Origin: Candidatus Iainarchaeum sp.
GTDB lineage: Archaea; Iainarchaeota; Iainarchaeia; Iainarchaeales; GCA-2688035
Length of the DNA stretch: 64,000 bases
Assembly (NCBI GenBank): GCA_017610205.1
Contig: JAFCCL010000002.1
Span: forward strand, 1-64,000
Reading direction: 5' to 3'
The notes under the pieces were generated by a model. That model ran no database searches and was not told the DNA's origin. It saw nothing but the letters and a program-made list of their open reading frames with translations. Positions 1-64,000 of this stretch are shown piece after piece (within the stretch, counting starts at the first letter, position 1; each line of letters opens with the position of its first letter). A program made the position numbers and the translations under genes.

Positions 1-101
1 TTTTGCTTTGTTGCAAAATTTATGGCATCCTGTGCACTTATTGCAAAAGCCTGCGAACACAAAAAAAGCAAAGCTAATGCTATCAAAAACCTTTTGACCA
101 T
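1..101 (-). CDS. Secreted/surface protein, 5' part (runs off window start)
   Basis: ATG at 101 gives MVKRFLIALALLFLCSQAFAISAQDA..., a typical signal peptide with AFA cleavage motif; not in ORF track. Confidence 0.6.
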   Translation of the reverse strand, partial: MVKRFLIALALLFLCSQAFAISAQDAINFATKQ

Positions 102-145
102 TGAATAGTAATAAATGAAGCGGAATATATTAAGGTTGCGGTGAT

Positions 146-859
146 TTGTTAAAGGTAAAAATCGTTCTTGTAAGGCCTGTTTATGACGAGAATGTGGGTT
201 TGACTGCAAGAACCATGGCAAATTTTGGTTACAGGGAACTGGCACTTGTTGGCCCTGAATGTGATTGGAATAGCGGAAAGGCTAAGAGCAGGGCAATGCA
301 TGGCAAAAGCTTGTTGTTAAAAGCAAAGGAATTTGATTCAATTAAAGAGGCTGTAAAAGACTGCAGTTACGCTATTGCAACAAGTGCAAGAAAGGGCAAA
401 AACAGGAATTTTTTAAAACCTGTTGAAATTGCAGAAAGGTTTGGCAAAAGCAATGCAAAAATTGCTTTGGTTTTTGGTTCAGAACCAAGCGGTCTTTCAA
501 ACAGGGAAATTGCTGAATGTGATTTTGTTGCAAGCATTCCTGCATCTGCAAAATATCCCACTCTTAACCTAAGCCACGCTGTCTGCGTAATGCTCTACCA
601 GTTGTTTGCAGAAAGTGAAAAAAAGGCAGGAAATGGAAAAAAAGCAGGGTTTAAGAGTGCAAAACCCACAACCAAAAAAATTCTGGTCAAAATATTTGAA
701 AAAGATTTGAGCTTGCTTTCGTCAATTGATGACAAAAAGGCAGTGCTTGCCTCCTTTAAGGCACTTTGTTCAAGGTCTTTGCTTTCAGAAAAAGAGGCAA
801 AGGCACTAATTGCTTTTTTGTCAGAAACAGAAAAAAGTTTGAATAAAAAAGGGTTTTGA
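146..859 (+). CDS. trmJ: SPOUT tRNA (C32/U32) 2'-O-methyltransferase, TrmJ/LasT family
   Basis: IVLVRP..ENVG..ARTMANFG, ALVFGSEPSGLSN, YPTLNLSHAV motifs. Confidence 0.9.
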   Translation: MLKVKIVLVRPVYDENVGLTARTMANFGYRELALVGPECDWNSGKAKSRAMHGKSLLLKAKEFDSIKEAVKDCSYAIATSARKGKNRNFLKPVEIAERFGKSNAKIALVFGSEPSGLSNREIAECDFVASIPASAKYPTLNLSHAVCVMLYQLFAESEKKAGNGKKAGFKSAKPTTKKILVKIFEKDLSLLSSIDDKKAVLASFKALCSRSLLSEKEAKALIAFLSETEKSLNKKGF

Positions 860-930
860 TGAAAAAGAGTTTTGATGAAAAATAGCGAAACTGTTAATAA
901 CTTTGAAAAACAAGTTTTTATTGATAAAAT

Positions 931-1347
931 ATGGCTATGGCTATTCCAATTCGCGCATTGCAGAGAAGGATGAGTTGGGGCAAGATTGGGGGAAAAGCAA
1001 GGGAACAAGCACGAAAGGCTGTTCAAAAATATGCACAGTATAGAAAAGGAAGGCAGCAGGTAAGGGAAATTGGAGCCCTTAAAAAATTTCTGAAAATTCC
1101 AACACCAAGCTTAAAGGCACATATTGAAATGCTGGCAAAAGAGCTGGAAAATGCAGGAAAAACCAAAAACGACATTTTTGAAATTGTTATAAATGATTTG
1201 AACAAAATGAAACAACTTGCAACGCAGACAAATACTGGCTCCGATGTTATAAACAAGGCATTGTTAGGCAATGGATTTAAAAGCCAGAAAATGACTGTTT
1301 CGGCAGTAATTAAGCGAATGGAACAAAGGGCTGAAACAGGACAATAA
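931..1347 (+). CDS. Hypothetical basic protein
   Basis: 138-aa ORF filling the gap between genes; no recognisable motif. Confidence 0.55.
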   Translation: MAMAIPIRALQRRMSWGKIGGKAREQARKAVQKYAQYRKGRQQVREIGALKKFLKIPTPSLKAHIEMLAKELENAGKTKNDIFEIVINDLNKMKQLATQTNTGSDVINKALLGNGFKSQKMTVSAVIKRMEQRAETGQ

Positions 1348-1424
1348 ATTATTTTAACTTAAATTTGAGTATTATTGCAAAGGCTTAAATAGGTGGATTG
1401 CCTTTTTTATTTAAAGGGGTTAAA

Positions 1425-1991
1425 ATGGGTGAAAAGGCGCTTTTTTCGTTTCTAAAAAAGGTTACTCTTGCTTTTGAAAAACAGGACATTTTTGGATTGA
1501 AGGAAATTGCAAACCAGGCTATTGAAAATGCTTCTTTGGCAAATGACAAAAGGCTTGCAAACCTTGCTCTTGTAGCCTATTGTTTGCATAAGATGAGCAG
1601 CAAGCAGCATATTGTAAGAGACGGCAGATGGCCTGAAATAAAGCACGATATTTTGTTTGATTTGAAAAAGGCTGCAAAAAGCCTTGAAGACACTGACCTT
1701 GAAGGATTTGACCACTGGATTGGCGGAGTAATTGGTTCAGTAAAGCAGGCTGATGAAAAAATTGGAAACTATGTGCAGAATCTTTTTGAAAAAGCAAAAA
1801 TAAAATATGCAAGCACTGCTTACAGCATGGGTTTGAGTTTGGGGCAGTCTGCTGCCTTGACTGGAACTGACAAAAAAGATTTGCTTCGTTATATTGGAGT
1901 TACAAGACTTGCTGACAGGGAAGCCGTTACACTTGACATTGGAAAAAGGTTGCGTAGTCTTAAAAGAAAGATGGGTGTGAAAAAGAAATGA
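1425..1991 (+). CDS. Conserved hypothetical protein with C-terminal UPF0175-like HTH (possible antitoxin)
   Basis: C-terminal YSMGLSLGQSAALTG..KDLL resembles UPF0175; overlaps the downstream PIN gene (ATGA); ATG at 1425 preferred. Confidence 0.6.
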   Translation: MGEKALFSFLKKVTLAFEKQDIFGLKEIANQAIENASLANDKRLANLALVAYCLHKMSSKQHIVRDGRWPEIKHDILFDLKKAAKSLEDTDLEGFDHWIGGVIGSVKQADEKIGNYVQNLFEKAKIKYASTAYSMGLSLGQSAALTGTDKKDLLRYIGVTRLADREAVTLDIGKRLRSLKRKMGVKKK

Positions 1992-2659
1992 ATGTAATTT
2001 TTGATGCATCTACCCTTATTTCAATAAGCCAAACCTGCCTTGTGAACCTTTTAGGTGGATTAAAGCAGAAAATGAATGCAGAGTTTATAGTTCCAAAGGC
2101 TGTGTTTTACGAGGCAGTGCAAAGGCCTATTTCAATCAAAAGGTTTGAGTTGAATGCAATTAGAATAAAAAAAGTAATTGAAGAAAACGGCTTCAAAATA
2201 GTTGCTTCCAAAGACCAAGGACTTTTTGACGAAATTGCAGGAATTGCAAATGCCTGTTTTTTTATAAAGGGAAAGCCAATAAAGCTTTTGCAAAGGGGAG
2301 AAATTGAAGCCCTTGCACTTGTGAAAGAATTGGGAGCAGGAGCTCTTGCAATTGACGAAAGGACTACAAGAATGCTTTTTGAGGCACCAGAGCATTTGAG
2401 AAAAATATTGCAGACAAGGAGAAGAATTGAAATTAAGGCAGACAGGTCAAATGTAAGAGCTTTGGAGTTAATGTTTCCGGGGATTACAATAGTTAGAAGT
2501 GTTGAGCTGATTGCTTTGGCTGAAGAAATGGGATTGCTTGAAAAGGAATTGCCAAAAGGAGAGCAAAGCCTTGAAGCAGCATTGTTTGCAGCAAAGTATT
2601 CCGGCTGTGCTGTTTCTGCAAGGGAAATTAATATGTTCTTGCATGGAAAAAAATGGTAA
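1988..2659 (+). CDS. PIN-domain protein (DUF3368-like)
   Basis: VIFDASTLI, VFYEAV, GEIEALAL, LAIDERT carry the PIN acidic residues. Confidence 0.75.
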   Translation: MNVIFDASTLISISQTCLVNLLGGLKQKMNAEFIVPKAVFYEAVQRPISIKRFELNAIRIKKVIEENGFKIVASKDQGLFDEIAGIANACFFIKGKPIKLLQRGEIEALALVKELGAGALAIDERTTRMLFEAPEHLRKILQTRRRIEIKADRSNVRALELMFPGITIVRSVELIALAEEMGLLEKELPKGEQSLEAALFAAKYSGCAVSAREINMFLHGKKW

Positions 2660-2749
2660 AAAATTACGTGAAAAAAAGTGGTGAAAAAAAAATGAATGTT
2701 GAAAAAATTGGCGAAGTAAATTAAAGAAATTAGTGAAGGGATTAAAAAA

Positions 2750-3220
2750 ATGGATGTTAAAGAAATTGACGAAAAAGATTACGGCGAAATAATTGGACTT
2801 ATTAAGTCAGAATTTCCTTACGTGGAATTTGACGAGGAAAAAATCAGGGAAAGAATTGAAAGCAGCAAAATTTTTCTCTTCAAGGCAATTGAAGGAAAAA
2901 AGATTTTGGGTTTTGTTGAACTGGAACTTTTGGAAGGAAGTGTTGCAAGAATAAATGGTTTAACTGTAAAACCAGAATTCAGAAACAATGGAGTTGCCAA
3001 AAAGCTTTTGGATTACTCAATTAAGTTTTTGAAAGAGAAAAAAATTGCAAGGGTTCTTTTGCTTGTAAAGGAAAAAAATGCAGCAGCAAAAAAGATATAC
3101 AAGGAATTCGGATTTGGGTTTATTGGAATGTACCACAGGGAACTTGACAGCGAAGTTGTTGAAGAAATGGAACTTGATTTGGCACCAGAGGACAAAAAGG
3201 ATTTAAGCTACGTTGGGTAA
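2750..3220 (+). CDS. GNAT family N-acetyltransferase
   Basis: TVKPEFRNNGVAKKLL acetyl-CoA motif; N.AA..IY..FGF. Confidence 0.85.
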   Translation: MDVKEIDEKDYGEIIGLIKSEFPYVEFDEEKIRERIESSKIFLFKAIEGKKILGFVELELLEGSVARINGLTVKPEFRNNGVAKKLLDYSIKFLKEKKIARVLLLVKEKNAAAKKIYKEFGFGFIGMYHRELDSEVVEEMELDLAPEDKKDLSYVG

Positions 3221-3244
3221 GCTGGATTGACAGGCGTGGTTGAA

Positions 3245-4681
3245 TTAGTAGGCTTTTCCAAACCAGGCTTTTATTGATGTTTCCTTTCCGCATTTAATGC
3301 ATTTTAGCTTTTGGCTTTTTTGATTAAATGGAATGCATCTGCTTGTTGCAGTTGTTTCGTCCTTTATGGCTTCCTCGCATGCTGAAGTGTTGCAGAAGGG
3401 TGCAAGGATTAGCTTTCTTTCAGACAGTGCCTTTTTGAATTCCTGCCAGGTTTTGACTTCGGCGGAATTTTCTTTGAGAAATTTTTTGGCATTTTTAAAA
3501 AGGTCATTGTGCATTTCTTCAATTGCCTGCGTTGCCTTTTTTGCAAGATTTGATTCTTTTACAAATTCTTTTTTGCCGTTGTCTCTTCTTACCAAAACAA
3601 CCTGTTTTTTGTCAAGGTCTTTTGGACCGATTTCAATTCTTAAAGGAATTCCTTTGAGTTCCCATTCATTAAACTTCCATCCGGCAGAGTAAGATTCACG
3701 GTCGTCAACAAAAGCGTTTAATGAGGAAAGGTTTTTTTCGAGCTCTTTTGCTTTTTTCAAAACTTTTGCTTTTGTTTTGTCAAAAAGAATCGGAACAATT
3801 ACTGCTTTGGTTTTTGCAAGTTTTGGCGGAACCACCATTCCTTTATCATCACCATGTACCATTACAACTGCTCCAATAAGCCTTGTTGAAAAACCCCAGC
3901 TGTTTTGCCAGGGGGTTTTTTTGCTGCCTTTTTCGTCAAGGTATTCAATGCCAAAGCCTTTTGCAAAGCCTTGTCCCAAATTGTGGGTTGTTCCCATTTG
4001 CAGTGCTTTGCCGTCTGGCATTAGTGATTCCAAAGTAAATGTTTTCTTTGCTCCTGCAAACCGCTCTGATTCAGTTTTCTCTCCAAGAATAACAGGAATT
4101 GCAAGTTGTTCCTCGCAAAGAAGCCTGTATTCTTCCAAAATCTTTAAAGCTTCGCCTTCAGCTTCCTTTTCTGTTTCGTAAACACAGTGACCTTCCTGCC
4201 ACAAGAATTCCCTGGTTCTGAGAAAGAGTTTGCATTGCTTTACCTCCCAGCGTAGAACATTGCACCATTGGTTTAAGCGCAGGGGAAGGTCACGCCAGGA
4301 GCGAACCCACTTTGCATAACTTGCATACATTATTGTTTCGCTTGTTGGCCTTATTGCAACCTTTTCTTCAACATCTTTGCCGTCACTTTCAATCCAAGCA
4401 AGTTCTGGTTCAAAACCCTCAGCGTGTTCTGCTTCTTTTTCAAAAAAGCTTTTTGGAATAAGCAGTGGAAAATAAGCATTTTTCACACCCAATTTTGATA
4501 TTCTTGAATCAAAATAGGTTTTAATATTTTCCCAAATTGCGTAAGCGTTTGGTCTAACAATCATAAAACCACGAACAGGAGCATAGTCTGCAAGCTCTGC
4601 TTTTTGTACAACCTGATTGTACCATTCGGAAAAATTTCCTTTTTTTGTTTCTGTCAAACCCTGTTGCTTTTCTTCAACCAT
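3245..4681 (-). CDS. proS: Proline--tRNA ligase (archaeal/eukaryotic type)
   Basis: FSEWY, RPTSET, RWE...FLRTREFLWQEGH, C-terminal Zn region and GKAY end; ATG at 4681. Confidence 0.97.
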   Translation of the reverse strand: MVEEKQQGLTETKKGNFSEWYNQVVQKAELADYAPVRGFMIVRPNAYAIWENIKTYFDSRISKLGVKNAYFPLLIPKSFFEKEAEHAEGFEPELAWIESDGKDVEEKVAIRPTSETIMYASYAKWVRSWRDLPLRLNQWCNVLRWEVKQCKLFLRTREFLWQEGHCVYETEKEAEGEALKILEEYRLLCEEQLAIPVILGEKTESERFAGAKKTFTLESLMPDGKALQMGTTHNLGQGFAKGFGIEYLDEKGSKKTPWQNSWGFSTRLIGAVVMVHGDDKGMVVPPKLAKTKAVIVPILFDKTKAKVLKKAKELEKNLSSLNAFVDDRESYSAGWKFNEWELKGIPLRIEIGPKDLDKKQVVLVRRDNGKKEFVKESNLAKKATQAIEEMHNDLFKNAKKFLKENSAEVKTWQEFKKALSERKLILAPFCNTSACEEAIKDETTATSRCIPFNQKSQKLKCIKCGKETSIKAWFGKAY

Positions 4682-4722
4682 AAAAAAACACTCTTGTAAG
4701 AAATTGCATTGCAAAAAGCTTT

Positions 4723-5865
4723 TTATTTCTTGTTTTGCCATTTTTCCTCTGGAAACCTGTGTCTTCTCTTGCTATCCCTTATAAAGTCGGCAATTTTTGA
4801 CAAAGCATCCTTGTCCATTCTTTTTTTGGCCTCATAATCAGGCAATGTTTTTATGGGGGGTCGTTCTCTTTCAATTATTTCCTTTTCGTTTAAAAAATAT
4901 TCACTTGGCTTTCCTTCCTCTTCCCTTATTTCAGGAAACCTAAAAACCGAACAAAATTTGTTTAGAAACTCTACTTTTTCTCTTTCAGAAAGCCTTTTTG
5001 CAAAAACCTGCATTATGCTAAAGGCCTGCCTTCCCAAAGCAGATGTTTCCCTGTTTGTGTGTTCTACTTCTCCTAAATCAATTTGAGCCATGCTGTCTAA
5101 GCCAAACTTTCTTGAAATGTCAATTAAGTGACCTATTTCAACTCCGTAACCTACAAAGAAGGGAATTTTTTCAAGCAATTTTCTTCGCCCTGCTGCCTGG
5201 CCGCATAAGGGCTGGATAAAACCGGTTAATTCAGGATAGTAAAGATTCATAAAAGGCCTTACTCCAATTTCAGTTGTTCTGCCTCCACCGTATGAAATGG
5301 TTTTGCCTTTGAATTTAATTGCCCGCCTGTAAAAGCCTCTGGCATAACCTAGCTTTTTTTGTTCAAGCAATGGACCTGCCAAACCGTAAATAAATTTTGG
5401 ATGAATGTTTGTAATGTCTGCATCAACCCAGCAGATTATGTCGCCCCGCAGTACATGAAGGCTTTTCCAAAGGTTTTCTCCCTTTCCGTAAAATGCTCCA
5501 AATTCACGCAGGTGCCTTTTGCTTTCAATTATTTTTGCACCTGCTTTTTCTGCAACTGCAACGGTGTTGTCAGTGCTGCTTGAGTCAATTATTGCAATTT
5601 CGTCCACAAAATGTTTTTTGTTATACAATGCCTCCTTGATTGTAGAAATTACGTGGCCAACATTTTCTTCCTCGTTCAGGGTTGGAATGCCAACACTTAT
5701 TTTTAGATTTTGCTGTTTCTTTAATTCAATTAGCCTGTCAATGTCTTCAAACTGCGAATGGTGCAGTGTATTTTTGTTAAACCAGGAAAGAACGCTTGTG
5801 TCACAAGCCTTTGACTGCTTTTTTCTCCTGACCTTTTTTGCGGTTTTTTTTACTTTTTCAACCAT
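4723..5865 (-). CDS. gpgS: Glucosyl-3-phosphoglycerate synthase (GT-A)
   Basis: IPTLNEE, DSSSTD, GKGENLWKSL, DADI, GGRTTE, QPL.G, GYGVEIG; start moved to 5865 because the longer ORF overlaps a tRNA. Confidence 0.8.
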   Translation of the reverse strand: MVEKVKKTAKKVRRKKQSKACDTSVLSWFNKNTLHHSQFEDIDRLIELKKQQNLKISVGIPTLNEEENVGHVISTIKEALYNKKHFVDEIAIIDSSSTDNTVAVAEKAGAKIIESKRHLREFGAFYGKGENLWKSLHVLRGDIICWVDADITNIHPKFIYGLAGPLLEQKKLGYARGFYRRAIKFKGKTISYGGGRTTEIGVRPFMNLYYPELTGFIQPLCGQAAGRRKLLEKIPFFVGYGVEIGHLIDISRKFGLDSMAQIDLGEVEHTNRETSALGRQAFSIMQVFAKRLSEREKVEFLNKFCSVFRFPEIREEEGKPSEYFLNEKEIIERERPPIKTLPDYEAKKRMDKDALSKIADFIRDSKRRHRFPEEKWQNKK

Positions 5866-5918
5866 ATTAATCATGCAAACCAAATCCAATAAAGCTGCAA
5901 ACTTGTTAATTAATGTAT

Positions 5919-5991
5919 TGGGAAGTAGAGGATTTGAACCCCTGTCGGAGGACCCCCAGTCCACAATGCTACCAAACTACACCAACCCCCC
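5919..5991 (-). tRNA. tRNA-Pro (GGG)
   Basis: Cloverleaf GGGGGGT/ACTTCCC-A, anticodon loop CT-GGG-GG, T-loop TTCAAAT. Confidence 0.88.
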
Positions 5992-6053
5992 AATTGCTAC
6001 AATTTAATTGTGTGGAAAAGCTTTTAAAAAATGCAAAAAAAAGAAAAAGAAAG

Positions 6054-6126
6054 TGGGACCGAGAGGATTTGAACCCCTGCCGCAGCGTCCCAAACGCAGA
6101 ATCCTACCAGACTAGACTACGGTCCC
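6054..6126 (-). tRNA. tRNA-Pro (TGG)
   Basis: Cloverleaf GGGACCG/CGGTCCC-A, loop TT-TGG-GA, T-loop TTCAAAT. Confidence 0.92.
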
Positions 6127-6197
6127 AAAAAAGCACAGTATGTTTCTAAAGAAATTATGACTAAAAAGCTTTAAAAAAACTCTCTTTTTAGCAAAAA

Positions 6198-6253
6198 TTC
6201 CCTTCAAACAATTTTCACCGGAAATCAATCCACTTGAATTTTTCACCGGAAAC
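6198..6253. repeat. ORB/mini-ORB-like repeats (candidate replication origin or operator)
   Basis: TTTCACCGGAAA at 6213 and 6241, with related ATCCACTTGAATT (6228) and TTCCCTTCAAAC (6198), in AT-rich intergenic DNA. Confidence 0.4.
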
Positions 6254-6423
6254 CTCGTCTCTTTCCTTTTGTTTTTAAACGCGTTAAACAAGATTATTTC
6301 AATTGATTAAAAAAAATTGGAGAGTGATGTTAATGAGAGCTTTTAGAGTGTGCAGGTTTGTTGAAGCCTATGGAAGCAAAGAAATTGTCAGGCCCTTGAT
6401 TTAGCTGGGTTTTTTTATTTTTA

Positions 6424-6536
6424 TTGCTTGGCAGGGCAAATGTAGGCAAATTGCCTGCACCTGCCGGCGTTACAATTAAAAGCAAGTGTCAGCGAGTGAA
6501 TTCGGTTGCCGAAAGGCAATCGTAATCGCGCCTCGC
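6424..6536 (+). ncRNA. Putative structured RNA (two stem-loop domains, GAAA tetraloop)
   Basis: GGCAGG/CCTGCC enclosing TGTAGGCA/TGCCTGCA; GCGAG/CTCGC enclosing CGGTTGCC-GAAA-GGCAATCG; G-U pairs favour the + strand. Confidence 0.55.
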
Positions 6537-6639
6537 ATAAAGGCAAAGGAGGTGGAAAAAAAGAAAATGGCCAGAGTGACCAAGTAAGCTACTACCAATA
6601 TATGTTAGTGGTTCAAAGTTTTTAATTGTTTTGGTGGCG

Positions 6640-6726
6640 GGTGACGTGCCAGAGCGGTTGAATGGACTTGGCTTATGACCAAGTAAGCTACTACCGGCTT
6701 CGAGGGTTCGAATCCCTCCGTCACCG
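6640..6726 (+). tRNA. Type II (long variable arm) tRNA with TAT anticodon and tRNA-Ser-like body
   Basis: GGTGACG/CGTCACC-G73, D-arm CCA-GAGCGGTTGAA-TGG, CTTGG-CTTATGA-CCAAG, V-arm AAGCT/GGCTT, GAGGG-TTCGAAT-CCCTC. Confidence 0.85.
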
Positions 6727-6795
6727 GCGGATTGTGTTAGGAAGCTTAACCATTCATCTATCACAATCCCTAAAAAATTCAAAGGAGGTGGAAAA

Positions 6796-7071
6796 ATGAG
6801 TTTACCAATAAAAAAGTTTGCTGTTGGAGGAATACAGGTTGCAGTATGGAAGAATGAAGGAAAGGAAGGAAGAAACTATTACAGTGTTTCTTTTGACAAA
6901 AGATACAAGGACAAGAATGATGAGTGGAAAAGCAGCAGTTCTTTGAAAGCAAACGACATTCCAAAAGCTGTTTTGGCTTTGGAAAAGGCATATGAGTTCA
7001 TTTCATTAAAGGAACCAGAGCAAACAGAAAACAAGGAACAGGAAAAGACGCTTGCGGCAGCAATGGCATAA
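6796..7071 (+). CDS. Small putative ss-nucleic-acid-binding protein (PC4/Whirly-like)
   Basis: Strong SD GGAGGTG; pattern GGIQVAVWKN...YYSVSFDKRYKDKNDEWKSS.SL...D then a helix; fold is inferred. Confidence 0.65.
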   Translation: MSLPIKKFAVGGIQVAVWKNEGKEGRNYYSVSFDKRYKDKNDEWKSSSSLKANDIPKAVLALEKAYEFISLKEPEQTENKEQEKTLAAAMA

Positions 7072-7155
7072 TTGCATTGCCAAGGCTTTGACGAAATTGT
7101 CTTTTCAAAACAGTGGCGAAAGGTTTATAACTTTCCAAAAGAATTAAATTATTGA

Positions 7156-7431
7156 ATGAGAAGGCATTTGAAGAAAGTAAGGAAATCCATTATTACAAAG
7201 GAAGAGCTTATAGCCGACGCAATTTTTCTTCTTGTACCTGCATTTCTTTCATTTTTTATAATTTTAATGTTTGACATTCACCACAGCTTTTATGAGTGGC
7301 CAATGCAGCTTAAATTCATTTTTACAACACCGTTTCCATATCTTTTGTTTGTGCCAATTGGAGCAATAATGGGCTTTTTTGTAATAAAGCTTATTTTGTT
7401 TGGCTTTAAGGAAGAAGAAGAAAAAGCCTAG
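7156..7431 (+). CDS. Small membrane protein (2 TM)
   Basis: Two hydrophobic segments in 91 aa. Confidence 0.65.
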   Translation: MRRHLKKVRKSIITKEELIADAIFLLVPAFLSFFIILMFDIHHSFYEWPMQLKFIFTTPFPYLLFVPIGAIMGFFVIKLILFGFKEEEEKA

Positions 7432-7984
7432 GTCTCTTTTTTAGAAAACAAAAGTGTTGAAACAATTAGCCCAAGAATTGAAAGGGCAAGCATTACAAGG
7501 AACAGGAATCTGAATCCAAAAAATTCTGCCAAAAAGCCGCCTACAGCTGCTGAAATTCCTACCAAAAGGTAATTCATTGACTCCCAAAGACCCCACTCTG
7601 AGACAAACTTTCCCTTGTCCAAATGTTTGGAATAAAGGCCGTCATATGCAGGCTCCCCCCAATAGCTGTTGCAATTCCAAAAATCGCTTGAACAGCAAAA
7701 AGGTCAAGCAGATCTTGAATTAAAAGATAACCCAAAAAACCAAAACAACCTAGAGCATAACCCACTACCACAAACTGTTCCTTGTACTTGACATGATCCT
7801 CCCACCTGCTTATAAAAAAAATTAGAACTCCAGCAGAAATAGCAAAAACAGAATAGGCAGTTCCTGCTGTCAAAAGGTCTCCGCCAATCTGTTCAACAAA
7901 AACAGCATAAATTGGACCAAACAGCCCTCCAGCTAGTATGGACAATCCTGAAGCTAAAAGAAGTATTTTCAAAGCCTTTTGCAT
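7428..7984 (-). pseudogene. Half-size MFS-type transporter, frameshifted
   Basis: MFS-like N-terminus (GGLFGPIYAVFV) continues in another frame (SPAYDGLYSKHLDKGK..EWGLWE) after a G6 run at ~7655-7660. Confidence 0.7.
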
Positions 7985-8225
7985 AGAGGAAATACTGGTT
8001 CTTCATATTTATAGTTTTTGGTAAGTATTTAGTCTGCTTCATTTTTTTATTCGTTTTTTTAGGATTTTGAATTATTTAATTTACAATTTTACGTTAAACA
8101 AATTTTTTCTGCTTAAATATTTCAAAAAAATAACCACCTGACAACCCAACTAAATACTTACAGTTTTTGATTTCAACCCATCCTGCAAAAGGATTATATT
8201 TGAGAAAATTCTTATAGAATACTGA

Positions 8226-10109
8226 ATGAAATTCAAGGTTTTGGCAGAGTCTTTTGACAGGGTTGAAAAGGTAAGCAAGCGGCTTGAAATGACTGATTTT
8301 CTTGCAGAGCTTTTTGAAAAAAGCAATGCTGACGAAATTGCACGCGTGATATACCTTTGCCAGGGCCAGCTTGCCCCTCCATACAAGGATGTTGAAATTG
8401 GAATGGGAGAAAATTATGCTGAGGAGGCAATTGCAAAGGCAGCTGGTTATACCAAAGCAGAGGTTGAAAAAGAATTTAAGAAAAGAGGAGATTTGGGCCT
8501 TGTAGCAGAAGAATTTTTGAAGAAAAAAAAGCAACAGTCACTTTTCAGTGCAGAACTTACTGTTGAAAAGGTTTTCAAAAATTTGATGAAAATTGCAACA
8601 ACGGAGGGAAGCGGAAGCCAGCAGCTTAAAATAAAGCTTTTAGCCGAGCTTTTAAACAGCGCCTCTCCTGTTGAAGCCCGCTACCTTATCAGAATTCCTT
8701 TGGGAAGTTTGAGGCTTGGAATAGGCGATCCAACAATAATGGACGCCTTTGCCATAAACCTTTTGGCAGAAGCACAAAAGGACAAAGAGCTTGTGAAAAC
8801 TGTTGAAAAAAAGCTAAAGGGGAAAAAAAGCGGGGAAAAAAATGCTGAAAAAAAATTAAATGAAAAAAGAAAAAAGAAAAGAACAGAAGAGCTTGACAAA
8901 AAGCTAAGGCTTGCAGTAAGAGAAAAAATTGAAGACAAGTACAATGTCCACAGTGATTTGGGAGACCTTGCAGAAACCCTGAAAAGGAACGGAATTAAGG
9001 GACTGGAAAAAATTAAAATAGAACCAGGCATTCCACTAAGGCCAACGTTGGCAGAAAGACTGCCAACAGCAGAAGAAATAATTAAAAAGTTGGGAAAGTG
9101 TGCTGTTGAAGCAAAATATGATGGATTTAGATTAGCAATTCACAAAAATGAAACAAAGGTAACAATTTTTAGCAGAAGACAGGAAGACGTTACCGAAATG
9201 TTTCCGGAAATTGTAAAAGCAGTAAAAGACATAAAAGCAAACGAAGCAATTTTTGAAGGAGAAGCCCTTGCATTCAACGAAGAAACACAGGAATATTGCC
9301 CTTTTCAAATAACAATCCAGCGAAAAAGAAAATATGACATTGACAAAATGGCCAAAGAATTTCCACTAACATTGTTTTCATTTGACCTGCTTTACGCAAA
9401 CGGAAAAAACCTAATGGGTTTGCCTTTTAAGAAAAGGCGCGAAAGGCTTGGAAAGATAATTGGAAAGAACAAAACAATTATTTTAACAGATGCAATTGTT
9501 ACAGATTCTGCCAAAGAACTTGAAGAATACTTTGACAAAAGCGTTGGAAAAGGGCTTGAAGGAATTATTGCAAAGGACCTGAATGCAAAATATATTGCAG
9601 GCGCAAGAAAATTTTCATGGATTAAGCTAAAGCGAAGCTATAAAGGCGAGTTAGGAGATACTATTGATACAGTAATTGTTGGATTTTTTAAAGGAAAAGG
9701 CAAAAGAACACAATTTGGATTGGGAGGATTGCTAACTGCAGTATATGACAAAAAAAGCGATTCATTCAAGTCAATTGCAAAAATTGGAACAGGAATGAGT
9801 GAAGAAATGCTTGAAAATCTTTGCAAAATTCTTTCAAAAATCAAATCAGAAAAAAAACCGGCAAGGGTTGAATCTGAAATAAAACCAGATATCTGGGTTG
9901 AACCAAAATATGTTATTGAAGTTAATGCAGATGAAATCACAAAAAGCCCTATTCACACAGCAGGAAAGGCAAAGGGCAAAGAAGGGCTTGCACTGCGCTT
10001 TCCAAGAATGATTAAGCTCAGGCAGGATAAAAAACCAGAACAGGCTACAACAGTTAAAGAAATTGAACAAATGTTCAAAAAACAAAGGCATGTAAGTACA
10101 GGTGCATAA
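8226..10109 (+). CDS. lig: ATP-dependent DNA ligase
   Basis: Motif I EAKYDGFR, EGE, FDLLY, EGIIAK, WIKLK, LRFPR. Confidence 0.97.
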   Translation: MKFKVLAESFDRVEKVSKRLEMTDFLAELFEKSNADEIARVIYLCQGQLAPPYKDVEIGMGENYAEEAIAKAAGYTKAEVEKEFKKRGDLGLVAEEFLKKKKQQSLFSAELTVEKVFKNLMKIATTEGSGSQQLKIKLLAELLNSASPVEARYLIRIPLGSLRLGIGDPTIMDAFAINLLAEAQKDKELVKTVEKKLKGKKSGEKNAEKKLNEKRKKKRTEELDKKLRLAVREKIEDKYNVHSDLGDLAETLKRNGIKGLEKIKIEPGIPLRPTLAERLPTAEEIIKKLGKCAVEAKYDGFRLAIHKNETKVTIFSRRQEDVTEMFPEIVKAVKDIKANEAIFEGEALAFNEETQEYCPFQITIQRKRKYDIDKMAKEFPLTLFSFDLLYANGKNLMGLPFKKRRERLGKIIGKNKTIILTDAIVTDSAKELEEYFDKSVGKGLEGIIAKDLNAKYIAGARKFSWIKLKRSYKGELGDTIDTVIVGFFKGKGKRTQFGLGGLLTAVYDKKSDSFKSIAKIGTGMSEEMLENLCKILSKIKSEKKPARVESEIKPDIWVEPKYVIEVNADEITKSPIHTAGKAKGKEGLALRFPRMIKLRQDKKPEQATTVKEIEQMFKKQRHVSTGA

Positions 10110-10111
10110 AA

Positions 10112-10348
10112 ATGAGTTTTGTATCAAAAACAAGCGGAAATTTTTTCAAAATTCTTATAACAATTGCAGGGCTTGCCCTTGTTTTTTATGTCCTAATTGA
10201 ATTCAGATTGTGGAGCGCTGGTTGGACTGATTACTTTCTAAAAAGAGGCGGATTTGAAAAAATAATTTTTGTAAGCCTTATTGTTGCAGGCATAAGCACA
10301 GTAGTGCTTTGGCTATTCAAATGGCACCTGAGGCTGCAAGCAAGGTGA
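10112..10348 (+). CDS. Small membrane protein
   Basis: 2 TM segments; tight spacing after lig. Confidence 0.6.
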   Translation: MSFVSKTSGNFFKILITIAGLALVFYVLIEFRLWSAGWTDYFLKRGGFEKIIFVSLIVAGISTVVLWLFKWHLRLQAR

Positions 10349-10352
10349 AAAA

Positions 10353-11477
10353 ATGGACAGGGCAATGAAATTATTGGTTTACTCAGTGGCTTCCATACTA
10401 CTATTGTCAGTTCTGGCCCTTGTTATTTTTCCAATGCTTTTTCCAACAGGAAACACCCTTGCAATTTTTGGAAAGAATCTTGAAGCAGCAGAAACAGGGC
10501 TTGGAGTTGGATTTACCAGCGAAATCGAGGTAAAGCAAGGGGATGGATTTGGCGGAGAAACATTTGATTCACTGGGAAGAAATATTGTGTTTCAATGCAA
10601 TAATGCAACGCTTTGCTGCCCGCAAGGAAAAGAATGCGATTCCGTTATTGAGTGGGACAGCAAACTAATCAAATTTAACAAAACAAAAATTATATCAACA
10701 ACAACAAGATGCGATAAAGAATACGAAATTTACACTTGTACAATTTACTTTGGAGAACGACCAGCTCAAATTGAAATAGATTCATTAAAGAGCCCTAAAG
10801 AAGTTGACCTTGGAAAAGAGGTTCCTGTTTTTGAGATATCTTTTTCAAATACAGGAGGCATTAAAGCAATTCAAACCGCGGTTGAAATAGAGGTTTTTAG
10901 AAGATATCTTGAAGATGGACAGTGGATTGAAAAAAGAATTGAAAGCGCTTCAACAATTGAAAATTTTGGCAGCCTTGAAGTTGGTAAAACTTCGAAACAA
11001 AAAATTTACTTAAACCTTAATGAAAACGGCTTATTCAAAGCAAGAGTTAAGGCTTCAGGACTTGAAGCAGGATTTGACGAAAAAATAGTGGAGTTTAATG
11101 CAATAGGTGCAAACACAGAGTGTGTTGCAAGTTACTGTGAAGAACAAAGCATGGTTGAAGAAAATTGCATTACCAGATGCCATTGTGACAGCTGCCTTTT
11201 TGGAAGCAATTGCAGCGAAAAACTGCTTCAGGCAGACAATATTACACTTGGTCTTATACCGGAAATTGATTTAAAAGATGGAACGCAAACAGTTCTTGGA
11301 AGCAATATTATTGACTTTAAAGTGTCTGAAATGTATTGTCAAGAAATAATTCCCAATCCAAACACCACTATTCCAGATAATACAATCCCGAATCCTGATA
11401 ATCTCGACATTTATGGTAACAATCCACCAAGCAACCCTATAAACAACCCAGCAGACCCATCAGATGTAGACAGTTAA
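10353..11477 (+). CDS. Membrane-anchored extracellular protein with CARDB/Ig-like domain, Cys-rich regions and Pro/Asn-rich tail
   Basis: N-terminal TM, FSNTGG CARDB-like strand, many Cys, PNPN/PDN tail. Confidence 0.7.
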   Translation: MDRAMKLLVYSVASILLLSVLALVIFPMLFPTGNTLAIFGKNLEAAETGLGVGFTSEIEVKQGDGFGGETFDSLGRNIVFQCNNATLCCPQGKECDSVIEWDSKLIKFNKTKIISTTTRCDKEYEIYTCTIYFGERPAQIEIDSLKSPKEVDLGKEVPVFEISFSNTGGIKAIQTAVEIEVFRRYLEDGQWIEKRIESASTIENFGSLEVGKTSKQKIYLNLNENGLFKARVKASGLEAGFDEKIVEFNAIGANTECVASYCEEQSMVEENCITRCHCDSCLFGSNCSEKLLQADNITLGLIPEIDLKDGTQTVLGSNIIDFKVSEMYCQEIIPNPNTTIPDNTIPNPDNLDIYGNNPPSNPINNPADPSDVDS

Positions 11478-11482
11478 CAAAA

Positions 11483-12385
11483 TCAGGCTTTTCCTTTTGC
11501 ACCAAACAACGCAAGCTTGTGCTCGCAAACCTTTTGAGTTAAATCCTGTGCATTCAACAAAGCACCCCTTGAATCAAAATTCTTTGGGGTTTTTGAAAAA
11601 AATTCCCTCATTCCTGCTGTAAAAGCAAGCCTTAAATCAGTGTCAATGTTTATTTTGGCAACACCAAGCTTTATTGCCTTTCTCAAATCACTTTCAGAAA
11701 CACCTTTTGCTTTTGAAATTTTTGCCCCAAAACGATTGCACTTTTGAACCAGCTCTTTTGGAACAGAAGATGCACCATGCAAAACCAGTGGAACTGAAAC
11801 AAGCTCATTAATTTCTTTTAACCTGGAAAAATCAAGCTTTGACCTTTCCTTAAATTTGAAAGCACCATGCGAGGTACCTATTGCAACAGCCAAGCTGTCA
11901 CAATTTGTTTTTTCAACAAAAAGTTTTGCCTCGTCAGGATCTGTTAAATGCCTGTCACTTGAACCAAGCCTTTTAAGAGCACCAAGTTCTGCTTCAACAG
12001 AACAGCCCTTTCTTTTTGCCATTGAAACAACCCTTTTTGTAATTTCAATATTCTTCTTCAAAGAATATTTGCTTGCGTCAACCATTACGCTTTTGAAGCC
12101 AATATCAATACAGTTTTTAATCAAAGGCAAATGCTTGCCATGATCAAGATGAATGCAAACAGGAATTTTTGCCCTTCTTTCAAGCTCTTGCACAATTCCA
12201 AAAATGTTTTCAAGACCAGCATATCTTATAGTAGTTTCAGTAATCTGAATCATTAAAGGAGCCCTTGCCTTTTCAGCAGCCTGAAAAATTGCCTTGCTTA
12301 CCTCAAGATTAACTGTATTAAAAGAAGGAAGGGCATAACAACCTTTTAGACCCTTTGATAACAATGGCTTTGCTTGCTTAAACAT
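11483..12385 (-). CDS. fba: Class II fructose-1,6-bisphosphate aldolase
   Basis: HLDHG, SVMVDAS, EAELG, GTSHG, LVLHGAS, KINIDTD. Confidence 0.95.
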   Translation of the reverse strand: MFKQAKPLLSKGLKGCYALPSFNTVNLEVSKAIFQAAEKARAPLMIQITETTIRYAGLENIFGIVQELERRAKIPVCIHLDHGKHLPLIKNCIDIGFKSVMVDASKYSLKKNIEITKRVVSMAKRKGCSVEAELGALKRLGSSDRHLTDPDEAKLFVEKTNCDSLAVAIGTSHGAFKFKERSKLDFSRLKEINELVSVPLVLHGASSVPKELVQKCNRFGAKISKAKGVSESDLRKAIKLGVAKINIDTDLRLAFTAGMREFFSKTPKNFDSRGALLNAQDLTQKVCEHKLALFGAKGKA

Positions 12386-12454
12386 TATACCGCCTGAAAA
12401 AAACTAACCGATTAATATAAATTGCTTCTTTTATATTAATTTATTGGATTTAAC

Positions 12455-13780
12455 ATGACTAAAAACATTGATTCTTTTCTAAAAAAACACAGCCTAAAAG
12501 AAGGCGACGTAGTTGAAATAACCGAAAAAAAAGGCAATTCAATAAAGGGAACAATCATTCCCTCAAAGGAAAAAATTCTTGCCCTAAAGCTTGAAAACGG
12601 ATACAATGCAGGAATTTCACTGGAAAAAATCAAAAATGCGAAAAAAATTGGCTCAGGAAAAAAGGTTGGAAAGGCAAAAACTGTTGAAATAAAAAATAAC
12701 CCAAAACTTCCGACAATAAGCATTTTGCACACAGGAGGCACAATTGCCTCAAGAGTAGATTACAAAACAGGCGGAGTTTATGCAGCATTTGAAGCAAAAG
12801 ACCTGTTTACAATGTTTCCAGAGCTTGCCAAAATAGCAAATTTTAATTCAAGACTTGTAACAAATATTATGAGCGAAGACATTACATTTAAAGATTACAA
12901 AACCATTGCAAAAGCCGTTGCAGAAGAAATAAAAAAAGGCACAAAAGGAATAATCATTGGGCACGGAACAGACACTCTTGCATTAACAGCAACAGCCCTT
13001 GCATTCATGTTTGAAAACCTGCCGGTTCCTGTTTTGCTTGTCGGAGCACAAAGAAGCAGCGACAGAGGAAGTTCCGATGCAGCAATGAATTTAACCTGCG
13101 CAGCAAACTTTATTGCAAAAAGCAATTTTGCAGGGATTGCAATCTGCATGCACCACAGGGATTCAGACAACGAATGTGCAATTTTGCCAGCATGCAAGAC
13201 AAGAAAGCTCCACACAAGCAGGAGAGATGCATTCAAAGCAGTAAACGACACTCCAATTGCACTAGTTGAATACAAAACAGGAAACATTAAATTTTTGAAA
13301 AAAAACTACGAAAAAGCCGGCAAAAGCAGGAAATTTTCATTAAAAGACAATTTTGAAGAAAGAACAGGCTTGCTGAAAACATATACAAACATGCTGCCAG
13401 AAGCATTTGAATTCTTCCAAAAAAACAAATACAATGGATTTGTATTAGAGGCAACAGGAATTGGCCAGGCTCCCACAAACACAAAAGAACACGAAAAAAA
13501 TTATGAGGCATTAAAAAAATTCATAAAAGGCGGAGGAATTATTGCACTAACCTCTCAATGCATTTTTGGAAGAGTTCACCCTACAATTTACACAAACTGC
13601 AGAAGGCTTGCAAACATTGGAATAATTTTTTGCGAAGACATGCTTACAGAAACCGCCTTTATCAAGCTTGCATGGCTGCTTGGAAATTACCCGGCAGAAG
13701 AAGCAAAAAAACTCATGGTGCAAAACCTGCGCGGAGAAATAAGCGCTTGCACTGAAATTGACAGTTTTGAAATAGAATGA
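12455..13780 (+). CDS. gatD: Glu-tRNA(Gln) amidotransferase subunit D
   Basis: N-terminal KLENGYNAG domain, TGGTIASRVDY, HGTDT, GAQRSSDRGSSDA, HTSRRDAF. Confidence 0.96.
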   Translation: MTKNIDSFLKKHSLKEGDVVEITEKKGNSIKGTIIPSKEKILALKLENGYNAGISLEKIKNAKKIGSGKKVGKAKTVEIKNNPKLPTISILHTGGTIASRVDYKTGGVYAAFEAKDLFTMFPELAKIANFNSRLVTNIMSEDITFKDYKTIAKAVAEEIKKGTKGIIIGHGTDTLALTATALAFMFENLPVPVLLVGAQRSSDRGSSDAAMNLTCAANFIAKSNFAGIAICMHHRDSDNECAILPACKTRKLHTSRRDAFKAVNDTPIALVEYKTGNIKFLKKNYEKAGKSRKFSLKDNFEERTGLLKTYTNMLPEAFEFFQKNKYNGFVLEATGIGQAPTNTKEHEKNYEALKKFIKGGGIIALTSQCIFGRVHPTIYTNCRRLANIGIIFCEDMLTETAFIKLAWLLGNYPAEEAKKLMVQNLRGEISACTEIDSFEIE

Positions 13781-13821
13781 ATTTTTAGAAGCAAATGCTT
13801 GCTTTGAAATAAAATGGTTTT

Positions 13822-15429
13822 TTAAAAACCAAAGGTTGTTGACAAAGAAATATTGTGCGCGTGATCGCTTATTCTTTCAAGGTTTCTGATTAATTCGGCA
13901 AACACAACATTTGCCTTTGCATTGCATTTCTTGCTATCCATTCGCTCAAAATTGTTTTGTTCAAACTGATTCTGCAAACCATCAATTTCTGCTTCAAGCA
14001 AAGAAACCTTTTCGGCTATTTTTACATTCCCTGAGACCATAACATTTAATGACTTGTTAAAGCAGTCCCTTGTTTTTCTAAACATTACGACAAACTCGCG
14101 CATGGCATGAGCTGAAAGAACAATTTTTTCTTTTATCTTCCTTTCAGCAAGCTCTCCAATGTTGTTTGCATGGTCTGAAACCCTTTCAATATCAGAAATA
14201 ATATGTGTCAATGAAGCAACCCTTTTTGCCTGCTTTTTACTAAGCTCACATCGAGTAATCTTGACTAAGAATGCCTCAATTGCATTGTCCAATTCATCAA
14301 CTGCATCCTCCTGCTTTTCAACAGTCTTAACAAGTTTTAGGTCGTTTGATTCAAAAGCCTTGACAGCATTGTCCAATGAAGACAAAGCCATACTGCCCAT
14401 TCTCTCAGCCTCTTTTTCAGCAAGGCTTATTGCAATAGCTGGTGTTCTAAGGGTACGTTTGTCAAGAAACTTTACACCCCTTTCAATTTTTGGCTCTTCC
14501 CCAGGAAGAAACTTTTTAACAGCCATAATCAGCAAGCCAATGAATGGGAAGAACATCAAGGCAAAAGCAAAGTTGAAAATTGTGTGGGCATTTGCAATTT
14601 GTCTTGGAACACTGGAAGCAGTAAGTGAAAGAACAGGAATAAGCAATGGCAAAAGCGGAAAGATTATTAGAACGCCGGCAACATTGAAAATAAGGTGTGC
14701 AAAGGCAGCCCTTTTAGCAGAAAGCCTTGCTCCAATCGAAGCAATCATGACCGTTACGCATGTTCCGATGTTAGCAGCAAGTATAATTGGAAGGGCAACC
14801 GGCAGTCCTATAAGCCCCTGCATTGACATGGCAATAACCAATGCAACTGTTGCACTGCTACTTTGGATTACGGCAGTGAAAACCAATCCAACCAAAAGGC
14901 CAAGTATTGGGTATACTCCAAATTCCTGCACTATCTCCATAAAAAGAGCGGATTCTTTTAGAGGAGCAACAGCAACCCCCATCATTTCCATTCCGAGAAA
15001 AAGCAATCCAAATCCAAGAATTACTTCACCTGTAAGTTTTTGCTTATAGTTTTTGCCGGCAAAGAAAAGAAGAAAACCAAAAGCAATAATTGGCATTGCA
15101 AAAGCCCCTATTTTGAATGCAATCAATTGCGCCGTAATAGTTGTCCCAATGTTTGCCCCGATTATTACAGGAACAGCCTGTGTCAATGTCAAAAGCCCGG
15201 CATTAATTAACCCAATTACAGTGACTGTTGTTACACTACTGCTTTGCACCACCGCAGTAATTCCTGCTCCTACGGCAATGCCTTTCCATCTCTTGCCGGT
15301 AATCTTTTCCAAAATGGTTTTGAGCCTGTCACCGGCAATCTTTTGCAAAGAGGTACTCAGCAAAAGCAAGCCGTACAAAAACAGGGCAAGGCCTCCAACC
15401 ATGCCAAAAACAATAGGAATAATGTCCAT
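13822..15429 (-). CDS. Na+/phosphate cotransporter with C-terminal PhoU domains
   Basis: Two QSSS motifs, GANIGTT, and ERVSDHA/ERISDHA PhoU repeats. Confidence 0.92.
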   Translation of the reverse strand: MDIIPIVFGMVGGLALFLYGLLLLSTSLQKIAGDRLKTILEKITGKRWKGIAVGAGITAVVQSSSVTTVTVIGLINAGLLTLTQAVPVIIGANIGTTITAQLIAFKIGAFAMPIIAFGFLLFFAGKNYKQKLTGEVILGFGLLFLGMEMMGVAVAPLKESALFMEIVQEFGVYPILGLLVGLVFTAVIQSSSATVALVIAMSMQGLIGLPVALPIILAANIGTCVTVMIASIGARLSAKRAAFAHLIFNVAGVLIIFPLLPLLIPVLSLTASSVPRQIANAHTIFNFAFALMFFPFIGLLIMAVKKFLPGEEPKIERGVKFLDKRTLRTPAIAISLAEKEAERMGSMALSSLDNAVKAFESNDLKLVKTVEKQEDAVDELDNAIEAFLVKITRCELSKKQAKRVASLTHIISDIERVSDHANNIGELAERKIKEKIVLSAHAMREFVVMFRKTRDCFNKSLNVMVSGNVKIAEKVSLLEAEIDGLQNQFEQNNFERMDSKKCNAKANVVFAELIRNLERISDHAHNISLSTTFGF

Positions 15430-15510
15430 TAGCAACCCTCTCTTGAATAAAATTGGATGGGAAGTAATTAAAAAACTAAGTTGTTAAATTAAATGGAGAT
15501 TTGAAAAAAA

Positions 15511-16041
15511 ATGAAGGAAGTTCATTTAGAGAAAGCAGTTCGTCTAATTTACCCAAGAATTACTGTTCTGGTTACAACACAAAATGCACAAGGAAAACCA
15601 AACGCTGCGCCCTACTCCTGGATGGCACCGGTTTCTTTTACACCTCCAATGCTATACATTGGAATTCAGAGAAAGGAAACCCTTACAATAAAAAACATGC
15701 GCAAAACAAAGGAATTTGTGGTAAATATTGTAACCAAAAACTGGGCTAAAAAAGCAGTTGCCTGCGAAGCAAAGATTGAAGACAAGGTTGAAAAAAGCGG
15801 AATAACATTAAGGGAAAGCAAAAAAGTTAGGGCACCAACAGTTTCAGAGGCAAAAATCGTTTTGGAATGCAAACTGCACGAAATAATTGAAACAGACAAA
15901 GCAGACCGCTTTTTGGTAATTGGAGAAATAGTGTACGCAGAAAATGATGAAACAATCAGCAATGAAGAAATTGCAATGCACATCTCAGGAGAAGAATTTG
16001 TAAGCCCAGGGCAAAGTTATGCAGTTAAGAGAAAGAAATAA
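15511..16041 (+). CDS. Flavin reductase family protein
   Basis: PNAAPYSW...SFTPP, T..N..TKEFVVN, LECKL, LVIGEIV. Confidence 0.88.
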   Translation: MKEVHLEKAVRLIYPRITVLVTTQNAQGKPNAAPYSWMAPVSFTPPMLYIGIQRKETLTIKNMRKTKEFVVNIVTKNWAKKAVACEAKIEDKVEKSGITLRESKKVRAPTVSEAKIVLECKLHEIIETDKADRFLVIGEIVYAENDETISNEEIAMHISGEEFVSPGQSYAVKRKK

Positions 16042-16492
16042 AAAGTATTGAAACAAATTTATAATAAAATAGCAATGTGGTGACAATGTCAAGGGCACGT
16101 AGAAAAAAGAGCTTTCTTCCAGGAAGATTAAAAGTCCCAAAAGGAAAAAAGGCGAGAAGAACCAAAACTACCCTATCAAGAATTCAAAGCAGAAGAGATC
16201 AAGCCAAATAAACCCACCTTTAAAATTACTTTTCCTGTTAAGAGAAAGAAATAAAATAAGAAACCGTGCACAAAGAGCTCGACCAGTAGGCGGTAATGCC
16301 CAAACAGCTGGTGGAACCCAAAAGAAAACACAGGCAAAACCGAAAGAAAGACTAACTGACACAGAAATTAGAAATGCAGCAATAGATGCATATGCAACGA
16401 AGCACAATGTATCAAGGAATGTAGCAAAACAGAGATTGGAAATAACATGCAAATAATTCCCTTTAAATCACTTTTTCTGCTTTTTTTTTGTT

Positions 16493-17023
16493 ATGAAAGT
16501 GCTTGCAGTCAACGGTTCGCACCGCAAAGGCAATACTGAAACCCTGCTTAAGCGCATCTTGGACGGCGCTGCCTCCAAGGGAGCGCAGATTGAGCTGATT
16601 AACCTTATGGATAAGAATGTTGAAAACTGCAAGGCATGCATGGGCTGCGAGGAAAAAGGTACTTGTAACATTACAGATGACTTTCCAAAGATATTTGAAA
16701 AAATGGCCAACACAGATGTCCTTGTGCTTGGCTCACCAAATTATTTTAACAATGTAAGCGCGGTGATGAAAAACTTCATTGACAGGATGAACGCACACTG
16801 GAAAGACCCTCGCTTGGAAGGCAAAAAGGTTGTTTTAGTAATGCCAGGAGGGCAAGGAAAGGAAAGCAGGGAAAAGGGAATGGATGCATTTGAGCAATTT
16901 CCAAAAATCTGCAAAATGCAGGTTGTTGAAAGAATTTCACCACAACTTGATTTGCCTAAGGAAGCCCAAAAAAGCCAGAAATTAATGCAGGAATGCTTTG
17001 GGTTAGGGAAAAGAATTGCTTAG
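16493..17023 (+). CDS. Flavodoxin-like iron-sulfur flavoprotein (NADPH-dependent FMN reductase family)
   Basis: GSHRKGNT, CKACMGC..C, GSPNYF, MKNFIDR. Confidence 0.9.
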   Translation: MKVLAVNGSHRKGNTETLLKRILDGAASKGAQIELINLMDKNVENCKACMGCEEKGTCNITDDFPKIFEKMANTDVLVLGSPNYFNNVSAVMKNFIDRMNAHWKDPRLEGKKVVLVMPGGQGKESREKGMDAFEQFPKICKMQVVERISPQLDLPKEAQKSQKLMQECFGLGKRIA

Positions 17024-17071
17024 GTATAATTCCCTTAAAAAGCTTTTTTCTGCTTGAATAGAATGGTTTGC

Positions 17072-18946
17072 ATGAGCGAATGGGAAAAATTGGGCTTAAA
17101 AGCAGGGTTGGAATGCCACCAACAGCTTAACACAGGAAAGCTGTTCTGCAGATGTCCCTCCATGCTAAGAGAAGACAAGCCAGATATCAAAGTAAAAAGA
17201 TACCTCAGGCCTGTTGCATCAGAGTTGGGAGAATTTGACAAAGCAGCATTGGAAGCATTCAGCAAAGGTCTTTCATACAATTACGAAGCATACCATGACA
17301 GCAACTGCGAAATAGAACTCGATGATGAACCACCACAGCCAGCTGACAAAGAAGCACTTGAAACAACTCTTAAAGCAGCTTTGATGACAAAAAGCAATAT
17401 TTTGGACGAATTGTTTGTAATGCGTAAGCTAGTAATTGACGGCTCGAACACAGCCGGATTTCAAAGAACAATGCTTGTTGCCCTCGGAGGAGAAATTGAA
17501 TTAAGCAACAAAAAAGTAGGAATTCTAACAATTGCATTGGAAGAAGATGCAGCAAGACCAATGGAAAGAAAGGAACTTGAAATAATTTACAGGCTTGACA
17601 GACTGGGCATTCCACTAATTGAACTGGCAACCGCACCTGATTTGAAAACGCCTGAAGAGGTAAAGGAATGTGCGAAAAAAATAGGCGAGCTTTTTAGGAG
17701 AACCTGCAAGGCAAAAAGGGGCTTGGGAACAATAAGGCAGGATGTAAACATTTCAATCAGGGAAGGTGCAAGGGTTGAAATAAAAGGCGTGCAAGAGCTC
17801 GGCATGATTGACGAATATGTAAGGCGGGAAGTGCAAAGGCAAAAGGCATTAATTGAAATAAGGGAAGAAATGAAAAAAAGAAAAATTGTAAAAAAAGATT
17901 TTGCAGAAGTTGAAATTGCCAGCCTTTCCCAAATTTTTGCAGAAACAGAATGCAAGTTTTTGAAAGGAAAACAGGTTTTTGGAATAAAATTGCACAAAAT
18001 GAAGGACATTTTAGGAAAAGAAATTCAGCCAGAAAAGAGATTTGGAACAGAACTAGCTGGCTATGTAAAAGCAAAAGCAGGTTTAAAGGGAATTCTGCAT
18101 TCTGACGAATTGCCTGCTTACGGCGTGAACGAAAGGGAAGTGGAACATGTAAGGCACAAATGCAACTGCATAATGAATGATGCCTTTGTAATTGTACAAG
18201 CTGAAGAAAAAAAGGCAGAAAAAGCTATTGAAACAGTGCTTGAAAGATGCAAACAGGCATTGGTTGGAGTGCCTGAGGAAACAAGGAATGCTTTGGAAGA
18301 AGGCAATACTGAATACAGCAGGCCATTACCAGGAGCTGCAAGAATGTATCCTGAAACAGACATTGAACCAGTAAACATTAACGTGGAAGAAGTTGCAAAA
18401 ATTGCAAAACAACTTCCTTTAACAGTAAAAGAAAGAGAAAGGATTTACGATGCAAAAGCCCTTTCAGGAAAGTTAATTGATGGAATGAAACTAAGCAATT
18501 ATGCGTGCTTTTTTGAAAAGCTTTTGGAAAAAGGGATTACTGCAACCACTGCTGCCTCTTTGCTTCTTGACGGAATTACTCAATTGAGAAGGGAAGGCGT
18601 GAAAAACATTGGAAACGAAATGATTGAAACAGCATTATTGCTTGAAAAAGAGAAAAAAATTTCAAAAGACATTTTGCTTGATTTCCTGCGGGAGTGGAGT
18701 AAAAGCCCTGAATCAAAACCGGAAGAAATTCTGAAGGAAATGAATGTGGAAAGAGCAGATGAAAGCGAACTGCAAAAAGTGATTGCAAAAATAGTTGAAA
18801 AAAACAAAGAAATTGTGGAAGCAAAAGGTGAAAGGGCAATTGGGGCACTGATGGGAAACGCAATGAAAGAACTTAAGGGAAAGGCAGACGGTTCAACAAT
18901 AAGCAGGCTGCTAAAAGAAGAAATTGCAAAAAAAACAAAAAAATAA
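17072..18946 (+). CDS. gatE: Glu-tRNA(Gln) amidotransferase subunit E
   Basis: GLECHQQL, DGSNTAGFQRT, LEEDA, GTIRQDVN, RPLPGAARMYPETD. Confidence 0.97.
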   Translation: MSEWEKLGLKAGLECHQQLNTGKLFCRCPSMLREDKPDIKVKRYLRPVASELGEFDKAALEAFSKGLSYNYEAYHDSNCEIELDDEPPQPADKEALETTLKAALMTKSNILDELFVMRKLVIDGSNTAGFQRTMLVALGGEIELSNKKVGILTIALEEDAARPMERKELEIIYRLDRLGIPLIELATAPDLKTPEEVKECAKKIGELFRRTCKAKRGLGTIRQDVNISIREGARVEIKGVQELGMIDEYVRREVQRQKALIEIREEMKKRKIVKKDFAEVEIASLSQIFAETECKFLKGKQVFGIKLHKMKDILGKEIQPEKRFGTELAGYVKAKAGLKGILHSDELPAYGVNEREVEHVRHKCNCIMNDAFVIVQAEEKKAEKAIETVLERCKQALVGVPEETRNALEEGNTEYSRPLPGAARMYPETDIEPVNINVEEVAKIAKQLPLTVKERERIYDAKALSGKLIDGMKLSNYACFFEKLLEKGITATTAASLLLDGITQLRREGVKNIGNEMIETALLLEKEKKISKDILLDFLREWSKSPESKPEEILKEMNVERADESELQKVIAKIVEKNKEIVEAKGERAIGALMGNAMKELKGKADGSTISRLLKEEIAKKTKK

Positions 18947-19055
18947 AGGCAACTTGTTTTCAATAATCAAAAAAATAACCTCCTATTTAAGTACTAATAG
19001 CCATTTATTGCCCCGCCAGCCAAAACCCTTAAAAATTCTTATCATATAAATATAT

Positions 19056-19328
19056 ATGATTGATATGAGAGCTAGAACAACTGTTTTGCACTACCCAAGA
19101 TTGGATACGGTTCTAATGGTGGAGGATGCAATAAAGAATGCACCAGACTACCCTACAAGAACAAAGCTCTGGAAGAGTCTGCCAAGAAAAGTGATGTACC
19201 AAACGTTCAAAACAGTGATTGATTATTTGATTGCTTCAAGAAAAGTGATTCTCACTAAAGATGACAAACTCATGTGGATTTTTGCGGATTCACCAAAAGC
19301 AAGAAAGTTAATTGAAGAGAGCATGTAA
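19056..19328 (+). CDS. Small wHTH protein, probable antitoxin
   Basis: YPRLDTVLMVE..LWKSLPRKVMYQT; lies directly upstream of a RelE-like remnant. Confidence 0.7.
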   Translation: MIDMRARTTVLHYPRLDTVLMVEDAIKNAPDYPTRTKLWKSLPRKVMYQTFKTVIDYLIASRKVILTKDDKLMWIFADSPKARKLIEESM

Positions 19329-19333
19329 GCCTA

Positions 19334-19677
19334 ATGCAGGAAATCAAATACAGCAAGGAATTCAATAAGGACTATGTCAAACTGCTAACAAAGCAGACAA
19401 AGGAAACAGGGAAGCCGAATATTTACTGGAATTAATAAGCAAGGCTACTGCAAGGCTAGCGGAAAATTGTGAAGCAGGCAAAAAAGTCCAAAGAAAACAA
19501 TGGACAAAAGAATAAATTCAAAAATATGACATCAAAAACCTCTGGAAATACAATCTTGATTCTTACTGGCGAATGACCTACACAATAACAGGAACCCAAG
19601 TAGACATCTTCCTAATCTACTTAGAATATATGACCCACAAGGATTACGACCGAAAATTCAAATACAAGAGAGGGTAA
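19334..19677 (+). pseudogene. RelE/ParE-like toxin pseudogene
   Basis: MQEIKYSKEF... frameshift ~19390; in-frame TAA ~19513; then KYDIKNLWKYNLDSYWRMTYTI...LEYMTHKDYDRKFKY. Confidence 0.7.
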
Positions 19678-19787
19678 AAAAAAACTTATCGAAAATAGTA
19701 AGCAAAACATTTTCAATAATTGATTTTATAACCTCCGATTAAAGCACCAATAACTATTTATTCCACAAACTAGTTGTAATAATTGTT

Positions 19788-20795
19788 ATGGAATGGACAA
19801 AGCTAAAGCAAAAGTATGACAAAAAATGTGCTCTTTCCTGGATAAGGACTTTTTCAGACCAGTGCATTGAAGCAGTATACTATGCCAAAAGGTTCAAGCC
19901 AAAGAAAAGAAAAATTGAAAAAATTGTAGCATGCGGAATGGGTGGCTCAGGAATAGGAGCAGGCATTCTAAGAAACCTGCTCAAAGACGAATTAGAAGTT
20001 CCGTTTGAATCATTTAACAGCTACGAACTGCCTGAATACGTTGACTCAAAAACACTGGTGTTATGTATTTCGTTTTCAGGAAACACAGAAGAAACACTTT
20101 CCTGTTTCAAGCAAGCCAAAAAGAAAAGAGCCTACGTTGTCAGCCTCACAACAAATGGAAAGCTTAAAAAAATGGCAAAAAATGATTTGGTTTTAATTCC
20201 TGAAAGAGCACCACAACCAAGAATGGCAATAGCATATCTTTGCCTTACAATGCTTATCATTCTGGAAAAACTTAAATTGGTGGAAAAAAAAGACAGTGAA
20301 TTAGGAGAAGCTGTTTTTCTTCTCAAAAAAGAGCAACAAAACCTTGAACAAAAAGCAAAAGAACTCGCAGTCAAAATGAAGGGAAAAATGCCAATAATTT
20401 ACGCTGCAGAAGAACTTCAAACCATTGCCTACAGGTTTAGAACAGAAATTAATGAAAATGCAAAACAATTTGCATTAAGTCATTTTTTGCCTGAACAAAA
20501 CCACAATGAAATAAGCTCAAGTTTTGGCTTAAGTAGGGAAAGCTGTGAAATCTTTCTCTTAAGACATGATAGTGAAAACAAACGGGTTGCAAAACGCTTC
20601 AAAATTCTCAAAAAAATCATGGGCAAAAACTTCAACATTACGGAAATAAACCTAAAGGGAAAATCGCTTATGGCAACAACATTTTACACACTGCAACTTG
20701 CAGCACTAACAGCATACTATTTAGCCCTGCTTAATCACGTTGACCCACAACCAGTGCCATCAATAAGCATTCTCAAAAAAGCGCTGAAAAAATAG
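19788..20795 (+). CDS. Bifunctional phosphoglucose/phosphomannose isomerase (SIS domains)
   Basis: GMGGSG, SFSGNTEET, PRMA, INENAK, PEQNHNE. Confidence 0.92.
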   Translation: MEWTKLKQKYDKKCALSWIRTFSDQCIEAVYYAKRFKPKKRKIEKIVACGMGGSGIGAGILRNLLKDELEVPFESFNSYELPEYVDSKTLVLCISFSGNTEETLSCFKQAKKKRAYVVSLTTNGKLKKMAKNDLVLIPERAPQPRMAIAYLCLTMLIILEKLKLVEKKDSELGEAVFLLKKEQQNLEQKAKELAVKMKGKMPIIYAAEELQTIAYRFRTEINENAKQFALSHFLPEQNHNEISSSFGLSRESCEIFLLRHDSENKRVAKRFKILKKIMGKNFNITEINLKGKSLMATTFYTLQLAALTAYYLALLNHVDPQPVPSISILKKALKK

Positions 20796-21943
20796 CTCTC
20801 CTGGTATAGTACAACGACTTTTGCCCATAGTGAATCCAAGCGTTTATTCTGTAAAAATATTTCTTAGGTAATTGTAATTTCTTGAAAATTGTTCTTCGCC
20901 CTAATCCCCCACCATGTAATTTTATTACTTTTTCATATAGTTCCCATTCGTGTTTTAACCAAACAGATTTTTGCAGAAATATTTCAACAAAATTTGCAAA
21001 TTTTATTTGTTTTTCTTCAGCGTATTTAAATGGAAGCTCTTTGAATAAGCGAAGGATGTTCGGAGCATGTGAATCTATAGAAAAATAAAGCTTCATTGAA
21101 CGCTCTCCACTTTTTTTAATTGTTCGACATTTTTCTGAAGAAATAGGAGATGAAGAAATTCCAAATTCTTTAAGCAAGGTTTTAATCTGAGACAAAAAAA
21201 TTCGCAAGTCTTTTTCTTTTCGTTCAATCTTGTGCAAACCAAATTGAGAGCAAGAAAATGCATTCTTTACTCTAAGATAAGGACACTGTAATTCATTTCC
21301 AAAAAGAACGCTCAGAAAAGCACGCTTTGTATCTTTAGTGCTATTCATAACCCATCCAGGAACTTTCGTGGAAATAGAAACTTTATCGCCAGCAGGAACA
21401 CCAGCTAGATAAAACAATCTTGTAAGAGAAGTATTATTTATATATAAACGCCAACAAAAACCCAAAGGCGTGGATTTGATTATGTTGCCATTTTTTATTT
21501 TTGTTATTGTCGAAGTTGTAGAATCATAAACTAACTTTGAATTAACACCATAAAACCTATTTAATTGAATAGAAATATTTTCCAAATCTTTTTTTTTGTC
21601 TATACAAAATAAGCAACCCCAACTGCTTACTTAAGTGCCCATCACCAAATAAGAAAGCAGCCAAGTCAGTAAATAGAATAAATTCATTTGCAAGATTTTC
21701 TTTTAAAGGCATCAACTTTATTGATTTAAGAAAAGTAAGTGCTCTAATAGCTGTAGGCATTTGTTTTCCTTGAAGCCAGTTACAAACAGTTTTTGGTGAG
21801 CAGTTAAGTTGTTTTGCTATTTTAGAAAAATTTTTGATTTGTTTATGCAATTCACATGCAACAAGGTATTTCTCTGCCATCCTGTAATTGTATTTACCAA
21901 ATGACACAAGGAATGTTTCTTCATCAACAATAGTTTCTTCCAT
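20773..21943 (-). pseudogene. Free-standing HTH + LAGLIDADG endonuclease-like gene, frameshifted
   Basis: HTH (IAKQLNCSPKTVCNW), AAFLFGDGHL and RAFLSVLFGNE motifs, VPGWV linker; two ORFs join across an A9 tract at 21589-21597. Confidence 0.75.
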
Positions 21944-22426
21944 GGCAAAATCTTGTTTTTTCTTTTTAAACCGCTTTGTATAGTCCAGGTTTCCGGGGAT
22001 CATGGCAAACACCATATGAAAACTATGCCAAGACAAAAACCCGTATAATACGTGTACAATTCTGTACTCTTTCAGTTAAAACCAAGCATTTCCAACGCTA
22101 TTGGCGGAACCATAAGAAGAAATAAAGGAAGGGTCATCCACTTCAAGCTCATTGCGAAGACCTCTTCTTTATATTTTGCAATATTTCTTTAAGAGAAACC
22201 CCGTAACTAAATGGGTTTCCTTTTGTTTCTGAAAGTTTTTGAGAAAAACTCATTATATCACCTCCAATTTAGAATGAATTTTTTCGTGGTTTTCTTACGA
22301 ATTTTGGAGATATTAAACTCTTTCCGCCAGAAGTCGGAATTTATTCGTGGAAAGATTTAAATCGAGAAAATTCGAGTCCTAAGAAAAAATTCTTTTAGTG
22401 GAGGTGATGAGAGCTCTATAGAAGAA

Positions 22427-22630
22427 CTACATCATTTTGCGACTTGATTTGCGTGTTTGACGCAAGCATTTCTTATGCCAATACTGTCCCATCCACTTTT
22501 TTTCGGTTCCTGTTCCGCCACAAAAAGAACATGCTTCAGTATACTTGCCTTCAGGCTGCGCCTCTTCAGTCTCTTTCTTTTGCTTTTCAAGCTCTTCCTT
22601 TTTTCCCTTTAGTTTGTCAAGAAAACCCAT
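22427..22630 (-). CDS. Small Zn-finger protein (CxxC...HxxC)
   Basis: ATG at 22630, CSFC...WHKKC; starts 3 nt after the tRNA-Gln 3' end. Confidence 0.7.
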   Translation of the reverse strand: MGFLDKLKGKKEELEKQKKETEEAQPEGKYTEACSFCGGTGTEKKWMGQYWHKKCLRQTRKSSRKMM

Positions 22631-22633
22631 GAT

Positions 22634-22706
22634 TAGCCCCGCAGAGATTCGAACTCTGGTCCCAGGCTCCAAAGGCCTGTATCCTTGGCCACTAGACGAC
22701 GGGGCT
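22634..22706 (-). tRNA. tRNA-Gln (TTG)
   Basis: AGCCCCG/CGGGGCT-A with the archaeal Gln A1-U72 pair, loop CT-TTG-GA, TTCGAAT. Confidence 0.95.
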
Positions 22707-22781
22707 ATTCCGAATTTATTGTCCCGTCGTCTTCTTTTTTCGCAAACCTTTTTCCAAAAGGTTTACTAGACGACGGGGCTA
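22691..22781. repeat. 17-bp direct repeat of the tRNA-Gln 5' end flanking a hairpin-containing insert
   Basis: ACTAGACGACGGGGCTA at 22691-22707 and 22765-22781; inverted CCCGTCGTCT at 22723-22732. Confidence 0.9.
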
Positions 22782-22883
22782 GTACCTAAGAAAATTTAGA
22801 GAAGAAGGTATTTTAAATTTGATAATTAGGTTTTTTACTAACAATTTCGCTGCTTTTAAAGGAAAAAACAAGGCAATATCTTT

Positions 22884-23291
22884 ATGAGAGTAAAAAATCC
22901 AGGCATTGCAGTGACTTTGCTCATTGCATTGCTGTTTTTAGTACCTTTCAGCACAGCTAGTGAAAGCGTAATTCCCTATGTCAGAATAGACACTCCACAG
23001 AACTAACAATCAGTTACAGGCACTACAACAATAAAATTTATTGTCGAAGGAAAAGAGCTTCATGACCCAAGTCTTTCAATTGAGGGGGAAAACATGGGTT
23101 TTGCTATTCCATTGGCAGGTATAGTTTCAGAGCCTCTTGGAGGAGATGGAATCCAACAAATGCAGTGCCAATATGACTGGAACACAAAAGATTTTGAAGA
23201 ACAAAATGTAACAATCAACGCCTTTGTTTATGAAGGGGAAACAGTCTTGAATGACAAAGTAGGGGTTTACGTTTCTAGTGAATGTGCTTAA
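22884..23291 (+). pseudogene. Secreted Ig-like (Big) domain protein with an in-frame stop
   Basis: Signal peptide MRVKNPGIAVTLLIALLFLVPFSTA, VRIDTPQN*QSVTG (TAA at 23004), YDWNT; one frame throughout. Confidence 0.65.
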
Positions 23292-23396
23292 AAAAACAAA
23301 TTTGTGCTTTTAGGAATATTGGCTTTTCGCAATACGGCTACTTACCCAAAGAAATACCTTTAAATTAGTTCCCAATTCTAAATTAATTCACTTAAA

Positions 23397-23471
23397 GGAT
23401 GAGTAGCACAGTCTGGTTAGTGCACCCGCCTGATAAGCGGGAGGTCCCAGGTTCAAATCCTGGCTCATCCA
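23397..23471 (+). tRNA. tRNA-Ile (GAT)
   Basis: GGATGAG/CTCATCC-A, loop CT-GAT-AA, TTCAAAT. Confidence 0.95.
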
Positions 23472-23510
23472 ATCCCCTAATTTTTTATACTCTGAAAACG
23501 CAATTATATT

Positions 23511-23819
23511 ATGGACCCTATGGAAATAAAGTTTACAATTCTTGCCGTCTTTTTGATTACGCATTTTACTGCGTTTTACAAAAAATGGTATTACACAAGA
23601 CCGCAGATTGATACAATTACACATTTTTTAGGAGGGCTTGCTGTTGGTGCATTTATTAAGGACTGGAGTATTGCAATTGCTTTGATAATTGTGTGGGAGT
23701 TCCTGGAAATGCTAATGGTAAGCAAGTATTGGAGGGCTTTTAGGGAAACGCCTTTTAACAAAGTGCAGGATGCTCTTTTTGGTTTGCTTGGATTCTTTAT
23801 AGCAGTTAATGTGTTTTAA
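23511..23819 (+). CDS. Small membrane protein (D..H...WE..E...D motif family)
   Basis: DTITHFLGG, WEFLE, QDALFG within hydrophobic helices. Confidence 0.7.
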   Translation: MDPMEIKFTILAVFLITHFTAFYKKWYYTRPQIDTITHFLGGLAVGAFIKDWSIAIALIIVWEFLEMLMVSKYWRAFRETPFNKVQDALFGLLGFFIAVNVF

Positions 23820-23821
23820 GT

Positions 23822-24373
23822 CTACTTTTCAGGCAACTGCATTTCGTCCCAGATGTCCACAAAGCTGTCAACCATTTCGTCCAAAAAGCTTTTCTTGTAA
23901 CTGCTTAAAAGGGCTGAAATATTGTCAGCATCCTTGATGTAAAAAAAGGTTTTTCTTCCAACGCGCCTTTTTTCAACAAGATTTCCCTGAACAAGCTTTA
24001 CCATATGCCAGCTTATAGTACTTGGACTCAAACCAACCGCTGCTGCAATTTTTTCATTGTTTGCCCTTTTTTTGGTTAAAAGGAAAAGAATTATTTTTCT
24101 AAGGCTTGGCTGTCTCAAAAGCCCTATTGTAGCCTGGTTTTCTCCAAGCTGAGGGCCCCTTGTGCTGTAATACCTGACAAACTTGCCGTTTTTTTCAGAT
24201 TTAATCAAATGCCTTTTTAATAAAAAGTCAATATGGTATTGCAGGCTTCCTGTAGCAATTTTTGTGCGCCTTTGCAGTTCTCTGAAATGCAAACCAGGGC
24301 TTTTGTTTATTGCCCTGTAAATTTTGTTCCTTGCTCCAAGAGCAAGAGCTTCACTTAATTGTTCGTCCCGCAT
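23822..24373 (-). CDS. Tandem winged-HTH (ArsR-like) transcriptional regulator
   Basis: PGLHFRELQR...GSLQYH and LSPSTISWH double wHTH. Confidence 0.88.
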   Translation of the reverse strand: MRDEQLSEALALGARNKIYRAINKSPGLHFRELQRRTKIATGSLQYHIDFLLKRHLIKSEKNGKFVRYYSTRGPQLGENQATIGLLRQPSLRKIILFLLTKKRANNEKIAAAVGLSPSTISWHMVKLVQGNLVEKRRVGRKTFFYIKDADNISALLSSYKKSFLDEMVDSFVDIWDEMQLPEK

Positions 24374-24394
24374 GGCACCAAAAACTCCTACTGT

Positions 24395-24697
24395 TTACTT
24401 CTTAAAGATTGCCAGGAAAAGGCAGACTAAAATTCCCAATTCAAAAACATTGTTTGCTGCCCTGTGGAAAAAATACCCAGGACTAAAAAACAAGTCAATT
24501 ACATTCAAAGTCCATTTTGCCGCAAACAAAAAGAACGCCAGGGTTACAAACAGGAGTCGCCTGCTCCTTGTACGTCTGTATGCAAGAACTGAAATTGCAA
24601 AAAGCACAAGGGTGAGCACAAAAATAATTATGCTTGTAAAAAAATCAAAAGCAACTGCTTGATTTGTAACAGGTCTAAGAATATCCCAAAAAGCCAT
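24395..24697 (-). CDS. Small 3-TM membrane protein paired with the wHTH regulator
   Basis: SD GGAGGT; AYRRTRSRRLLFVTLAF motif typical of small archaeal membrane partners of such regulators. Confidence 0.7.
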   Translation of the reverse strand: MAFWDILRPVTNQAVAFDFFTSIIIFVLTLVLFAISVLAYRRTRSRRLLFVTLAFFLFAAKWTLNVIDLFFSPGYFFHRAANNVFELGILVCLFLAIFKK

Positions 24698-24744
24698 CAG
24701 AAAACCTCCATTTTATTTAAATAATATTAAACCAAAAAGGATTT

Positions 24745-24855
24745 AAAAAGAAAAATTAAGGAAAGGCAACCAACCATGAGGTGAAACCCTTTACAAAAAT
24801 AAACAGGTTGCCTCCCTTTGGGGGGTGATACAATTGTAGGAGGTAATTGTCTCAC
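24745..24855 (-). ncRNA. Putative sRNA with three anti-Shine-Dalgarno motifs
   Basis: TATA box TTTATAAA starting 28 nt upstream, two hairpins with minus-strand G-U pairs, T-rich end; motifs UUACCUCCU, AUCACCCC, UUUCACCUC. Confidence 0.6.
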
Positions 24856-24875
24856 GTAATAATATTCGCCTCTGG

Positions 24876-24883
24876 TTTATAAA
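24876..24883 (-). promoter_or_regulatory. Archaeal TATA box for the putative sRNA
   Basis: TTTATAAA at -28 relative to G24855. Confidence 0.5.
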
Positions 24884-24976
24884 GAGATTTTGGTACAAAA
24901 AAACAATAGTGCAAAAATCGAAGCCGGACGCATACTAGCAATAAAATGGTAGCAGGGGTTGATTTAAGGAATTGTA

Positions 24977-25378
24977 TTATTTGATAGAAACAAGTAATTT
25001 TCTGATTCTTGGGCCATCAAACTCTGCAAACATCGCGCCTTCCCATACTCCAAGCAAGAGCTTTCCGTCCTTTACAATAATCGTTCTACTGTTTCCAATT
25101 ACTGCTGACTTGATATGAGAATCCGAATTCCCTTCCAGGTGAGTATATTCCGGTGCATTTGCAGGTACCATCTTATTCAGTTTTGCAAGAACATCTTTTT
25201 GGACCGAGGGATCTGCATTCTCAGTAATTATTACTGCAGCAGTTGTGTGAGGAGAATAAACAACACAAATTCCTTCCTTGATTCCGCTTTTAGAAACAAT
25301 GTCCTGCACTTTGTCAGTTAAGTCAATTAGTTCAATTCTCTTCTTACTCTTTATTGAAATTTCTTTTATCAAACTCAT
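24977..25378 (-). CDS. yjbQ: YjbQ (UPF0047) family protein
   Basis: HTTAA...EN, HLEGNSDSHIKS, LG.W, EFDGPR. Confidence 0.92.
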   Translation of the reverse strand: MSLIKEISIKSKKRIELIDLTDKVQDIVSKSGIKEGICVVYSPHTTAAVIITENADPSVQKDVLAKLNKMVPANAPEYTHLEGNSDSHIKSAVIGNSRTIIVKDGKLLLGVWEGAMFAEFDGPRIRKLLVSIK

Positions 25379-26784
25379 TCACCCTTGATTCTTTTCAAAA
25401 TAATGTTTTGAACCTCTTTTGGGTTTGCCTTTGCTCTTGTCAGGCGCATTACCTGACCTACAATGAAATTGAGACTTTTTTGCTTGCCTCTTTTTAAATC
25501 AGCAACAGCTGCCTTGTTTTCTGCCATTGCTTTTTCAACAGCTTTTTCAATTTCTCCTTTGTTTAAATCCATTGCAAGCCCTTGACCGTCAATAAACTTT
25601 GTTGGCTTTACTCCTTTTGTAAGATAAACAATTATTGCATCCTTTGCAACCTTTTCTGTTATTTTGCCAGAGGAACGCAGTGAAAGCATAGAGGATATTT
25701 CTTTAGAATCAAGTTCAAGAGAATCAATATCAAGCTCGCTTCTGTTTACTACAGCCATTAGTTCCCTTGTAAGAAAATTGGCTGCAAGATTTGCATCCGT
25801 GTCTTTTGCAACCTGTTCAAACAAATTGCCCAAAGCAAAATTTCCTGCAAGAACCTTGGAAGTGTATTCATCCAAGCCAAATGCTTCAGTAAATCTTTTT
25901 GATTTTGCACCATGCAATTCAGGAAGCTTGTTGCGCATTTCGTCTATTTCGCTTTTTTTAAGCCTGAAGGCTGTTAAATCCGATTCAAAAATATAACCGT
26001 AATCGGCTTCTGTTTCCTTACTTCTTGTTGCCCTAGTGGTTCCCTTTTCTTCATCAAAGGCTCTTGTTTCCATTGCAATTTCCTTGTCTTCAAGCAAAAC
26101 ATGTTTTTGCCTTGCTACCTCAAAAGCAAGTGCTTTTTCAACGCCTTTTTTGCCAGAAACATTTTTCACTTCAACCCGGTTGTTTCCATAAACACTTACA
26201 TTGCAGTCTGCCTTCAAAGTTCCTGTTGTTGGAGAAAAAACTTTGAGATATGAAAGAATTATAGTTAGCTGGTCAAGGAAATCACGTGCTTCCTCAGGGG
26301 TTTCCATATCAGGGTCTGTAACAATTTCAACAAGAGGAATTCCTGAACGGTTGTAGTCAACAAGGCAAAAATTGCTTGAGCCCATTCCCTCAGTGTGGAC
26401 TAATGCAGCAGGATCTTCCTCCAAATGAACTCTGGTAATTCCAACTTTTTTGCCATTACTTAGCATAATGTGCCCTTTTTCTCCTACAGGAATTTCATAC
26501 TGGGTTATTTGAAAATTTTTTGACATGTCAGGATAAAAATATGTTTTTCTGCTGAAGAAAAATTCCTGATTAATTTCACAATCTAGTGCAAGAGCAACCT
26601 TCATTGCATAATCCAAAGCTTTTGCATTTAACACCGGCTTAGTGCCAGGATGCCCTAAGCAAATTGGACAGCATGCAGAATTTGGCTCTTCTGCAGTTGT
26701 TTTGCAGCCACAAAAAAGCTTGCTGTCTGTATTAAGCTGCACATGACATTCAAGACCAATCATTGTGCCTTTTTCTTTGCTCAT
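25375..26784 (-). CDS. gatB: Asp-tRNA(Asn)/Glu-tRNA(Gln) amidotransferase subunit B
   Basis: IGLECHVQL, RKTYFYPD, HLEED, DYNRSGIPLVEIVT, EVKN. Confidence 0.96.
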   Translation of the reverse strand: MSKEKGTMIGLECHVQLNTDSKLFCGCKTTAEEPNSACCPICLGHPGTKPVLNAKALDYAMKVALALDCEINQEFFFSRKTYFYPDMSKNFQITQYEIPVGEKGHIMLSNGKKVGITRVHLEEDPAALVHTEGMGSSNFCLVDYNRSGIPLVEIVTDPDMETPEEARDFLDQLTIILSYLKVFSPTTGTLKADCNVSVYGNNRVEVKNVSGKKGVEKALAFEVARQKHVLLEDKEIAMETRAFDEEKGTTRATRSKETEADYGYIFESDLTAFRLKKSEIDEMRNKLPELHGAKSKRFTEAFGLDEYTSKVLAGNFALGNLFEQVAKDTDANLAANFLTRELMAVVNRSELDIDSLELDSKEISSMLSLRSSGKITEKVAKDAIIVYLTKGVKPTKFIDGQGLAMDLNKGEIEKAVEKAMAENKAAVADLKRGKQKSLNFIVGQVMRLTRAKANPKEVQNIILKRIKGE

Positions 26785-27543
26785 TTAGACATTCACCTGC
26801 ATTAAGTCTTTTGCCAAAAGGATTTCTCCCTTGAAATCCTTGGACACCATTAACTTGAAGTCTTTGTCCTCGTCTTGTGGATCAATGTGTGTTAACATAA
26901 CTGTATTTACTTTAGCCCTTGAAGCAATCCTGGCAAATTGCATAGCATTAAGATGATTAGGTGTTTCCTTTTCTGCATGATTGCACTCTGCTATCATAAG
27001 ATCTGCTCCCTTAGACAATTCAACAAGGTTTTCGTTTTGAGCAGTATCTCCAGCAAACACAATTGACTTGTTGTCTGCTTCAAAACGGAAGGCAGTACTA
27101 CTTGACTCGTGCACCATTGGTTTTGTTATTAGTGAAAAATTAGTAAATTTCTTTGAAGCAAATGAATCAAGCTCTGAAACATTTAATTTGAACAAAGGAT
27201 TTTTCAAGACAGGATAAGCGGTTAGAAGTTTTTTTATAAAATCTTCAAATCCTGGTCCACCAAAAACATCTACTTGAGTTGGGTTTGATAGTTTAGAGAA
27301 AATTGAGACTTTTTTTGCAAAAAGGAATGCCGTCAAGTCGTTTACATGGTCTATGTGTTCAAAATGAGTAAAGAAAAGTTTGTTTACTTTCGTGTAGTCA
27401 ATGCCTACCTTTTGCAGGTTCTTAAAGCAGCCAAAGCCAAGATCAATTACAATTGTTTCGTTTGGTAATTGCAACGCAAAGCCAGCTGCAGATTTATCAG
27501 GTCCAGAGATTGCTGTCCCGCTTCCCAAAACAGTTAATTTCAT
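26785..27543 (-). CDS. Metallo-beta-lactamase fold hydrolase (RNase Z-like)
   Basis: MKLTVLGSG, THFEHIDH, GDT, HL, LTH, AKDL; ATG at 27543 overlaps the upstream stop. Confidence 0.8.
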   Translation of the reverse strand: MKLTVLGSGTAISGPDKSAAGFALQLPNETIVIDLGFGCFKNLQKVGIDYTKVNKLFFTHFEHIDHVNDLTAFLFAKKVSIFSKLSNPTQVDVFGGPGFEDFIKKLLTAYPVLKNPLFKLNVSELDSFASKKFTNFSLITKPMVHESSSTAFRFEADNKSIVFAGDTAQNENLVELSKGADLMIAECNHAEKETPNHLNAMQFARIASRAKVNTVMLTHIDPQDEDKDFKLMVSKDFKGEILLAKDLMQVNV

Positions 27544-28316
27544 TTGTTCAGCTCCTTTATGATTTGTGAATGTAGTTTGCCGTTGGTTGCAACAATTTCC
27601 CTGTCTCTGTAAATGTGAAAGGTTTTGCCTTTGAAGTCTGTTATTTTGCCTCCTGCTTCCTGAAGAATGATTGCACCTGCAGCCCAGTCCCATGGATGCA
27701 TTCCGAATTCAATGTATGCATCCATGCGACCTGCTGCAATATAGGCAAGCCTTATGGCAGCAGAACCAGTTATTCTGATAGTGCCCATTATTTTCAGAAG
27801 CCTTTTGAAGTAGATAGAATGTTTTTTTCTAAGACCTTTCCTGTTTGAGATTGGAACATCAAAAATTGTGTCCTTAAAATTCTTTATTTTGGAAACATGA
27901 ATTCTTTTCCCGTTCAAAAAAGCGCCTTTTCCTTTCTCTGCATAGAAAAGCTCTTTTGTGATTGGAACATAAATCACGCCAAGAACTGGGTTTCTATCCC
28001 TAACAAGACCAATGGAAACAGCAAACAATGGAAGCCCTCTATGAAAGTTGGCTGTTCCATCCAACGGGTCAACAAGCCATGCTTTGTCCCTTGCTTTGTG
28101 AACCTTGTCTTCCTCTGCAAAGAATTTGGCCTTTGGAAAATCTTTTAGAATTATTTTCTTGATTTTTTTCTGGGCCTGCAAATCTGCTTCTGTAACAATT
28201 CCCAAAGCAGGACTTTTCAATCTAACATAGTGAAGCTTTCCGTAATGACTCAGAATTATCTTTCCAGCTGCCTTTGCTGCCTTTATAGCAACTTTTAGTT
28301 CCTTGCTTTGACTCAT
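27540..28316 (-). CDS. Inositol monophosphatase family protein (copy 2)
   Basis: DPLDGTANF, GSAA..LAYIAAGR, PWDWAAG. Confidence 0.92.
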   Translation of the reverse strand: MSQSKELKVAIKAAKAAGKIILSHYGKLHYVRLKSPALGIVTEADLQAQKKIKKIILKDFPKAKFFAEEDKVHKARDKAWLVDPLDGTANFHRGLPLFAVSIGLVRDRNPVLGVIYVPITKELFYAEKGKGAFLNGKRIHVSKIKNFKDTIFDVPISNRKGLRKKHSIYFKRLLKIMGTIRITGSAAIRLAYIAAGRMDAYIEFGMHPWDWAAGAIILQEAGGKITDFKGKTFHIYRDREIVATNGKLHSQIIKELNK

Positions 28317-29075
28317 TTACCCAACACCCCCAATGATTTTTTCATGCAACAACCCGTTTGATGAAATTGCGGTTGAAATGTAAGGTCCTGTTTTGCCTTG
28401 AAAGTCTGTAAGTGTGCCACCAGATTCTTCAACAATAACGGTTGCTGCCGCACAATCCCAAGGATGAGTTCTTGCTGCAAGAGAAAAGTCCAATCTGCCT
28501 GATGCAACCATTGCAAAGTCAGTTATGCCTCCAAAGCTCTGTGAATTAAGCGTTTGGTTAAACACTTTGCTATAAATTGCGCAGTATTGCTTCAGAGAGC
28601 AATAGTCTGAATGCATTTCAAAACTTCCGCTGCTTCCATCCAATTCCTTTTTTTTCGAAACCTTGATTTTTTTGCCATTCAAAAAGCTACCTTTTCCCTT
28701 TTCTGCTTTAAGAAGTTCATTAAAGTAAGGGAGAAAAATTACACCGGTAGTTATTTTTCCTTTTTTTTCCAGAGCAATTGACACACCAAAGGTTGGAAGC
28801 CCTGTCATATAACTGTGTGTTCCGTCAAGAGGGTCTATTATCCATTTGCATTGGCTTGAATTTTTGCTTTTGCCACTTTCCTCTGACAAAAAACTGTGGG
28901 AAGGAAAATTTTTTCTAATATGATTTATTATGATTTTTTCACTTTTCAAATCAACATCTGTGGCAAAATTCTTTGGACCTTTTTTCTTGAGCTTGTGTTT
29001 GTAAAACAATTTTTCCAATTGAAGTTTGCCTGCCATTTTTGCAGCCTTTATTGCAACATCTAATTCTTTGCTCAT
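28317..29075 (-). CDS. Inositol monophosphatase family protein (copy 1)
   Basis: SEE, WIIDPLDGT, PWDCAA. Confidence 0.92.
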   Translation of the reverse strand: MSKELDVAIKAAKMAGKLQLEKLFYKHKLKKKGPKNFATDVDLKSEKIIINHIRKNFPSHSFLSEESGKSKNSSQCKWIIDPLDGTHSYMTGLPTFGVSIALEKKGKITTGVIFLPYFNELLKAEKGKGSFLNGKKIKVSKKKELDGSSGSFEMHSDYCSLKQYCAIYSKVFNQTLNSQSFGGITDFAMVASGRLDFSLAARTHPWDCAAATVIVEESGGTLTDFQGKTGPYISTAISSNGLLHEKIIGGVG

Positions 29076-30505
29076 TTCAATCCCTCCGCTGCCTTTGCTG
29101 CTTGCACCATTTTCTTTTCCTGCAGGTGGTCTGCTGTAATCATTAATCCAACAGGCAGTTTGTTGTGTTCTCCTGCTTTAACAGAAGCGTGAGGAAGCCC
29201 TGCCAAATTTGCTGGAACAGTGCAAAGGTCCATTGCATACTGTTGCAGTGGAGAAAGCTTGTTAATTTCAGAAAATGTTGGTGCAACAAGCGGCATTGTT
29301 GGATTTACAAGAACATCAAGGTTTTCAAAAGCTTGTCTGAATTCTTTTATTAGTTTTGTCCTTACCTTCATTGCCTTTAAGTAATAAGCGTCCCTGAAGC
29401 CGGACATTCTTGCAAATGTTCCAAGCAAAATACGCCTTTTTGCTTCTGTTCCAAAACCCTGTGAACGAATTTTTGAAAAGTATTCGTTAAAATTTCCCTC
29501 CAGCTTTCCATGCAGTCCGTAACGCATTCCACAAAAGCGTGCAAGATTTGTACTTGCCTCTGTTGTTGAGGCAAGATAGTAAGCTGCAATTCCATATTTT
29601 GCATTTAGTGGAAGGGAAATTTCTTCAACTGTTGCACCTTCTTCTTCAAGTTTGTCAATTGCTTTCATGCACTCTTTTTGAACTTTTTCTTCACAGGCTT
29701 TGAAGAATTCTTTTACAACCCCTATCCTTAAATCGTTGGAGGGGTTTGCATTTGCCAAATCCTGTGCTTCCGCTTTTAGAGAGGTACTATCATTCATATC
29801 ATAGCCAGAAATTACTTCAAGAAGCAAGGCTGCATCAGCAGTTGTTTTTCCCAAGCTACCGATTTTGTCCAAAGAATTTGCATAATCAATTAATCCATAC
29901 CTGCTTACCCGCCCATAAGTTGGAGTCAATCCTGCAACCCCGCAGAATGATGCAGGAGAGGCAATACTTCCACCAGTACTTTGACCAAGACTTGCATGTG
30001 CCAGGCTTGTTAGTGCCGTAAAGCCAGCACTTCCGCCTGAACTGCCGCCACAGCATCTTTTTGGGTCAATTGGATTTAGTGGCTTTTCAAAGTCAACGCC
30101 AACATTGTTTGAAAATGTTCCAAAGCCAAATTCGTCCTGTGCTGTTTTGCCAATTATTATTGCACCTTCTGCTTTTGCTTTTGCAACAGCTGTTGCGTCA
30201 AATAATGGCAAATAACCTGTAAGAATTTTGCTTCCTGCCCTTGATTCAAAATTTTTTACGCAAATGCAGTCTTTTACTGTTATTGGAACTCCCAGGAGTT
30301 TGCCTTTGTGCTGTCCTGTTTTTATCCCTGCGTCAATTTCTTTTGCATGCTGTAGGGCTGATTTTTTTGCAATTAAATTAAAGTGGTGAAATTTTGAATT
30401 GCTTTTTTCTGCTTCTTCAAGAATTTTTTCAGTGTGCTCTGCTATGGAAATGTTGCCTCTTTTGACTTCTTTGACAAATTCGTGCAATTCAAGGGCTTTT
30501 TTCAT
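29072..30505 (-). CDS. gatA: Amidotransferase subunit A
   Basis: Amidase signature GGSSGGSA, STGGSI, PTYGRVSRYG, RRILLG. Confidence 0.95.
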   Translation of the reverse strand: MKKALELHEFVKEVKRGNISIAEHTEKILEEAEKSNSKFHHFNLIAKKSALQHAKEIDAGIKTGQHKGKLLGVPITVKDCICVKNFESRAGSKILTGYLPLFDATAVAKAKAEGAIIIGKTAQDEFGFGTFSNNVGVDFEKPLNPIDPKRCCGGSSGGSAGFTALTSLAHASLGQSTGGSIASPASFCGVAGLTPTYGRVSRYGLIDYANSLDKIGSLGKTTADAALLLEVISGYDMNDSTSLKAEAQDLANANPSNDLRIGVVKEFFKACEEKVQKECMKAIDKLEEEGATVEEISLPLNAKYGIAAYYLASTTEASTNLARFCGMRYGLHGKLEGNFNEYFSKIRSQGFGTEAKRRILLGTFARMSGFRDAYYLKAMKVRTKLIKEFRQAFENLDVLVNPTMPLVAPTFSEINKLSPLQQYAMDLCTVPANLAGLPHASVKAGEHNKLPVGLMITADHLQEKKMVQAAKAAEGLK

Positions 30506-30509
30506 TGCA

Positions 30510-30800
30510 TCACATTACCTTCGGGCCCATAAAATAGCCATCTTTCTTGTTTTTTGTGTTTTTTAAGGCCTGTTCCTGGCTTAGGCATTTTTCAACAACA
30601 TCATGCCTTGCCACGTTTTCGAGAGGTATTGGTTGAAAGCTTGGCTTTTCGTCCTTTACATCAATTGTGTCAAGCCTGTCAAAAGCTTTGAGAATTTCCT
30701 GCAATTGGGGAAGGAATTCTTCAATTTCCTTTTCTGAAAGATTCAGGCGTGCATTTTCTGCAACCCTTAAAAGAAGCTTTTTGTCAACCTTTTCAGTCAT
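30510..30800 (-). CDS. gatC: Amidotransferase subunit C
   Basis: VAENARLNLSE..., GYFMGPKV; directly upstream of gatA. Confidence 0.92.
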   Translation of the reverse strand: MTEKVDKKLLLRVAENARLNLSEKEIEEFLPQLQEILKAFDRLDTIDVKDEKPSFQPIPLENVARHDVVEKCLSQEQALKNTKNKKDGYFMGPKVM

Positions 30801-30858
30801 TTAAACCCCACAATATAGAAGAGTAAAAGGAATTTAAATGGAATTATTGCTTTTTTTA

Positions 30859-32637
30859 CTATGGCAAGACCTTTTCAATATCAAGCTTTAGCCCAAGTTC
30901 TTTCAACTGCTTTTCTGAAACTTCACTTGGAGCGTTGTCCATTAAGGAAATTGTTGCCTTGTTTTTTGGAAAAGCAATTACTTCACGAATACTGTCCTCG
31001 TTGGCCATTAGGGCAACAACTCTGTCAAGACCCAAGGCAATTCCGCCGTGTGGCGGAGCGCCGTATTTGAATGCAGTTAGCAGGAATTCAAACTTTGATT
31101 CAGCTTCCTCTTTTGAAATTCCCAATGCCTTGAATATTTTTTCCTGAATTTCTCTTTGATGAATTCTAATGCTTCCGCCGCCAATTTCCACACCGTTCAA
31201 AACAATGTCATAGGCTTTTGCCTTGGCTTTCTCCGGAGAAGAGTCAAGCAATTTCAAATCCTCATCTTTTGGAGAAGTAAAAGGATGGTGCATTGCCTGC
31301 CACCTTTGCTCCTCGTCAGACCAGTCAAGCAGAGGGAAATCATAAACCCAAAGGAAATTCCACTTCTTCAAATCAATTAGGTTAAGCTTTTGCCCAACAG
31401 CAAGACGAACATAACCAAGAGAATTGCAGGCGGTTTCCCAGGAATCTGCAACAAGCAGAATTAAATCCCCTTTCTTTGACTTTGTTTTGGAAAGCAATGC
31501 CTTTACTGTTTTTTCTGGCAGGAATTTGGCAATCTGGCTTTCAATTCCCTCGCCTTTAACCCAAACACTCATTAATCCTTTTGCCTTGTAAAGTTTTGCA
31601 ATTTCAGTAAGCTTGTCAACATCTTTCTTTGACAGTTTTTCGCAGCCTTTTTCAATCTTCAAAGCCTTTATTGAACCATTTGCTTCAATCACTGAATTAA
31701 AAATTCCAAAATCCGTTCCAGACATTTCATTTGTTACATCAGCAAGCTCCATCTCAAAGCGAGTGTCAGGCTTGTCTGAACCAAACCTGTTCATTGCATC
31801 ATCAAAAGATATTCTTGAGAAAGGAGTTTTAACAGAAACATTCAAAGACTTTTTGAAAACAAAAGCCATTGCCTCTTCCATTATTTTAAAAATATCCTCC
31901 TGTTCAACAAAGGACATTTCTACATCAACCTGTGTAAATTCAAGCTGCCTGTCTGCCCTCAAATCCTCGTCCCTAAAACATTTTACAATTTGAAAGTATC
32001 GGTCAAAACCTGAAACCATTAGAATTTGCTTGAAAAGCTGCGGGCTCTGGGGCAATGCAAAGAATTTTCCTTGGTGGACACGGCTTGGAACAAGAAAATC
32101 CCTTGCGCCCTCTGGCGTGCTTTTTGCAAGAATAGGAGTTTCAATTTCCAAAAAGCCTTCATTGTCAAAAAAATCACGGAATGCCTTGATTGCCTTGTGC
32201 CTCAAAATAAGATTTTGCTGTAGTTCTGGCCGCCTCAAATCCAGAAACCTGTACTTTAACCTTTGTTCCTCTCCTGCAAGAAGATGCTTGTCAAGCTCTA
32301 TTGGCAAAGGCGTTGCAGCAGGATTTAAGATTTCAAGCTTTGTTGCGCTTACCTCTACCTTGCCTGTTTCGATTGCCTTGTTCTCTGTCCCCTTTGGCCT
32401 TTTTCCAACCTTTCCCTCAATCTGGACAACAAATTCCTTTCCAAGTTTGCCTGCTTCCCTATGGGCTTCTTTGCCACCCTTTGGGTTAAATACTACCTGC
32501 GTTGTCCCATACCGGTCCCTTAAATCAATAAAAATCAGGCTTCCGTGGTCTCTTCTTTTTGAAACCCAGCCCTGCAAAATTGCCTTTTTGCCAATGAATT
32601 TTTCAGTTAACTCTCCGCAAGTATGTGTTCTCTTCAT
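30859..32637 (-). CDS. aspS: Aspartate--tRNA ligase, bacterial-type (GAD insertion), probably non-discriminating
   Basis: MKRTHTCG, RRDHG, STPEGARDF, LPQSPQLFKQ, FRDEDLRADRQ, GSDKPD, HHPFT, PPHGG; ~590 aa. Confidence 0.95.
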   Translation of the reverse strand: MKRTHTCGELTEKFIGKKAILQGWVSKRRDHGSLIFIDLRDRYGTTQVVFNPKGGKEAHREAGKLGKEFVVQIEGKVGKRPKGTENKAIETGKVEVSATKLEILNPAATPLPIELDKHLLAGEEQRLKYRFLDLRRPELQQNLILRHKAIKAFRDFFDNEGFLEIETPILAKSTPEGARDFLVPSRVHQGKFFALPQSPQLFKQILMVSGFDRYFQIVKCFRDEDLRADRQLEFTQVDVEMSFVEQEDIFKIMEEAMAFVFKKSLNVSVKTPFSRISFDDAMNRFGSDKPDTRFEMELADVTNEMSGTDFGIFNSVIEANGSIKALKIEKGCEKLSKKDVDKLTEIAKLYKAKGLMSVWVKGEGIESQIAKFLPEKTVKALLSKTKSKKGDLILLVADSWETACNSLGYVRLAVGQKLNLIDLKKWNFLWVYDFPLLDWSDEEQRWQAMHHPFTSPKDEDLKLLDSSPEKAKAKAYDIVLNGVEIGGGSIRIHQREIQEKIFKALGISKEEAESKFEFLLTAFKYGAPPHGGIALGLDRVVALMANEDSIREVIAFPKNKATISLMDNAPSEVSEKQLKELGLKLDIEKVLP

Positions 32638-32686
32638 AAAAAAAACCACTTGAATTAAGAAAAAATGGTAAAAAACGGTTATAAAG

Positions 32687-33391
32687 CTAATTGTTTCCCT
32701 TTGCAAAACAACAATTGGTTTTCAAAAAACATCCGCTGCAATTCGGCTTCTTTTTGCAAAAGCGCTTTCCATGTTCCACCAAGAGAGCGTGGAATTCATT
32801 AAAGAGCTGTGTATTCTTAGGCAGCTGTGATTCAAAAAAAGCCTTGACTTCCACATAATCGGTTGTTGGCAGTTTGAAAAAGCGCTTAGCAAAGCGCGTT
32901 GTGTAGGCGTCAACAACAAAGGCTGGCTTTTCTGCCGCGTAGAGAATGATGTCGTCCGCTGTTTCATTGCCTATTCCGTGCAGGGAGAGGAGTTCAAGGC
33001 GCAGCTCTGCAATGGGTTTGGAGAACATTTTGTTAATGCTGTAATTATAATTGTTTTTTAGGTATTGAGAGAATAGTTTCAGCCTTTTTGCTTTTTGGTT
33101 GAAGTAACCACTTGGTTTTACAAGCTTTGCAATGGTTTCCTGCCTTGAGCTTGCAATTTTTTCACAGGAAAGCAAGCCTGCTTTGCTCAGGTTTTCCAGT
33201 GCTTTCATTACATTTTCCCAATCAGTGTTTTGCGTCAGGATTGCGCCGATGCAAATTTCTAACTTTTGTTTTTCGGTTAAGTGTTTGCGCTTCTTGTAAG
33301 TTGGCGTAATTTCTCCCGCATCTGTTACTGGCCACCACAATTGTTCACCAAATTGCTTGAGCAGTGCCTTGTATAATTCAATTGGCTTCAT
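32687..33391 (-). CDS. Endonuclease III-related HhH-GPD protein with C-terminal Fe-S motif
   Basis: GAILTQNT.W, LHGIGNETAD, VVDAYT.R, C..KPNC..C.....C. Confidence 0.9.
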   Translation of the reverse strand: MKPIELYKALLKQFGEQLWWPVTDAGEITPTYKKRKHLTEKQKLEICIGAILTQNTDWENVMKALENLSKAGLLSCEKIASSRQETIAKLVKPSGYFNQKAKRLKLFSQYLKNNYNYSINKMFSKPIAELRLELLSLHGIGNETADDIILYAAEKPAFVVDAYTTRFAKRFFKLPTTDYVEVKAFFESQLPKNTQLFNEFHALLVEHGKRFCKKKPNCSGCFLKTNCCFAKGNN

Positions 33392-33414
33392 AGAAAGATA
33401 GAATTAACGAAATG

Positions 33415-33488
33415 CTTTTAGTAGAGCAGGCAAAGCGGTACTGCAAAAAGCAGCTACCAGAATGTAGAGGCTGTCTGGTGAAACAAGA
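33415..33488 (+). pseudogene. Fragment of a second endonuclease III-like gene (Fe-S motif), cut by the IS66 end
   Basis: Translates LLVEQAKRYCKKQLPECRGCLVKQ, matching LLVEHGKRFCKKKPNCSGCFLK of the neighbouring gene. Confidence 0.65.
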
Positions 33489-34685
33489 GTAACAGTTTAA
33501 ATTTATCCTGTTAGCTGGTTAGTGAGGCTGTCATGCAGTATCTGATAGTATTGTTGGTTGCAGTGTTTGCTGATCATGTATAGGGATGCTTGCATGGCGT
33601 AGCTTTGCATGTGGTCGTTGCTACGGTTTTGTTGGCTGATTTTGCGTTTTAGGACTTCGTGTCTTAGGTCTCGTTCTGCTCTGTTGTTTGTGGGGTCAAC
33701 GTACTCGTATTGTAGGAAGGTGAACCACTTGCCTTGCTGTTTAAGGATGTATTTTTTGAGGTGCAGGGCGTTTTTTCCAAACCATTTGTTTTGTCGCCTG
33801 TTTTTTTCTCCTAATAGAGTCAGGAGTTCTGTGTCGTATTTTTGTCTGAGTTCTTTGGAACATTCGTTTTCGCGTTTGTCTTTTTTTGCTTGGCCGAACA
33901 CTTGCATGATTTTTTTTACAAGCGTTTCATAGTCTCTTTTTTCTTTTTTTGTCTTGAAGTAGTGCTTGGGTTTTTTGGCTAGTCTTGATAGGTGACTCCA
34001 GCACTTCTACTGTTGTTTGCTGGTTTTATTGTATACTGCGAGCGCGTCTGAGATTGTGACGCAGTCTTTGTCAAGTTTTAGGGAGCGTGCTGTTTTTGTG
34101 TTTCTTTTCAGGGTTATTTTGAAGTAAACCGTTTGTGCAATGCTCGCAACCCACAGCCAGTTGAGTTTTCCGTTTTTTCGCCAACCTATTTCATCACGAT
34201 GCACGAACAAGGCCTTTTGTATTTCCTCTTCAAGCTTTTTGTAATCCTCTTTCAAGTAATCTTTGAGTCTCTGTAGGGTATTGCTTACTGTTGCAGGCGA
34301 GATATCAAGACTGAAGATTGTTAAGGATAGTTCGCTTATGCGCCTGCCTGACATGTTGAAGCCAGTGAACAGGACTGATATGAGGATTGCTGTGTTCAGG
34401 TCAAACTTGCTGCCAGGCAAAGCGTCAGGCAGTTTTGGAACAACTTCTTTTTTGCAGCCCAGGCAGTAGTATGCCCAGATTTTGTTGAGAATACGTTCAA
34501 ATGTTGGAAACTTGATGTGGATTGTCGTGCGAAAATATTTCTTCTTTTTCTTTGTTATTCTTGTTCCTCCACAGCAAGGGCAACGTTTCGCAGTGATATC
34601 TCTTTCTTTGTTGTGGACTTTCGGTCGGGAGTTGCGCATGAAACGAAAAAGGGCTATCTGCTATTTGAGACTTTCGGTTGCGCAA
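33489..34685 (-). mobile_element. Decayed IS66-family element (transposase with in-frame TAG, 5' truncated)
   Basis: Zn ribbon CPCCG, HRDEIGW, ISD...Y, KCWSHL, PTNNRAERDLR; TAG at 34007 in frame with the downstream ORF; GTAAC terminus at 33489. Confidence 0.85.
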
Positions 34686-34750
34686 AAATCAGGCCAACTA
34701 AATACTTACAAAAAACGATTAAAAGCTTAAGTGTTAGAAATCAAGTAATT

Positions 34751-35533
34751 CTAATCTCTGTTTTTTGGAGTTAGTTCAAAAAGATAAACGTTTGCAACCC
34801 AGTTCTTTCCTTTCTTAAAAATTCTTGTTTTGCCTCTTTCATTCAATGAACGAAAAAAGGTTTCATTTTCTGGCACAAACTCTTTAGTAGATATGTTTTC
34901 AAAGGCAACAAGCCTTGCATTGTAATGAAAAAGAATTTTCCTTATTGTAGAAGCATAGTCAGTAGCAGTGTAAACAGGTAAAAAAATGCGGGTATCTTTG
35001 TGCAGGTGATTTTTTGCAAGCTCAAGAAATTTTAAAACATGCTTATTTCCAAGCTTGCCTCCATCAATGGTTTTTGAAAGCTTTGAACCAACTGATTTAA
35101 GGTAGGAATTAGGAACAATTTCCTGCGGAAGATTTGCAATTATTACATCAAACTTTTCATTAACGCCTGCAAAATATTTTCCCTTATGCAAGGAAAGTTT
35201 TACGTTATTAAGCACTGCATTTTTTTCAGCAACAGCTATTGCATCAGCACTTGTATCAGTTGCTGAAACAATGCCCCCTTTTTTTGCTGCAAAGATTGCA
35301 AGAATTCCGGAACCTGTTCCTACATCAACAACTTTTTCGCCTGGAAAAATTGTTATGTTTCCAACTATAAAAGAAGCACAGCAAGAAGGCGGAAAAATAT
35401 CCGGAGTTACCTTTGTCAAAATTTCAAGGCCCCAAAAAGAATATTTTCGAAGTTCTGGTTCCTTGACAAAATGGCTTTTTTGCCTGTTTCTTGCAAAGCC
35501 AATGCTAGCAGGCACTAAATCGTCTTCAACCAT
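34751..35533 (-). CDS. Class I SAM-dependent methyltransferase (HemK/PrmC-like)
   Basis: VVDVGTGSGILA, FDVIIANLP, DGG..G. Confidence 0.85.
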   Translation of the reverse strand: MVEDDLVPASIGFARNRQKSHFVKEPELRKYSFWGLEILTKVTPDIFPPSCCASFIVGNITIFPGEKVVDVGTGSGILAIFAAKKGGIVSATDTSADAIAVAEKNAVLNNVKLSLHKGKYFAGVNEKFDVIIANLPQEIVPNSYLKSVGSKLSKTIDGGKLGNKHVLKFLELAKNHLHKDTRIFLPVYTATDYASTIRKILFHYNARLVAFENISTKEFVPENETFFRSLNERGKTRIFKKGKNWVANVYLFELTPKNRD

Positions 35534-35626
35534 ATAAATACTGCAAATAAGATGTTTATCAAAACAATGGCGGGTTTTTTTGACAAAAAGTAGGTATTTT
35601 ATTGTTTTCGCCATAAAAGTTAAAAT

Positions 35627-36598
35627 ATGGGCAATTTTAAGCTTTTGGATAAGGACAGGGAAATATTATTTGAATTAAGCCTTAACAGCAGGGCAAGCCT
35701 TACAGAGCTTGCAAGAAGAACAGGAATGTCAAAGCAGGCATTAAGCTACAGGCTTTCTCTTCTTGAAAAAAATAGGGTAATTCTTGGATACTATGCAATA
35801 ACAAATATTTATCTTCTTGGAATGACCCACTACAGGGTTTTTATAAAGTATGAAAATATGAGTTCAGAAAAGGAACAGGAGCTTGCCAAGCATCTTATGG
35901 CAAATCCAAAAATTACGTGGATTGCATATCTTGACGGCAACCTTGATTTAGTATATCTTGTCTGGGCAAAAAACATACAGGAATTTGAAAAAGTTTACGA
36001 TGAAGTAAACGACAAATTTGGCGCATTCTTTCAGGAAAAACAGTTTTCAATAGCAACAAAAATAGAGTATATGAAATACAGGTTTTTGTCGGACAAAAAA
36101 GGCGGGAAAAACATAATATTTGGGGGAACAATTGGAAACATAGTATTTGACAGTCTTGACAAAAAAATTCTTAAAAGGCTTAACATCAACTGCAGGGAAT
36201 CCCTTGTTGAAATTTCACAGGCCTGCAATTCAAACCCAAAAACAGTAAGGGCAAGAATAGATGCGATGGAAAAAAAAGATGTAATTGCGGGATATAATGT
36301 AAAAATAAATCATAAAAAGCTTGGATTTACTCACAGAAAAATTTACCTTAAGTTAAACAATGTTTCCAAAGAAAAAATCAACGAGCTTTTGTCATATCTA
36401 AGAGGCCTGAAAAGCATAATCTATCTTATCAAGCCAATAGGCAATTACGACTTTGAATTTGAAATGATGACAAAATCAAACGAAGAATTCCACAACACAA
36501 TTAAGGAACTGAGAACAAAGTTTGCTAAAAATATTAAAAATCACAGTTCAGTAATAATCTACGCAGAGCCAAAATCCGGGCAGATGAAAGAATTTTAA
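35627..36598 (+). CDS. Tandem Lrp/AsnC family transcriptional regulator
   Basis: Two HTH-AsnC repeats (LDKDREIL..NSR; DSLDKKIL..NCR); divergent from the methyltransferase. Confidence 0.9.
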   Translation: MGNFKLLDKDREILFELSLNSRASLTELARRTGMSKQALSYRLSLLEKNRVILGYYAITNIYLLGMTHYRVFIKYENMSSEKEQELAKHLMANPKITWIAYLDGNLDLVYLVWAKNIQEFEKVYDEVNDKFGAFFQEKQFSIATKIEYMKYRFLSDKKGGKNIIFGGTIGNIVFDSLDKKILKRLNINCRESLVEISQACNSNPKTVRARIDAMEKKDVIAGYNVKINHKKLGFTHRKIYLKLNNVSKEKINELLSYLRGLKSIIYLIKPIGNYDFEFEMMTKSNEEFHNTIKELRTKFAKNIKNHSSVIIYAEPKSGQMKEF

Positions 36599-36619
36599 AC
36601 AAGATTAACTTATACATAA

Positions 36620-37237
36620 TTATTTCTTTCCTTCCCATTCGTCTAAAAATTCTTTTACAAATTGCTCTGTAAATTCATACCTGTGCTTTGCAATGTTTTG
36701 AGCTGTTTTGGTGTGAAATTGGTTTGGGTTAATTTTGAGAATTTTTTCACGAAAATGGTTGATTCCTGAAGGAAGTCCTATTTTTACAGGGCTGTGCAAG
36801 GATCTGTTGCGTTTTCCACCGTATGAAAACGCCCTTGCAATGCCTATTGCGCCCAAGGTGTCAAGCCTGTCGGCGTCCTGCAAAACCTTTCCTTCAAGTG
36901 TTTTTGGCACAAGACCTTTTCTAAAGCGGTGAACTAAAATGCAGTAAACCACAGGAAGTATTTTAATTTTATCAAAATTTGTTTCAAGAAGAATTTTTTC
37001 AGCGTCTTTTGCACCGTGCTCTGCATGGCATTCAACTTCTCCACAGGACTCTTTTTTTCTTGCAATGTCATGCAATAAAGCGGCTGTTTGAACAATTTCC
37101 AAATCAGCACCTTCCTTTTCCGCAATTAGGGTAGCAAGCCTGAAGACGCGTTCTGTGTGATCAAAGCTGTGACATCCGCCTTTTCCAAAAAAAGGCAATA
37201 TTTTTTTCCTAAGCATTTCCAAAAAGTTTTTGTCCAT
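36620..37237 (-). CDS. HD-domain phosphohydrolase
   Basis: H.FDHTERV, ALLHDI, QDADRLDTLGAIG. Confidence 0.92.
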   Translation of the reverse strand: MDKNFLEMLRKKILPFFGKGGCHSFDHTERVFRLATLIAEKEGADLEIVQTAALLHDIARKKESCGEVECHAEHGAKDAEKILLETNFDKIKILPVVYCILVHRFRKGLVPKTLEGKVLQDADRLDTLGAIGIARAFSYGGKRNRSLHSPVKIGLPSGINHFREKILKINPNQFHTKTAQNIAKHRYEFTEQFVKEFLDEWEGKK

Positions 37238-37249
37238 ATTATTTCACTT

Positions 37250-38230
37250 TTATGCATACTCCGCAATCGTTTTTTGTCCTTTTTCCCCAAGGGGCCTTGC
37301 TGCTATGCCAAGCCTTCTTTGCACATAGGACGCCAGTTCTCGTTCACTTCCGTGCATTGTTACCACAAGCTTTGGCTCTGACTGCTTTGCGTAATCCAAA
37401 AGCTGCTGGAAGTCTGCGTGGTCGCTTAGTGGAAAAACTTCGTTAAAGCCGTTTCTGAAATTCCAACCAGTTGCCATTCCTGAAAAGATTTTTTTATGGA
37501 TTGAAAATTCAAGAACCTGCAAAAGGTTGTGATTAACAAGTGATGGAGGCATTATCAGAACAGAACTTTCATTAAGGTTGTGGTCAAGCTTTATGAAATT
37601 GCCAAGCTTTGTGCCGTGCTTTTCGTAAACCTTGTTGTTGTCATAAACAGAGTCGTGCACTAGTGGAACAAGGTCGGTGTATTCGTTTACTACTTTGGTA
37701 AGCTCTTGTGCTTTTCCAAGAGAATAGCCTGCAAGAACAACAAAACCCTGTTTGCTTTTTTCTTTTACAAAATTTCCAATCTTTTGGTAAACCTCTTCGC
37801 GGGCGGGAAAAGAAAAACAGGGCTTTCCAAAAGTGCTTTCAAGCACAAGAACATCACATTTTAAAGGCAGTGCCCCTTTTTGAATAATGCTGTCCTGGAC
37901 CTTGAAGTCGTTGGTTACTGCAATTGTTTTGGTTCCTTCAACCAAAACCTGTGCGCTTCCAAGAATGTGGCCTGAGTTGTGAAGGGAAATTGTTGAATCT
38001 CCAAACGAAAGTTTTTTGCCAAATTTTAATTGGGAAAAGTTTGCTTCCTTTTTGTACCTGCTTTTAATTATTGCCTCTGTTTCAGGCGTACAAACATATT
38101 CTGTGACCTTATTTGTGGCAACGTGGTCTGAGTGACCGTGTGAAATTACGGCTTTTTCTGCCTTGCAGCTTGCCTTTGCGTCAATTGGAACGTTTCCTGC
38201 AAAAAGGGCTTTGTTTGAGCGAATTTGCAT
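37250..38230 (-). CDS. MBL-fold/beta-CASP-like nuclease (ligase-associated exonuclease type)
   Basis: ISHGHSDH, GHILGSA, ESTFG, YSLGKAQ, LSDHADF, HG. Confidence 0.88.
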   Translation of the reverse strand: MQIRSNKALFAGNVPIDAKASCKAEKAVISHGHSDHVATNKVTEYVCTPETEAIIKSRYKKEANFSQLKFGKKLSFGDSTISLHNSGHILGSAQVLVEGTKTIAVTNDFKVQDSIIQKGALPLKCDVLVLESTFGKPCFSFPAREEVYQKIGNFVKEKSKQGFVVLAGYSLGKAQELTKVVNEYTDLVPLVHDSVYDNNKVYEKHGTKLGNFIKLDHNLNESSVLIMPPSLVNHNLLQVLEFSIHKKIFSGMATGWNFRNGFNEVFPLSDHADFQQLLDYAKQSEPKLVVTMHGSERELASYVQRRLGIAARPLGEKGQKTIAEYA

Positions 38231-38339
38231 TGTGATAATAAATAGGGCTTATTGAAATAAAAACCTTGTTAGGTGTTTGTTGGTTTTTTTGAAAAATTCA
38301 TGCTATTGAGTGAAACGAAATAGCATATTATCGCACCAG

Positions 38340-38382
38340 CTTGTTGCGCTGCGCGCAACGCCGTTTCCGGCACGGAAACAAG
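38340..38382. repeat. Pair of inverted covarying hairpins (REP/REPIN-like)
   Basis: CTTGTT-GCGC-TGC-GCGC-AACG on + and CTTGTT-TCCG-TGC-CGGA-AACG on -. Confidence 0.7.
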
Positions 38383-38442
38383 GCGTGACGGCTAGGGGAA
38401 ATTATTAAAACCAAGTTTGATGTAATTATAGTGTTGTTTTTT

Positions 38443-39573
38443 ATGACTGGTTCGGAAAAACTTGCAGGGGAAATAGGCGAAAAAATAAACACATTGCAGG
38501 CAAACTTGAGCAGGCGACCGTGGAGAAATTCCGGCAGAACTGTTTTTGCAAATTCTTTGGATGAAAGCATTGAAAACCTGCAGGATATTAACAAGCTGTT
38601 TGAAGGGGTTGCCGAAAATATTGAAAAAAATCCAAAGGAAGGAAGCCCCAATCTTCGGCCTTTTTTGAAAGAGCTTGAAAAGCTTTTGGCAATGCTTGAA
38701 AAAAATTTGAGGTTTGAAAAGCAAAAGAAAAGCAACGCAAAAACTGTGAATGAACTTGAGCAAGAGGAAACACCGGAACTTTATGCAGACCTTGAGCAAA
38801 GAATTCTTGGAATACTTTTAAAGGCAAGATATTCCCTTGAAAGAACATCAATTTTTTTGAGAAGACAGGGATTTACACCGTTAACTGGCACTGGGACAGC
38901 AAAGCAGGTAATGCAGGTCCTTGAAAGAAAGGAAGACGAGCTTCAAAACCTTAGAGAAAAATATGAGGACATCAGGAAAAAAAGCTATCTGGGATATTTT
39001 GAAGAAGACAGTGTTGCAGATTTGGAACAGGAACTTGGCGATTTGGGAAGAAAAATGACTTTGGGTGCTGACGAGGTTGGAAAAACAGTTGCATTTCACA
39101 AAAATCAGATGGAATATGTTGAAAATAGTTATGCTGAATTAAAGCAAAAAATTGATTCGTTGGAAGAATTCTTTTTTGCTTACAGTGAAAAGTCCGGAGA
39201 ACTTATAAAAAATTTGAAAAAAGAACGCGATTATGCAAAAAGCATTGTTTTAGATGTAGAACACGAAACTTTGCAGCTTCGCAATTCTTACACAAACGAG
39301 CTTTTGGGAATGCAGGAAAGCAGGCTTTCAGCAAAAGCAGAGGCTGAAAAAAAGTTTGAAGCAGAATTGAAAAAACTACACAAAGAGGTTTCGGAAAAAT
39401 CTGATTTGCTTATTCATTTTAAGAAAATAGCAGAAGACAAACTCAAAAAAGAGCACGATTTGGAAGAAAAAGTAAAAAAGCTTTCAATGCTTTTGAAAAC
39501 CAAGGAAAAACACGAAACAGTAAAAAGGCAACTGCTTAAAAAAAAGCAAAGAAAGGGAAAGAAAAAAAAGTAA
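38443..39573 (+). CDS. Coiled-coil protein of unknown function
   Basis: E/K/L-rich heptads over most of 376 aa. Confidence 0.75.
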   Translation: MTGSEKLAGEIGEKINTLQANLSRRPWRNSGRTVFANSLDESIENLQDINKLFEGVAENIEKNPKEGSPNLRPFLKELEKLLAMLEKNLRFEKQKKSNAKTVNELEQEETPELYADLEQRILGILLKARYSLERTSIFLRRQGFTPLTGTGTAKQVMQVLERKEDELQNLREKYEDIRKKSYLGYFEEDSVADLEQELGDLGRKMTLGADEVGKTVAFHKNQMEYVENSYAELKQKIDSLEEFFFAYSEKSGELIKNLKKERDYAKSIVLDVEHETLQLRNSYTNELLGMQESRLSAKAEAEKKFEAELKKLHKEVSEKSDLLIHFKKIAEDKLKKEHDLEEKVKKLSMLLKTKEKHETVKRQLLKKKQRKGKKKK

Positions 39574-39604
39574 TTCATTTTAGCATTAAAACCATTTTTG
39601 GATA

Positions 39605-40033
39605 CTACAATGAAAAACCGTCATCTTCCTGTTCTTTTGGAGCAAAAGAACCCGGCTTAAACAGTCTGTGAATTATTAATTCAGACCATTTGCTGGCAAG
39701 CTTTTCTTTCTCCAATTCAAGGCTGCTTTGGTTTAAATGCTCAAATTCTTTTTCTTCAATTACTTTGACAATTTTTACCTTGCCTCTTGTTTCAATTTCA
39801 ATAAGCTTGTTTAAAAGCGCCTGAATTTTGAAATCAAGTTCGTCGTATAAAACAAAAACAAACACAAAATCTGCTTCGTTTTCAATTTCATGCACTGTAG
39901 CAGGAATGTCTTCAGGAAAGGGAACAAAAATGGCGTCAAGTTCTAAATCAGCAATTTGGCCTGCAAGCTTTTCTTCAAGTTCTGGAAAAAAGTTTATTCC
40001 GGTTTTTGAATCCGATATAAGAAAAATGTGCAT
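39605..40033 (-). CDS. Hypothetical acidic protein, possible degenerate lumazine/riboflavin synthase fold
   Basis: FVP..EDIP pattern resembles archaeal RibC/RibH VPG..DLP; similarity is weak. Confidence 0.5.
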   Translation of the reverse strand: MHIFLISDSKTGINFFPELEEKLAGQIADLELDAIFVPFPEDIPATVHEIENEADFVFVFVLYDELDFKIQALLNKLIEIETRGKVKIVKVIEEKEFEHLNQSSLELEKEKLASKWSELIIHRLFKPGSFAPKEQEDDGFSL

Positions 40034-40087
40034 TCAAATATAATACTGTGCAAAACTATTTTAGGGTTTGTGTTCAATATTTAATTG

Positions 40088-40783
40088 ATGGGAAAAAATT
40101 TGGTTGGAAAAATTTCCATAGTAACCACTGCTTTTAATGAGGAAAAAAACATTGCCCCAATGCACAAAAAAATAAAGGAAGCAATGAAAGGAATCAATTA
40201 TGAAATAATTGCAGTTGATGACGGAAGCACTGATGGAACATTGAAGGAATTGAAGAAAATAAATGACCCTTTGCTTAGAATAATAAAATTTGAAAAACGC
40301 ACAGGAAAAGATTTTGCTTTATACAAAGGAATACAAAAATCAAACGGGACAATAATTGCCACAATTGATGCTGACTTGCAGGATGAACCAAGGGACATTC
40401 CTTTAATGATTAAGTTGCTCGGAAAAAACTGTGACTGTGTTTTTGGATGGCGTTTTGAAAGAAAGGATGGTTTTGTAAAGAGAAATTTTTCAAGTGTTGG
40501 AAACTTTTTGAACAATTTGCTGCTTGAGGTGAATTTGCATGATAACGGTTGTCCGGTAAAAGTGTTCAAAAAGAAATGTGTTGCAAAAGTGAAGTATTTT
40601 GAAAACTTTCACAGGTTTATTCCCTTAATGATAAAAACGCAGAGGTTTAAAATAAAAGAATTTAAAGTAAAGCATCATCCAAGAATACACGGAGTTTCAA
40701 AATATGGAGTGCACAACAGAATAGTTGGAAACATTAAAACATTCCTAAAAGTTAAGTTTGGATACAATGAATTGTTGGAATGA
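40088..40783 (+). CDS. GT2 polyprenol-phosphate glycosyltransferase (DPM1/ArnC-like)
   Basis: AFNEE, VDDGSTDGT, DADLQD, FHRFIP, R..G.SKY. Confidence 0.9.
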   Translation: MGKNLVGKISIVTTAFNEEKNIAPMHKKIKEAMKGINYEIIAVDDGSTDGTLKELKKINDPLLRIIKFEKRTGKDFALYKGIQKSNGTIIATIDADLQDEPRDIPLMIKLLGKNCDCVFGWRFERKDGFVKRNFSSVGNFLNNLLLEVNLHDNGCPVKVFKKKCVAKVKYFENFHRFIPLMIKTQRFKIKEFKVKHHPRIHGVSKYGVHNRIVGNIKTFLKVKFGYNELLE

Positions 40784-40811
40784 AACTGAAGCTTTTTCAA
40801 GAACAATTAAT

Positions 40812-42368
40812 TCAGATTGGAAAACAATTAAACAAAGCAAAAGAAGAATTATTGTAAACAAGCAAGTCAGACCATTGACTGACCCCGCCAGTATTACGAG
40901 TAACAAAGTAATCAGCATTATAATCTTTGCACAGAGACAAGTATTTTTCTCTGGACAGTGAATCAAAATTGCATTCCCTGCCAATAAATAACGCAGAAGA
41001 TTTGAATTCAATTACATTGCACAAAGCAAGTAATCGATTGAACCACTCATCCTGTATTACGCTTCCTCTCCCAACTGGATTGGTTTTAGCCTCAACAACC
41101 ACACTTCTCTCAGAGTATAGCCTAAATCCACGCAGATAAGGCGGGGTCAAAAACAAGCTATTCTTTGGTGTGTTTAACCTTGCATAGTTTGCAATATCAG
41201 TAAAGTTGTTTGCCCTAGGTTCAATCCCAGGTTGATTAAAATCAGGAACTGAAAATAGGCCGAGTGCAAAAAAAACAGCAAGGGAAAACAGAAGTAGCCT
41301 GCATAGTTCAGAGAATTCAATTGAGTTTTTGCTTACAGTGAATTTTATGCCGGTAATCAGATTAAATAAGGCAATTGAAAGTAGAATAACAAATGAGATT
41401 GTTAAAAAAACATCAACCCTTATGAGATACAAAAACAGTACAAATTCTATTGGGGCAAGGATTGTGAAAATCAAACCAAGTGCAATGATTGCCAGCAGGA
41501 CATAATTCCAGTAGCAAAATTCTTTCTTTGATTTGGTTGTTATTAATAGAACTATGACAAAAAACGCAAATACAAAGTAGGCGAGAATTTCTTCAATTTT
41601 TGGAAAGAAATGGAATGGAACATTGAACATAATCAATTCTGTTATGCTATACTGTGGAATGGGCTGGGAAAAGGGAGTGAATGTTAGGATAAGCGACAAC
41701 AACGCAGGCAGTATAATTAGAACATAAACAAGTATGGATTTTTTCAGAAGTTTGAAATTTTTTTGTAAAAAAAGACCGGGAAGCATTGCAAGAAATACAA
41801 AAAAGCTAATCTGGCCATGGACATAAAACAAAAGACTGCAAACAGTAAAAGAAAGCAAATATCTCTTTTTCAGCATTAAGTAAAGACAAAGCAATGCAAT
41901 CGGCACAGCAATAAAATAAGGGACCAGAGCAGTGGTAATTACGGAAAAATTTGAGAGGGTTGGAAAGTTTCTTGCAAGCAACAACAGCAAACAAGCCAAC
42001 AAGCCGATGTGCTTTTTTGCTGTTAATTCAAACGAAATTTTGTAAACAAAATAAAATATGAAAAAAGTTATGGCAGTAAATGCAAAAAAGTAAATGTAGG
42101 AAATTGGAACAAACGTGATTTTTGAAACAATAAAAAGCATGAGGTGAGGAAGCATCTTCACTGCAGGAGGGTTAATAATCTGCATATCAAAATCTTTTTG
42201 GTAAAGCTCGTTATCAAAAAAATGCAGAACGGCAGGAAGTTGTGTGGATTGGTCCGAAGAATAAAAATGATATCCTGAAAAAACAAAGACAGACACCAAA
42301 GTAAGGGCAATCAAAAAAATAATTGGAAGATTGTCAACCGATTTTGATAAACTAAGCAACTGGTTCAA
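40812..42368 (-). CDS. Polytopic membrane protein, putative GT-C/glycan modification enzyme
   Basis: Many TM segments, DQ and LY..D motifs, FLTPP..GFRLYSERS.VV..K, EW..R. Confidence 0.7.
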   Translation of the reverse strand: MNQLLSLSKSVDNLPIIFLIALTLVSVFVFSGYHFYSSDQSTQLPAVLHFFDNELYQKDFDMQIINPPAVKMLPHLMLFIVSKITFVPISYIYFFAFTAITFFIFYFVYKISFELTAKKHIGLLACLLLLLARNFPTLSNFSVITTALVPYFIAVPIALLCLYLMLKKRYLLSFTVCSLLFYVHGQISFFVFLAMLPGLFLQKNFKLLKKSILVYVLIILPALLSLILTFTPFSQPIPQYSITELIMFNVPFHFFPKIEEILAYFVFAFFVIVLLITTKSKKEFCYWNYVLLAIIALGLIFTILAPIEFVLFLYLIRVDVFLTISFVILLSIALFNLITGIKFTVSKNSIEFSELCRLLLFSLAVFFALGLFSVPDFNQPGIEPRANNFTDIANYARLNTPKNSLFLTPPYLRGFRLYSERSVVVEAKTNPVGRGSVIQDEWFNRLLALCNVIEFKSSALFIGRECNFDSLSREKYLSLCKDYNADYFVTRNTGGVSQWSDLLVYNNSSFALFNCFPI

Positions 42369-43822
42369 TTCGAAGCTCCCTCCCTAATATCAACTACCCT
42401 AACGGTTGGATTGCTAAAGCCAAAGCTCTTGTAAGACGGATTAATTTCCTTAACAGGGTAATTGTTGAACAATTCTAAATACTTTTCATTGGCTGCATAC
42501 ACTAGTGTATCTTGTCCGCTTAAGCCTGCGCCAAAAGCATATTCTTTATACACAAAACTGGTTGCAACAATATAGCTAACATTATCATCCAGTTCTTTCA
42601 CTAAATTAAGATAATCCGAGCTCCCAAAGCCCTGTCTTGGCAAAGCATACCAGCCCCATTTTGCTTTTCCAGGCAATGTTTCAAGATATTCTTTTGCCTG
42701 CGCTCTTGTGTCATTGTTAAGGCTATAATCCAGTTGAATTGTTTCAGCAAGCGGAATTGCCAACGAGATTAGTATCAGCAACACTGTAAGAATTTTCCAC
42801 TTTTTAGGCAAAAAAGACTTAATTGCCAAAATTCCCTTGTAAGAAAAGTAAATCAACAGCGGAATAATTGGAATCACATAGCGCATGAAATCAGGAAATG
42901 GCTTGCTTGGAGAAAACTCTATTGAAAAATAAAACAGCAACGTGTATACTATGAGGATTTTGTCCTGCCACCCTGTTTTTTTCCACTTGAAGAATGCAAA
43001 GCCAATGAAAAACAAGGCAAGCAATGTTAACAGCAGGGTCATTCCAGGAATAATGCTTTGGGTTAAATGGAATGCGAAAAAATTGTCAATTGCATAAATT
43101 TTCAAATTGTGACCGACTAAGGCGTGGTTTGTTTCAAAGCCAATTCCTTTCCAAAAAATTCCAAAGTCATAGAGTAGCGGGTAATTTACAACTACGAAAA
43201 CAATCAGGGAAATTGCAACAGAAAAAAAGATTTTTTTGAAGTAATTTAAATTTTTTATTGACTGAACAAACAGGGGAGAAATTAAATAAATTAGAATAAG
43301 CAATGCTCCCATGTATTTAGAGGACAGAGCCAAACCAGTTGCAAGGCCAAGAAGCAAAAGAGAGCGGTTATCAGTTCGCTTTACAAACCGCATAAAAAGA
43401 AGGAGGGAAAGTAAAGCAAAAAACGTGAAAATTATATCCTCTTTGAGGTAATGGGAATGAACCACCAGTATAGGGGATATTGCAACTGCAAGGGCAACAA
43501 TTAAGGAATACTTTTTGTTCAAAGTAAGCCGTGAAACAAAGTAGGACAAAAAAACAATCAATGCTCCAAAAATTGCCGTGGAAATCCTGCCAAGAAAAAC
43601 AATATCTTGGGATCGTGTAAAATCAGACAAAAAATTTCCTGCCCTGACCACTTGAAGCATTAAAATCGGGTGATGAAAATCCTGCTCAAAGTTCTTAACA
43701 AACCTGACTTTTTTTAGTTCGTCAATATGATAACCAAGAGGAAAATCAATGTTGTATAAATTAAGCAAGAGGGAAAACAAAATTATTGCCAACAAGGCAA
43801 TTGCCACAAATTTTCTCCGCAT
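42365..43822 (-). CDS. GT-C glycosyltransferase (PMT/ArnT family)
   Basis: HIDE after TM1, HHP, GLA..SKY, RY..P. Confidence 0.85.
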   Translation of the reverse strand: MRRKFVAIALLAIILFSLLLNLYNIDFPLGYHIDELKKVRFVKNFEQDFHHPILMLQVVRAGNFLSDFTRSQDIVFLGRISTAIFGALIVFLSYFVSRLTLNKKYSLIVALAVAISPILVVHSHYLKEDIIFTFFALLSLLLFMRFVKRTDNRSLLLLGLATGLALSSKYMGALLILIYLISPLFVQSIKNLNYFKKIFFSVAISLIVFVVVNYPLLYDFGIFWKGIGFETNHALVGHNLKIYAIDNFFAFHLTQSIIPGMTLLLTLLALFFIGFAFFKWKKTGWQDKILIVYTLLFYFSIEFSPSKPFPDFMRYVIPIIPLLIYFSYKGILAIKSFLPKKWKILTVLLILISLAIPLAETIQLDYSLNNDTRAQAKEYLETLPGKAKWGWYALPRQGFGSSDYLNLVKELDDNVSYIVATSFVYKEYAFGAGLSGQDTLVYAANEKYLELFNNYPVKEINPSYKSFGFSNPTVRVVDIREGASN

Positions 43823-43939
43823 AACTTATATTACCATTAACCCCTTTTAAAGAATATTAGTATTGGAAGCAAACATACACTACCCAAAGCAAGTAATGAA
43901 CTCAAAATCTGTTTAAACAAAAGAATTAAATTAGGAAAA

Positions 43940-44347
43940 ATGAACTATATTAGTATGTTTAGACAAAAAAAAGTGAAAAAAATAAGTGTTACAACAACAC
44001 ACTACAAGGGACCTGAACAAAGGCAAAAAGGTTCTAACAGAAGAATCGGAAAAGAAAGAAGAAATTTTCTTAGAAGGAGAGAGAAACCAGAAAGACTGCT
44101 TCTAAAAAGGGACATTGGTTTTGGAAAAACAATTTCCGGAAAATTTTGGCTGGAAATGCAGGAATTAAAAAAAACACCTGGAAAGGAACGCAAATTGTTT
44201 ACAACCAAAAAAAGAGGGGATTACGTAGTGTTCAGGGACGGGAATTTTTACATTTTTACCGACAGACGTTTCCAAGGAAAAAGACGCGAAAAAGAGAGAA
44301 GAAGCAACAAGGGAAAGAAGACAAAAGTAATCAAGAAAGGGAAATGA
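43940..44347 (+). CDS. Highly basic Arg-rich protein
   Basis: 135 aa with repeated ERR/NRR/DRR units. Confidence 0.55.
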   Translation: MNYISMFRQKKVKKISVTTTHYKGPEQRQKGSNRRIGKERRNFLRRREKPERLLLKRDIGFGKTISGKFWLEMQELKKTPGKERKLFTTKKRGDYVVFRDGNFYIFTDRRFQGKRREKERRSNKGKKTKVIKKGK

Positions 44348-44415
44348 AACCCCTGCAAAAGCTATTTAAATAAGGTTCAATTTAGTTAATACAAACAGTT
44401 TTGGAAAAGATTATT

Positions 44416-45936
44416 ATGCCAGGCTTTGACAAATTTGATGACCCTTCATACAGCGGGAATGTAGAGTTTGAAGATGAAAGTCCAATTGGACAGGTAACAG
44501 GAATAATAGCACCGTTTAAGAAATTCCTGCCGCATATAATTGCACTGGTAGTAATTGTAGTAATTGCATTCCTTGCATACGACTTTTTTATTGGCAGCAT
44601 GCTTTCAGTTACATTAACAATAAAAGACACAGAAGGAAAAATGTTGAACGAAAACAGCATTAAGCTTTATGTCGAAGGACAGGACTCGCCTATATTCACA
44701 GACTCCGATTCTTCAATTTACGATATACAACTCAAACCAGGAACCTACAGATATATTGTTGCAGTAGATGGCTACGATACAGCAAAAAACTCTTTCACCG
44801 TAAGCGCTGAAGACAAAGAGCCAGTAATTGAAGTAAAAAAAGACCTTGATATCGACATAATCAACTTTGAACAAAACTTTCCTGAAAAACTCTACGCAGG
44901 AAGCACAAATACTTTTTTTATAACACTAAAAAACAATTCAGACAATATTGCAGAAAATGTCAGCCTTGAAGCAGAAAACGACATTGAGAAATGGGCAAAT
45001 ACAACAATTGGCACAATTCAGCCAAATTCAACAAAAGAGGTTGAAATTGAAATCACTGTTCCACAAAATGCAGAAGTAGGCGATGAAGATGAAGGAGACC
45101 AAAAAAATGCGGTTGTCAGGATAAAATATACAACAAATAAAAGCAACGCAGATTTTATTCTTTACCCAAATCCAGCAGTCAAAATGGACCTTGATGAGGC
45201 ATCATTTGGTGCAAAGGCCGGAGAAAAAGACCAGGACACAATAGGAATTGAAAACAACAACAAATTCCCAATAGGAGATTTGACACTTACCATTGAAATA
45301 ACAAGCGCCACAAAAAATTCCGCAAGCGAAGTAAAGCAATGGTTCCAGTTTACAGAGGTTGCAAACCAGACAAATCCACAGAAAATTGAAATAACACGCA
45401 TTGAAGCAAGAGGAGATGTTGAAAAAGAACTACAGGTAATCATTCCAACAACAGCCCAAAAAGAAGACGACATAAAAGGAAACATTGTTCTAAACGCACC
45501 ATACCTTTCAAAACCAATAAAAAGAACACTAACTCTTGACATTAAAGAAGGCGCAGATTATGGCCTGGCTATTTCAACAAGAAGCCCTATTGACATTGAA
45601 TGGGATGAAACAATTGGAAATTATGAAGAAAAAATTATTGACATTAAAGTAAAAAACACAGGAAAAATTGACCTTGAAAACATTGTTCTTTCAGTATCAA
45701 ACAAAGTAATATGCGATTCTGATTGGCTTACTTTAATAGACTATCAAATTAATACTCTTCCAGAAGGAGCAACAGAGGAACTAAAAGCAAAGGCAAGCTC
45801 ACCAATTGCAGTTAGAGGAAGGGAAGAATCAAAACACTGCAACCTGCATTACAGATATGATGACCCAACAATGCCAGGCATTTATGTTGAAAAAGACTTT
45901 ACAAATTTCATTGAAATAGTGCCAAAAGCAAATTAA
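44416..45936 (+). CDS. Membrane-anchored multi-Ig/CARDB cell-surface protein
   Basis: Single N-terminal TM, carboxypeptidase-like beta-sandwich (PGTY), repeated L/VKN.G Ig strands; acidic. Confidence 0.8.
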   Translation: MPGFDKFDDPSYSGNVEFEDESPIGQVTGIIAPFKKFLPHIIALVVIVVIAFLAYDFFIGSMLSVTLTIKDTEGKMLNENSIKLYVEGQDSPIFTDSDSSIYDIQLKPGTYRYIVAVDGYDTAKNSFTVSAEDKEPVIEVKKDLDIDIINFEQNFPEKLYAGSTNTFFITLKNNSDNIAENVSLEAENDIEKWANTTIGTIQPNSTKEVEIEITVPQNAEVGDEDEGDQKNAVVRIKYTTNKSNADFILYPNPAVKMDLDEASFGAKAGEKDQDTIGIENNNKFPIGDLTLTIEITSATKNSASEVKQWFQFTEVANQTNPQKIEITRIEARGDVEKELQVIIPTTAQKEDDIKGNIVLNAPYLSKPIKRTLTLDIKEGADYGLAISTRSPIDIEWDETIGNYEEKIIDIKVKNTGKIDLENIVLSVSNKVICDSDWLTLIDYQINTLPEGATEELKAKASSPIAVRGREESKHCNLHYRYDDPTMPGIYVEKDFTNFIEIVPKAN

Positions 45937-45965
45937 TTAAAAAATAATTTTAACAAGCAAATTAA

Positions 45966-46370
45966 TTAAAGGGTATTTTTAACAAGCTCTTTAAGGCTTT
46001 CAGGAGCCTCAAAATCCTTTGACAAAAACTCGTCCTTGCCAATCCATTTGCTGCTTGCAATGCTTTCATTGCTTTTATGCGGCAAAATCACGCTTGCATC
46101 AGAAGCAGCATTGCATTTGAAAACAGTGCAAACCGCAAGGTTTCCGTCACTAACCCTGTTAAACCAATAAACACCAAGTGGTTTATCCACTTCAACATCA
46201 AGAGCAGTTTCTTCCTTTACCTCACGGCAAAGGGTCTGCATTGGCTCTTCACCATCCTCAACCTTTCCACCAGGCAAATCCCAGAGCTTTTTCCTGCCAA
46301 TTTCAAGCTCCAAGGCAAGAAACTTGCCATCCCTAACAATAAGGGCCTTCATTGCAGCTATTGCAGTCAT
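45966..46370 (-). CDS. NUDIX hydrolase
   Basis: PGGKVEDGE.....REVKEET Nudix box. Confidence 0.92.
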   Translation of the reverse strand: MTAIAAMKALIVRDGKFLALELEIGRKKLWDLPGGKVEDGEEPMQTLCREVKEETALDVEVDKPLGVYWFNRVSDGNLAVCTVFKCNAASDASVILPHKSNESIASSKWIGKDEFLSKDFEAPESLKELVKNTL

Positions 46371-46448
46371 AAGAAAAAAATTAGGGAAAGGAATGTTTAA
46401 AAAGGAAACTAAAAGGGGAGCATATAAAAAGGCTTGCAGGCAAAGAAT

Positions 46449-46520
46449 AGCCCCGGGAGAGATTTGAACTCTCGACCCCCACTTTACGAGAGTGGTGCTC
46501 TACCACTGAGCTACCGGGGC
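46449..46520 (-). tRNA. tRNA-Thr (CGT)
   Basis: GCCCCGG/CCGGGGC-T, loop CT-CGT-AA. Confidence 0.95.
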
Positions 46521-46575
46521 AATAAATGATTACTAGGAACATATGCTTTTAAATATTTTTATAGTATACGATATT

Positions 46576-48168
46576 ATGAATAATAATTTTAATCTATTTT
46601 CACTCAATTCACGTGTAGATGTTCACCCACGAACTTGGATTTGCATAGGGGGAAAGGAATTACCAACATTTGTAAGAAAACTAGAAAAAGAAGTTATTGA
46701 AAAACAAGGGTTAACAAGAGAGAACCTAAGTAGGGAGTTGGCTAGGAGTTTAAACTGTTCCCATACTAGTTTTAAACAGTTGTTTCAAGAGAAGAGAGCT
46801 TTTTATCCACTCCCTTTCATCCTTAAACTTAGCAAACTTGCACAGAATAAAAAAATTTTAAAAAAAATTAATTCAGAAACCACATTTTTGAAAGTTAATT
46901 CTGCCTCAGCAAAACCTCTAAAAGTATGCAAAAAATTAAACATCAACTTAGCTAAACTAATTGGTTCTTTTATGGCAGATGGAAGCTTGAGTATTCAAAT
47001 CATCTTTTCTGCAAGAGAAAAAAGAAAACTTAAACCTATTGTAGAAACTCTGCTAAAAAACAGCCAAAGGTTTTCTCTAAATTACTCCAAGAAGAGAAAC
47101 GAACACTATCTAAACATAACAAAAAATAAAAATAACATCAATCTCATTGATTCACTGCAAACAAAACGTCTAACGAATATACAAAGCCATTACGCGATTG
47201 AATTAAGTGATGCCTACAAAGACAATGTCCTTTTCTTTAAAAATTTAGTTATAAATGAGTTTGGAGTAAACCCCAACAAATTTTACAAAAAAGAGAATAT
47301 GTGGCGTGTAACTTTTTCTAACAAGATAGTGGCAAGGTTTCTTGAAAAGTTCTTTGAAATTTGGCCTGGCAAAAAGTCTGACGACGCATTTGAACCAGCG
47401 ATAATCAAAAAAGCCCATCTGAAGATGAGAAAAGCTTTTGCTCTTGGCTTACTCACATTTGACGGTTGTATTACAAAACAGGGTAAAATGTGCTATAGTT
47501 CAAATAGCAAAACTCTAATTGAAGCTTTAGCAGATATATGGAAAAGAGACGGCATAGAATACGGAAGAAGTAAGACTAAAAGAGGAGATTACACCATAAA
47601 TGCATATTTAACAAATGATAAGAAAAAACTACTTCAATATTTTGAGCCAAATACCCAAAAATGGAAATTGATTCATTGGTTAGAAGGCGATTTAACTAAG
47701 AAACCTGTTATCAAAGAAACAACGGTAACAAAAATTTCTGAGGAAAAGATATTTAATCTGCTTCGTAGGAAAAAAAACTGTGATATTATATATCTTACAA
47801 AATTTTTTGGATGCAAACAATCAACTGCGAGGTACTATCTAAAAACACTAAAAAAACAAAAAAGAATTGTTCTTAGCAGAAACATAAAATCCATCAATCC
47901 AAAAAACGTAAGTGAAAAAACTATGGTTTTAGTGAATAAGAAATGGCATAAAAAACTATTTAACGGGATAAAAAAGAGGTTTGTTTATGATAAAGAGTTT
48001 GCAACCAGCTTAGACATACCTAAAGCAACACTTTCTGCATGGAAACTGAGAAAAAACCATATCCCACTTCACCGTTTGGAAACAATGTGTAAAACCTTAA
48101 ATTTAGATTTTCAAAAATTTTGCAATAATTTAGTAGAAGAAGACAGAGAAATTGCTGCAATAAACTAA
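46576..48168 (+). CDS. Free-standing LAGLIDADG endonuclease-like protein with N- and C-terminal HTH domains
   Basis: LIGSFMADGSL and FALGLLTFDG motifs, EPAII linker, HTHs (LARSLNCS; FATSLDIPKATLSAW); atypical codon usage. Confidence 0.8.
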   Translation: MNNNFNLFSLNSRVDVHPRTWICIGGKELPTFVRKLEKEVIEKQGLTRENLSRELARSLNCSHTSFKQLFQEKRAFYPLPFILKLSKLAQNKKILKKINSETTFLKVNSASAKPLKVCKKLNINLAKLIGSFMADGSLSIQIIFSAREKRKLKPIVETLLKNSQRFSLNYSKKRNEHYLNITKNKNNINLIDSLQTKRLTNIQSHYAIELSDAYKDNVLFFKNLVINEFGVNPNKFYKKENMWRVTFSNKIVARFLEKFFEIWPGKKSDDAFEPAIIKKAHLKMRKAFALGLLTFDGCITKQGKMCYSSNSKTLIEALADIWKRDGIEYGRSKTKRGDYTINAYLTNDKKKLLQYFEPNTQKWKLIHWLEGDLTKKPVIKETTVTKISEEKIFNLLRRKKNCDIIYLTKFFGCKQSTARYYLKTLKKQKRIVLSRNIKSINPKNVSEKTMVLVNKKWHKKLFNGIKKRFVYDKEFATSLDIPKATLSAWKLRKNHIPLHRLETMCKTLNLDFQKFCNNLVEEDREIAAIN

Positions 48169-49652
48169 GGCTTATCAGTAAACTCTTTTCTAATCTTTCT
48201 TAAAAAAGATGGCAACTCAGGTATTTTGACTCTAACTTGCTTCATTGAATCTCTATACCGATATGTCACAGTATCATCATCTTTAGTTTGGTAATCAACT
48301 GTAATTCCTCCAAAAACCCCAACTTCATCTGCTCGCGAATACCTTTTCCCAATGCTTCCTTTTTCGTCGTAAAGAGCATCAAACTCTTCATCCAATAAAT
48401 TCACAAATATCTTTTTTGCAATTTCACTTAACCCATCTTTCTTAACTAGAGGATAAACACCCACATCATAGGGTGCAATTTTTGCAGGAAGCTTTAGATA
48501 AATTCTTTCCTCAGACCCGCGCTTTTCCTTCCTAAAAACAAGATCCAAGGTAACATAAAAGCTTCTGTCAATTCCTGCCGAAAGCTCAAACACATGCGGA
48601 ATGAATTCCTTTCCGTCTTCCTTGACTGCAAGCTTTTGCTTGCTTTCCTTTTGATGCCCTTTCAGGTCATAATCTGTCCGATAATTACAGGCAACAAGCT
48701 CAATCCAGCCCAAATCTGTTTCAATTTCAAAATCCCATGTTTCCCTTGCATAAAATGCCTTTTCGTCCTTGTCAAGCTCCCTAAAACGCATTTTTGAAAC
48801 AGGAATTCCAAAAGATTCGTACAATTGCTGGTTTCTTGCAAGATAGTATGCAACAAGCTTTCCTGAAACAAGCTTTTTCTTCACAGCATCCTTGCACGAA
48901 ATTGGTTTTGTTTTCTTTCCCAAAAGCATTAGGTTAAGATTGTAATTTTCCACTTCTGCAAAATTTGGAATTTCATCAATCTTGTCAGGGTTGAAGAAAA
49001 CCTCAACTTCCATCTGACCTATTTCACGTTCCCTAATCAAACTGTTTCTTGGAGAAATTTCGTTCCTAAAACTTTTTCCAGCCTGAGCAATTCCAATTGG
49101 AAGCTGGTGCCGCATTGTCTTGTAAAGCCTTGAAAAGTCCAAAAAAATGCTTTGACAGGTTTCAGGCCGTAGATAACACGATGAATCGCCTGTTGCCCCA
49201 ATGTCAACCTTTATCATCATATTAAACTTTTTTACAGTTGCAAAATTGCTTCCCCCGCATTTTGGACACTTTACTGAATGTTTTTTTATCAGCTTATCTA
49301 ACTCAGTAGTGCTCAAGCTTTCAGGAACAATGCCCTTTGAATGAACTTCAATAAGCTTGTCTGCCCTATGAAGTGAATTGCATTTACTGCATTGTACTAT
49401 TGGGTCATTAAAATTTTGAATGTGCCCCGAAGCCCTAAAAACTGGTTCTGGCAAAATCTGCGAGCCAAAGATTTCAAACATTGATTCCTTTTCAACCAAT
49501 TGCTTTCTCCACAAATTAATTATCTTGCGCCTTATTGTTTCACCATCCGGCCCAAAGTCAAAAAAACCAGACGGGCTTCCGGCATAAATTCCAGCACTTG
49601 GAAAAAAAAGGCTTCTCCTCAAAGCCAGGTTTGCAATCTCTTCTTTTGGCAT
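48165..49652 (-). CDS. glyS: Glycine--tRNA ligase (alpha2 type)
   Basis: YLRPETCQ, SFRNEISPR, REIGQMEVE, GWIELV, GSIGKRY.RADEVG. Confidence 0.96.
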   Translation of the reverse strand: MPKEEIANLALRRSLFFPSAGIYAGSPSGFFDFGPDGETIRRKIINLWRKQLVEKESMFEIFGSQILPEPVFRASGHIQNFNDPIVQCSKCNSLHRADKLIEVHSKGIVPESLSTTELDKLIKKHSVKCPKCGGSNFATVKKFNMMIKVDIGATGDSSCYLRPETCQSIFLDFSRLYKTMRHQLPIGIAQAGKSFRNEISPRNSLIREREIGQMEVEVFFNPDKIDEIPNFAEVENYNLNLMLLGKKTKPISCKDAVKKKLVSGKLVAYYLARNQQLYESFGIPVSKMRFRELDKDEKAFYARETWDFEIETDLGWIELVACNYRTDYDLKGHQKESKQKLAVKEDGKEFIPHVFELSAGIDRSFYVTLDLVFRKEKRGSEERIYLKLPAKIAPYDVGVYPLVKKDGLSEIAKKIFVNLLDEEFDALYDEKGSIGKRYSRADEVGVFGGITVDYQTKDDDTVTYRYRDSMKQVRVKIPELPSFLRKIRKEFTDKP

Positions 49653-49745
49653 AATATACCAATTAAACTGGCAATTCCTTTTATAATTTTGCTATTTTTT
49701 CGCCTTTGCTTACTTTTTTAAGGACATAAACCATTGTTTTATATT

Positions 49746-50552
49746 ATGGCAAGAGATATATCACAATTAAGAAAACAACTAATTAACAGGGCAAAAAAGC
49801 AGGTTCAGGTAAGGTATTCTGAGAAAGACGTGCATATAATAAGGGCAATTTCCGTTTTGGGGGACCTTGACAACTCATTCAACCTCTTGGCAGAAAATGC
49901 CATTGAATGGTACGGAGGGCATTTCCCCGAACTGCATTCAATTATAAGAGACAACGAAACCTATTTGAGGATTGTAAAAGAAATTGGAGAAAAGGAAAAA
50001 ATTTCGGAAAAAAATATTTTAAAAATTTTGGGCGAAAGCGGAAAAGAAAAAAAGGTTGAAGAAAAGGCAAAAAAATCAATGGGCAGTCCCATTCAAAAAA
50101 AGACCCTTGAAGAGCTTCAATTACTTGCATCAAACGCTCTTGCGCTTAAAAGCGAAAGAAAAAAGCTTCAGGAATTTATTGAAAAAGAAATGGAAAAAAT
50201 TGCTCCAAATTTTTCAAAAATTGCAGGAGGAGTGCTTGGAGCAAGGCTTATGGCAAACGCAGGAGGCCTGAAACAGCTTGCAATGGTTCCTGCGTCAACA
50301 ATGCAATTGCTTGGAGCAGAAAAGGCATTGTTTAGACATTTAAAAAACAAAAAAAGCAAGGGACCAAAATACGGCTTTATTTACGGGCACACTCTTGTAA
50401 AACAGGTTCCTGGCAAAAACAAGGGAAAGGCTGCAAGAAGCCTTGCATCAAAACTTGCACTTGCCGCAAGAGCAGATTATTTTGGAAACAAAAAGGACGT
50501 GTCAAAAGAAATGCTTGCAGACCTTGAAAAAAGGGCAGCTGAATTAAAGTAA
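49746..50552 (+). CDS. nop5: Nop5 (Nop56/58) C/D sRNP protein, short form
   Basis: EWYG.HFPEL, APN, PASTMQLLGAEKALFRHL, PKYG, GKAAR. Confidence 0.92.
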   Translation: MARDISQLRKQLINRAKKQVQVRYSEKDVHIIRAISVLGDLDNSFNLLAENAIEWYGGHFPELHSIIRDNETYLRIVKEIGEKEKISEKNILKILGESGKEKKVEEKAKKSMGSPIQKKTLEELQLLASNALALKSERKKLQEFIEKEMEKIAPNFSKIAGGVLGARLMANAGGLKQLAMVPASTMQLLGAEKALFRHLKNKKSKGPKYGFIYGHTLVKQVPGKNKGKAARSLASKLALAARADYFGNKKDVSKEMLADLEKRAAELK

Positions 50553-50575
50553 ATGTATAAGAAAGTGGAATTAGA

Positions 50576-51250
50576 GTGGTGTTTGTTTTGGAAGAAATTT
50601 TTCCCGAAGTTTTTGAACACGAAAACAAAATCTTTACAAAAAACCTTGTGCCAGGCGTAAAGGTTTACGGCGAAAGGCTTTTGAAAATTGACAATGTTGA
50701 ATACAGGCAATGGGATTTTTTCAGAAGCAAGCTTGCAGCAGCAATAAAAAACGGGCTTACCGAAATGCCAATAAGAAAAGGCTCAACTGTTTTATACCTT
50801 GGAGCAGCAGAGGGAACAACCTTAAGCCATGTAAGCGACATCATTGGCGAAACAGGACTTGCTTTTGGTGTAGATATAAGTGAACGGGTAATGCGAAAAT
50901 TTATTGGAATGTGCGAACAGAGAAAAAATGTAATGCCAGTAATAGAAGATGCAAGAAAGCCCTGGACCTACAAAGCATTTCTTGAAGGAAAAAAAGTAGA
51001 CCTGTTGTTTCAGGATGTAGCACAATCCGACCAGTCAAGAATTTTTTTAAAAAACACAGAATACTTTCTTGAAAAAGGCAGTGCAGGAATGCTGGTAGTT
51101 AAGGCAAAAAGCATTTCACAGCAAAGCGATGTAGGAAGCGTTTTTGGAAAAGAACTCGGAGCACTAACAGAACAATTCAAAATAAAGCAGGTTGTAAACC
51201 TAAAGCCGTTTGAAAAAGACCACGTGCTTGCATTGTGCAAAAAACTCTAG
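50576..51250 (+). CDS. flpA: Fibrillarin-like 2'-O-methyltransferase
   Basis: VYGE, RSKLAAAI, VLYLGAA.GTT.SHVSD, DARKP, QDVAQ, PFEKDH. Confidence 0.95.
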   Translation: MVFVLEEIFPEVFEHENKIFTKNLVPGVKVYGERLLKIDNVEYRQWDFFRSKLAAAIKNGLTEMPIRKGSTVLYLGAAEGTTLSHVSDIIGETGLAFGVDISERVMRKFIGMCEQRKNVMPVIEDARKPWTYKAFLEGKKVDLLFQDVAQSDQSRIFLKNTEYFLEKGSAGMLVVKAKSISQQSDVGSVFGKELGALTEQFKIKQVVNLKPFEKDHVLALCKKL

Positions 51251-51259
51251 GTGAATGTT

Positions 51260-51826
51260 ATGAAAACCGAGGCAAGACGACAATTTATTCACTTTTTGTT
51301 TGGCTCTTTCTTTATAGCGTTGATTGCAGTATTTGGAATTGAACAAAGCTTTTTTGTTCTGGCAGCATGCTTTGGGGCAGGCATTTTGATTTCGTTTCTT
51401 TTAAAGAACGGAGTAAAAATTCCTTTGCTTTTGCACATTGTTCAAAAGGTTGAACGGGATTATGAAAAGCACCTGCCTGGCAAGGGAGCATTGCTTTTTT
51501 TCCTTGCAGCCATAATCACCATTGTTTTATTTCAGGAAAAAGCAATTGTTTTAGGTGCATTGGGAGTAGCAGTTTTTGGTGACGCTGCAAGCACTGTTTT
51601 TGGGTTAAAGTTTGGAAAGCACAGAATTGCAGGAAAAAAAACACTGGAAGGCACTTTTGGTGGAATTGCAGCAAGCCTTTTTTTCCTATTATTTCTGTTT
51701 CAATGGCCTATTGCACTTGCAGCAGCAGTTATTGGAATGCTCGCAGAGTTACTGCCATTTGACGACAATTTTACCATTCCAATAGCAGCAGGGTTTATAC
51801 TGTCAATTTTGGTTGCATTGCTCTAA
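51260..51826 (+). CDS. Dolichol/phytol kinase-like membrane protein (CTP_transf family)
   Basis: E.RRQ.IH, GDAAS...G..FG, KTLEGT, DDNFTIP. Confidence 0.88.
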   Translation: MKTEARRQFIHFLFGSFFIALIAVFGIEQSFFVLAACFGAGILISFLLKNGVKIPLLLHIVQKVERDYEKHLPGKGALLFFLAAIITIVLFQEKAIVLGALGVAVFGDAASTVFGLKFGKHRIAGKKTLEGTFGGIAASLFFLLFLFQWPIALAAAVIGMLAELLPFDDNFTIPIAAGFILSILVALL

Positions 51827-52125
51827 AAAGGCTTTCACCGGAAATCCGCTCTCTTATGAAAGAGCTTTAAAAGGAAATTTCGAATTAGATACGATGACTC
51901 TAATTGAGCTACCAAATTATGTCTCCAAATTAAACGAAAAAATATTTATAGTAGGCTTTGACAAAATTCTCTTAGCCGAGCATAGAAAAACAGGAATTAC
52001 TTGTAAAGAAGCTGCTCGAAGATTAGAAACAACTCCAGCAACATATTCTCATTACCTGCACGGTCAAACCATTTGCTCGATAAAAATTTTAAAGAAGTTT
52101 TGTAAGTTGTACAATATAAATCTGT

Positions 52126-52750
52126 TTGATAGGATAGGGGGCTTCGCCCCCTATAACCCCCTTGCGCCTCGCTTCCCCGTCAAGCCCTCACTTGGGTTCG
52201 GGCTTGCCGTACCCCCGCTCGGCGCTTAAAACGCTGATATCAAAACAGTCCTGTCATCTATAACCTGCACATTGTGATGTTCCTGCTGGCTCAAAATATA
52301 ATCGTCTGCTTGTTCCATGTTCTGTATTCCTGTAGACTGATGATGTTCATAACCTGACCAGAAAGAACCACGAGGATATCGTTTCCTGAAACCAGGGTGA
52401 TTCTCAAACATCCTTTTTGCGCTTCTGGACTTCAACATTATCTCAGCAACCATGACACTATAACGCTTCGGAATATTCACCCTAAAATGAGAGTGATTGC
52501 CACCAAAACCAATCTCGCCAAACTCAAAGCCGTGAGCTTCAAACTCTCGAAAAGCAGCAATACAATTATCAATATGAGATTGCTTCCTGAAACACTGAAA
52601 AGCACACTTTGTTTTAAACATAAACGTAACCCAGTTGTTGCGAGTATCAACCTTTTCCTTTTTACAGCTAACGCTACTTAAAACATTCATCATAGTTAAT
52701 CGTCTCCTATCGCGCCATTTAAAGGACACCGCGTAAGCGGTGTCGCGCGC
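52126..52750 (-). mobile_element. IS200/IS605-family element (tnpA only)
   Basis: Subterminal hairpins (ATAGGGGGC-TTC-GCCCCCTAT at the right end; ACCGC-GTAA-GCGGT at the left end); right end finishes TCAA on the minus strand; boundaries approximate. Confidence 0.8.
52226..52693 (-). CDS. tnpA: Y1 HUH transposase
   Basis: HSH motif, LKS.SA, FWS, YI..Q catalytic Tyr. Confidence 0.88.
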   Translation of the reverse strand: MMNVLSSVSCKKEKVDTRNNWVTFMFKTKCAFQCFRKQSHIDNCIAAFREFEAHGFEFGEIGFGGNHSHFRVNIPKRYSVMVAEIMLKSRSAKRMFENHPGFRKRYPRGSFWSGYEHHQSTGIQNMEQADDYILSQQEHHNVQVIDDRTVLISAF

Positions 52751-53157
52751 GATAGAAGAAAGAAAAAGATTCAAGGTTAAAAAAATAACGACTGCAGGTC
52801 TTTCAGACCACGCAGTATTTTCTCAAATAAAAATGCGTTAAAATGTTACTTGGCTGGATTGTACGATGCAGATGGCACTATCCCAAAAACTCCAAAAAAA
52901 GCCAAGCAACTCTTCATAGACACCACTTTAAAGGATAAAGGATTCATAGAAGAGATTAAAGCAGCTCTACAAAAGTTTGACATCGAAACTCTCAAAATCT
53001 ATAAACGCTGTTCTACATCATTATCCAAAAATAATCCTTCAATTACATGGGAATTACGATTAAGACGAAAAGGATTCATTTTAAAGTTTTTGCAGGAAAT
53101 AAGTTTTTATCATCCAGATAAAGCAAAACGCGCGAAAGTCGTTAGAAAACTTTTGAT

Positions 53158-53230
53158 GGATCCGTAGCCTAGAGGATAGGGCGACTGCCTCCTAAGCAGT
53201 AGATCGAGGGTTCGATTCCCTCCGGGTCCG
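53158..53230 (+). tRNA. tRNA-Arg (CCT)
   Basis: GGATCCG/CGGGTCC-G, loop CT-CCT-AA, TTCGATT. Confidence 0.92.
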
Positions 53231-53287
53231 CTTTTATTTTTCTTAAATAGAAAGATTATTAAATAAAAAAAAAACATTTTATAACAA

Positions 53288-53758
53288 ATGGCATTTGCTA
53301 TTCTTTATTCAAATGTATCTCTGGCAGTTGGATTGATTGTTCTGTTAGTTGGATTTGTATTGTCGCTTATCATATCGATTGCATCAATATTTGTATTGGA
53401 ACGAGTGTGTAAAAACCTCAAAAGAAGCACTATTGGAGTTTATGCAATTGTACTTTTAGCAATTCTTTTGTTTTTGACTACGGCACCGTTTGGATTTTAT
53501 TTAGGAGTCTTTCTTTTACCCCCAACTATTGTGAGTTTAAACAAGGCAGTAAAACTTGAAAAAATTCCTTTTTGGTTAAAATCTGGTTTAATTTCATTAG
53601 TACTTTCTTTTCTTAGCATATTAATTCCGCTACTTGGCACAGACTTAAGCAATTGGCAAAATTTTGCATACAGTATTGGACCAAGGTTACTGATAGTAGC
53701 CTATTGGACAATTTTGTTTGCTGTTTTAGGAAAGGTATTTGAAAAAAGAATGAAATAA
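53288..53758 (+). CDS. Membrane protein
   Basis: Several TM segments; no motif recognised. Confidence 0.65.
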   Translation: MAFAILYSNVSLAVGLIVLLVGFVLSLIISIASIFVLERVCKNLKRSTIGVYAIVLLAILLFLTTAPFGFYLGVFLLPPTIVSLNKAVKLEKIPFWLKSGLISLVLSFLSILIPLLGTDLSNWQNFAYSIGPRLLIVAYWTILFAVLGKVFEKRMK

Positions 53759-53889
53759 TAGTTGGCAGGAAATAGTTGATAAATCTGCTAAAATAAAAAT
53801 ACTCGGCAAAGACCTTAAAAAATCAGAAATTATAGGACAATTGACGAAAGCCTTTTAAGCCTGTTTTGTCTAATTCTTTTTGAAGGTTT

Positions 53890-54603
53890 ATGGTTGAAAA
53901 ACTAAGAAATACTATTGCAGGGGAAATCTGCCTAAGCAAGGATCCTGGCGGCAGCATGAAGAAATGGCGCGAAATTTTTGGAATTTCACAAACAGAACTT
54001 GCCAACAAGCTTCATATTACAAGCAGTACAATTTCAGATTACGAGGGCGGCAGGAGAAAAAGCCCAGGGATTGGAGTTGTGGCAAGATTTGTTGAAACCC
54101 TTATTGAAATTGATTCAGGAAGAGGCGGTAAAGTAGTAAAGCAGCTTGAAAAAGATTTTAAACCAGAAACAGAGGCTTTTGAAGCGCACGAATTCTTTTC
54201 AGCAATGAAAGGCGGCGAATTTATGAAAAAAATAAGCGGAACCTGTGTTGCAAATCCTTCAAAGTTGAAAGAAACACGAATTTATGGTTACAGCCTTATT
54301 GACAGCATGAAAGTAATTTTGGATGTGCCAGTTCACGAATATATGCGAATTTATGGAAAAACTCCTGAAAGGGCCTTGATTTTTAGATTTGTTGGAAACG
54401 GAAGAAGTCCAATGATTGCTGTTAAAATTGGAAGATTTAGCACAGATATGAAGCCGTCAATTGTTGTATTGCACGGCAAAATGGATACAAAAAATGTTGA
54501 CCCAATTGCAAGAAAGATTGCTGAATCAGAAAAGATTCCACTAATTGTAACACAAAAAAGTGTTGAAGAAATAAAAACAGAATTGAAAAAGTTTGAAAGC
54601 TGA
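53890..54603 (+). CDS. Archaeal XRE-HTH transcriptional regulator (COG1709-like)
   Basis: IAGEI.LS..PG..MKKWR..FGISQ.ELA, ISDYEGGRRKSPG, RALIF..V..GRSPMIA. Confidence 0.88.
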   Translation: MVEKLRNTIAGEICLSKDPGGSMKKWREIFGISQTELANKLHITSSTISDYEGGRRKSPGIGVVARFVETLIEIDSGRGGKVVKQLEKDFKPETEAFEAHEFFSAMKGGEFMKKISGTCVANPSKLKETRIYGYSLIDSMKVILDVPVHEYMRIYGKTPERALIFRFVGNGRSPMIAVKIGRFSTDMKPSIVVLHGKMDTKNVDPIARKIAESEKIPLIVTQKSVEEIKTELKKFES

Positions 54604-54608
54604 AATTG

Positions 54609-55313
54609 CTATACCCTTACAAGAAAAGTAAACCTGTATTTTTCATTGCCTGATTTGTCAACACCGTTTAGTACGCTTGAACTCTTTGTTTCTGCATTAA
54701 ATTTGGCTTTCATTTGCCTTACTGCATTCTGAGCAGCCTTTTTGCTTCCAACTTTTAAATCAAAACCCTCTCTTTTTTCAGAAACGTCGATTACTGCAGC
54801 AAGGCTGTCTTTTGAATGCATTGCTTCAACAAAATCGATTAGTTTTGGAAGCAATTCCTTGAGTTTTTTTTTATCGCTATCTTTTGACCTTAGTTGAATT
54901 ATTGCTTCATGATACTGACTTGACAGACGCATGCAAGGGTCACATTGAACAAACTCTGGTTCAAGTAAGACTGTTTCTTCAAAGAAAAGGGAAACATCAT
55001 CAATTGTTCCTTTTACCAGAACCTTTGCAGAAAACACCCCTTTAGAGGCCTGTGAAACTTTTACATCCACTGCCTCATTTTCTAAATCTTTTACCTTTAC
55101 TTTTTTTTTAACAATCAAGGAAAGCTTTTCTTCGGTTGGCACAACCATTTTTCCAAAAAGCCTGGTTTTTCCGCATGTTCTGCATTGCTCAAAAGAAATA
55201 GTTTCAGGAATTTCAACAAGCTTGTGCTTTTTTAAAAAGCATTCTTCACAAAGCCCTTTGATAAAATGCCCTTTTTCCTTTCCGCACAAAGGGCAAAAAT
55301 TTTCATCTTTCAT
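54609..55313 (-). CDS. NMD3 family ribosome biogenesis protein
   Basis: CPLCG, LCEEC, CRTCG, CDPC, YHEAIIQLR, YRFTFLVR. Confidence 0.88.
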   Translation of the reverse strand: MKDENFCPLCGKEKGHFIKGLCEECFLKKHKLVEIPETISFEQCRTCGKTRLFGKMVVPTEEKLSLIVKKKVKVKDLENEAVDVKVSQASKGVFSAKVLVKGTIDDVSLFFEETVLLEPEFVQCDPCMRLSSQYHEAIIQLRSKDSDKKKLKELLPKLIDFVEAMHSKDSLAAVIDVSEKREGFDLKVGSKKAAQNAVRQMKAKFNAETKSSSVLNGVDKSGNEKYRFTFLVRV

Positions 55314-55317
55314 TTAA

Positions 55318-56148
55318 TCATCTCTTAAAAAAGACCTTTTTTTCAAAGTGAAAGTAAAAAACTGCATTCAAAACATACTGGTATGTAACAAAAATTGCTA
55401 TAAGAAACCTTGTTATAATAAGCAGTGAAAAAAATACAAGTGTCAGTACTAAATTTGAAGACGGGTCAGAAAGCAGCACTTGGTTTGAGAAAAAAAAGCT
55501 TAGCCCTGATACAAGAATGGATATTATAATTGCCTTTAATACATCGCTTTTGTGTTTTAGAGAAGTTCTAACCATTTCATTTAATGTTTTTGAAATATTT
55601 AGCTTTTCAATACTGCTTACAGGATAGAGAAGATAGAACAAAAGCAGTATTACAAAGAATGCTATAAGCATCATAAAGGCAAAAATATAAAACATTAAAT
55701 CATTTCCTTTTTGCCAGAAATCCAGAGTAATAAATCCAAGCGGAACAGTTGTGCCAAAAAAAAGAATTGAAAAAATTACAACTGAAGAAAAAATTGTCCC
55801 AAAACGCTTTAGTACTACAAGAAATGACTGTCTAAAATTAACTTTTTTCTTTTTATAAAATTGTTCAATCATTACAGGATACATTGGATTTACCAAAACA
55901 TAGTCAATAAAATAAATTATTGGAGTGTAAACTATGAGAAAAATCAACTGCATTAAAAGCAATCTTAATTCTTCAGGGGTTTTGCTTAAAATTATTTCAG
56001 GAGACACCAGATTAAGGTTGATTAGCAGCATTGTGATAAGAATAATTATTGGAAGCATAAGAAATGAAATTAGTATTTTTGGAATAAAGAGCTTTGGGCA
56101 TTTTTTTAAGAGAATAAAACTGTCAACTAATACTCTTGCAAAGCTCAT
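55318..56148 (-). CDS. Membrane protein
   Basis: About six TM segments; inside the operon. Confidence 0.7.
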   Translation of the reverse strand: MSFARVLVDSFILLKKCPKLFIPKILISFLMLPIIILITMLLINLNLVSPEIILSKTPEELRLLLMQLIFLIVYTPIIYFIDYVLVNPMYPVMIEQFYKKKKVNFRQSFLVVLKRFGTIFSSVVIFSILFFGTTVPLGFITLDFWQKGNDLMFYIFAFMMLIAFFVILLLFYLLYPVSSIEKLNISKTLNEMVRTSLKHKSDVLKAIIISILVSGLSFFFSNQVLLSDPSSNLVLTLVFFSLLIITRFLIAIFVTYQYVLNAVFYFHFEKKVFFKR

Positions 56149-56154
56149 TTTTTA

Positions 56155-57429
56155 TCAATCCAAAACAATTTTTTTACCAAGCTCAGGAACCAATGTTTCA
56201 ATGCCGGTATCTTCTTCAATTTTTTTCTTAAACACCTGTATTACTTCAGGGTCTCCGTGAACCAAAAGAACTTTTTCAGGACCCCAGTGTGAAATCGCTT
56301 TTATCATTTCCTGCTGTGAAGCATGTGCTGAAAAATCAAACTTTTCTACCTTTCCTTTAACTTCATAATTTTTTCCATCTATATCAATCTTCCCTGTTTC
56401 CATAAGCGTTCTTCCTGCTGTCCCCTCAACCTGATATCCTGTAAGAAAAACATTGCTTTTTTCGTCCTTGTAAATGGTTTTTAGATAATTCAATGCAGGC
56501 CCTCCTTGAAGCATTCCTGCAGTTGTAACAATAACACTTGGCTGCTTTAATGCCTTTTTTCTGTCCCCATTATTTCTTATCCAATGGGTTTTTTCCAAAG
56601 CCTTTTTTAAAAACCTTGGATTTTTAAGAAATTTGGGAAACATTGTTGTTGCCCTCGCAACCTTTTGACCCATTCCATCAAGATAAATTGGAGCATTTAT
56701 TTTATATCCATGCAATATATCAATTAATTCCTGGCTTCTTCCAACAGCAAAAGCAGGAACAAGAGCTGTTCCACCATTGTCAAGCGTATCCTGAACCTCT
56801 TCAATAAAAATTTTTTCACATTCCTTTCTTGGAGGATGATTTCTGTCACCATATGTTGATTCAATTGCAAGATAGTCAACATTTCCAACGTCAAGATCAG
56901 CTCCCTTAAAAAGCCTTGTTTCCTCAACTTTGAAGTCACCGGTGTAAAGGAAGTTTTTTTCTCCGATTGAAAGCTTTGGCATTGCAGAACCCAAAATATG
57001 CCCGGCATCAAAAAACTGCATTGAACAATTTTTGGTAATGTGCAAAACCCTTCGGTAATCAACAGGAAAAGTATATTTTGAAGCCTCTTCTATTTCATTT
57101 TTTGAAAAAGAAATGTCTTCTCCTTCAAGACCTGCAATTTTAATGGTATCAAACCACAATATTTTGCTTAGTTCCAAAGTGGGTGCCGACATATAGGAAA
57201 GAATGCTCGAATTTACAAAAAGATCGGGCAATGCACCACTGTGGTCAAGATGCGCATGGCTAATCACAACAGCGTCAAGGTTTGTTTCAACAGGCAAAGG
57301 ATACTCAGAACCTACGGGAGAAAGCTTTATGCCTCTGTCAAGAACAATCTTTTCGCCAAAATCGAGGAGGAAACTGCTTCGCCCTACTTCATTACAGCCA
57401 CCTAATCCGGTAAAAGATATGTTTGCCAT
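56155..57429 (-). CDS. Beta-CASP MBL-fold ribonuclease (aCPSF2-like)
   Basis: GG.NEVGRS, SHAHLDH, AGHILGS, ESTYG, GYQVEGT.GR, FSAHA, VHG. Confidence 0.92.
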   Translation of the reverse strand: MANISFTGLGGCNEVGRSSFLLDFGEKIVLDRGIKLSPVGSEYPLPVETNLDAVVISHAHLDHSGALPDLFVNSSILSYMSAPTLELSKILWFDTIKIAGLEGEDISFSKNEIEEASKYTFPVDYRRVLHITKNCSMQFFDAGHILGSAMPKLSIGEKNFLYTGDFKVEETRLFKGADLDVGNVDYLAIESTYGDRNHPPRKECEKIFIEEVQDTLDNGGTALVPAFAVGRSQELIDILHGYKINAPIYLDGMGQKVARATTMFPKFLKNPRFLKKALEKTHWIRNNGDRKKALKQPSVIVTTAGMLQGGPALNYLKTIYKDEKSNVFLTGYQVEGTAGRTLMETGKIDIDGKNYEVKGKVEKFDFSAHASQQEMIKAISHWGPEKVLLVHGDPEVIQVFKKKIEEDTGIETLVPELGKKIVLD

Positions 57430-57454
57430 CCTAAATCATTCAAAAAAAGAGACG

Positions 57455-57649
57455 TTACTCTTTTACAACAATTGCTTTTTGCGGGCAGCTTGCTTCACAC
57501 GCCCTGCATTGAATGCAGGAATCAGGATCTTTTACAATCGACTTTCCGCCCTCTATTTCAAAAACATCTACAGGGCAAACATCCTTGCATGTTCCGCAAC
57601 CAGTACATTTTTTTTTGTCAACATAAGGTTTTTCAGCCAAATTAACCAC
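57455..57649 (-). CDS. 2[4Fe-4S] ferredoxin
   Basis: CTGCGTC...CP and CIQCRAC...CP. Confidence 0.92.
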   Translation of the reverse strand: MVNLAEKPYVDKKKCTGCGTCKDVCPVDVFEIEGGKSIVKDPDSCIQCRACEASCPQKAIVVKE

Positions 57650-57655
57650 CTCGTT

Positions 57656-57874
57656 TTAATCCTTTTTTTCAATTGCTTTGTTCATTTCAGCCAACAATTT
57701 TTCAAGGGTTTCTTCACTCATCCGATGCGCTTTAGCACCCTGTTCAAGGGTTTCATATGCAGCAATATGGCAACCAGCACAATGCAAATCAAATTTTAGC
57801 ATTAGTGGAACTGTTTCAGGAAATTTTGCAACTACATCGCCTAAGGTCATATCCTTTGAAATCTTTTCAGCCAT
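57656..57874 (-). CDS. DUF1858 family protein (HCP-associated redox disulfide domain)
   Basis: ISKDMT.GD.V.KFPE, HCAGC, ETLEQGA..H. Confidence 0.85.
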   Translation of the reverse strand: MAEKISKDMTLGDVVAKFPETVPLMLKFDLHCAGCHIAAYETLEQGAKAHRMSEETLEKLLAEMNKAIEKKD

Positions 57875-57900
57875 GTTATGAAAAGAATGCAAAAAGTCTT

Positions 57901-58602
57901 TTAAATCCTCCTTACACCAACTTTGTCAAAAAAAGGCTTTAAGGTTTTTGCAAAATTTTCCAGCTCTTCAACAGAAAAAGAACCGGTCCCCTGCAATTTG
58001 GAATCAAGCAAATCAATATTTGAATTGAACTGCTGTAAGAAAAAAAGCTTGCTTCCCTTAAGCCATTGCCCAATTTCCAAAACATCCTGTTCTTGATGGA
58101 TTTTTGGAACAAGCGTGGTTCTAAATTCATAATCAATTCCTGATTTTCTTATTAGAGAAATACTTTCCTCAATTTTTTTCAAATCAACTTTTACTCCTGC
58201 TGCCGTTTCATATTCTTTTTTTGAAGATTTTATATCCATTGAAATGTAATCCAAAAGATTTTTTTTCAAAAGAATTTTTAGCATTTCCGGAACCGTGCCA
58301 TTTGTATCAAGTTTTGACAAAAATCCAAGAGCTTTTGTTTTTTCAAGAAACAAAGGCAGGTCTTTGTGCAGGGTTGGTTCTCCACCAGTAATGCAAACAC
58401 CGTCCAAAAAACCCTTGCGTTCTTTGAAGAAGTCAAAAACTTCAGCTTCAGTTATTTCAACACCTGTGTCTTCGTCAAAAACAAGCTGTTTGTTGTAACA
58501 AAAAGGGCACCTGAAATTACACTTTGGCAAAAAAAGAGTGCAGGCAACTTTGCCTGGAAAATCTATCAAAGTTGTTTTTTGAATTCCTTTGAAAATAATC
58601 AA
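57901..58602 (-). CDS. nrdG: Anaerobic RNR activating enzyme (radical SAM)
   Basis: GIQKTTLIDFPG, CNFRCPFC, TGGEPT, KLDTNG, YEFRTT. Confidence 0.93.
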   Translation of the reverse strand: MIIFKGIQKTTLIDFPGKVACTLFLPKCNFRCPFCYNKQLVFDEDTGVEITEAEVFDFFKERKGFLDGVCITGGEPTLHKDLPLFLEKTKALGFLSKLDTNGTVPEMLKILLKKNLLDYISMDIKSSKKEYETAAGVKVDLKKIEESISLIRKSGIDYEFRTTLVPKIHQEQDVLEIGQWLKGSKLFFLQQFNSNIDLLDSKLQGTGSFSVEELENFAKTLKPFFDKVGVRRI

Positions 58603-58623
58603 GGTAATACCACCGTAATTTTA

Positions 58624-58770
58624 TTAATCACATTTTTCCAGGGCTTTTTTTGTATCATAGGTTTTTCTTTCAGCAAATTCTTCTTTCTTTCCGTCATTCC
58701 AATTGTTAACAGGGCGAAGATAACCAACAATTCTACTGTAAACTTCACACTGTGCATTACATTTTGACAT
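58624..58770 (-). CDS. Stand-alone glycyl-radical domain of class III RNR (48 aa)
   Basis: Own SD (GGAGGT) and ATG; MSKCNAQCEVYSRIVGYLRPVNNWNDGKKEEF; below the ORF-track size cutoff. Confidence 0.88.
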   Translation of the reverse strand: MSKCNAQCEVYSRIVGYLRPVNNWNDGKKEEFAERKTYDTKKALEKCD

Positions 58771-61700
58771 TTTTTTCAACCTCCTTTTTATCTGTTTTGT
58801 TTTCTTTCACTTCAACCGGGCAGGTAAAATGCTTGCCTTTTATATAGCCGTGTACAGGACAGATGCTGAATGTAGGACTTATTGTATAATAAGGCAGTTT
58901 AAATCCTTGTGCAATCTTTTTTACAAGCCTTGAACATGCTTCTCCTGATTCCATTGCCTCTCCTAAAAAGCCATGCAATACTGTTCCGCCAGTATATTTG
59001 CATTGCAATTCATCCTGATGCTTTAACACATCAAAAATGTCATCACTGTATCCAACAGGCAACTGCGTTGAATTGGTATAATATGGAACTTTTGTTCCTG
59101 CTGTTTTAATATCTGGATAATTCTTTCTGTCAATCTTTGCAAGCCTATAGCTTGATCCCTCTGCAGGCGTTGCTTCAAGATTAAAAATATGGTTTGTCTC
59201 AACTTGGAAGTCTGTTAACCTGTCCCGGAAAAAATCAAGCGTTTTTAAGGCAAACTTTTTTCCCTCGCTTGTTGCAAGCCCTGTTTCCATAAAGTTCAAA
59301 AGGAATTCGTCCATTCCAATAAGACCAATTGTGGAAAAATGATGATTGAGCTCGCCCAAATAGTGCTTGCTCCAGGGCAACAGCCCCTTTTCCATGTTCT
59401 TGTTAACCTCTTTTCTTTTTATCTCCAGGCTTTCTTTTGCAAGATAAAGCAAATTGTCAAGTTTTTCAAACAAATCTGATTCGTCTCTGCTCAAAAAACC
59501 AAGCTTTGGCATATTTATTGTAACAACACCAATGCTTCCGGTTTTTTCCCCAGAACCAAACAAACCGCCTGTCTTTAGCTTAAGCTCTTTAAGATTAAGC
59601 TGCAGCCTGCAGCACATTGATCTAACATCACTTGGCTTAAGGCTGCTGTTTATAAAATTTTGAAAATATGGAATGCCATATTTGGCAGTCATTTCAAAAA
59701 GGGCTTTTGCGTTTTCAGAATCCCAGTCAAATTCTTTTGTTATATTGTAGGTTGGAATTGGAAATGTAAAAACCCTTCCATTAGAATCCCCATTGGCCAT
59801 TACTTCTATAAAAGCCCTGTTAATCAAATCCATCTCAGGCTGGAAATCGGAATAAGTATCACTTTTAGATTCTTTGCCTCCAAGGACAATTGGAACATCC
59901 TGCATGTCTTCAGGAACAGTCCAGTCTATTGTAAGGTTTGTAAAAGGAACCTGGTTGCCCCACCTACTCGTTGCATTGATTGCAAAAATGAACTCCTGCA
60001 TGCTCTGCTTTACTCTTGCATAATCAAGCCTGTCATTCCTTACAAGCGGGGCAAGGTAAGTATCAAAGGAACTGAACGCCTGAGCTCCAGCCCACTCATT
60101 CTGCAAAGTCCCCATAAAATTTACTACTTGACCCAGTGCAGCATTAAAATGCTTTGCAGGCTTTGCACTAATTCGACCTGGAACACCGCCAAAACCCATT
60201 TCAAGCAATTGCCTTAACGACCAACCTGCGCAGTTGTGTGAAAGCATTCCATTGCATAGAAAAGTATGCGATTCTGTTGTTATGTCAAATACAAAAGGAG
60301 AATCGTTTTCAACTGTTTCAATTTTTCTTAGATGAGCAAATTTTTTAAAACAAGGCTCTTTTTGCGAGAACTTAAATTTGTTTTGAGTTACTTTAAGCGA
60401 TTGAGAAAACAGATATGCCTTTGTTTCAGGAATGAAAACAGAAAGAGAGTAAAGTTGTTTCTTAGACTTTATTATACGATTATTAAATTCTCTTTCGCCA
60501 AATGAATCAATTGTAGAAAGAGAAGAATTTATGCCACGAGATTGCAGCCAAAATTGCATTTGACCCAACAAGGTTTTTGAAGTTAATCTTACAACTGCCC
60601 TAGAAACCCATTTGTCATCAGTTCTAACAATACCGTCTCCATCTATTACTCCTGAAACCATTCCCCCAACACAATTGTCAGAATAGTTAATGAATTCTGC
60701 CGGAAGATTCTTATTTTCAGAATAAGCACGCATTTGACCAAACACAGTTCCAAGTTCAAAAGAAAGCTGGTTCAAATCAATTCTGACAACCAAAGTCCCT
60801 TGAAGAGATTGGTTCATTAAGACATTTCCAAAATCTACAACATTCCAATCACTGGTTTCCCTGTTTCTCAGAGCAGTAGAAAATCCGGTTGTTTTGCTTG
60901 CCAAATAGGCCAATAACTTGTGAGCTTCTACACTTTGAGAATTTAATTCAAATGCAAGATAATGATTGTCCTTAAAATAGCCTTCTGCAGCAAAAAATCC
61001 AATAAACCAACCATCTTCTTCATCCAAAGAAGAGCCATTGCCTTGTTTTAATGCAAACCCAGGAGTTACAGCATAATTACTCATAGTTAACTCTCCTGCA
61101 GCGGTTTCTTTTCTTTGGTCAGCAATCAATTCAATTGGTTTTTTAAAAGTGTTTTCACAACCCCTGCATTTATAGTAATCAAAACCGTTGCGATTGCTTC
61201 TATTTTTAAAAACATTTTTGCTTCCGCATGCATTGCATTTAAAAAACTCTTTCTCTTGATTCAAGGCAATAAAGGGATGGTCAGCGGTAACAATTAAATT
61301 GTAGCCGTTTGCCGAATTAATTGACAACAATGGTTTTTCCGTTTCATGCCTTAACACTCTTTTTAAATCAGTCCAGCCACCCTCATCCAAAACCTCAAAG
61401 TCATTAGTGTATTTAATTTCAAAACCGTTTTCTTCCACTATGTTTGAATCAACCAAATCAAACAACTGTTCCAAAGCCAAGCAAAAAAGCTTACTGGAAG
61501 CTTTTTCTCTCACAACAACTGTTTCATTTCTATAAAAAGAATAGCCTGAAAAAACACCGTTTCCCAAATCATGAATGTGAAAATCCGCATTTCTGTGCGC
61601 GTTTGAAATTTCTGCAGGGTAGATATTTCGCAAAGCATACTCGGCAATTACTGCAGCGCTTACATGAGCCTGCAATCCTGACAGAGAATAGGAGGCATTG

Positions 61701-62089
61701 CTGTTTTCAGAAACTCTCCAGTCACTTATTTGCACATAATCGTCAATAATCTTGTTTATTTTGCTCAAAAAGGCCTTACTGTCCCTCAAATTGCTTCTGT
61801 TTTGCCTGTAAAGAATGTAAGCTTTTGCGGTTTTTGCATGACCTGATTCAATTAGCTCTTTTTCAACAGCGTCGGAAACAGCTTCAATATCAACAGGTGC
61901 TGTTCCAAACTGTATTTTAAGCCTGTGAACTATTCTTTGAGTAAGTTCTTGTGCAACCTTTCTATCCTGTCCACCAACAGCCTTTGCAGCAGCAAAAATA
62001 GCGTCCTCTATCCTTTGTTCGTTAAAAGAAACAAGGCTTCCATCCCGTTTTTTCACATTTTCCAAAAATTTCTTTACCACTTGTATCAA
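58757..62089 (-). CDS. nrdD: Class III anaerobic ribonucleoside-triphosphate reductase, large part (ATP cone, intein; lacks the glycyl motif)
   Basis: ATP cone VKKRDG, HIHDL, CAGW, SMCCRL, EATPAE, YYTNST, CPVHG..CP. Confidence 0.95.
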   Translation of the reverse strand: MIQVVKKFLENVKKRDGSLVSFNEQRIEDAIFAAAKAVGGQDRKVAQELTQRIVHRLKIQFGTAPVDIEAVSDAVEKELIESGHAKTAKAYILYRQNRSNLRDSKAFLSKINKIIDDYVQISDWRVSENSNASYSLSGLQAHVSAAVIAEYALRNIYPAEISNAHRNADFHIHDLGNGVFSGYSFYRNETVVVREKASSKLFCLALEQLFDLVDSNIVEENGFEIKYTNDFEVLDEGGWTDLKRVLRHETEKPLLSINSANGYNLIVTADHPFIALNQEKEFFKCNACGSKNVFKNRSNRNGFDYYKCRGCENTFKKPIELIADQRKETAAGELTMSNYAVTPGFALKQGNGSSLDEEDGWFIGFFAAEGYFKDNHYLAFELNSQSVEAHKLLAYLASKTTGFSTALRNRETSDWNVVDFGNVLMNQSLQGTLVVRIDLNQLSFELGTVFGQMRAYSENKNLPAEFINYSDNCVGGMVSGVIDGDGIVRTDDKWVSRAVVRLTSKTLLGQMQFWLQSRGINSSLSTIDSFGEREFNNRIIKSKKQLYSLSVFIPETKAYLFSQSLKVTQNKFKFSQKEPCFKKFAHLRKIETVENDSPFVFDITTESHTFLCNGMLSHNCAGWSLRQLLEMGFGGVPGRISAKPAKHFNAALGQVVNFMGTLQNEWAGAQAFSSFDTYLAPLVRNDRLDYARVKQSMQEFIFAINATSRWGNQVPFTNLTIDWTVPEDMQDVPIVLGGKESKSDTYSDFQPEMDLINRAFIEVMANGDSNGRVFTFPIPTYNITKEFDWDSENAKALFEMTAKYGIPYFQNFINSSLKPSDVRSMCCRLQLNLKELKLKTGGLFGSGEKTGSIGVVTINMPKLGFLSRDESDLFEKLDNLLYLAKESLEIKRKEVNKNMEKGLLPWSKHYLGELNHHFSTIGLIGMDEFLLNFMETGLATSEGKKFALKTLDFFRDRLTDFQVETNHIFNLEATPAEGSSYRLAKIDRKNYPDIKTAGTKVPYYTNSTQLPVGYSDDIFDVLKHQDELQCKYTGGTVLHGFLGEAMESGEACSRLVKKIAQGFKLPYYTISPTFSICPVHGYIKGKHFTCPVEVKENKTDKKEVEKNVKM
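60233..61540 (-). mobile_element. Intein (436 aa) with LAGLIDADG endonuclease and Zn ribbon, in nrdD
   Basis: Splits GY|CAGW; starts with Ser, block B VTADHPF, GFFAAEG and SGVIDGDG motifs, ends SHN followed by Cys. Confidence 0.92.
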
Positions 62090-62197
62090 CTCCGAATTCT
62101 AAAACCGTTTTTGCCAAATTTTTAGAAAAGCAAACCCTGGAAATAAATAAAGAACCTAAGCCTATATAAAGAATGATTATAGTTTAGTTTACGTTAG

Positions 62198-62458
62198 CTA
62201 ATCAAATTTTAAAAAGCCAAAAAATTCGCTTTCTAAACCACAACCCAAATTTTTTTGGCACAAAGTTTGATTTTTTAATTCAGCAAGAAAGCACCTATTC
62301 GGATTCCTTTTACAAACAGGAGAATATATGTTTAACTTGAGTAAGTTTTTAGTGCAACCGCCTGCCAAAAAACAAACAAAGCATATTTCAGGACTTTCTG
62401 CAGAGAAGCAGTTAACAGATTCAAGACCTTCACAACAAGGAATGTCGTCAAAAGCCAA
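62198..62458 (-). CDS. Small Cys-rich hypothetical protein
   Basis: 86-aa ORF with ten Cys and a TTG start; no family recognised. Confidence 0.35.
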   Translation of the reverse strand: MAFDDIPCCEGLESVNCFSAESPEICFVCFLAGGCTKNLLKLNIYSPVCKRNPNRCFLAELKNQTLCQKNLGCGLESEFFGFLKFD

Positions 62459-62546
62459 ATCGGCATTATAAAAGAAAAAAGAATAAGGGGCAAGATTATC
62501 TTTTTTCCTTCTGTCCCTTACAGTGTTATTATTTCCTCAAACTTAA

Positions 62547-63683
62547 TTATTCTACTTTTGCAATTTCTTGGTCTATAACCTTTTTGAGCTCAGAAAAAGA
62601 TACAGCCCCTGAAATTAATTGACCATTGATGTAATAAGCAGGAACACCACTAACACCTATAGATTGAGCTTCTTGTATATCCAGCTGAATGGCTTGTGCG
62701 TATTTCCCGCTATCTAAACAGGTATTGAATTGCTGTTGATTCAAACCCAAATCGATAGCCCACAGTTTGAAATTTTCTGTGTTTAAATTATCTCTGTTTT
62801 TATAAACAATATCGTGATATTCCCAAAATTTACCCTGTTCATGAGCACACTCTGCAGCCAAAGCAGTTGGAAGAGCCTGTGGGTGAAAGCTCAATGGAAA
62901 ATGTTTATAAACCAACTTAACCTTTCCTGTATCAATATACTGTTCTTTTAGGTTAGGATAAATAGGTTCCCACTCTGGGTTTTGTTGCTTCAATTGTTGA
63001 GAAACAGGAGTATCAACGCCTTCAGAAGCTCCACAGAAAGGGCATTCTACTTCTGAAAATTCGTAAATGGTAACAGGCGCATCTTCATTGCCTAGAATTG
63101 CATTATCGCCAACACTTAATTGCACAGGTGGGTTTTGTGGTGGCTGTTCCTGTAGCTGAACCTCTGGAATCGGCGCTTCCAAGTCAATTATCTGCCCTGC
63201 AATCATTGTTGTTCCATCTTTTGTAACATATACTCCACCGATTTGATTCTGATCATCTTTTGAAAGCTTGAATTCTACAAGGTAAAGCTCGTCATTAAAT
63301 TCTTCAAAAGTAGTAATTTCTACAACAATTTCTTGTAACTTAAAGTTTTCTTCAAGGTAGGCAAGAACTTTTGCTTCAAGCGCTGCCTCGTCAATTGCAC
63401 CCTGGCCTATGTTTCCTTCAGCCGGCAATGCAACCAAGCCAATTCCAATCCCAGGCAAGACAACCTGGCCGACAAGAATTCCAACAACAAGCCCAACAAT
63501 TGCCAACGCAGCAATTTTTGCGTTTAAAACGCCTGTAAGAGAATTTGATTCCTTGCCCTCTTCCCCTTGAGTCTCCTCAGGGGTTTCTTCCGGAGTTTCC
63601 TCAGGAGTTTCTTCCGGAGTTTCCTCAGGAGTTTCCTCAGGAGTTTCTTCGTCTTGCCTTTCAGCATCTTTTTTATCAACCAT
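62547..63683 (-). CDS. Membrane-anchored DsbA-family thiol-disulfide oxidoreductase
   Basis: EFSE..CPFC, KHFPL..H, AAECA..QGKFWEYHD, GVP...ING; single TM. Confidence 0.92.
   Translation of the reverse strand: MVDKKDAERQDEETPEETPEETPEETPEETPEETPEETQGEEGKESNSLTGVLNAKIAALAIVGLVVGILVGQVVLPGIGIGLVALPAEGNIGQGAIDEAALEAKVLAYLEENFKLQEIVVEITTFEEFNDELYLVEFKLSKDDQNQIGGVYVTKDGTTMIAGQIIDLEAPIPEVQLQEQPPQNPPVQLSVGDNAILGNEDAPVTIYEFSEVECPFCGASEGVDTPVSQQLKQQNPEWEPIYPNLKEQYIDTGKVKLVYKHFPLSFHPQALPTALAAECAHEQGKFWEYHDIVYKNRDNLNTENFKLWAIDLGLNQQQFNTCLDSGKYAQAIQLDIQEAQSIGVSGVPAYYINGQLISGAVSFSELKKVIDQEIAKVE
63570..63650 (-). repeat. 12-bp coding tandem repeat (EETP, about 7 copies)
   Basis: AGTTTCCTCAGG/AGTTTCTTCCGG units in the DsbA N-terminus. 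Confidence 0.9.
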
Positions 63684-63751
63684 ATAATAAAATTGATTAC
63701 AAAAGACTTAAAAAGCTTCTTTTATTGTGGGCAAGCATGATAAAAAAAAAT

Positions 63752-64000
63752 TCATGGCAATATAAAAACCAGGTCTTTCTCAGAGTCAATTTGCCTGAAT
63801 TCCCTAAAAAGTGTTTTTGCCTGCGAAAAATTTTTTGCCCTCTTAAAAAAAGAAATTGCAATTTTTCCGTTCTTTTTAACAACCCTGTCAATTTCACGTT
63901 TAGCAATTTCAAGATTTGAGTGGTGCAAAGCAGTAAGGCTAATTACTGAATCAAAGCAAGTGTCCCTGAAAGGAAGCTGCTCTGCCCTGGCAACTACCTT
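63752..64000 (-). CDS. Class I SAM methyltransferase, 3' part (runs off window end)
   Basis: ...ARAEQLPFRDTCFDSVISLTALHH...EIDRVVK; TGA at 63752. Confidence 0.75.
   Translation of the reverse strand, partial: KVVARAEQLPFRDTCFDSVISLTALHHSNLEIAKREIDRVVKKNGKIAISFFKRAKNFSQAKTLFREFRQIDSEKDLVFILP

Follow-up and report, generated by a model that had tools for sequence, protein, structure and literature searches.

The 64,000-nucleotide window of a small DPANN archaeon (Iainarchaeota; genome G000) contains, at positions 6640–6726 of the plus strand, a gene for a class-II, tRNA-Ser-like tRNA (called X here) with the anticodon UAU. On comparative grounds, X is a selectively maintained yet dispensable paralogue of tRNA-Ser that occurs sporadically in the order Iainarchaeales. 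Its anticodon differs between species, and a matching partial copy of the gene (called P) always lies next to it; X therefore probably serves a special purpose under regulation instead of acting as a normal decoder. The explanation we tentatively favor, at somewhat less than even confidence, combines this dispensable Ser-like tRNA and its wandering anticodon with the co-evolving copy, which would act as an anti-tRNA.

ARAGORN called an 87-nt tRNA with anticodon TAT at 6640–6726, and the gene scored 58.5 bits (E = 4.6e-10) against the Rfam tRNA family (RF00005), for which the gathering score is 29. In the ARAGORN drawing, the acceptor is made of 7 bp (GGTGACG/CGTCACC) and is followed by G73; the D-stem has 3 bp and the anticodon stem 5 bp, and the T-arm is canonical with a 5-bp stem. 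The D-loop contains GG and the T-loop TTCRA, and the CCA end is not encoded. The anticodon loop reads C-U-UAU-G-A, so position 37 is a G. The V-arm of 18 nt consists of a 5-bp V-stem and a 6-nt loop, and a single base (C) separates the V-stem from the T-stem. The initial annotation had described an intact 87-nt cloverleaf with a long V-arm, TAT, G37 and G73, and both ARAGORN and Rfam agree with it. A hidden intron that would change the anticodon was dropped as an explanation: ARAGORN run with introns returned the same 87-nt gene, and no seven-base loop was seen in the V-arm.

The X family sampled here comprises eight genes, namely five syntenic orthologues of type A (G000, G005, G006, G010 and G014) and the genes of G015, G023 and G073. 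We scored them with nhmmer profiles made from 36 archaeal tRNA-Ser and 20 tRNA-Leu sequences. X itself scored 42.6 bits as tRNA-Ser and 32.6 bits as tRNA-Leu. All eight members are nearer to tRNA-Ser (28.9–58.3 bits) than to tRNA-Leu (20.3–40.7 bits), with a gap of 8–18 bits. The long V-arm is present in every member and G73 in seven of the eight; G005 has A73. A serine anticodon (NGA or GCU) is absent from the family, in which TAT, CAT, GAT, GAA and TAA are found instead. The D-arm of X had been described as that of bacterial tRNA-Ser, and this held up in a metagenome scan, where the D-arm pattern of X lay over a tRNA at 75 of 80 loci, all 75 being tRNA-Ser with serine anticodons. Nothing beyond bacterial-type tRNA-Ser was found with this pattern in the metagenomes. 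Since the D-arm pattern of X served to select this tRNA-Ser set, the high score of type-A X against its profile is in part built in and is not evidence of bacterial transfer. Judged by these traits, the body of X is of the tRNA-Ser type with a non-serine anticodon, and we infer that it is charged by SerRS.

The same genome carries ordinary tRNAs for the codons that X could read. A type-I tRNA-Ile(UAU) with A73 is present at C10:83383, a type-I tRNA-Ile(GAU) is present as well, and the canonical tRNA-Phe contains a D-loop intron. Canonical-type Phe and Ile tRNA matches were also found in the relatives. Because these canonical type-I tRNAs exist, X is dispensable for decoding. TiaS (PF08489) was sought in the genome and not found, although four archaeal controls were positive. 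Isoleucine is encoded by ATA at 8721 (LRLGIGD) and 17732 (GTIRQD), as had been claimed. An archaeal AUA-decoding tRNA-Ile has a type-I body and A73, in contrast to the 18-nt V-arm and G73 of X. Neither is the anticodon of X fixed (CAT, GAT, GAA or TAT in orthologues), nor would X be the sole reader of AUA, as a second UAU tRNA exists. By this comparison, X is not the AUA decoder.

A harmless spare isoacceptor, charged by the synthetase that matches its anticodon, would be another way to explain X. IleRS, MetRS and PheRS rely strongly on the tRNA anticodon, and G005 pairs the anticodon GAA with A73. However, these three synthetases expect A73 where seven of the eight members have G73, the body is class II, the anticodon switches amino-acid boxes inside one genus, and canonical isoacceptors are already present. 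We regard this explanation as highly improbable.

X is intact and under selection. Among the eight members, which span three families, both sides have changed in 17 of 25 base pairs, and pairing is kept in 98.5% of cells, a value reached in 0 of 500 shuffles. Even among the five close orthologues, 6 of the 25 pairs show compensatory change. Against this conserved body, the anticodons at the syntenic locus are TAT, CAT, GAT, GAA and TAT, and the more distant genes carry GAA (G015) and TAA and GAA (G023 and G073). The tRNA body is thus kept while the anticodon shifts among four amino-acid boxes within one genus. In the five close orthologues, the anticodon loop varies at four of its seven positions, whereas the D- and T-loops are nearly invariant and the 6-nt V-loop is conserved. 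Odd bases also occur, namely C33 in G006 and A73, combined with the anticodon GAA, in G005. These bases argue against uniform decoding and against a uniform serine identity. All eight genes keep a 7-nt anticodon loop with C32, R37, A38 and A35. The invariance of A35 was set aside, because about nine changes over seven loop positions would, by our estimate, leave one position unchanged by chance about once in four times. A35 is also kept in a remnant of the gene in G007, an observation that we do not count as evidence.

The distribution of X is patchy. It is missing at the locus in three of six congeners (G001, G003 and G004), it is reduced to a 5′-truncated remnant in G007, and single matches occur in family f2 (1/9) and family f5 (1/3). 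Searching 151 genomes of the class with model R2 gave 18 new loci, all of them ordinary tRNA-Ser or tRNA-Leu, and three further loci, again all ordinary, came from the 41 relatives of G073 and the 41 of G023. A viral origin was also considered and rejected: viral contigs scanned with the V-arm/T-arm pattern gave two matches, neither of them a tRNA.

Several of these features could be read as those of a tRNA-shaped element that does not decode, such as a processing signal for RNase P/Z or a decoy for factors that bind tRNA; as the L-shape would be all that counts, the anticodon would drift neutrally, and P would be a by-product. The variable anticodon loop beside near-invariant D- and T-loops, C33 in G006 and the dispensability of X are consistent with it, as are the position of X between two same-strand genes in family f1 and the presence of RNase P RNA in the genome. 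Yet this explanation accounts neither for the tracking of X by P nor for the conserved 6-nt V-loop; the gene downstream of X in G073 is convergent, and a 7-nt loop with C32, R37, A38 and A35 is kept in all eight genes. We consider it unlikely.

P, which the initial annotation had overlooked, lies at 6570–6596 and is a partial sense copy of X in which tRNA positions 9–15 are joined to positions 37–56; it spans the start of the D-arm, the 3′ half of the anticodon stem and, in the V-arm, the loop together with the 5′ strand. The stretch 6577–6596 repeats 6676–6695 exactly over 20 nt, and GCCAGAG is also common to P and X. A P copy was found upstream of all eight X genes, with its right end at −37 in four loci and between −40 and −44 in the rest. 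The exact matches between P and X of the same genome measure 11–20 nt in all eight loci, compared with a mean of about 6 for shuffled X. The upstream region best matches its own X in seven of eight loci; the exception is G006, which matches the X of G000 over 12 nt and its own over 11 nt. The 17-nt core of P in G006 has three differences in one alignment, whereas the other aligner gaps the stretch and counts two T-to-C changes. One internal deletion of 21–22 nt in P is common to two genera, and lineage-specific changes of X are followed on both sides of it. A small ORF over P (MARVTK in G000) was rejected as an explanation of the copy: it is not conserved and lacks a start codon in G006 and G010.

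The proposed role of P is that of a divergent gene for an antisense RNA of approximately 40 nt, read from the minus strand and paired in a unit with each X. From the elements below we infer minus-strand transcription and pairing with X in vivo. The free 5′ end of this RNA would pair with the conserved 6-nt V-loop of X. From there it could invade the V-stem together with the 3′ half of the anticodon stem, so that X would be unfolded or sequestered. The transcript would terminate at a hairpin and a U-run. The candidate terminator is an oligo-A tract at 6556–6567 (oligo-T on the minus strand). A run of at least five A lies 0–20 nt to the left of P in all eight loci; when 25-nt windows are drawn at random from the genome, 14% contain such a run. 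For G006, G014 and G005, the RNA predicted from the minus strand begins with an unpaired seed, which is followed in turn by a hairpin and a U-run; in G000, a small hairpin is also predicted to form at the 5′ end. In G000, the complementarity is perfect over 20 nt plus 7 nt and the predicted duplex has an energy of −47 kcal/mol, which is extended complementarity of the kind expected for an antisense RNA. The predicted duplex is strongest with the genome's own X in seven of eight cases, G006 being the exception. Differences between P and X favor those that keep G-U pairing with the antisense strand (17 vs 6; binomial p = 0.035), in alignments that also hold 21 transversions and of which that of G005 is doubtful in part. 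Speaking against the antisense RNA, T-runs inside P of G015 and G023 would stop it after 16–23 nt. A search for sequencing runs that contain the locus listed seven DNA runs, with small shares of 0.05–0.12, and no RNA run.

Two AT-rich boxes lie between P and X. AT box 1 (AATATATG; 6597–6604, plus strand) is a candidate TATA box of X and is kept as AATATA in three of the five type-A loci. Its 3′ end lies approximately at −29 from X in four loci and at −36 in G000; for other tRNA genes of the genome, the value is −24 to −30. AT box 2 (AAAGTTTTTAAT; 6615–6626) could serve the minus-strand RNA as its TATA box or belong to X as an AT-rich proximal promoter region, the sequence being neutral as to orientation. 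It is identical in G000, G014 and G005 and lies 18–21 nt from the right end of P, the predicted antisense start. Against the antisense reading, it resembles the plus-strand tRNA TATA boxes of the genome, in which AT-rich stretches directly upstream of tRNA genes are common. As the two boxes are interleaved, transcription of X should be in competition with that of the antisense RNA.

P might instead be a sense leader in the X transcript that captures, as they emerge, the 5′ half of the anticodon stem together with the 3′ half of the V-stem, thereby gating how X folds or is processed. Such a competitor strand would need to be identical to X, as the copy is in its matching tracts, and the tRNA-Gln and tRNA-Ser(GCU) genes of this genome carry leader copies downstream of their promoters. 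Nevertheless, P is separated from X by AT box 1, which lies where a TATA box normally would; T-runs close the small upstream ORF; no conserved promoter was seen upstream of P; and the substitution spectrum (17 vs 6) leans the opposite way. A leader function is thus improbable, and we retain the antisense RNA as the preferred reading of P.

Partial copies also flank the Gln-UUG, Ser-GCU, Leu-UAG and Ala-GGC tRNA genes of the genome, and the Gln copy co-varies in relatives as well. P may thus be what a general process of duplication or insertion has left behind. Other duplicated stretches lie around X. The tRNA cassette of 236 bp is bracketed by a 22-nt direct repeat (D3; 6539–6560 and 6775–6796 of the plus strand, 91% identical), likewise absent from the initial annotation, that contains the Shine-Dalgarno region of the gene for a 91-aa protein, the right copy being the working one. 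The congeners G001, G003 and G004 have a single copy of the repeat and no cassette. A 7-nt duplicate of the acceptor 5′ strand (GGTGGCG; 6633–6639) precedes X in G000 only and appears as an insertion in the alignment of five loci. On this basis, one could propose that integration or slippage at a tRNA gene left P, the 7-nt duplicate and the flanking repeat behind as scars, which gene conversion has kept similar, and that X is a slowly decaying extra tRNA-Ser with no function beyond that of a tRNA gene. Scars at four other tRNA genes, the presence or absence of a cassette bracketed by a 17–22-nt repeat, the sporadic distribution in f2 and f5, and the locus of G007, which resembles a deletion between P and X, all agree with this proposal. 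The compensatory changes in 17 of 25 pairs across three families do not; nor does P, which has one deletion in common in two genera and yet matches, on either side of it, the changes that are specific to each lineage of X. In addition, identity tracts of 7–20 nt are short for gene conversion. We hold this proposal to be distinctly unlikely.

The 91-aa protein is encoded on the plus strand at 6796–7071, next to X. The initial annotation had placed a strongly Shine-Dalgarno-led ORF on the 3′ side of a hairpin, and the ORF is indeed preceded by GGAGGTG. Its description as PC4-like was not confirmed, however. The protein had no match of any kind at E ≤ 1 in Pfam, NCBIfam or PHROGs, and hence none to a PC4, Pur-alpha or Whirly profile, and a profile search of PDB sequences returned two unrelated rows, both with E > 1. 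The fold of such single-strand binders is a four-stranded sheet against which a helix packs. The predicted model of the 91-aa protein (pLDDT 81.7) has four strands followed by a long helix (E-E-E-E-H). The best Foldseek matches were weak (Pur-alpha, E = 0.16; T5 PC4 homologue, E = 0.38; human PC4, E = 1.5; TM 0.24–0.32), and so were VIA matches, the best being HP0035 (Z = 5.7), with Pur-alpha at Z = 3.5. The protein belongs to an uncharacterized family.

This protein had been proposed as a partner of X, which, charged with serine, would mis-decode AUA (and AUG) or act as a tRNA mimic. The Ser-like body, G73 and the adjacency of tRNA and protein in six genomes of one family favor the proposal. 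Homologues of the protein, however, occur in 41 of 61 related genomes, and in bacteria too, whereas full-length X matches occur in five of the 61, and X is present at five of 80 protein loci. The protein is found without the tRNA in three congeners (G001, G003 and G004), and X is found elsewhere with other neighbors in G023 and G073. Since the distribution of the protein is much broader than that of the tRNA, and some tRNA loci lack the protein, the partnership is unsupported. A fixed role of placing serine at AUA fares no better, for the anticodon at the same locus is CAU, GAU, GAA or UAU, with one C33 and one A73. With the PC4 match also missing, this combination is very improbable.

Returning to the antisense model, we suggest that the anticodon of X left the serine boxes by a single G35-to-A change (NGA to NAA) and then wandered through UAA, GAA, GAU, UAU and CAU. 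If X is charged with serine, release of the brake would place serine at hydrophobic AUN/UUN codons, and the family would be a natural case of mistranslation under regulation, in an archaeon with a minimal genome. A more specific version, in which tRNA and anti-tRNA form a toxin–antitoxin-like pair and the Ser-charged X is a proteome-wide poison held by the antisense RNA through the competing interleaved promoters, is improbable in our estimation. If true, loss of the brake under stress, infection or loss of the locus would put serine at Ile, Met, Phe and Leu positions and stop growth, and the fast anticodon turnover would reflect selection on which codons get hit. Type I toxin–antitoxin brakes and sRNA sponges rely on a short RNA that is complementary to one partner RNA encoded beside it and that combines a free seed with a terminator hairpin and a U-tail. 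The antisense RNA proposed here would share the seed, hairpin, U-run and neighboring target. In contrast to those brakes, its target would be a tRNA and not an mRNA, and it would be transcribed from a second, partial sense copy of its target, whereas in those brakes the target gene itself is read from its opposite strand.

Other class-II tRNAs with a foreign anticodon have been described. The allo-tRNAs, known from soil bacteria (Mukai et al. 2017), have as their defining feature an acceptor domain of 12 bp in the 8/4 or 9/3 form; they mostly have non-serine anticodons, with UAU among the commonest, SerRS is indifferent to the anticodon, and some are suspected to be tied to mobile elements or toxin–antitoxin systems (PMC7609411). 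As far as that account goes, X shares the long V-arm, the SerRS-type identity elements and the non-serine anticodon. It differs in being archaeal and in having the canonical 7/5 form, with covariation in both helices, and so falls outside that definition. For allo-tRNAs, the passages of PMC7609411 considered here make no mention of a co-evolving partial copy or of an antisense partner. The nematode nev-tRNAs are class II, have an anticodon of neither Leu nor Ser, and are conserved within one clade (PMC3333845). X resembles them, in so far as this source describes them, in carrying an anticodon foreign to a class-II body; unlike these eukaryotic tRNAs, it is archaeal, Ser-like and mostly G73. 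The nev-tRNAs are reportedly charged with Leu, and Gly(CCC) and Ile(UAU) types are said to be among them. A G35A variant of human tRNA-Ser-AGA places Ser at Phe codons (PMC12993449). The same G35-to-A step gives the GAA/UAA anticodons of the X type, SerRS again ignoring the anticodon; in contrast to such sporadic alleles, at least as that source presents them, X is a gene family that extends over family-level divergence and has its own V-loop and flanking elements. A full-text literature search found no archaeal class-II tRNA with a foreign anticodon and none with a co-evolving partial copy; the allo-tRNA supplements, which lay outside its scope, might list archaeal or 7/5 cases. The X family adds an archaeal case to the allo-tRNAs and nev-tRNAs. 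It is also a compact unit whose mechanism can be tested, in which a tRNA is combined with a candidate antisense partner and with a pair of interleaved candidate promoters. Automatic annotation will label X genes as tRNA-Ile, tRNA-Met, tRNA-Phe or tRNA-Leu.

A conserved hairpin follows X at 6729–6769 on the plus strand. It had been noted in the initial annotation, and the comparison upholds it: of its 12 predicted pairs, eight show compensatory changes across five genomes. A C/D-box or H/ACA guide reading of this trailer hairpin and of P was rejected, as no RUGAUGA box was seen by eye and the sole CUGA lies 5′, not 3′, of the complementary stretch. The hairpin loop (CCATTCA; 6750–6756) shows complementarity to the D-loop of X and to the 3′ half of its D-stem. 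In one family, this complementarity may provide an additional brake in cis. It measures 7 nt in G000 (reached by 72 of 500 shuffles), 10 nt in G006 (1 of 500) and 11 nt in G014 (0 of 500), and it always ends at tRNA position 26.

The window carries on its forward strand (6640–6726) an 87 nt tRNA gene, called X here together with its homologues in other genomes, with the anticodon tat by ARAGORN and a score of 58.5 bits against the Rfam tRNA model (E 4.6e-10). Both programs bear out the tRNA that the initial annotation had placed there, and the hairpin it described directly 3′ of X and the SD-led 91-aa ORF are present as well. In the ARAGORN drawing, the acceptor stem has 7 bp with G73 as discriminator, the D-stem has 3 bp and GG in its loop, and the anticodon stem has 5 bp with the loop C-U-UAU-G-A. 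The V-stem has 5 bp and an unusually large loop of 6 nt, and one lone base separates the V-arm from a canonical T-arm.

The host genome, G000, belongs to the Iainarchaeota/Diapherotrites (DPANN) and comprises 1.37 Mb in 24 contigs (92% complete; the window is on contig C16). ARAGORN with introns found 45 tRNA genes, including a normal type-I tRNA-Ile(UAU) on contig C10 (83383–83456), a tRNA-Ile(GAU), two CAU tRNAs, and tRNA-Ser genes with UGA, GGA, and GCU anticodons. TiaS (PF08489) was not found in this genome by a search that was positive in four control archaea. Since the type-I tRNA-Ile(UAU) is present and TiaS was not found, the genome has an ordinary UAU-type reader of AUA, and X is supernumerary. 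At both conserved sites named in the initial annotation, ATA codes for Ile. A canonical tRNA-Phe(GAA) with a D-loop insertion of ~34 nt lies outside the window on the minus strand of contig C14 (8770–8885); it was missed by ARAGORN and only partly seen by Rfam. RNase P RNA is present. ARAGORN also called a tRNA-SeC(tca) with an intron (C1, 14876–14967; only 35.1 bits with Rfam) and a tRNA-Stop(tta) with a 179 nt intron (C18, 27866–28132), both of which may be false.

Across 61 genomes, a DNA search matched X over its full length in G006 (93%), G014 (85%), G005 (84%), and G010 (81%). In all four, the gene occupies the same place, directly upstream of the 91-aa gene and downstream of two divergent tRNA-Pro genes and a small ORF; together with the window genome, they form the syntenic type A. 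The tRNA-Pro genes of the window (5918–6126) are both intronless, and those of relatives (G006, G005, G004) have introns of 18–69 nt (loci L002 and L012). More distant members were found with a covariance model: one in G015 (anticodon GAA), which likewise precedes the 91-aa gene, and two in other families with other neighbours, in G023 (TAA, G73) and G073 (GAA; type B). G007 retains a 5′-truncated remnant with CAA, and X is absent from three congeners of the window genome (G001, G003, G004), in which the small ORF and the 91-aa gene are both present. No additional members were found among 151 genomes at class level, among the relatives of G073 and of G023 (41 genomes each), or in viral contigs; X therefore forms a sparse family that is often lost. 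The anticodons of the syntenic orthologues are CAT in G006, GAT in G014, GAA in G005, and TAT in G010, so that the fixed AUA-to-Ser role proposed initially is not supported. Two further deviations are C33 in G006 and A73 in G005.

Despite this turnover, the fold is maintained. Among the eight intact members, both partners have been replaced in 17 of the 25 cloverleaf pairs, and pairing persists in 98.5% of cells. None of 500 shuffles gave covariation as high, and slid registers drop to 32–50%. X is not a decaying pseudogene. The proposal of a Ser-type body with a foreign anticodon was upheld: all eight X score 8–18 bits higher with a profile of 36 archaeal tRNA-Ser than with one of 20 tRNA-Leu, both from this order. 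The type-A D-arm is identical to that of many bacterial tRNA-Ser; in 80 metagenome loci with its pattern, a tRNA lay over the match in 75, and all 75 were tRNA-Ser. Read by eye, the G073 gene has the acceptor and nearly the whole D-arm in common with its host's own tRNA-Ser(GGA). A change of G35 to A alone converts the Ser anticodon NGA into the observed NAA, and a further change of A36 to U yields NAU. We regard the existence of the family, its selection, and its redundancy as established with high confidence.

The 91-aa protein had been suggested as the partner of X and as PC4-like. It has no match at E≤1 in Pfam, NCBIfam, or PHROG, and no solved relative was found by sequence. Its predicted model (pLDDT 81.7) has four strands and a long helix. 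The top Foldseek matches are Pur-alpha and PC4-type proteins, all weak (E 0.16–1.5, TM near 0.3), and the best match in a wide structural search is a YbaB-like protein (Z 5.7). Because there is no family match and the fold matches are weak, a PC4-like nature is a possibility and not a finding. Homologues are found in 41 of the 61 relatives, in many other Iainarchaeota, and in bacteria (loci L135–L150, from assemblies labelled Planctomycetota, Verrucomicrobiota, Nitrospirales, and others); the family is common to DPANN archaea and bacteria. X is present in only five of 80 fetched loci of this protein, and the partnership is not supported. The adjacency is a trait of one family and not of the tRNA family.

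Upstream of X lies a partial sense copy of the gene itself (6570–6596). An exact 20 nt repeat (6577–6596) equals 6676–6695, and the GCCAGAG 5′ of it corresponds to tRNA positions 9–15. The copy contains a hairpin resembling the D-arm, the anticodon-stem 3′ strand, and, from the V-arm, the 5′ strand and the loop. It is found upstream in 8/8 X genes, including those of G023 and G073 with their other genomic contexts. The upstream region matches its own X exactly over 11–20 bases (about 6 for shuffled X), and its own X is the best match in seven of the eight; the exception is G006, where 12 nt match the X of the window genome and 11 nt its own. Lineage-specific substitutions of X, for which its stems themselves show compensating changes, reappear in the copy, and an internal deletion of 21–22 nt is common to the copies of two genera. 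The right end of the copy sits at position −37 relative to X in four genomes; in the window genome, a 7 nt duplicate of the acceptor strand moves it to −44. A conserved AATATA box comes next, at the spacing of the TATA position of this genome's tRNA genes, followed by about 12 variable bases and a second conserved AT box, AAAGTTTTTAAT. At all eight loci, the copy is preceded by an oligo-A run. The cassette as a whole is flanked by a 17–22 nt repeat of the SD region, and congeners have an empty site.

In minus-strand orientation, the homology to X starts 18–21 nt downstream of the second AT box. The predicted minus-strand RNA would begin with a free 5′ end complementary to the conserved V-loop, V-stem, and anticodon stem (in the window genome, this end additionally forms a small hairpin of its own), continue into a hairpin, and end in a U-run, a three-part layout that would be typical of small regulatory RNAs. 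With X, the duplex is predicted at −47 to −54 kcal mol−1 in the type-A genomes with a shortened copy (G000, G006, G014, G005), and the strongest duplex is with the genome's own X in seven of eight. Differences between copy and X would keep G–U pairing for the antisense strand in 17 cases versus 6 (p 0.035), alongside 21 transversions and with one alignment doubtful. A search of sequencing runs for this locus turned up no RNA run. On the basis of the AT-box spacing, the RNA anatomy, the own-X duplex, and the G–U-leaning differences, we propose that the copy may be an anti-tRNA gene, with promoters of X and of the copy interleaved, and that its RNA would be transcribed, pair with X, and act on it. 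We consider this mechanism plausible, at somewhat less than even chances. It is improbable that Ser-charged X is a proteome-wide poison braked by such an RNA.

Other tRNA genes of this genome have copies too. Upstream copies of the first 15–17 nt with a short antisense piece occur at tRNA-Gln(UUG) and tRNA-Ser(GCU), and downstream copies of the last 20–22 nt, after about 75 nt, at tRNA-Leu(UAG) and tRNA-Ala(GGC). The leader of tRNA-Gln(UUG) (22708–22785, minus strand; gene 22633–22707) contains an exact copy of the first 17 nt, a 10 nt piece antisense to the tRNA's 5′ strand, and a conserved hairpin, AAACCTTTT..AAAGGTTT. Among 11 genomes examined, G000 and G001 clearly carry this insertion (exact over 17 and 15 nt), G007 and G015 have variant forms of it (10 and 9 nt), and none was seen in the remaining seven; it co-varies with its own tRNA. 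The copies at tRNA-Ser(GCU) (C17, 97754–97835; 15 nt, with an 8 nt antisense piece), tRNA-Leu(UAG) (C10, 103540–103625), and tRNA-Ala(GGC) (C16, 89480–89585), all outside the window, may be scars of small insertions. Taken with the repeat-flanked cassette and the empty sites, these copies show that insertion or duplication at tRNA genes is a general process in this lineage, and the copy beside X may have started as such a scar. It is set apart by its presence in all members across three families, its fixed geometry, and its hairpin and U-run.

The hairpin 3′ of X (6729–6769) is kept in the five type-A loci, with 12 pairs and compensatory changes in eight. The D-loop and the D-stem 3′ strand contain the complement of the hairpin loop, and this complementary stretch stops at tRNA position 26 in every case. 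It spans 10 nt in G006 (reached by 1/500 shuffles) and 11 nt in G014 (0/500); the stretches in G000, G005, and G010 (only 7, 6, and 7 nt) are not significant singly. Read by eye, the D-loop base beside AATGG is complementary to the facing hairpin-loop base (G/C or T/A) in 5/5 genomes. The trailer hairpin could possibly act as a cis brake on the folding of X, on weaker evidence than that for the partial copy.

The closest described counterparts are the nev-tRNAs of nematodes (PMC3333845), mistranslating tRNA-Ser anticodon variants, and allo-tRNAs. PMC7609411 describes allo-tRNAs as bacterial, of Ser identity with mostly non-Ser anticodons (UAU being common), set apart by an acceptor domain of 8/4 or 9/3 form, and in some cases thought to be linked to mobile elements or toxin–antitoxin systems. 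X, in contrast, has the 7/5 form and thus lacks the defining feature given there. In full-text searches of the literature, no paper turned up that describes class-II tRNAs of archaea with anticodons of this kind, or antisense partners of tRNAs. With X, the theme of a class-II tRNA with a foreign anticodon gains a new, archaeal form. Two of its features are not reported for these counterparts: its anticodon turns over within a genus while the fold is conserved, and it is accompanied by a co-evolving partial copy resembling an antisense RNA gene.

Several smaller elements lie near the locus. A 23-aa ORF, MRAFRVCRFVEAYGSKEIVRPLI (6333–6404, forward strand), has an SD of its own and a T-rich terminator. 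It is conserved in relatives with the sequence MSVFRLCRFVE... and is situated there between tRNA-Pro(UGG) and the 91-aa gene. Upstream of it stand two copies of a 13 nt repeat, TTTTCACCGGAAA (6212–6224 and 6240–6252); the motif TTCACCGG occurs at the same position in relatives and also near the X gene of G023, and the repeat may be bound by a regulator. G003 and G004 share with the window genome a structured, GC-rich stretch, GGCAGGGCAAATG..CCTGCACCTGCC (6446–6490), that G005 and G006 lack, and a further ~70 nt (6490–6538) occur only in the window genome. The canonical tRNA-Ile(UAU) lacks a TATA-like box close by and is immediately preceded by a motif ATGGCATCGAGC..GAAGATGGCAT (C10, 83300–83382). 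Looser forms precede tRNA-Tyr, tRNA-Gly(GCC), and tRNA-Asp outside the window, and one loose look-alike lies inside an insertion downstream of X in G014.
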